20,000 nt of DNA from IMG/VR virus record IMGVR_UViG_3300001525_000359. One strand, given 5' to 3'. The notes below the pieces were generated by a model. That model was not told the origin of the DNA. It was given only the letters and a program-made list of their open reading frames with translations, and searched no databases. Shown here one piece after another: positions 1 to 20,000 of this stretch (within the stretch, counting starts at the first letter, position 1; every line of letters begins with the position of its first letter). The translations under genes were made by a program, and so were the position numbers. This DNA is from an uncultured virus (IMG/VR IMGVR_UViG_3300001525_000359) (Duplodnaviria; Heunggongvirae; Uroviricota; Caudoviricetes).

Positions 1-2
1 AG

Positions 3-122
3 ATTCCAGAATCTGTTGCATTATTTGGGCTAGAAGAGTTTCATTGCTATGAGTGCAGGAAGCTTAGACATAGCATTGTAGAAGCAGGTGCAGATTTGCA
101 GGATCAATATCTAATAGGTTAA
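3..122 (+). CDS. 3' end of a hypothetical protein truncated by the window edge
   Basis: Open frame IPESVALFGLEEFHCYECRKLRHSIVEAGADLQDQYLIG ending TAA 120-122; same strand as all neighbours. Confidence 0.55.
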   Translation: MPESVALFGLEEFHCYECRKLRHSIVEAGADLQDQYLIG

Positions 123-127
123 TGCAT

Positions 128-205
128 ATGATGAATTTTGTTGCAGCCATTGGCATTGCATATGCAATTGGGCTAGTCATCTGGCTAATGTTTGAAGCAC
201 GTTAA
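128..205 (+). CDS. small single-TM peptide (25 aa)
   Basis: MMNFVAAIGIAYAIGLVIWLMFEAR*; hydrophobic helix that fills the gap after the upstream stop. Confidence 0.5.
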   Translation: MMNFVAAIGIAYAIGLVIWLMFEAR

Positions 206-229
206 GAAAAGCAAGTACAATATCACTAT

Positions 230-808
230 ATGAAGATACGTTCAGATTTCGTGAGCAACTCAAGCTCAAGCTCGTTTGTCTTGTGGAACAGCAGTGGTGA
301 TGCAAAGCTGTTTCTTGAGAAGTTTGCTGAGATGTTTGCTGGAGCATATATGCCATGGGACTTGAACAGTGCACTGTCTGTGTATGTCAACACGACGCAT
401 AGATGGTTCAATGATGTCGCAATTGCGTTGCTTGACAAAGATAAAGCAAAGAAAGCAATTGCTGAACATGACAGGTACTTGAATGACTATGCTGGAGGTG
501 TAGCTAATGTTGATTTAGATGGTGTTGCATATGACAATATTCATTTTCCGTTCAGCGACTTGGCAGACAAATATGATGAATTGCTGAGTGTAGCAGACAA
601 GATCAATTCACTTTACTTTGAAGCGCAAGATGAGTATAATTCGAATGACTTGACTGAGCTTAGAAAGATGTACTCATTCTGCAAAGATTTGGATTGCTGT
701 CCAGACTGCTCGATATCTGAACGTGACTTCTTGAGCAATGATGATGAGAACAACATTTTCTACCAGAAGATGAGAGAGTTGCATAAGTTGAAGATAGGAT
801 CAAAATGA
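230..808 (+). CDS. hypothetical protein, FVSNSSSSSF N-terminal motif family, copy 1 (192 aa)
   Basis: Starts MKIRSDFVSNSSSSSF; TGA overlaps next ATG (ATGA 805-808); no internal TAG. Confidence 0.85.
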   Translation: MKIRSDFVSNSSSSSFVLWNSSGDAKLFLEKFAEMFAGAYMPWDLNSALSVYVNTTHRWFNDVAIALLDKDKAKKAIAEHDRYLNDYAGGVANVDLDGVAYDNIHFPFSDLADKYDELLSVADKINSLYFEAQDEYNSNDLTELRKMYSFCKDLDCCPDCSISERDFLSNDDENNIFYQKMRELHKLKIGSK

Positions 809-1281
809 GAGAAGACGTGACAACTGAGATTAGTAAGACAAATGGATTCACTTGGACAGTGAAGTACTTGAATGAGTTCAATGAGCCATATTACTCAACA
901 AATGACAAAGATCTGTGCAGGCATCTTGATGTCAATGAGTGGGAGACAGGCTCAAAAGAGAAAGCATTGTCAATTGCAAGAGATCTGCTTGATGTCCCCG
1001 AAGCTGAGCTGACATTTGATGCAGTGAAGAAAGACTTTGATGGCATGGATGTCAGTGAGAAGAAGCTTGTCCAGATTCAAGACTACTATAATGGAAGATA
1101 TGCACTTTTCAACACAATGAAAAGTGACTTGTCATGCTTTGATGCTGATGCATGCAGCACTTTGCACACATTTCACTATGACATTCCAGAGAAGTACAAC
1201 ACATTCAATGTAGTGCCTGAGAATGACAATGACTGCAAACAGATAAGTGGCTACATTGAGATGACATTCAAAAGAGCGTAA
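805..1281 (+). CDS. hypothetical protein (158 aa)
   Basis: Open ORF, ATGA-coupled to the upstream gene, ends TAA. Confidence 0.8.
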   Translation: MREDVTTEISKTNGFTWTVKYLNEFNEPYYSTNDKDLCRHLDVNEWETGSKEKALSIARDLLDVPEAELTFDAVKKDFDGMDVSEKKLVQIQDYYNGRYALFNTMKSDLSCFDADACSTLHTFHYDIPEKYNTFNVVPENDNDCKQISGYIEMTFKRA

Positions 1282-1289
1282 GATGGCAA

Positions 1290-2177
1290 ATGCAGACTGA
1301 TGAAGAGAAGCTAACTTAGTTGAAGTAGTTTGAAGAAGAGCTGACTTAGCTCTGTCCAGACTTGTATTTTGACAAGCAACATCTAGCATATTGCCCAAAG
1401 TATGGCTGGATGGATGTTGTCAAGAGCATGTCATTGAAGCTTCAGATGCTAAATGTTGAGCTGAAGCAATATGGTGTGCATATCGTCATATAGCAATGCA
1501 AAGACAAGTTCGGGATGTTGAGAGTGTATGCAGATGCATTTGTGATGATGCCTGCATATGCTAAGCTGCTTATAGATACATCTGACTATGCATGCAGATA
1601 GCTTTAGCAGCATTTTGACTTCAAGATGAAGACTGTCGTTGACATGCCTTCATATGTCAAGCTTCTTGAAGAAGAGATCAGTGAAGCTGAGTTTGAGAGA
1701 TGCAGCAAATATCCAGCTTCAAACGTCAAGTTTGTGAAGAAAGATGGGAAGTTCTTCAGGTAGGGGTCATATTAGACATTTAGAGTGACACATCAAGAAG
1801 CTACTCAGCATAAGCTTGCATATGCATTGTCATCTGCATTTTCATCTCTCTCATAGAGGATTAGCAGATGGCATCAAGGGAGAAAGCATACATCTAAGCA
1901 AGAGTTTGCACTGCAATATGGTGACATGTTGTGCTCTAAGATCATAGAAGAAGCTGAAGAAGCAACTGCTATGATATGTGAGTCATGTGGCGGCGAGCTT
2001 AGTAAGTCAGGATTCAACAGACGTTGCGTTACACGCGGCTGGGTCAGGAACTTATGTCCCACATGTGCAGAGAGATCTGGTGTTGAGTTCTTTGTAGATG
2101 GTGAACTTCATAAAGGCTAGAAGTGTATCCTATCAAAAGAAGACACTTAGAAGAAGTTCGGAGAGCATCCTCAATGA
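1290..2177 (+). CDS. phage protein with KDKFGMLRVY motif and C-terminal Zn ribbon (295 aa, TAG=Gln)
   Basis: Open from ATG 1290 to TGA 2175-2177 if 11 TAG are read as Gln. QCKDKFGMLRVY plus CESCG...GWVRNLCPTC resemble the phage (Q)xKEKFGxLRxY/CxxCG family. Stop overlaps next ATG. Confidence 0.8.
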
Positions 2178-2773
2178 AAAGACGTCTAGATTTCGTCAGC
2201 AACTCAAGCTCAAGTTCATTCATAGTCATAAATGACTATGGGAAATATGTTGATGGCACAAGCATTGGTGAAATGCCAGAAGAATGCATTTAGTTGCCAT
2301 GTGACAATGGCTGCACAGAGTTCAGCTGGCAAGTAGATAAGTACTATGATGTGTTCTCTAAGCTGAATTGGGCCGCACTAGTAGTATTGTCGTAGATCAG
2401 GATCGAGAAGAATGAGACTGATGAAGACAGGCTTAAATCTGCTATAAATGCACCATGGCGTAGAGCAAAAGACATGGAGAAGATGTTGAAGAATGTTTGC
2501 AAACAACATCTTGGTGTCAATGTAAAGCTACGTAAAGCAGAATGGCGTAAAGACTATCTTTTAGTTGGCTACATTGATCATCAAAGTGACATTGTAGAGT
2601 CACCAGAAAATGCACGAATGTTCATGTCTGAGAAGATGTTAGCTGACTTCTTGTTCAATGACGCTTCTTACATAAGGAACTCAAATGACAGTAATGACAA
2701 TGATGAAGATCTTGTGTATGATGAGAAGATTGGTGACTACGTTATATTTCATCCAAGGGACTACACAAGATGA
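2174..2773 (+). CDS. hypothetical protein, FVSNSSSSSF family, copy 2 (199 aa, TAG=Gln)
   Basis: MKRRLDFVSNSSSSSFIVI...GYIDHQS...NSNDSN; 2 internal TAG; ATGA overlaps at both ends. Confidence 0.85.
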
Positions 2774-3651
2774 AGATACGTTTAGATTTTGTGAGCAACT
2801 CAAGCTCAAGCTCATTTGTAGTTGCAGTCAGTGAGAATGTCTCATTAGCAGACTTTTGCAAGACATTTGCTGATGCATGTGCAGATGATGAAACTGATGT
2901 GTAGCTTAAAGAGTAGAACATCATTAGGCTAAGATATTGTTTGTCTGAGAATGTCTTGCTTCATCTTGGCTGGCTTTTCATAAAGAAGACTGAGTCGGTT
3001 TTCGATGAAGATCATTATGCTCAAGATGGTGAGAACATTTCAGATGAAGACACTAAGTACTGGCGGTCTATGGTTGCTGAGCACAAAGATTGCATTGCAA
3101 AGTTTGCTGAAGTGAAAGACAAGCCAGAGACAGAGTAGTACAAAGAGTTTGAGATCTACAAAGATGATTATGTTGATGAAAATGGCAAAGTGCACATGAT
3201 TGAAGAGATCTGGAGTGGACGACATGCTGTCCCAAAACACTTTATGCTTAATTCATTTGTCTTCAACAGACATGAAGACTTTGTAAGCAAAGAGCTAGAA
3301 GATGACTCGAAGAGAATGCGCATTCAGCATATGCAGAAAGTCGGTGAAGTGCATTTCAAAGATGGCGATGTGATGTCTGAGCCAAAGACATATGAGATCA
3401 CTATGGACACCATCTTGAACACAAGAGAGCTTATTGATGCTGGGCTTAAGATAAAGTTCGATGATTGGGAGAAAGACATTGACAAGCTTGAGCATATGCT
3501 AGCTGAAGGGAAAAAGCTCTATGTCATTCAGCATAATCATTCTGGGTGCGGGATGCTTTCAGATGGTGTCTACTCAAGCTATGATATGGATGCTAAGACA
3601 AAGCTTGAAGATGACAAAGACATTGCCATATTGAGTTAGGAGGACTACTGA
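2770..3651 (+). CDS. hypothetical protein, FVSNSSSSSF family, copy 3 (293 aa, TAG=Gln)
   Basis: MKIRLDFVSNSSSSSFVVAV; joins track ORFs 2941 and 3190 in one frame through 4 TAG; TGA 3649-3651 overlaps next ATG. Confidence 0.85.
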
Positions 3652-3965
3652 TGAAAATTAAGCTTGAAGACTTGAGAAAATGCAGCTAGTATGATAAGTT
3701 GTTGCTGAATGAAGATATGCATTGGTAGTTTCTTGACTCATGGTTGTTTACTGACTGGCGACATACTGATAACTTTCCTGGAGAAGAATGCATTGCTGAG
3801 GGAGTTGTCTTGATTGATGCAGATGAGAGCTATGCAGCAGAGTTAGTTCTTATAAAGCATAATGACTTAAATCAGATGTCAGCAATGGTGTATTTGAAGA
3901 AAGATGCAAATGCAGTTGCTTGGGACAGCAGCGCAAACATAGTTTCAATTGAGAAAGAGAACTGA
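3651..3965 (+). CDS. hypothetical protein (104 aa, TAG=Gln)
   Basis: TGATG-coupled start with AGGAGG just upstream; 2 TAG; in frame with track ORF 3744. Confidence 0.75.
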
Positions 3966-3971
3966 AAGAAG

Positions 3972-4538
3972 ATGAAGAGCAAGAAGCCTAATAAGAAAGA
4001 TGCAAACAGCGTAAAGAAGAAAGTTGCATCTAGCAAGAAGAGCAAAAAGTCAAGCAAGTCAATTGCAAAAGACAAGCTGAAGAAACTGATAACGCCATCA
4101 AGGAAGAAGCAATTAGAAGAAGCTGCAGTTGATGAGATGCGAGATGCATTGTCAAATGACTTGAGTGTGAAATCAGAGTCAGGCAATGAGTACAGGCTTA
4201 CACCTAAAGGCATTTTGCTTGCAGTGTTAGATAAGTACTATGGTGCAGGTGAAGACTTGAAGACATTTGATGACTTCATGAAGGACTTATGCCAGCACCT
4301 GTCTATGCTAGCAACAAATGACTCGCAATATGACATGTTTGGTGATGACTTCAACTCTTTATTCGACATGCTTGTGTCGTCAATGAACTTGTCTGGAAAG
4401 ATGAAAGAGATTCTTGATGAGAATGGCATTGAGTTCAATGTTACAGAGTTTCTAGAGAACATCAACTCAGACTGCACAGACAAGTCAGCTGATGACAAAG
4501 ATGATGACAGCAATTTCATGCCAAAACGAAAGAAGTGA
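3972..4538 (+). CDS. hypothetical protein with Lys-rich N-terminus and acidic C-terminus (188 aa)
   Basis: Open ORF without TAG; MKSKKPNKK...SSKKSKKSSK basic tail. Confidence 0.8.
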   Translation: MKSKKPNKKDANSVKKKVASSKKSKKSSKSIAKDKLKKLITPSRKKQLEEAAVDEMRDALSNDLSVKSESGNEYRLTPKGILLAVLDKYYGAGEDLKTFDDFMKDLCQHLSMLATNDSQYDMFGDDFNSLFDMLVSSMNLSGKMKEILDENGIEFNVTEFLENINSDCTDKSADDKDDDSNFMPKRKK

Positions 4539-4562
4539 GTAAAATATAGTTGAAGTTGGTTG

Positions 4563-4592
4563 CTGGATGCAAATCGTGCATCCAGATTTTTT
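4563..4592 (+). terminator. intrinsic terminator-like hairpin
   Basis: CTGGATGCA-aatcg-TGCATCCAG perfect 9-bp stem followed by ATTTTTT. Confidence 0.75.
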
Positions 4593-4631
4593 AGTGAAAT
4601 GAGCATTTGACAACAAAGAGACAAAAAGAAT

Positions 4632-5162
4632 ATGGTATACGAAACAGACGATCATATAGTCAGAGACATCGGTGAGTATTCAGTGATACTTCATCAAGTG
4701 AACACAAAGGGTGTAATGCAGCAAGGCATTAGCATGGCATTGAGCAAGCAGTTTCCCAACTGGTATCCTGACTACCATGGCTACTGTGGCTGGTTTGACA
4801 AAGATGGCTCAATGAACTTTCTACATAAAGACTACACTGAAGACATCATTGGGACATGGCATCGCTATCCAGTTCCTGGACGCAATGTGATAATCTGCTC
4901 TGCATTTGGACAGCGTGGTGCAGGGAAAGAGTATGTGCAGACAGATCTTGAAGCATGGGAAAAGATCATCAAGAAGCTTGTCTTGCAGACTAGACGTGTC
5001 AACAAGATCCAGCCGGAAGGTAAGAAGTGGACAATTCATGTTCCAGCCAACTTGGGATGTCTTGGTAGAGACTATGACAACTCTGAGCTGATGGACATGC
5101 TGAATGATGCATTTGCGAAGTCAGATGATGACTTGTACATTCATGAGAGAGTGGTGTATTGA
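4632..5162 (+). CDS. macrodomain protein (Poa1p/TARG1/DarG-like ADP-ribose-processing fold)
   Basis: ILHQVNTKGVMQQGISMALSKQFP matches HQVNCxGxMGxGIA...YP; also SAFGQ and HVPANLGC. Confidence 0.75.
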   Translation: MVYETDDHIVRDIGEYSVILHQVNTKGVMQQGISMALSKQFPNWYPDYHGYCGWFDKDGSMNFLHKDYTEDIIGTWHRYPVPGRNVIICSAFGQRGAGKEYVQTDLEAWEKIIKKLVLQTRRVNKIQPEGKKWTIHVPANLGCLGRDYDNSELMDMLNDAFAKSDDDLYIHERVVY

Positions 5163-5695
5163 GTTCAATTGATCATCATGTTGTATACTGTGAAGTGTCT
5201 ACTATGTATGAGAAGCATTTTAGGCACTTTGGTGCAGTTGAAGTGTCAAATGTGTTTGCATATGCAATATTAAGCAAATCTGTGAATGACATAATGTTGT
5301 CGGATGACATGATTCATTATTCATACATAGATGACAATAATAGGAAATATGCATTGTTCACATTTGAGGATGATGATGAGTTTGTCAATGTTGTTTAGAA
5401 AGTTGAAGTTGAGTTCTTTAAGCATTTCTTTGTTGCAATTCAAGATGTGAAGACAATTGATGACTTGAACATCACAAAGATCAACTAGGCAAACTCATAC
5501 ATCAATGCAATGTCAGAGTATTTGTTTGATGAATGTGCTATAAGGTAGTTATTGCCACAACATAGAATAATGCTTAAGCAAGCGATAGATGTCTTGAAGA
5601 CATATTTGCATAAGTTGTCATATGCAAAGATATAGTTAGATGACGCAATGTACATATATGACAACATGATCGACATGAAAGTCATAAGAAAGTGA
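5159..5695 (+). CDS. hypothetical protein (~178 aa, TAG=Gln; TTG start uncertain)
   Basis: Track ORF 5159 continues through 4 TAG to TGA 5693-5695. Confidence 0.7.
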
Positions 5696-5708
5696 AATTT
5701 AGATTAAC

Positions 5709-6353
5709 ATGAGTGGAAGCTCTTCATAGAAGCTAGCTGGTGCTTTAGGGCAATGCTTTGCAGATGCTAACATACAACGACATTTCAATGTTGACACATC
5801 ATTTCACTACTATGATGTTGTTGACAAGAATATGCATATTGACATAATGTTCAACTAGACAGCTAGTGTCAGATATGACAACGGAAATGACAGGATCATT
5901 TCTTGTAAGAACTACTTTGTTGACATAAAGACTGCATCTGAAAACTATGGCCATTCTTGCTCATTGCCAGCTGACATACATTACATGGAGTCATTTCTTG
6001 ACAAAGACTACTGGCTTGGGTTTGTGTTTCGTGATGCAGACTACATATCACTTGTTCGCATAACAACACAGTTTGTCGACACATATTTCCATATGGCACA
6101 AGGGAACACTAACGTATATGTGCAGATGGATGAGCTTGAGAGAGATGATGTCTACACTAGATGGCCAGATGACTATCTTAAAGTTCCAGTGATCGGGAGA
6201 GATGGGCCAACTACATTCAACTAGTTCTATGTAGCTTAGCACTTCACTGGACATGAGCTTGATGGAAAAAATGAAAAACAGACAAAGAAGTATGTTGAGG
6301 ATGAGCTTTTGCCATTCTGTGAGAAGCATTTTGGAAGGAACAACGACATCTAA
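5709..6353 (+). CDS. putative PD-(D/E)xK-fold nuclease-like protein (214 aa, TAG=Gln)
   Basis: ATG 5709 to TAA 6351-6353, which overlaps the rmlB ATG. DKNMHIDIMF...YFVDIKTAS resembles an ID...DxK nuclease motif. Function tentative. Confidence 0.6.
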
Positions 6354-7321
6354 TGAAAGGACATGACATGAAAAAGATTTTAGTGACAGGTGGGCTTGGC
6401 TTCATTGGCTTCAATGCATTGCAGCTATGGAAGAGAGAACATTCAGACTGCGAGTATTTTGTAGTTGATAATGAGACATATGCTGCGCAATTTATGTTGT
6501 CTGAGAAGAAAGCGTGGCTTAAAGACAACAATATAAAGCTTCTCAAATGTGACATATGTGCTGAGAAGAAAGTCGAAAAGTTTGTCATAAGCAACAATAT
6601 CGACACAATTGTCCATTTTGCAGCTGAGACGCATGTGGACAACTCGATCTCTGGGCCAGACATCTTCTTCAAGACAAATGTGCTGGGAACTGTCTCATTG
6701 TTGAACATTGCAAAGAAGCGTGATCTTCGTATTCACATCGTCTCGACTGATGAAGTGTATGGTGAGACAACACCAGATAGCTGGACTAGCATTCATCATG
6801 CAGAAGACTATGTCTTGAAGCCATCATCACCATATAGCTCATCCAAAGCAAGTGCCGACTTAGCTGCATTGTCATATCATCATACATTCGGGACAAAAGT
6901 GACGATCTCAAGATGCAGCAACAATGCTGGAAAATGGTAGCATCCAGAGAAGCTGATTGGCACAGTTATATCTAAAGCTCTTAAAGATGAAAAGATACCT
7001 GTCTATGGCAAAGGCAACTAGAAGCGGCATTGGATAGATGTCGATGATCATAACAGGGCAATATTCAACATTCTAGAATCAGGAAAGCTTGACAAGATTT
7101 ACAACATTGGCCCAATTGAAGAGAATTACATCACAAACATGCAACTCATCAAGTTCATATTGAAGCATTTAGATAAGCCGTTGTCACTTATTGAGCATGT
7201 GACAGACAGGCTTGGACATGACACAACATATTTTCTAAAGCCAGAAGAAGACATCTAGACAAGAAGTTATAAGAAGTTTATGCCAGATGTGATAGAATGG
7301 TACAAGGAGAACATTAAATGA
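6353..7321 (+). CDS. rmlB: dTDP-glucose 4,6-dehydratase (322 aa; alternative start 6368)
   Basis: ILVTGGLGFIG, HFAAETHVDNSI, STDEVYG, PSSPYSSSKA, NNAGKW[TAG]HPEKLI, GKGN[TAG]KRHW, DRLGHD; TGA overlaps the rmlA ATG. Confidence 0.95.
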
Positions 7322-8094
7322 GAAGAGGGGTTGTGTTGTGCGGAGGTTTGGGCACGAGACTCGCGCCGATAACTAAGTTTACGTTGAAGCAGTTTTGTCC
7401 AGTGTATGACAAGCCGCTTATCTACTATCCGCTTTACACCATCATGAAGATGGGCATCAAAGACATTCTCTTCATTTCGACGCCAGAAGCTACACTCGTC
7501 TTAGAGAAGAATTTAGGGACTGGCGAAGAGTATGGATGTAGCTTCAAGTACAAAGTGCAAGAGAAGCCAAATGGACTGGCACAAGCATTTGTCTTAGGCA
7601 AAGAGTTCATTGGGAAAGAGCGAGTGTGCCTGATCTTGGGTGACAACATCTTCTATGGTGCGGAATGCCAGAAGCTCTTCAAAGACGCTTGCCGGGGAAG
7701 TGAGAATGTAGTGTTTGGGTATCCAGTGTCAGATCCAGAGAGATATGGCGTAGTCGAGTTCGATGAGAATTGCAATGTCTTGTCTATCGAAGAGAAGCCT
7801 AAGAAGCCAAAGTCAAACTATGCTGTCCCAGGAATCTACTTCTACAACAATGACGTCATCCAGATTGCTGAGAGCTTGAAGCCATCGGCTAGAGGTGAGT
7901 TTGAGATAACTGACGTGAACAAAGAGTACCTGAAGCGTGGACAGCTCAAAGTCATGAAGCTTGGATTTGGCAATGCTTATCTAGACACTGGGACATTTGC
8001 AAGCTTGAATGATGCTAGCAACTTTGTCCGGACTATCGAAGACAGGACTGGACTGAAGGTGTCTGACATCGAGCAGTTCAAGAAGGTGAAGTGA
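7318..8094 (+). CDS. rmlA: glucose-1-phosphate thymidylyltransferase (258 aa)
   Basis: LCGGLGTRLAP, VYDKPLIYYPL, QEKPNGLAQAF, LGDNIF, EKP, SARGEFEITD, DTGT. Confidence 0.95.
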   Translation: MRRGVVLCGGLGTRLAPITKFTLKQFCPVYDKPLIYYPLYTIMKMGIKDILFISTPEATLVLEKNLGTGEEYGCSFKYKVQEKPNGLAQAFVLGKEFIGKERVCLILGDNIFYGAECQKLFKDACRGSENVVFGYPVSDPERYGVVEFDENCNVLSIEEKPKKPKSNYAVPGIYFYNNDVIQIAESLKPSARGEFEITDVNKEYLKRGQLKVMKLGFGNAYLDTGTFASLNDASNFVRTIEDRTGLKVSDIEQFKKVK

Positions 8095-8129
8095 GACGTT
8101 GCTTTCTAACGAAGTAATTTATAACTAAT

Positions 8130-10046
8130 ATGCATACTGAAAACAAATTTGAAGTGCTTACTGGGCGTCTTTAGATTCTAAAGAAGCCTACAATGTGGAT
8201 TGGTGCGATTGATCCGACAGAAAAAGAGATGTTCATCATAAATGATGACAAAGTCGAATACAAGAATGTGACATACATCCCAGCATTTCGCAAGATATTT
8301 GATGAGATCCTTGACAACAGCATTGATGCTTTGATTGAGCATTGCAACTCATGCGGTACAATTAAAGTCAAGATGGATGATGAGAAGATATCTGTTGAAG
8401 ATGATGGGCCAGGAATTCCAGTTGTGAAGAAGCAATTGAATGAGCTTGAGCTAAAGAATCTTCCAAAAGAAGAAGCTGAACAGTTGAAGAACTCATATAT
8501 TCCATTGATTGCATGGACACGAATCTTCTCTGGAACGAATTTTGTCGATGTGCAGCAGAAGACAAATATCGGTTCCCACGGAGTTGGTGCGAAAGCGTGT
8601 GCAATTTTCTCAACAAAGTTCATTGGTATAACTGATGATGGGAAAAAGAGATGTGTTGTCAAGACATTTGACAACTTGGAGAAGAGCTCATGCAAGGTAA
8701 GTGAGACATCTGGACATTCTGGAACATTAGTTGAGTTCTGGCCCGACTTAAAGAGATTTGGATTGTAGAAAGTTGAGCAAGTGTATCATGATCTTGCATA
8801 TCAGCGTCTGCTTTGTCTTGCAATGACATTCCCAAAGATGAAGTTCTCTTTCAATGGGAAGCGTATTGCTGTCAATGACAAGAAGTTTCTGAAGATGTTC
8901 AATGACAACATTGAGTATGTGACGTTTGACAAAGGCTTTGTTGGGATATATCCAAATCAGCACGATGACTTCAAGTTCTTGACATATGTTGATGGCATGT
9001 ACATGGCACGTGGTGGAAATCATGTCGACTTCATCATGAACTCAATTGTTTCACCAATTCGTGAAAAACTTAGCAAGAAATACAAAGCTATAAAGCCAGC
9101 TGACATCAAGAACAAGATGACATTAGTGTGCTTTTTACGAGAGTTCCCTAATCCAAAGTTTGACTCTTAGACAAAAGACACATTGTCAAACTCTTGGGGT
9201 GAAGTGTCAAGTTATTTGCAAGACAAGATTGATTTCAATGATTTTGCAAAGAAAATCTTGAAGAATGATGCTATAATTTCTCCAGTTGTAGAGATGTTTA
9301 AGCTAAAAGAAGAGCTTAAAGCAAGGCAAGAGCTTAAGAAAGTCAAGAAGATAAAAGTAAAGTCAGACAAGTATATGCCATCTATTGGCGAGAAGAAGTA
9401 CTGTCTACTATGCGAAGGGCTTAGTGCTCGTGGTGGCTTAAGCTCTGCACTTGGAAGAAATGGATATGCATTTTATGCAGGGCGCGGCGTCCCGCTAAAT
9501 GCATATGACGCAAACATTCAAGCAATAAGTGCAAACAAAGAACTTAAAGACATTTCATCAATTCTTGAACTTGACATATTTAGTAAATCTGATGCAAAAC
9601 AAATATCTTTTAATAAAGTCATTCTTGCAAATGATGCAGATATGGATGGTATCTTCATTGCAAATCAATATGTAGGATGGTTCACAAAGTTTGCACCAAA
9701 TCTGTTTAATGAGCATAAAGTTGCACGTCTTATAACGCCACTTGTCATTCTTAAAGACAATAAAGAAACACCAGTGAAGTATTTTTATTCATTAAATGAA
9801 TTTAAGAACTTTGAGTCAACGAATGATTTAAGAAAATACAAAATTGATTATAAGAAAGGCTTGGGATCGTGGCCAAAAGAAGAGTTCATTCAACTGTTTG
9901 ACAAGTATGGATTTGAGTATTTTGTTCAAGATCTGTTGATGGATGATGAAGGGCGTGTTTATGTTGATGACTGGCTTAATGGTAGTAATGCTGAAAAGAG
10001 AAAACAGTATCTTCGAAACTTCACATTTAATGTCGAGACAATGTAA
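8130..10046 (+). CDS. type IIA DNA topoisomerase ATPase+TOPRIM subunit (T4 gp39+gp60-like, 638 aa, TAG=Gln)
   Basis: KKPTMWIG, DEILDNSID, DDGPGIP, GSHGVGAK, FDS[TAG]TKD, CEGLSA, DADMDG, YKKGLGS; one frame through TAG at 8172, 8766 and 9168. Confidence 0.95.
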
Positions 10047-10087
10047 AAAGTTAAACATCATTTTTAAAAAAATGTTGTAAATTATAT

Positions 10088-10119
10088 TTAATCAAATTTG
10101 ATGCTGCTTATTTGGTTAA
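10088..10119 (+). promoter_or_regulatory. hairpin 1 with loop TTGATGCTGCTT
   Basis: TTAATCAAAT / ATTTGGTTAA 10-bp stem with one G-U pair; loop is complementary to the hairpin 2 loop. Confidence 0.55.
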
Positions 10120-10121
10120 TG

Positions 10122-10130
10122 TGATATAAT
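10122..10130 (+). promoter_or_regulatory. extended -10 promoter element TGnTATAAT
   Basis: TGATATAAT between the two hairpins, upstream of ATG 10188; AT-rich context lowers specificity. Confidence 0.5.
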
Positions 10131-10147
10131 TTATAAAGATTATTTTT

Positions 10148-10185
10148 ATACCTCCAACTAGCAGCATCTAGTTGGAGGTATTTTT
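10148..10185 (+). promoter_or_regulatory. hairpin 2: RBS-sequestering and terminator-like stem-loop
   Basis: Perfect 14-bp stem ATACCTCCAACTAG-cagcat-CTAGTTGGAGGTAT then a T run; GGAGG (10174-10178) lies in the 3' arm, 9 nt before ATG 10188. Confidence 0.8.
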
Positions 10186-10187
10186 AT

Positions 10188-11453
10188 ATGAGCTATAAAG
10201 AAAGATTGCAAGAAATTGTCAAGACAAAATAGAACAATTCTTATTATAAGTAGAACAACGAGATGTTTGACAATATAGTTGATGCAATTATGTGCACAAA
10301 ATCAACTATCAGTGCAAGAAATATGATTCGTGATAATGAGTAGTTGATCGCATGGATAAATGAACAGCTTCCATAGCTTAATGAATGCAAATTAGACACA
10401 AAGGTGCATTGGATAGTTTATGATAGGCATGTCATGCCAGAATGTCATTATTGCCATCAAACATTAAAAAATGTTGACATTGCAATGTTCGATTAGTATT
10501 GTCAATGGTGTTGTCCATCACATAGAAGTCGTGATCCATTATACAAAGAACATTGTGGCGATCTTTTAGAGAAGAAGCATGGAAAAGGCATAAGATCTAT
10601 TTTTTAGATTCCTGGAGTAAGAGAAAAGGCAAAAGCAACGTGGAAAAAGAAATATGGAACAGAAAATCCATTTTCTCTTTATGAAATAAAGAACAAGAGA
10701 AAATAGACATTCATTAAGCATTATGGTGTTGACAACAACATGAAAAGCGAGAAAGGCATGCAAGAGTATAGAGATGCAATGTAGAAAAAGCATGGCGTCA
10801 ATTACACTTGGCAAATGCCTAGCGTCATACAGAAGTCACAGCAGACATCATATGAACGATATGGCGTATATGTGACATCATAGTCATAGCAAGCAAAAGA
10901 CAAGCAAGCTGAGACAAACTTCAAGAAATATGGCTGCAAGTCAGCATTGCAAAACAAAGAATGTCGCGAGAAGTCAATTCAGACAAGCTATAGCAAATAT
11001 GGCACAATGTGGCCAACACAAAGCAAAGAAGTGCAAGACAAGCATCGCATCAAATATCATTATGGTGACTAGACGTTTGACTCATCATGGGAGCTAGCGT
11101 TCTGGATCTACTGCAAAGAAAACAACATTGACATAAAGCGTGCATCTGTTGCATATGATTATGTTGATGAACGTGGTGACTAGCACAAGTACTTTCCAGA
11201 TTTTGAAGTCAATGGTGAAATCATAGAGATCAAAGGTGATGATCAGTTTGATGAGAATGGAAAGATGATAGATAAACGTGATCATAAGAAAGACTATATT
11301 GCTGAAGCTAAGCACCAATGCATGTTAAAGAACAACATCAAGATAATGAAAGGCGCAGATGTCAAAAAGTATCTTGACTATATTAATTAGAAATATGGAA
11401 GAAGCTATCTGAAGAAGTTCAAGACTATTCAAGAATAGATTGTTGCAAAATGA
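10188..11453 (+). CDS. putative free-standing homing endonuclease 1: Zn finger + 7 KYG repeats + PD-(D/E)xK domain (421 aa, 14 TAG=Gln)
   Basis: Absent from the ORF track. CHYC...WCCPSH, ~23-aa K(Y/H)G repeats, FDSSWELAFW...KYFPDF...IEIKG; TGA overlaps next ATG. Confidence 0.85.
10575..11051 (+). repeat. protein-level array of 7 ~23-aa KYG repeats
   Basis: e.g. KYGTENPFSLYEIKNKRKQTFIK / HYGVDNNMKSEKGMQEYRDAMQK / KHGVNYTWQMPSVIQKSQQTSYE / KYGCKSALQNKECREKSIQTSYS. Confidence 0.85.
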
Positions 11454-12763
11454 AGAAGCTTCGTGGACTATATGCAGTGCTAGCTAAAGCAAATTCATAT
11501 GATGAGCTTTGTGCAATTGTGCAAAGCTTTAAGACGTTGAAATGCTTTCAAGAGAAGCATATGCAATTTCTTGCAACTGAGAAGCAATTTATTAAGCATT
11601 TCATTAATGATGGCTTCACTTTGCTAGACATAAAGTATGCAATTGCTCATAGCGTATTGCCTGAACATAAGTTCTGTTCTATCTGTGGCATTGAAGTTCA
11701 TTCTACTGGACATTCATATCCAATGACGTGCGCATCTAAGCAATGTCGCTATGCATAGACATAGAAGTCGGTTGCATAGTCAAACACTAAAAAATATGGC
11801 GTTTCATGTTGCTTATCTGTTCCAGAAATACATAAGAAGGGCTAGTAGACGAGAGTTGAAATGTATGGAAATGCAAACAATTATGAAAAGTTAAAGTAGA
11901 CATTGCTTGAGCATTATAGTGTCTCATGCACATGGGACATTCTAGAAGTGAGAGAGAAGTCAAAGTAGACAATGATGCAGAACATTGGATATGAGTATGC
12001 ATTATGTTCGCCAGATGTTCATGAGAAAGCAAGAAAGACAAAACTAGAGAGATATGGTGATGAGAACTACTTTAGCAAAGAGAAATATGAGTAGACATGT
12101 GAAGAGAAATTCGGCGTAAGTCATCCAATGAAATGCGATGAAGTGAAGCAAAAGAGGAAATAGTCGTGCATTGAACATTATGGTGTTGACAGCAACATGA
12201 AGTCGCTAGACGGGCTTGCATCTTATTCTAAAAGTGTAAATGAGAAATATGGAAAAGACTTTGTTGTCTAGACGCAATATTTCAAAGAGAAGTCATAGTA
12301 GACGTGCTTAAGAAAGTATGGTGTTAGGCATCATATGTAGAACAAAGACATTTTAGACAAAGCACGAACAAAATATCATTATAATGGTTAGACATTCGAC
12401 TCTTCTTGGGAACTTGCATTCTGGATATATTGCATAGACAACAACATCAGCATTAGACATTCTTAGATGTCATTTGAATATGTAGATGAGAAGAACGTAA
12501 CTCATAAGTACTTTCCAGATTTTGAAGTGAATGAATAGTTAGTTGAGATAAAAGGCGATGACTAGTTTGATGAAACTGGGAAAATGATAGATAAGTTAGA
12601 TCATAAGAAAGACTATATTGCAGAAGCAAAACACTAGTGTATGCTAAGAAATGAAGTGAAGATCCTAAAAGGAAAAGACATTTAGAAATGTTTAGATTAT
12701 GTAGATTAGCAATATGGAAAGAACTATTTGAAGCAATTTAAGAAAAATTCAAAGAAAGTATAA
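11450..12763 (+). CDS. putative free-standing homing endonuclease 2, paralog of 10188 (437 aa, 20 TAG=Gln)
   Basis: CSICG...CASKQC, 9 KYG-type repeats, FDSSWELAFW...KYFPDF...VEIKG; ends TAA 12761-12763. Confidence 0.85.
11792..12370 (+). repeat. protein-level array of 9 KYG repeats (17-23 aa)
   Basis: e.g. KYGVSCCLSVPEIHKKGQQTRVE / KFGVSHPMKCDEVKQKRKQSCIE / HYGVDSNMKSLDGLASYSKSVNE / KYGKDFVVQTQYFKEKSQQTCLR. Confidence 0.85.
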
Positions 12764-12770
12764 TCATTTT

Positions 12771-14132
12771 ATGCAAGATAAATTAGTTAAAGATTTCTAT
12801 AAAGAAGATGTGCCATCTTTCGCTGCGGGAGACAACGTTAGAAAAATATCATCATATGTCGATGGGTTAAAGCTTTCAGCAAGAAAGCTTATCTACACAA
12901 TACTTGAAAAATATCCAAATACTAGCACTAAGACAAAGACTGCACAATTTGCGAACGTCGCCGCGGCTTTTACCAATTATAACTAGGGTGAAGGTAATCT
13001 TGCGGGCGTTGCTAACACATTGGCACAAGATTTCTGTGGAGCAAACAACTATCCATTGCTAATTGGTAGAGGCAATTTTGGCAATAGGCTTGATGACATG
13101 TGTGCAGCACCACGTTACACATTTGTTTCATCTAGCAATATCTTGAAAGCATTGTTCAATGAAGATGACTAGAAGATTGTTGGCAATTAGACATATGAAG
13201 GTGACAAGATTGAGCCATTGTTCTATGTTCCAGTTGTTTCAACATTGTTCTTGAACGGTTCAAATGGGCTTTCTACTGGATTCAGACAAGTCATTCTTCC
13301 AAGAAACATAAATGACATAATCAGCTACATCCAGAAGAAGCTTGCTGGAACTGAGCATCCAAGAATGAAGTTGCTTCCATGGTGGAGAGGCTTCAAAGGA
13401 TCATGTAGATACACTGAAGATGGTGCTCTTGAGATTCTTGGCTGCATTGAACAAGTCAACATGACTACATACAAGATCACCGAGCTTCCTGTGAATGCAG
13501 ATTACTCAAAGTACTGTGAGTTTCTTGACAAGCTTGAAGAAGATGGTGAAATACAGTCATGGAAAGACTTATGTGATCCAAAGACAAACGAGTTGTTGTT
13601 TGAAGTCAAGACGACGAGAGAGTTCACACGAAACAATGACAACTTAGAGAGCTTGCTGAAGAAGTTTCACTTGATAAAGCCATTCACCGAATAGTATAAC
13701 TGCATCGATGAAAACAATAGAGTTAGAGAGTTTAGCTCTATCTACGAGATTCTAGATGCATTCATTGACATTCGCTTGAAGTATTATGATATCCGTAAGC
13801 AGCATATCATCGACGAGCTCAAGAGCTTGATGCAGCAGCTTGTTTCGAAGTATGTCTTCATTAAAGCTGTCATTGACAAGAAGATCATCATCAGCAAGAA
13901 GAAGAAAGATGAGATCATTGCTTAGATAGAGAAGATTGACAAGATTATGAAAGTAGATGGCTCTTACAACTACTTGTTGTCAATGCAGCTGTATGCACTC
14001 ACTCATGAGAAGCTTGAAGAGTTGAAGAGCTTGATTGAGAGCAAGAAAGCTGAGCTAGCTGAAGTCAAAAACAAGACGATCCAGCAGATGTGGCTAGATG
14101 ACTTAACTGACTTGAAGAAGGTGTTGAAATGA
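12771..14132 (+). CDS. type IIA DNA topoisomerase breakage-reunion subunit (T4 gp52-like, 453 aa, TAG=Gln)
   Basis: DGLKLSARK, YN[TAG]GEGNL, GANNYPLL, GNFG, AAPRY (catalytic Tyr), NGSNGLSTGF, ITELP; one frame through 5 TAG. Confidence 0.95.
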
Positions 14133-14311
14133 TTGAAGACTATTCATACGAGTACTGGAAGATGCTGTTAGAAGATGTAGACAATGTAGTTTTTAATGAC
14201 ATCAAAACAATATCTCTAATAGAAGAGTGCGGTGAAGAATATTCATTTCCAATATCACCATCAATATTTAAGTTGTCAAATGGTGCAATTAAGGTAATGT
14301 CAATTGACTAA
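14129..14311 (+). CDS. small hypothetical protein (60 aa)
   Basis: ATGA overlap at start and TAATG overlap at end. Confidence 0.65.
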   Translation: MIEDYSYEYWKMLLEDVDNVVFNDIKTISLIEECGEEYSFPISPSIFKLSNGAIKVMSID

Positions 14312-14808
14312 TGCGCGTTCATTATTCAGAAAATCACAAATTTTGTGATCCATCTGATGTTCCATCTGGATTCTTTGTGAAGTGCTATCCAGTTCATAGA
14401 TATCCAGATGGATTCTTTAATCGTCTTGAAGATAATGAGCATTATGAATAGATAGATCATAGCAAATACATAGATCATTGGGGAATTGACTACGACTTAG
14501 ATAACACTACGATTAATGGACTAAGTCGTTATGTAGATTTCTCTTCATTTGAAGAAGCTGCATTAAGATGTGCAATTCTTGGATTAGAGTGCAAAAGATG
14601 CAAATGGTTTAATTATCCTGCATGGAAAAATAAAGATGGAAACTGGATAGTACGTTATCCATTCAGTCCGTCTTTTTGTGGTGAGTATGTTCCTGAAGAG
14701 AAGTATAATGAGCTTTGTGACAAGATAATGCATAAGATGCTGAAAGATGACTACAGTGAGTACATTGAGAAATTCGGAGACATGCTCTCATACAAGCTGC
14801 CAGAATGA
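14311..14808 (+). CDS. hypothetical protein, Cys/Trp-containing paralog family, copy 1 (165 aa)
   Basis: MRVHYSENHKFCDPSDVPSGFFVKCY...YDL...GL..RCKW...VPEEKYNELCDKIMHKMLKDDY; 1 TAG. Confidence 0.8.
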
Positions 14809-14974
14809 AGCTGACGATTTGCATGAGTGCAATAGTTTAGATGAATTTGCATTATCAAATCTTTTTAAAGATGCAAAGGATTTTAACTTAGACGAATTGC
14901 CAGATTCACCAAATTGCATAAGGCTTAAGAGTGGTGGGTTTCTAATCATTTCTGATTAATATAAAACAAAAATT

Positions 14975-15793
14975 ATGAAAGTAGATAAGCACAATAAAAA
15001 GACATATACAAAATAGCAAATGTTCAAAGCGTTTAAATATTGGACAAATGCGTTAGCTGAATCAGCTAGACTCGATGAAAGCACTAGTGTGTTACTTGAT
15101 AAGTTAGCAGATGACTTAGGATCAAACAACATATTTAATATGACAAGAAAAGTTATTCTTACTGATACTGACATTAAGAAAATATTTAATTCACTGAACA
15201 AACATGTGTTTTCATCAAAGTTAAAGCCAATTCCAATATATTACTATTCATATTAGAAAATTCTTGATGTAATGAGAAGTAGAGGTGCTCCTGAAGATGG
15301 CTTACCTAATGATGAAGTACTTGGTGTGCATTCGTGTTTATGTAATAAAGATACTAATGAAATCAATGAAGATACAATAGTGTCATTTGATAATAACATT
15401 ATTATGATAAACAAAGACATTATGCATAATAGAACATTTATTTTCAATGTTACAACAATTTGTCATGAAATGATACATTATTATGACACACATTATGGAG
15501 ACTATGCAGATTTATATAAAATGTGTGTTATTAATGGTTTGTGGTTTTCTGGACATAACACAAAAACGTTTGAATATTTCATAAATTTGCTATATTCATA
15601 TGATCTGCGTGTACTTCCATTTAAGTATTCAAAAAGCGATGATTAGCTTGAACATGATACTGTAACTCAAATGGCATCAACAATATATGATGAATAGGTT
15701 AGTGAATCTGAAGATCATACACATAAAACTGATACGATTGTGTCTAATATAAGAAATGGAAGAACAACAATATTTGAAGTAGATTATGACTAA
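14975..15793 (+). CDS. SprT-like HExxH zinc metalloprotease (272 aa, TAG=Gln)
   Basis: TICHEMIHYY and downstream SGHNTKTF (third His ligand, SprT-like); joins track ORFs 15020 and 15272 through 4 TAG. Confidence 0.8.
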
Positions 15794-16262
15794 GCTTCCA
15801 TCAGATTTTGTTGTTAAATATGGCATAATACAGGAATGTCGATGGATAGGCTTTAATAACATTGATAAGTCAAATATAAGTTATTGCAAAGTTTAGTATG
15901 ACTTAAATGAAGATATACCGGGTTTAGAACGATACCGGTATTTTAGGACAGTTGACGAAGTTATTTCAATATGTGAAAGACTTGGATTAACACATAAGAA
16001 ATGTAAGTTTTTTAGAGATATGCCATGTAAGTGTGAAGATGGCCATTGGGGTACACATATAGTAGAGGCTACTAACTATGATGGCGTGCTTATTCCAGAA
16101 GATAACTATGATGAGTTATGCGATAAAATTCTGCAAAAGACACTTGGCAAAGACTATGACTCATACATGATGCGTCATATGTCAATGTTTGAGAAAATCA
16201 ACTACAAACTGCATAAGTGGCTGAAAACATTTAAGTTATTGTTCTCAAAATATAAAGCATAA
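15786..16262 (+). CDS. hypothetical protein, paralog family copy 2 (158 aa)
   Basis: MTKLPSDFVVKY...YDL...GLERY...CERLGL..KCKF...IPEDNYDELCDKILQKTLGKDY; 1 TAG; TAATG overlap at end. Confidence 0.8.
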
Positions 16263-17653
16263 TGCGCATATCTCATCCATCTTAGTTCATATTTTGCAAA
16301 GCATCTGATGTTCCAGACAACTTCTTTGTGAAATGCTATTCATTGTATGACTATCATGAGCTTATACTTAATGCTAAAGATAAAGACATCTTGCCAGACT
16401 GCTGGGAAGTCGACTATGACTTAAAGAATACATCTGTTGTCGGCTTATATAGGTTCACACGATTTAAGACATTTGAAGAAGCATAGCAGAAATGCTCTGA
16501 GCTTGGCTTAAAGGTTCGCAAATGCAGATGGCTGCAATATCCGCCTAAGCGAGATGCATCTGGAAACTGGACATATGCTTCATATGATGTGCCATACAAG
16601 TTTGGAAAGTTTATCCCTGAAGATGAGTTTGAGAAACAAAGAGAATGCATATGGCATAAGATGCTGAAAGATGACTATGATGACTGCATAAGAGAGATGA
16701 CAAGAAAAGAGCTAAAAGAGAAGTTAAAGAATGCAAAGTTCTTTGCTGAAGGCTTTAAGCATGACTGCACGTTGAGAGTTGCTGATCTTGAGCGAGATGC
16801 TATCAATGAAGGCATAGATGTAGAGTTCAAGTTCGGAAAGAATTTCATATCATTGAATGACACTCATGAGAAGGGTGTAGACACATCATTGAAGGCTAAT
16901 CCCACATCTGCAAAACTCATTGTTGATGAAGCAAATTTTGATGTCAGGACATTCGATGTCTACTCGATCTTCAAGCGAGTTTCAGGTAATCCTGGTGACG
17001 GAAACTCTCTCATATTCGCTTTGAAAGGAGAGAGAAACTTCATGTTCAAGCATGGTGAGCAACAGAAGTTCAGGAACAGAGCAAAGCAGATCATTGCAAA
17101 GTTTCTTGAAGACTATTTAAAGAAAACTGGGAGAAATGCTGTCTCGACAATTGTTTTGCCATCTGGAAAGTCAGTCAACTCGAATTTCGCAAAGCTTGTC
17201 AAAGAAGTGGCTGCATCTAAACTTAATTGCAAGATGAACTTGTATGATGATGTCTTTGTGAAGCTGCCAGTCGATTTCATCAGGAACAATGTGCAATATG
17301 ATGCTGGCTCACAATATAACAGATGGTTGCATTCACTTGCTGAAGATCGCATTAGCTAGATAAGTGCGTTGTTTGATTATGACTTGACACAAATGGAGAA
17401 ACTAAGAAATGGATATTTCACATATCATATGGTGTCTGATGCAAATGTCAGGAACATGATTAGCTCTTCATTGTCTGTCAATGCAAATGAAGACTATGCT
17501 GGCATGTTTAGCCCGATTAACGACAAGCATGTCTTGATGTTAGATGACATGATGTCTAGAGGTGCAACGATCAAAGATGCTATCAGGAACTTATGTTGCA
17601 GTTATCATCCCAAAAGCATAACTGTCTTGACGCTTCTTTCACAGAAATATTGA
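16262..17653 (+). CDS. paralog-family domain (copy 3) fused to a type I phosphoribosyltransferase domain (463 aa, TAG=Gln)
   Basis: N-terminal SDVPDNFFVKCY...HKMLKDDY; C-terminal HVLMLDDMMSRGATIKDA PRPP-binding motif; 3 TAG; internal Met 16697 may be a second start. Confidence 0.8.
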
Positions 17654-17681
17654 TTTTTGTCTAAAGCCATAAAATTTAAAC

Positions 17682-18782
17682 ATGAGCAATTTAATGGACT
17701 ATATTTCAAAAGAGATCAATGATATCTCACATCTTCAGTATGTATTTGGACAAGGTGAGGCATAGCAAGCACAGAAGAAGAACGTCCTGATAGTAGGATG
17801 CAGAGGCATGCTTGGTGCTTATGTGCTTGAGCAGTTCAGTAAAGATGCAATGAGAAAAGACTCGATCTTCAACATTGTTGCTGGCGTTGATTTGCCTGAA
17901 GTTGATATCAGGAGCTATGCTAGCATTGAGAAGTACTTGAAAGATGCACTTGATTTTGATGTGATAGTGAATTGTGCAGCATATACAGACACAAATGAAT
18001 GCGAAGACAATAAGCATAAGAGCATTGCATATGCAGTGAATGCAGTTGGCACAAAGAATCTTGCGAGAGTTTGCTCAGAGCATTGCATCAAGCTCATTCA
18101 CATCTCTACAGACTATGTCTTTTCGGAGCATAGCTATGACTTTGATGCAGATGAAGCAATAGAGTTTCCAGTCAATGAATATGGCATGCAGAAGCTTATG
18201 GGAGAGAAGTTCATTGATGAAGAGCTTGCTGAGACGCAATATGCAATTCTCAGGACATCTTGGCTTTACTGGCAATGCAGCAAGCCAACATTCATTCATA
18301 AGTTCTTGCTAAACTGCAAGAAAGTGACTGGACAGAATAATGCCGTCGTGAAAGCTACATCAGACAATTTTGGCAAGCCGACATCAGTTGCATCTGCATG
18401 TGAATTCATTCGAGAAGTCATCAAAGAAGATGCATGTGGCATAATGGATATGCAGTACTTAGGTGCACCTATGTCAAGACAAGAGTTTGCTGCACATGTC
18501 CTGAATGCTTGGAAGAATGCAGCTGGCACAATGATGGATGTCAAAGTAGAGGGTGTCATGTCAGATGACTTGCCAAGCAAGATCTAGCATCCAAAAATGA
18601 TCAAGAATGTAGAAGGCATGCCATATGAGACAACACCAACTATGCTAGAGAACGATGCTTACATTAAGCTTGCTAGCAAATGCAAAGGCATGAAAGATGT
18701 TCATGATGCAGTTGCTTAGATTCACAAGTTCATCAAGACATACCATTTAGACATTTAGAAATGGCTAGATAAGCAGAAATAA
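17682..18782 (+). CDS. rmlD: dTDP-4-dehydrorhamnose reductase (366 aa, TAG=Gln)
   Basis: NVLIVGCRGMLG, VNCAAYT, VNAVG, HISTDYVF, NEYGMQK (YxxxK), ILRTSWLY, GKPT; 4 TAG; ends TAA. Confidence 0.9.
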
Positions 18783-18808
18783 TGTTTTATGTATTTTTAT
18801 GAACATAT

Positions 18809-18845
18809 ATATGCAATGCCTAGTTTGGTGTTGCATATTTTGTTT
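18809..18845 (+). terminator. intrinsic terminator after rmlD
   Basis: ATATGCAATGCC-tagttt-GGTGTTGCATAT (12 bp, 2 G-U) followed by TTTGTTT. Confidence 0.7.
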
Positions 18846-18877
18846 AAATATGATGATGTATTTGATATTATTTCATT

Positions 18878-19141
18878 ATGAAGAACATTATTGAAGTCAG
18901 TAAGAAGTATGCATTGAAAATGCTGTTGTGTGCAGGTTTAGTATTTGGTTTTGCATATGGTGCAAACGCAGATGCGAATACGAATGCAACACATTTTACA
19001 ACAGCAGATAGTAGAGTGCATGTACAAATTGTCTGGCTTGATGGACATAAATATGTTTTTGCTTCAACTACTTCTTATCGAGGTGGTGTTTTTGTTATGC
19101 ATGCATTTTCTTGTCCATGCTTAAATAACTCTAATAAGTGA
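18878..19141 (+). CDS. small exported or membrane protein with signal peptide (87 aa)
   Basis: KKYALKMLLCAGLVFGFAYGANADA basic-hydrophobic-AxA signal; C-terminal HAFSCPC. Confidence 0.75.
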   Translation: MKNIIEVSKKYALKMLLCAGLVFGFAYGANADANTNATHFTTADSRVHVQIVWLDGHKYVFASTTSYRGGVFVMHAFSCPCLNNSNK

Positions 19142-19148
19142 AGTTCTT

Positions 19149-19176
19149 ATGTAACATCAGTTGATGTTGCATTTTT
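19149..19176 (+). terminator. intrinsic terminator
   Basis: ATGTAACATC-agtt-GATGTTGCAT (10 bp, 1 G-U) then TTTT. Confidence 0.65.
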
Positions 19177-19178
19177 AG

Positions 19179-19201
19179 TTTAAGCTATAATATAGCTTAA
19201 A
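19179..19201. promoter_or_regulatory. perfect palindrome (operator-like) containing TATAAT
   Basis: TTTAAGCTATA-A-TATAGCTTAAA, 11-bp arms with a 1-nt spacer, TATAAT at 19186-19191. Confidence 0.55.
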
Positions 19202-19226
19202 TAACAATTATAATATAATTATTTTA

Positions 19227-19982
19227 ATGAAACAATTAACTACTGTTTTTTCTAAAAAGTCTTTAATTTCTTTTCAATATACATTTAGAAAACAAGATTA
19301 TGATGATAATGGCAAATTTACTAAATTAATTTGGCAAAAATGTTATGCAAATGTTTTTAAAACCATTGCAAATGAAATTACAAATAATGCATATTCAAAA
19401 ATATTTTCTAGTAGTAAGTCATTATGGCATAAAATCATTAATGATGAGTATGTAAATTTGTTAAATTCATTTAATTCTTTATCATTAAACTATAAAGAAT
19501 CTAAAGATAAAATATACAATGAATATACAACTAAATTTAGAGGAAATTGTGCAGAGATTCTAATCGAGGCAATGGCTAATAATGGATGTTTTTCTCCAGA
19601 TTTTATTGAATTAGATTCATATGTTCCAGTTGATCCAGATGCAGAAAGAGGAAATGATACTTTAGTTACAGCAATTGATGCTAAAGCTAAATCTTCTATG
19701 AATGGAAATGAAATTGGAATTCAAATCAAAAACTGGCAAAAAGACGTTAATGATTCGATTGTATTTGATAAAGCATGTTCTACAAGCTGGAAATGGCAAC
19801 AACAATTTAAAGAAAATGAATTCAACCAATATATAATTGGATTTTCAGATTCTTTCATGGCAAAAAATTATGAGAAGTTTGGAGTAAAGTTTTTAAATGC
19901 TAAATATTTAGATTCTAAAGGCTTGAATAAACTTCCAAAATTCTTTAATGACATTGCAGATCAAATTCTCAACTATAAATAA
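19227..19982 (+). CDS. putative restriction-endonuclease-like (PD-(D/E)xK, Mrr-type QxK) protein (251 aa)
   Basis: RGNCAEILIE...AIDAKA...IGIQIKNW fits G..E / ID / QxK; very AT-rich; no TAG. Confidence 0.6.
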   Translation: MKQLTTVFSKKSLISFQYTFRKQDYDDNGKFTKLIWQKCYANVFKTIANEITNNAYSKIFSSSKSLWHKIINDEYVNLLNSFNSLSLNYKESKDKIYNEYTTKFRGNCAEILIEAMANNGCFSPDFIELDSYVPVDPDAERGNDTLVTAIDAKAKSSMNGNEIGIQIKNWQKDVNDSIVFDKACSTSWKWQQQFKENEFNQYIIGFSDSFMAKNYEKFGVKFLNAKYLDSKGLNKLPKFFNDIADQILNYK

Positions 19983-20000
19983 TAAAAATATGAATGCTAT

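Follow-up and report, generated by a model that had tools for sequence, protein, structure and literature searches.

Three genes of an uncultured virus begin with the same 16 residues, and this N-terminal tag is probably both the recognition and the substrate sequence of a radical SAM/SPASM protein maturase that is dedicated to it and shares its genome. The tag recurs on a very large scale in other proteins, it is tightly linked to and co-occurs with one enzyme family, and in a model of an enzyme-tag protein complex the confident interface of the partner is confined to it.

One N-terminal tag on three dissimilar proteins

The window, i.e., the whole stretch of 20 kb that was analyzed, was first read from its letters alone, and that sequence-only reading had claimed that the genes at 230, 2174 and 2770 share the N-terminal motif MK(I/R)RxDFVSNSSSSSF, which we confirmed (Table 1). 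In a six-frame scan of the window the peptide N-S-S-S-S-S-F was found solely at the three gene starts. The degenerate DNA pattern that had been proposed for the tag likewise has exactly three matches (245-277, 2189-2221 and 2785-2817), all on the plus strand and with 0 mismatches, and it was matched in 0 of 200 shuffled versions of the window, where none is expected. The start of the third tag gene overlaps the stop of the second. An untagged gene inside the array is the only non-tag neighbor with a homologue that lies beside tag genes in another viral locus, and its membership of the tag system is uncertain.

Table 1. Tag genes, tag copies and the untagged array gene of the window.
Feature	Length	Position	Strand	Details
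Tag gene 1 (P0001)	192 aa	230..808	+	0 in-frame TAG; acidic body
Tag gene 2 (P0002)	199 aa	2174..2773	+	TAG at codons 40, 74 (TAG = Q)
Tag gene 3 (P0003)	293 aa	2770..3651	+	TAG at codons 45, 49, 123, 290 (TAG = Q)
Untagged gene inside the array	295 aa	1290..2177	+	11 in-frame TAG; homologue L002 +856 (318 aa)
Tag copy 1	16 codons	230..277	+	MKIRSDFVSNSSSSSF
Tag copy 2		2174..2221	+	MKRRLDFVSNSSSSSF
Tag copy 3		2770..2817	+	MKIRLDFVSNSSSSSF

The gene models of P0002 and P0003 require that TAG is read as a sense codon. Five of the six TAG positions in the tag genes of the window align with glutamine in the closest database homologues, and the homology extends beyond these positions. A tRNA scan of the 20-kb window found none, and therefore no suppressor tRNA was seen there. 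The closest IMG/VR relatives of the window, located via its topoisomerase gene, reach only 31% identity.

The three DNA copies of the tag are more alike than protein constraint demands, with 28 of 41 synonymous-codon comparisons identical as against 14.6 ± 3.1 expected from the codon usage of the window (P ~1.5e-4). Synonymous identity of tags within a genome is also elevated in many other loci, several of which reach 0.7-0.9 (vs. 0.46 between loci); some genomes (L014, 0.34; L004, 0.42) lie at or below the between-genome baseline. Across other genomes the TCN and AGY serine codons of the tag are mixed without order, and the general constraint therefore acts on the protein.

The statement that no similarity follows the tag also held, at the level of both sequence and profile, since BLAST of the tag-stripped bodies gave no match among the three window proteins and the clusters of P0001 and P0002 stayed unlinked to all others in a tag-stripped profile comparison (best probabilities ~1% or less). 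P0001 is a singleton body cluster whose sole detected relative is a weak match to a viral tag protein (L003_+6502, 35% over 54 aa), and its matches in the ESM Atlas were unnamed viral clusters only (0.87, under the lead level of 0.9). The body of P0002 falls into a family with the signature “YIDHQS / PENARMF / SYIxxxNDN,” and that of P0003 into a family which, with 61 members, is the largest found among the bodies of the analyzed set and carries a C-terminal strand and an “xGDG”-type loop. Some body families are linked to one another by tag-stripped profiles (90, 67, and 57% probability), and the C-termini within subfamilies of tag proteins are conserved. Overall, the bodies comprise 80-700 residues; among 30 long tag proteins, LRR_5 domains were found in 10, BRCT in 2 and HIRAN in 1.

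Distribution of the tag and its linkage to an enzyme family

A profile search with the tag retrieved 22,628 protein clusters (E <= 0.001, clusters at 50% identity), and in 142 of the 150 best profile matches the tag begins at residue 1. Residues M1, D6, F7, N10 and S11-S13 are invariant in 32 tag proteins, and M1, K2, R4, D6, V8, N10, S11-S15 and F16 in 36 cognate partners of the enzyme described below; the three tags of the window fit these positions. Phages of unrelated groups, among them a T4-like phage, a 321-kb phage and the TAG-recoded phage of the window, carry nearly the same tag. In a few proteins (P0144, P0157) the motif occurs internally, as a second copy without the methionine, and a free N-terminus is therefore not strictly required.

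By these profile matches, the tag marks what appears to be a very large group of proteins, from phages and bacteria, that no catalogue lists. The three window proteins had no match above curated cutoffs in Pfam, NCBIfam or PADLOC, nor had 103 of the best tag proteins in Pfam; a profile search of the PDB with the tag gave 0 matches, and no meaningful match came from searching PDB sequences with P0002, with P0003 or with the profile of the P0003 family. The sole library family that contains the tag is phrog_7397 (PHROGs, no annotation), the “...SHH” body family of T4-like Klebsiella, Enterobacter and Cronobacter phages. Membership of the window proteins in this family was rejected, as their matches are tag-based (E 7e-4 to 0.03; residues 1-19, 1-38, and 1-97) and cover profile positions 1-19, 1-37, and 1-90 of 170 only, whereas the true members P0026 and P0235 match positions 1-170. 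Possible likenesses to PP-loop, MIDAS/VWA, HAD, GDSL, prepilin leader and amyloid-signaling motifs were dropped for want of a motif fit. The open literature sources that were searched, mainly titles and abstracts, hold no description of the motif or of its pairing with a SPASM enzyme.

The neighborhood analysis suggested by the sequence-only reading, with radical SAM genes as its example, proved decisive and ties the tag to one radical SAM/SPASM enzyme family. Of 78 cellular loci, 71 have a match to the HMM of this enzyme no farther than 1.5 kb from a tag gene; among the 47 with flanks of at least 1.5 kb on each side, 44 do. Most of these matches lie 0-25 bp from the tag gene, and they score 440-600 bits. 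The three roomy loci that lack an adjacent enzyme each belong to a genome with exactly one copy elsewhere (3/3). In an unbiased sample of 121 genomes from one family, the enzyme was present in 5 and the tag in 3, in all of which the enzyme adjoins the tag; tag-only genomes numbered 0, and the 2 enzyme-only copies bear in-frame stops. When IMG/VR loci were centered on the enzyme, 73 of 80 contained tag genes (1-8 each, all downstream and on the same strand), a proportion that overstates the number of independent cases because many of these loci are near-duplicates.

Whole-record searches located the enzyme in the phage to which L007 belongs, a complete genome of 321 kb, and in the contigs of L003, L004 and L008, and it is also present in phage Matisse, where it is annotated as “radical SAM protein, SPASM.” Four viral contigs with tag arrays, estimated to be 7-43% complete, contained no enzyme. 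Among cultured phages (50,697 records) the tag protein was found in 172 and the enzyme in 168, with nearly identical tallies per genus. Both are present in cultured T4-like phages, and each of the coliphages RB43, RB16 and Lw1 has the enzyme together with one or more tagged genes; Vibrio phage D479, located via the enzyme alone, turned out to have 5 tag genes. Genomes carry 1-12 tag genes. The enzyme HMM found no such gene in the 20 kb of the window, and the link for its three genes is therefore through the shared tag only; we predict that this phage encodes its enzyme beyond the 20 kb.

Pfam matches to SPASM and/or Radical_SAM were obtained in 12 of 14 loci examined, with seven Lachnospiraceae-type enzymes matching SPASM only, without Radical_SAM. 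The enzymes share 8 conserved C-terminal cysteines, and in 136 distinct sequences the first cysteine motif is Cx7Cx6C in 111 and the canonical Cx3Cx2C in only 8. Since most enzymes thus carry Cx7Cx6C and some are SPASM-only in Pfam, radical chemistry is not assured. The best NCBIfam scores (GeoRSP, mycofactocin, WgkB, NirJ2) are <=65 bits and far under every curated cutoff, and judged by such profile scores the family is apparently named by no library.

Tag genes of Matisse are located among early-type small genes, on the strand opposite to the baseplate genes. Cellular tag cassettes without virion genes are common; the bacterial ones sit in variable islands together with restriction, Abi, toxin and Avs2-like STAND genes. 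The contexts, i.e., accessory or early-type regions of phages and variable islands of bacteria, point to a role in phage-host conflict. Avs2 (AVAST type 2) was considered as an accessory module and rejected: only 7 of the 91 loci searched (provirus L008 and 6 of the 78 cellular loci) have an Avs2-like STAND NTPase beside the cassette, its scores fall well short of the NCBIfam cutoff, and the window has no such gene.

Structural models and the proposed modification

The fold models of P0002 and P0003 are confident overall (pLDDT 80.1 and 88.7, respectively), and their low-confidence parts are the tag residues 1-13 in the former and 1-10 in the latter, as would be expected of a free arm presented as substrate. 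In each model, strand 1 of the core sheet is made up of residues 14-20. For P0002, Foldseek returned 0 matches at E <= 0.001 and the wide VIA search a best Z of 3.0; for P0003, Foldseek likewise returned none, and the best VIA match (Z 5.1) extended over 68 residues, the matches being generic ACT/S6/ClpS-like beta-alpha-beta sandwiches. These null results do not show that the two folds are new. The sequence-only reading had named one known fold common to all three proteins, with the motif as an ordinary first strand and saturated synonymous sites, as the outcome that would speak against a special role of the tag, and this is not what emerged.

A complex model of the enzyme with its cognate tag protein reached an ipSAE of 0.61 (runs 0.61, 0.67, and 0.50) vs. 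at best 0.02 in three controls, a score that may lean on the memory of the model for solved radical SAM-peptide complexes. The mark used for ipSAE is reached by 116 of 157 solved complexes and by 2 of 215 mismatched pairs, a calibration outside which the self-made alignments and riding ligands of our model fall. Between runs, at least 55% of the contacts recur, and the partner has a pLDDT of 51-56; its confident interface consists of residues 1-18 only, which lie inside the enzyme barrel, where the tag contacts enzyme residues 20-27 as well as barrel and SPASM residues. At the level of the model, and at this level only, the enzyme would thus bind the tag.

We infer the modification of the tag, the residue concerned, its product and its biological role along the following lines. 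Tag residues 1-7 (MK-I/V-R-x-D/G-F) would add as a strand to the N-terminal strand of the enzyme, and this pairing would bring the invariant Asn-Ser-Ser-Ser run (residues 10-15) next to the SPASM clusters inside the radical SAM barrel, where a serine might be modified by hydrogen-atom abstraction. Residues 14-20 would afterwards form the first strand of the variable body. A single enzyme could in this way serve many substrates, with 1-12 tagged genes per genome and hypervariable bodies.

Alternative explanations, related systems and significance

The same linkage data would apply if the tag proteins were partners or adaptors of the enzyme and not its substrates, the tag docking to or plugging the enzyme while the variable body either regulates the enzyme or recruits a target to it, be it a protein of phage or host, DNA or a nucleotide. 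Such a function would suit the binding-type domains of some bodies (LRR_5, BRCT, HIRAN) and the occurrence of one enzyme alongside many different bodies. We nevertheless consider it unlikely, as the model puts the tag in the catalytic barrel, near residues lining the SAM site and in the manner of a substrate, and as the invariant Asn-Ser-Ser-Ser run is conserved beyond the needs of a docking strand. More improbable still is that all these proteins belong to a single domain family, ancient and hyperdivergent, whose first strand or active-site loop has the motif as its signature, and with which the enzyme works in another way. The placement of residues 14-20 in the core sheet of both models, the profile links between some body families, the conserved C-termini of subfamilies and the internal motifs of P0144 and P0157 would all agree with a common domain, but the models leave residues 1-13 unplaced, P0001 and P0002 have bodies without links to others, the fold searches (best Z 3.0 and 5.1) gave no known fold, and 16 contiguous near-invariant residues in otherwise unalignable proteins are unlike the conservation of a fold.

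The capsid-targeting sequence of the T4 internal proteins is a short shared N-terminal peptide on dissimilar, polymorphic and clustered phage proteins, and it is expected in a late or virion context and with a prohead-protease site behind it. A targeting signal of this kind, or one like the cargo peptide of encapsulins, would explain a short N-terminus shared by dissimilar, tandem phage proteins. The tag, however, occurs just as commonly in cellular cassettes that lack virion genes, is linked neither to head genes nor to a scaffold or prohead protease, has an enzyme as its conserved partner, and is near-identical across unrelated phage groups, so that we see very little chance for targeting to a capsid or compartment; T4-type capsid-targeting proteins were also rejected as a class on the grounds of the cellular cassettes and the early-type context in Matisse. 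The first option of the sequence-only reading, a leader recognized either by a modifying enzyme or by packaging machinery, is accordingly favored in its former part by the linkage and the complex model, while the gene location in Matisse argues against the latter. Its second option, autoprocessing without a helper to an N-terminal serine nucleophile or pyruvoyl group, found no support and is hardly credible: apart from the serine run near the N-terminus nothing speaks for it, no likeness to any Ntn or pyruvoyl fold or other known autoprocessing fold was found, and self-processing would not need the strict co-occurrence with an enzyme. An N-terminal serine or pyruvoyl group could still arise as a consequence of enzymatic modification. 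The third option, a DNA homology handle for recombinational shuffling of cassettes, draws on the elevated synonymous identity within the window and several other genomes, and this likeness stands as a secondary effect. As the primary role of the tag it is most improbable, since serine codons switch between TCN and AGY across genomes while the peptide is invariant, and since L014 and L004 do not exceed the baseline; the likeness in DNA is therefore only a by-product of constraint on the protein.

For the preferred reading, modification of the tag by a dedicated maturase, the closest parallels are found among known SPASM enzymes. AtsB/anSME combines radical SAM and SPASM domains without a separate recognition domain and acts on a serine or cysteine in a short, conserved motif, (C/S)-x-P-x-R, close to the N-terminus of full-size sulfatases. 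The present system is similar in its linkage of a SPASM enzyme to full-size proteins that begin with an invariant serine motif. It differs in that the tag lacks (C/S)-x-P-x-R, having no proline and an arginine only before the serines, in that the tag proteins are not sulfatases but hypervariable and arranged in arrays, and in that most enzymes carry Cx7Cx6C in place of Cx3Cx2C. An assignment to the anaerobic sulfatase maturase/sulfatase pair was rejected on the missing motif and on a TIGR03942 score of 18.5 bits against a cutoff of 349. With SPASM maturases of the RiPP type the system shares, if the tag proteins are substrates, the order of one maturase followed by several substrate genes with a common recognition sequence and, as far as the model goes, a recognition strand that would add to a strand of the enzyme. 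Here, however, the conserved part lies at the extreme N-terminus and seemingly serves as both handle and target, the variable part is a folded body of 80-700 residues, no cysteine is required in the tag, the elements that carry the system are phages and variable islands, and NCBIfam scores stay under all cutoffs. Substrates of protein size are possible for such enzymes, as is seen with CrpC, a SPASM enzyme that crosslinks the whole protein CrpA (PMC13692751).

It is possible, and we suggest it only tentatively, that one unusual SPASM enzyme, in most cases with the Cx7Cx6C motif, turns a serine of the Asn-Ser-Ser-Ser run into a reactive or cross-linked residue (e.g., a formylglycine-type aldehyde) and thereby arms arrays of hypervariable binders, some with LRR, BRCT or HIRAN domains, as effectors or decoys in the conflict between phage and host; the class would then span phages as well as variable islands in bacterial and archaeal genomes, and the three window genes would belong to such a repertoire in a TAG-recoded phage. 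The maturase reading can be tested in the laboratory coliphages RB43, RB16 and Lw1. If true, one short tag, tied to a single enzyme family, would explain tens of thousands of “hypothetical” proteins of phages and islands, and an N-terminal tag together with a SPASM enzyme could serve in annotation as the marker of a cassette. It would also add a protein-scale class of substrates, possibly with a new cluster motif, to radical SAM/SPASM chemistry, and would reveal a module of enzyme plus repertoire that is common to phages and bacterial variable islands.

Tag genes and TAG codons of the window

The sequence-only reading had described three genes that share the N-terminal tag MK(I/R)RxDFVSNSSSSSF (16 residues) in near-identical DNA and are dissimilar behind it, and both parts hold. 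The DNA motif occurs in three copies on the + strand (245-277, 2189-2221 and 2785-2817; 0 expected by chance), a peptide scan of the window confines the peptide motif to the three gene starts, and BLAST of the three bodies, i.e., the proteins behind the tag, gave no mutual matches. Standard-code ORFs of the tag region are broken up by in-frame TAG, and reading TAG as glutamine yields a compact gene array, all on the + strand, across the window (see table). In tag genes 2 and 3, the nearest homologues have Gln at five of six TAG positions and stay homologous beyond the TAGs. A tRNA scan of the 20 kb found no tRNA genes and hence no suppressor tRNA. The phage reads TAG as a sense codon, most likely for Gln. 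The TAG load is very uneven among the genes.

Genes of the window, with TAG read as Gln
Feature	Coordinates	Strand	Length (aa)	In-frame TAG	Remarks
Tag gene 1 (P0001)	230..808	+	192	0	
Gene	805..1281	+		0	
Gene	1290..2177	+		11	
Tag gene 2 (P0002)	2174..2773	+	199	2	
Tag gene 3 (P0003)	2770..3651	+	293	4	
Gene directly after tag gene 3	3651..3965	+			start MKIKLEDL
Gene	3972..4538	+		0	
Gene	4632..5162	+	176	0	phrog_335 "phosphatase" (E 3.8e-9), 0 Pfam matches
RmlB-, RmlA-, RmlD-like dTDP-sugar genes	6353..8094 and 17682..18782	+			Pfam E 7e-53, 1e-62, 2e-45
Gene	7318..8094	+		0	
Topoisomerase II subunit	8130..10046	+			
DUF7487 gene	10188..11453	+	421	14	
DUF7487 gene	11450..12763	+	437	20	
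Topoisomerase II subunit	12771..14132	+			
Second paralogue set	14311..14808, 15756..16262, 16262..17653	+			

Pfam, NCBIfam and PADLOC gave no matches above cutoff for P0001, P0002 and P0003, whose sole library match, phrog_7397 (unknown function), is restricted to the tag. With the tag removed, profile comparison left the bodies of P0001 and P0002 unlinked to all other body families. Fold models were obtained for P0002 (17 sequences; pLDDT 80.1, pTM 0.80) and P0003 (58 sequences; pLDDT 88.7, pTM 0.84). Residues 1-13 of P0002 have pLDDT <50 and a strand lies at 15-18; residues 1-10 of P0003 average pLDDT 50 and strand 1 spans 14-20. Both models thus leave the first half of the tag unplaced and predict its second half as the first strand of the body. 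Fold searches returned no specific match for either; the best for P0003 (Z 5.1 over 68 residues) was to generic beta-alpha-beta sandwiches and involves strand 1 and the C-terminal strands.

Besides the tag genes, the array encodes two type II topoisomerase subunits, RmlA-, RmlB- and RmlD-like enzymes, which may serve DNA or protein glycosylation, and two DUF7487 proteins. The latter are paralogues lying between the topoisomerase genes, with a C-terminal part that is PD-(D/E)xK-like by eye, and look like mobile endonuclease insertions. The second paralogue set has in common an N-terminal domain of about 150 residues of no known family, its last member being extended by a region that contains a phosphoribosyltransferase-like motif. 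The gene following tag gene 3 begins in a way that resembles the tag, without the Asn-Ser run, and may be a decayed family member.

Extent and diversity of the tag proteins

A 40-residue tag profile built from 32 N-termini retrieved 22,628 proteins from 1.84 billion representatives (E<=0.001), a count that rests on the E-values of a short serine-rich profile. Among the best 150 of these matches, which were inspected, the tag match starts at residue 1 in 142, and the other 8 are two-tag proteins or carry a short N-terminal extension. In a word-indexed search with the same profile, 7,999 candidates were scored and 1,190 proteins reached E<=1. IMG/VR loci found through the tag contain 3-7 neighbouring genes with a common start motif and a divergent remainder. 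None of 103 tag proteins tested reached a Pfam cutoff, and no PDB chain matched the profile.

The 255 distinct tag proteins collected fell into 46 body clusters, of which a few were linked (at 90%, 67% and 57% probability) when profiles were compared without the tag, and many subfamilies have conserved C-terminal endings of their own. Since some tag-stripped profiles link and the endings are kept within subfamilies, a small core is probably common to a subset. Of 30 long tag proteins, 10 have LRR, two BRCT and one HIRAN domains, which lie >170 residues C-terminal to the tag. Two-tag proteins also exist (e.g., P0143, P0144, P0157); the second tag of P0144 and P0157 is internal and lacks Met, making these true tandem-domain proteins, and others look like fusions of neighbouring ORFs.

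A radical SAM/SPASM enzyme beside the tag genes

The tag had been proposed to be a leader for a modifying enzyme, with radical SAM genes to be sought nearby, and such genes are indeed present in other genomes. One genome per prokaryotic species was scanned for the tag, yielding at least 627 pattern matches; 464 of these were confirmed, and the 78 loci retained come predominantly from Firmicutes, with further hosts among Bacteroidota, Cyanobacteria, Myxococcota, Kaiserbacteria, Promethearchaeota and ANME archaea and 1-10 tag genes per locus. A radical SAM and/or SPASM protein of 340-430 residues adjoins the tag gene in 12 of 14 annotated neighbourhoods. In the 13th (L066), a neighbouring ORF of the same size without Pfam match scores 593 bits with an HMM built from 11 tag-adjacent enzymes; the 14th (L017), from a Promethearchaeota MAG of the Asgard archaea, has no enzyme neighbour within the locus and one copy elsewhere in the genome. 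Of the 78 cellular loci, 71 have an HMM match no more than 1.5 kb from a tag gene, as do 44 of the 47 with room on both sides; for each of the remaining three, a single copy lies elsewhere in its genome. Enzyme and tag gene are mostly separated by 0-25 bp.

The enzyme (e.g., L060 8357-9451, L123 9968-11035) falls far below all curated NCBIfam cutoffs, its best matches being GeoRSP, mycofactocin, WgkB and NirJ2-type maturases (<=65 bits), and PADLOC gave a remote viperin similarity only. Among 136 distinct sequences, 111 have Cx7Cx6C as the first Cys motif and 8 the canonical Cx3Cx2C; CxCx3Cx3C and Cx7Cx2C also occur. The N-terminus of the enzyme, MK-x-R-K-E-x-D-F-hydrophobic-S, resembles the tag start.

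The surroundings of the cellular cassettes are variable-island genes (restriction-modification, Schlafen-type helicase, AbiEii-type ATPase, PARG, Fic, HicB, integrase). Avs2-like STAND NTPases occur in 7 loci, six of them cellular. Some cassettes form a larger operon (L052 3464-9454, L028 2946-9460, L081 1394-7341, L078 5001-13336) in the order Avs2-like NTPase, sometimes joined by a protease, lipase or HNH gene, 142-148-aa unknown protein, tag protein and SPASM enzyme. Tandem arrays occur on cellular-MAG contigs (7 genes, L014 2123-4883, Kaiserbacteria; 10 genes, L016 7547-12305, Gastranaerophilales), which may be phage contigs.

Tag and enzyme also co-occur beyond these loci. Among 121 evenly drawn genomes of one family, five have the enzyme and three the tag, always adjacent to the enzyme; the two enzyme-only copies contain in-frame stops. 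Searches of 50,697 records of cultured phages found the tag protein in 172 and the enzyme in 168, and the genus counts of the two, among T4-like enterobacterial phages, are nearly the same. Viral records with the enzyme include the complete 321-kb phage of L007 (12 tag genes), contigs of L003 (6 tag genes), L004 (5 tag genes) and L008, phage Matisse (two tag genes and an enzyme annotated "radical SAM protein ... SPASM") and Vibrio phage D479, which was retrieved via the enzyme alone and has five tag genes. Of 80 enzyme-centred IMG/VR loci, 73 have 1-8 tag genes, every one downstream on the same strand, although many are near-duplicates and therefore amount to fewer than 73 independent cases; in four of the seven tag-negative loci the sequence stops within 500 bp past the enzyme. 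Enzyme matches are absent from four viral tag records, all fragments 7-43% complete, and from the 20 kb of the window.

Role of the tag

A cognate Butyrivibrio pair was modelled from an 11-row enzyme alignment, with SAM and three 4Fe-4S clusters, and a 36-row tag-protein alignment. The predicted binding score (ipSAE) was 0.61 (runs 0.61, 0.67, 0.50) vs. at best 0.02 in three controls. In the calibration, which does not cover self-made alignments or riding ligands, 116 solved complexes out of 157 attained the score mark, as did 2 of 215 mismatched pairs; similarity to solved radical SAM-peptide complexes may add to the score. Contacts agreed by at least 55% between runs, with tag-protein pLDDT of 51-56. 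The confident interface comprises residues 1-18 only, of which 1-7 are predicted to run along enzyme residues 20-27 and the rest to touch the barrel strand ends and the SPASM region. As a prediction, the model supports binding of the tag by the enzyme.

The sequence-only reading had also considered an autoprocessing site and a DNA homology handle for shuffling cassettes. Across genomes, the tag serine codons alternate freely between TCN and AGY; selection therefore acts on the peptide. Of 41 codon comparisons among the window copies, 28 are identical, where 14.6 +/- 3.1 would be expected (P about 1.5e-4), and within-genome identity at other loci ranges from 0.33 to 0.92 (0.46 between genomes). 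As within-genome copies often exceed the likeness imposed by the peptide, the tag has probably undergone some gene conversion or recombination, as a side effect.

Most likely, a dedicated radical SAM/SPASM maturase, serving a hypervariable protein repertoire, uses the tag as its handle and putative target. We found no description of the motif or of the tag-enzyme pairing in the searchable literature; the nearest precedent found is the pair CrpC/CrpA, in which the SPASM enzyme CrpC cross-links a whole protein (PMC13692751). Serine-directed hydrogen abstraction would be a natural guess for the chemistry, and a formylglycine-type aldehyde, a serine-derived cross-link or a D-residue, unranked by the data, would be candidate products. 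The system lies in early-type accessory regions of phages and in variable islands of bacteria, and some bodies have LRR, BRCT or HIRAN domains; together, these contexts and domains point to a role in phage-host conflict.

Follow-up and report, generated by a model that had tools for sequence, protein, structure and literature searches.

Background

Homing endonucleases have to be expressed sparingly, and the essential genes that they invade must stay undisturbed. Stable structures that sequester the ribosome-binding site (RBS) have been described for I-TevI, I-TevII, I-TevIII, segB and mobE of the Aeromonas phage Aeh1 (PMC2988022). The T-even structures presented in this account are single hairpins, and an internal late promoter provides a message without the 5' arm of the hairpin (PMC2988022). 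A different arrangement is represented by the terminators associated with T4 mobE and segF, which are located inside the coding region, with a documented promoter before the downstream gene (PMC2988022).

The guanidine-II (mini-ykkC) riboswitch, in its published outline, consists of two tandem hairpins in the 5' leader whose loop-loop contact near the Shine-Dalgarno sequence controls translation initiation; conserved ACGR tetraloops and a ligand-dependent contact are specific to this family. In ColE1 RNA I/RNA II and R1 CopA/CopT, fully complementary loops of 6-7 nt nucleate RNA-RNA pairing in trans. The fold-back inhibition of IS10 relies on a simple long-range helix that shields the gene of a mobile element from translation on outside transcripts.

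The locus reported here belongs to a TAG-recoded phage and was investigated in a stretch of 20 kb, designated the window. Its leader resembles the T-even equivalents in that a selfish nuclease gene, presumably carried on read-through transcripts of the host operon, has its putative Shine-Dalgarno region covered by a stable hairpin. Both types of leader contain promoter-like boxes and they likely serve the same purpose, which is to have the nuclease made late or in small amounts. The comparison with T-even endonuclease genes and their RBS-sequestering hairpins, which had been drawn in a sequence-only reading of the window, is apt as far as the published description of these genes extends (PMC2988022). 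The differences are a second, upstream hairpin whose loop forms covarying pairs with that of the RBS hairpin, and the position of the promoter-like boxes, all of which lie upstream of the whole RBS hairpin. Loops of 6-7 nt whose complementarity is entirely Watson-Crick and whose sequence varies from genome to genome distinguish the locus from the guanidine-II riboswitch. Membership in this family was rejected, as the loops of 6-12 nt are devoid of ACGR and the family is absent among the Rfam matches listed (E up to 10). The reported terminators of mobE and segF share with our locus a G+C-containing hairpin with an adjoining U run at the 5' nuclease border and an essential partner gene downstream, but the hairpin found here lies upstream of the start codon, at a distance of 6 nt, and has a second hairpin as its partner. 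The antisense kissing systems and IS10 resemble our locus in their fully complementary loops of 6-7 nt and in the presumed protection of a mobile gene from outside transcripts, respectively, whereas the contact predicted here is formed in cis between two hairpin loops.

A putative nuclease cassette between the topoisomerase II subunit genes

The genes of the locus and their leader are the following:

8130..10046, + strand: topoisomerase II large (GyrB-like) subunit gene (Pfam DNA_gyraseB, TOPRIM_C, HATPase_c)
10047..10187, + strand: leader of 141 nt with 22% G+C
10188..11453, + strand: nuclease gene 1, 421 aa, DUF7487 repeats and a C-terminal D...E.K nuclease-like domain
11450..12763, + strand: nuclease gene 2, a paralogue of gene 1 with 39% identity
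12771..14132, + strand: topoisomerase II medium (GyrA-like) subunit gene (Pfam DNA_topoisoIV, 243 bits)

The leader and two tandem homing-endonuclease-like genes of the DUF7487 type are inserted between the topoisomerase II subunit genes on the same strand, an arrangement compatible with read-through transcripts of the operon. The upstream neighbor of the leader, the large-subunit gene, contains three in-frame TAG codons and matches the phage 'DNA topoisomerase II large subunit' in tblastn searches. In-frame TAG codons are more numerous in the nuclease genes (14 in gene 1, 20 in gene 2). The start of gene 2 overlaps the stop of gene 1 in the sequence ATGA, and the medium-subunit gene begins 7 nt past gene 2. 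The two subunit genes are separated by just 9-13 nt in the nuclease-free relatives L020, L021 and L026. Nucleases are accordingly present (window, L001, L002) or absent (L020, L021, L026) at one fixed site, and, judged by this sequence comparison, the 141-nt leader and both nuclease genes constitute an insertion that the nuclease-free relatives lack. A group I intron at the locus was considered and discarded, since no Rfam match was found in the window and the topoisomerase genes are separate in the relatives.

DUF7487 is the sole Pfam family that annotates the nucleases, and PHROGs 3339 and 12131 bear the name 'homing endonuclease'. The residues D338, E347 and K349 are invariant in an alignment of nine nuclease sequences, and profile matches to phage T7 endonuclease I are weak (E 0.16-0.43). 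Structure prediction yielded a good model of nuclease 1 (pLDDT 86.5), whose whole chain has no match in the PDB at E <= 0.001 (Foldseek); several PD-(D/E)xK nucleases are among its weak matches. The closest homologues at the protein level are P0005 (65%) and P0006 (60%), and the group P0005-P0011 spans identities of 42-65%.

Two hairpins ahead of the nuclease start

The leader comprises the following elements:

10075..10136, + strand: hairpin 1 in its extended form (core and the A/U stem below it), minimum-energy fold, -15.9 kcal/mol
10088..10119, + strand: core of hairpin 1, stem of about 10 bp including a single U.G pair, loop of 12 nt in which AUGCUG is exposed
10100..10108, + strand: loop-1 strand of the loop-loop helix, GAUGCUGCU, with a 6-nt core at 10101-10106
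10122..10140, + strand: promoter-like boxes, recognized by sequence match only, in the stretch that separates the hairpin cores: TGATATAAT at 10122-10130 and TATAAAGA at 10133-10140
10148..10181, + strand: hairpin 2, terminator-like, 14-bp stem, loop CAGCAU, -21.0 kcal/mol
10160..10168, + strand: loop-2 strand of the loop-loop helix, AGCAGCAUC, with a 6-nt core at 10162-10167
10174..10178, + strand: GGAGG, paired within the 3' arm of hairpin 2, 9 nt before the ATG at 10188-10190
10181..10187, + strand: U-rich spacer UUUUUAU from the foot of hairpin 2 to the start codon

The stem of hairpin 1 joins positions 10088/9-10097 with 10110-10118/9 and encloses the loop TTGATGCTGCTT; a pair between G10100 and C10107 inside this loop still leaves AUGCUG exposed. 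In hairpin 2, positions 10148-10161 pair with 10168-10181 around the loop CAGCAT (10162-10167). Its stem ends 6 nt ahead of the ATG of nuclease gene 1, and Ts occupy positions 10181-10185. The sequence-only reading had described hairpin 1 (10088-10119) with an exposed ATGCTG that is complementary to the loop CAGCAT of hairpin 2, a stem 2 that includes GGAGG 9 nt before the ATG and ends in a U run, and a TGnTATAAT between the hairpins; we recovered all of them, the latter as the sequence TGATATAAT.

Both hairpins are part of the minimum-energy fold and the pair probabilities exceed 0.9 for most stem pairs. None of 200 shuffled sequences folded equally well (z = -5.2). The energy of the extended hairpin 1 amounts to -15.9 kcal/mol on the + strand versus -6.1 kcal/mol on the - strand, and the corresponding values of hairpin 1 in the related phage L002 are -12.1 and -7.0. 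The advantage of the + strand results from G.U pairs, three in the window and one in L002, and this asymmetry together with the G.U pairs points to a sense-strand RNA. The role of GGAGG as a Shine-Dalgarno sequence is uncertain, but GGAG is nonetheless conserved in both leaders; motifs of the GGAGG type were found, in our reading, for 3 of the 23 genes of the window.

The promoter-like boxes are situated upstream of all of hairpin 2, and a transcript initiated from them would drop hairpin 1 and keep hairpin 2. In the extended hairpin 1, the box TGATATAAT is part of the 3' arm, and its -35 partner is absent. It is not listed in the sigma-70 scan of the window, and the scan detected no sigma-70-type site between the hairpins of L002. 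An ON state, as implied by the reading of the leader as a switch, is not evident.

Loop-loop complementarity and its counterpart in a related phage

The sequences GATGCTGCT (10100-10108) and AGCAGCATC (10160-10168) are reverse complements without a mismatch, in agreement with the 9-bp extension of the loop pairing previously proposed for these positions, and the two sites, both in the leader, are the sole exact copies of the 9-mer in 20 kb. Even a kissing contact of 9 bp would cost hairpin 2 no more than its two uppermost pairs, and GGAGG stays paired. A longer complementarity of 10092-10108 with 10160-10176 would itself cover GGA. An attenuator-type nested helix between 10100-10108 and 10160-10168 was rejected due to its cost of 9 kcal/mol compared with the optimum (-30.3 vs -39.5).

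The chance that a 6-nt loop is fully complementary to a stretch within a 12-nt loop is P = 0.002-0.008. In a background set of 12,488 hairpin pairs from 1.52 Mb of phage and metagenome DNA, loop-loop complements of at least 6 nt occurred in 85 cases (0.68%) and those of at least 7 nt in 21 (0.17%). Bare 9-nt inverted repeats are common, with 39 pairs of 9-mers at spacers of 3-80 in the window. The loop complementarity of the window by itself is therefore suggestive only. The background scan also caught a 9-nt complement within a Rfam-matched group I intron in L009, thus documenting that the loop-loop criterion does detect structured RNA.

A comparison is provided by L002, a related TAG-recoded phage in which the DUF7487 nuclease likewise follows the large and precedes the medium topoisomerase subunit. 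Its leader contains a hairpin at 550-570 with the loop GUAGCGG, a 33-nt spacer and a second hairpin at 604-633 with the inner loop CCGCUAC, followed by UUUUUU and the start codon GUG at 640. The 7-nt loops are exact complements and their pairing extends to 9 bp, with arms that are separated by 50 nt in L002 and 51 nt in the window. Six of the nine pairs of the loop-loop helix differ on both sides between the two leaders, three are the same and none is broken. The second hairpin of L002 is composed of 8+3 pairs; within the lower stem of hairpin 2, five pairs are invariant (CUCCA/UGGAG) and three have changed on both sides. The UGGAG is hence shared by L002, where UUUUUU takes the place of the U-rich spacer. 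The whole layout corresponds to that of hairpin 2 in the window, i.e. a stable structure that includes the Shine-Dalgarno or start region as in the T-even leaders, and the architecture persists even though the two nucleases are just 34% identical.

A loop match as in L002 is expected by chance with a probability of 0.0005-0.0013, and its recurrence is indicative of a loop-loop pairing that is more than chance. The covariation anticipated for homologous leaders was thus encountered in L002, and, from the sequences, the loop-loop pairing has demonstrably been under selection. The comparison represents one test, because it is based on one homologous leader. In a nested model of L002, the optimum replaces hairpin 1 by a helix between 567-577 and 640-650 in the start region (-32.8 vs -30.8 kcal/mol). 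A MAFFT alignment of the two leaders placed hairpin 1 out of register.

Distribution among relatives

The loop-loop feature is present in two leaders, those of the window and L002, which share ancestry. A third relative with the same synteny, L001, has no leader, and the ATG of its nuclease overlaps the topoisomerase stop. The scan of 11 distant metagenomic loci of the family (L003-L016 minus duplicates) revealed no loop-loop pair before the nuclease start, and no hairpin ending at the start was found in the folds of 10 distant loci (L003, L005-L011 and L013-L016, with L004 and L012 left aside). None of the eight Lak-A1 copies shows a loop-loop pair ahead of the start, and the further family loci that were checked have no loop-loop leader either.

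The Rfam search that had been proposed for the leader gave no match at the gathering score in the window and sub-threshold noise alone in both leaders. A blastn search of the window against 50,697 phage records was without a match, and the same holds true for searches of IMG/VR with P0001, the hairpin 2 sequence and P0003 and for profile scans of genome contigs with the nuclease alignment. The contig scan with the topoisomerase alignment retrieved bacterial type II topoisomerase genes only (<=27% identity). A nuclease of the DUF7487 family is absent from the IMG/VR records L019 and L020; the contig of L019 stops inside the topoisomerase gene. The topoisomerase region of the Campylobacter phage CC_R7 was dismissed as a relative due to its unrelated layout. 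A literature search for kissing or loop-loop contacts and homing endonucleases, at the level of titles and abstract beginnings, revealed no such leader, and a search for DUF7487 found nothing.

Alternative explanations

Hairpin 2 and its U run might chiefly represent an intrinsic terminator that insulates the cassette, while the contact of hairpin 1 tunes termination and start occlusion is secondary; such tuning on transcripts of the topoisomerase gene could suppress or enhance termination. The hairpin is indeed the first-listed (longest-stem) of nine terminator-like sites (14 pairs, 6 G-C, loop 6, tail TTTTATAT), and three other terminator-like hairpins, at 4563, 18809 and 19149, follow genes in the window. 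Terminator-like hairpins are also located upstream of family members in L008, L014 and L016 (3 of 13 folded leaders) and in the Lak-A1 copies L185, L186 and L193, a U6 run is kept directly after the L002 hairpin, and the terminators described for mobE and segF provide a published example (PMC2988022). The downstream medium topoisomerase subunit gene needs transcription through the site, therefore a read-through device would make sense. The same dependence argues against a strong terminator at hairpin 2, which would starve the essential partner gene, and the 6 nt between the hairpin and the ATG leave no room for a promoter. Nuclease-free relatives have neither a terminator nor a hairpin in the 9-13 nt between their subunit genes. 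Between the remaining terminators of the window and the start that follows there are 40-55 nt, whereas hairpin 2 leaves 6 nt; this spacing recurs in L002 and hints at a connection with initiation. The U run might just as well represent a landing region rich in A/U, and the hairpin of L002 is missing from the output of the terminator scan, which we ascribe to its long, bulged loop. We consider a primary role in termination unlikely.

The assumption that the loop complementarity has no function, with hairpin 2 as an ordinary RBS or terminator hairpin and hairpin 1 as an A/T-rich palindrome, would explain the match as a coincidence or as the trace of an inverted duplication. It benefits from the modest significance of the window alone (P = 0.002-0.008) with many windows scanned, from the 39 inverted-repeat pairs of 9-mers in 20 kb, and from the resemblance between the top of hairpin 1 and the reverse complement of hairpin 2 (19 of 24 positions, one gap, shuffle P = 0.0045), since an inverted copy would look so. 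L002 repeats the complementarity with different letters, though, and its stems are in our reading unrelated outside the paired 9-mer; a neutral duplicate would not retain nine of nine pairs with six positions changed on both sides, so that a lack of function appears distinctly improbable. We attach little credence to a processing or stability element, in which hairpin 1, the loop-loop helix and hairpin 2 would be stacked, e.g. as the target of a double-strand-specific RNase, and would divide the transcript into a topoisomerase and a nuclease message. Its position exactly at the junction of host gene and cassette would fit this function, and coaxial stacking would yield a helix of about 30 bp, but the fixed distance of 6 nt to the start codon is left unexplained. 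Slighter still is the chance that the inverted 9-bp repeats are DNA half-sites of a protein, e.g. an autorepressing nuclease, and that the hairpins are incidental. The repeats flank promoter-like boxes, and I-TevI is known to repress itself from an operator overlapping with its late promoter (PMC2988022). This explanation conflicts with the marked difference in stability between the two strands of hairpin 1 and with the G.U pairs, which point to RNA, with the location of each site exactly within a hairpin loop, with the distance of 60 bp between the half-sites, and with sites that covary rather than stay conserved. The 9-mer is furthermore not enriched in the window (8 matches at <=1 mismatch vs 10.1 expected).

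Proposed mechanism and implications

The two-hairpin fold probably represents, as far as the sequences tell, a genuine control element by which production of the enzyme is kept low. The best and more specific reading, to which we give even odds, is that the leader blocks the nuclease start in cis, locked by the loop-loop helix, in a homing-endonuclease cassette. According to this scenario, a free-standing cassette would have invaded the topoisomerase II operon and brought along the 141-nt stretch as its RNA leader, which would fold into two hairpins on sense transcripts. Hairpin 2 would occupy the ribosome landing region of nuclease gene 1, because it ends 6 nt before the start and holds the GGAGG, and the pairing of both loops, with a core of 6 bp that is extendable to 9 bp, would create one compact fold. 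On messages that read through from the topoisomerase gene, this fold could prevent translation of the nuclease; the loop-loop helix would lock hairpin 2, and the closure would be looser on messages devoid of hairpin 1 or of a portion of hairpin 2. In the window the lock seems superfluous, because hairpin 2 already reaches -21 kcal/mol. By a geometric estimate, the linker of 11 nt that the lower stem of the extended hairpin 1 leaves to hairpin 2 is too short for a coaxial kissing complex, so that this stem and the kissing contact may be mutually exclusive.

A broader interpretation, which we consider less likely than not, is that of a widespread uncatalogued class of cis-regulatory RNAs with a private loop-loop code for each cassette. 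The code would close the leader only in cis, so that read-through from the host operon would be silent and messages from the cassette's own promoter, without the key hairpin, would be translated. The TAG-dense coding of the nucleases in TAG-recoded phages would add a second, suppressor-dependent gate.

The topoisomerase II operon occurs in related phages both with and without the insert, and the covarying loop-loop contact would be a layer of control beyond the single RBS hairpin of the T-even phages. If true, a tertiary RNA lock could distinguish transcripts by their origin, and the leader would represent a compact natural intramolecular kissing complex at a bacterial-type start site.

Genomic context of the nuclease genes

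In the phage represented by the window, TAG is a sense codon: when it is translated as Q, every long frame is located on the + strand and the frames become continuous. At least one in-frame TAG is present in 16 of the 23 frames, and seven genes contain none. TAG density is highest in the two nuclease genes (3.3 and 4.6 per 100 codons), where TAG accounts for 44% and 67% of the Q-type codons; the next-highest density is that of the gene at 1290-2177 (3.7), and the topoisomerase genes contain 0.5 and 1.1 TAG per 100 codons. The relevant region is organized as follows.

8130-10046, + strand: T4-type topoisomerase II large subunit gene
Between the large subunit gene and nuclease gene 1: leader, 141 nt
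10188-11453 and 11450-12763: two tandem paralogous nuclease genes, 39% identity, ATGA overlap
12771-14132, + strand: topoisomerase II medium subunit gene

The two topoisomerase genes are only 9-13 nt apart in three nuclease-free relatives (L020, L021 and L026), and the large subunit of L020 is 51% identical to that of the window. The stretch from 10047 to 12770 thus represents an insertion such as free-standing homing endonucleases produce. In this phage group the topoisomerase II genes seem to be a hot spot of mobile insertion.

The window (12758-12773) and the related contig L001 (4204-4219) share their downstream junction, with the nuclease end GTATAA followed after 7 nt by the ATG of the medium subunit; the junction of a second related contig, L002, is unlike both and has a 21-nt spacer. 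The large subunit gene itself is interrupted in three IMG/VR relatives, namely, by about 2 kb near residue 430 in L037 (2960-6829), whose record has several DUF7487 matches elsewhere, and by about 0.7 kb near residue 258 in L028 (4001-6519) and L086 (4001-6516).

Structure of the leader

The sequence-only reading had proposed that two hairpins with complementary loops precede the start of nuclease gene 1, and its description of the sequence matches the window exactly.

10088/9-10097 with 10110-10118/9: stem of the hairpin 1 core, 12-nt loop TTGATGCTGCTT
10148-10161 with 10168-10181: stem of hairpin 2, 14 bp, -21.0 kcal/mol, loop CAGCAT
10100-10108 and 10160-10168: 9-bp complementarity, GATGCTGCT being the exact reverse complement of AGCAGCATC
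10122-10130: TATAAT-type box TGATATAAT
10174-10178: GGAGG, 9 nt upstream of the ATG at 10188
10181-10185: Ts of the U run after hairpin 2

Exact copies of the paired 9-mer are confined to these two sites of the window, and a wider complementarity of 10092-10108 with 10160-10176 comprises 14 of 17 positions. The 154-nt region folds much better than shuffled sequences (z = -5.2). In the minimum-energy fold hairpin 1 reaches further down (10075-10136, -15.9 kcal/mol), so that the TATAAT box falls within its 3' arm; no -35 partner was found for this box, which is absent from the output of the sigma-70 scan. The hairpin 1 loop also contains the start of a 7-codon mini-ORF (10101-10124; ATG CTG CTT ATT TGG TTA ATG TGA), and no counterpart was seen in L002.

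The probability that a 6-nt loop is fully complementary within a 12-nt loop amounts to 0.002-0.008 for the window. Among 12,488 neighbouring hairpin pairs in 1.52 Mb of phage and metagenome DNA, scanned on both strands, loop-loop complements of at least 6 nt occurred in 85 (0.68%) and of at least 7 nt in 21 (0.17%), the latter mostly A/T-only strings, and plain 9-nt inverted repeats are common. Based on these values, the loop complementarity of the window is by itself suggestive only. The same scan recovered a 9-nt loop-loop complement (GTTGGTAGC) inside the second group I intron of the distant family locus L009, an Rfam match of 94.9 bits, which shows that structured RNA can be detected in this way.

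A homologous leader in L002

Both metagenomic contigs L001 and L002 are TAG-recoded, and in each the two topoisomerase genes enclose a nuclease of this family. The large subunit of L001 is 45% identical to that of the window. In L001 the nuclease ATG overlaps the topoisomerase TGA and a leader is missing. L002 provided the sole available homologous leader and a single test of the covariation predicted in the sequence-only reading. Its leader of 116 nt shows no alignable similarity to that of the window beyond short motifs; it has the same plan of two hairpins, spacer, U run and start codon.

550-570: hairpin 1, CGAAUCA / UGAUUUG, 7-nt loop GUAGCGG, outer flanking stem GUGC/GCAC
33 nt: spacer between the hairpins
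604-633: hairpin 2, GUCUCCAU / AUGGAGAC with an inner GAA/UUC helix, 7-nt loop CCGCUAC
UUUUUU, then GUG at 640: earliest codon at which the nuclease frame could start

The two 7-nt loops are exact complements (chance probability 0.0005-0.0013), the pairing reaches 9 bp (556-564 with 615-623), and the pairing arms are 50 nt apart, compared with 51 in the window. Six of the nine pairs of the loop-loop helix differ on both sides between window and L002 and three are identical, with no pair broken. The predicted pairing is accordingly supported by compensatory change in one distant homologue, and this sequence comparison shows the pairing between the two loops to be under selection. The lower stem of hairpin 2 retains five pairs (CUCCA/UGGAG) unaltered, and three others have changed on both sides.

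Hairpin 1 contains G.U pairs in both leaders and folds much better on the + than on the - strand (-15.9 vs -6.1 kcal/mol in the window, -12.1 vs -7.0 in L002), which points to a sense RNA rather than a DNA palindrome. An inverted duplication was considered as source of the pairing, as the top of hairpin 1 in the window resembles the inverted hairpin 2 (19 of 24 positions); since the L002 stems are in our reading unrelated beyond the paired 9-mer, it fails to explain the pairing. At 626-642 of L002, an out-of-frame ATG (626) in the 3' arm of hairpin 2 is followed by ACU UUU UUG. A -1 slip on the U run would lead from this ATG into the nuclease frame, whose start is otherwise GUG 640; this arrangement is probably a coincidence with the U run.

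Distribution of the feature and the nuclease family

The feature was found in two leaders only, those of the window and L002, which probably stem from one cassette by common descent. In none of 11 distant family loci did the hairpin-pair scan detect a loop-loop pair preceding the start of the nuclease, and folding revealed no hairpin ending at the start in 10 of these 11, nor in L001, L009 and L011. A terminator-like hairpin is located 40-50 nt upstream in three of 13 folded leaders (L008, L014, L016). The recoded megaphage Lak-A1 of Prevotella (loci L185-L193) has 13 DUF7487-type matches in about eight genes, and none of the eight copies exhibits the two-hairpin plan. In three of them (L185, L186, L193) the ATG is preceded, at a distance of 17-75 nt, by a terminator-like hairpin and its U run, with loops that are not complementary.

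DUF7487 repeats are present in both paralogues of the window, and the PHROGs that both match bear the name homing endonuclease. The family has the invariant residues D338, E347 and K349 and weak profile matches to phage T7 endonuclease I (E 0.16-0.43). A PDB structure search with the AlphaFold model (pLDDT 86.5) retrieved no significant match, the weak ones including several PD-(D/E)xK nucleases. L009 has two group I intron matches (3700-3826, 36.2 bits; 4717-5047), and its DUF7487 nuclease gene (2851-3720) extends into the 3' part of the first, indicating that members of the family can be intron-encoded as well.

Function of the leader

The window and L002 share a conserved fold in which hairpin 2 stops 6 nt short of the start codon and contains GGAG(G) 8-9 nt upstream of that codon. 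By analogy with the single hairpins that repress translation at I-TevI, I-TevII, I-TevIII, segB and Aeh1 mobE, as described in PMC2988022, the most likely function of the leader is repression of nuclease translation. The loop-loop helix would contribute stability or a kinetic lock, its stacking energy being -6.2 kcal/mol in the window (6-bp core) and -10.6 in L002 (7-bp core). With a hairpin 2 of only -11.4 kcal/mol, L002 would depend on such a lock more than the window. A terminator formed by hairpin 2 and the U run is equally compatible with the sequence, but fits poorly with the fact that the downstream medium subunit gene has to be transcribed. The main rival is that the loop contact tunes read-through.

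The regulatory logic of the leader is inferred. The structures give no sign of the switch between two states that the sequence-only reading had envisaged: no more than two pairs of stem 2 are opened by kissing, the wider pairing (10092-10108/10160-10176) would itself cover part of GGAGG, and a transcript from the promoter-like boxes would retain the whole hairpin 2. Estimated simply from lengths, the extended hairpin 1 with its lower A/U stem would leave an 11-nt linker to hairpin 2. A coaxial kissing complex would need a longer one, and extended stem and kiss may therefore be alternatives. Near-isoenergetic predicted folds of both leaders, in which the start-codon region is paired with the stretch immediately 3' of the hairpin 1 core (-32.8 vs -30.8 kcal/mol for the hairpin fold in L002, -39.4 vs -40.1 in the window), are a lead only. 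It is uncertain whether GGAGG is a true Shine-Dalgarno sequence: such motifs are rare, preceding only three of the 23 window genes in our reading (3651, 7318, 10188), the upstream regions being A/T-rich instead, and the phage host may not rely on Shine-Dalgarno pairing. Yet what stays invariant in hairpin 2 between the two leaders is UGGAG.

No Rfam family matches the leaders. Literature searches retrieved no paper on DUF7487, and judged by titles and abstract beginnings none of the papers retrieved on kissing or loop-loop contacts with homing endonucleases describes such a leader. The nearest cis-acting precedent for two kissing hairpins at a Shine-Dalgarno sequence is the guanidine-II riboswitch, whose ACGR loops are absent here. 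Should TAG suppression begin late, the TAG density alone would delay the synthesis of the nucleases. The leader is best classed as a variant among the translational-control leaders known for homing endonuclease genes of phages.
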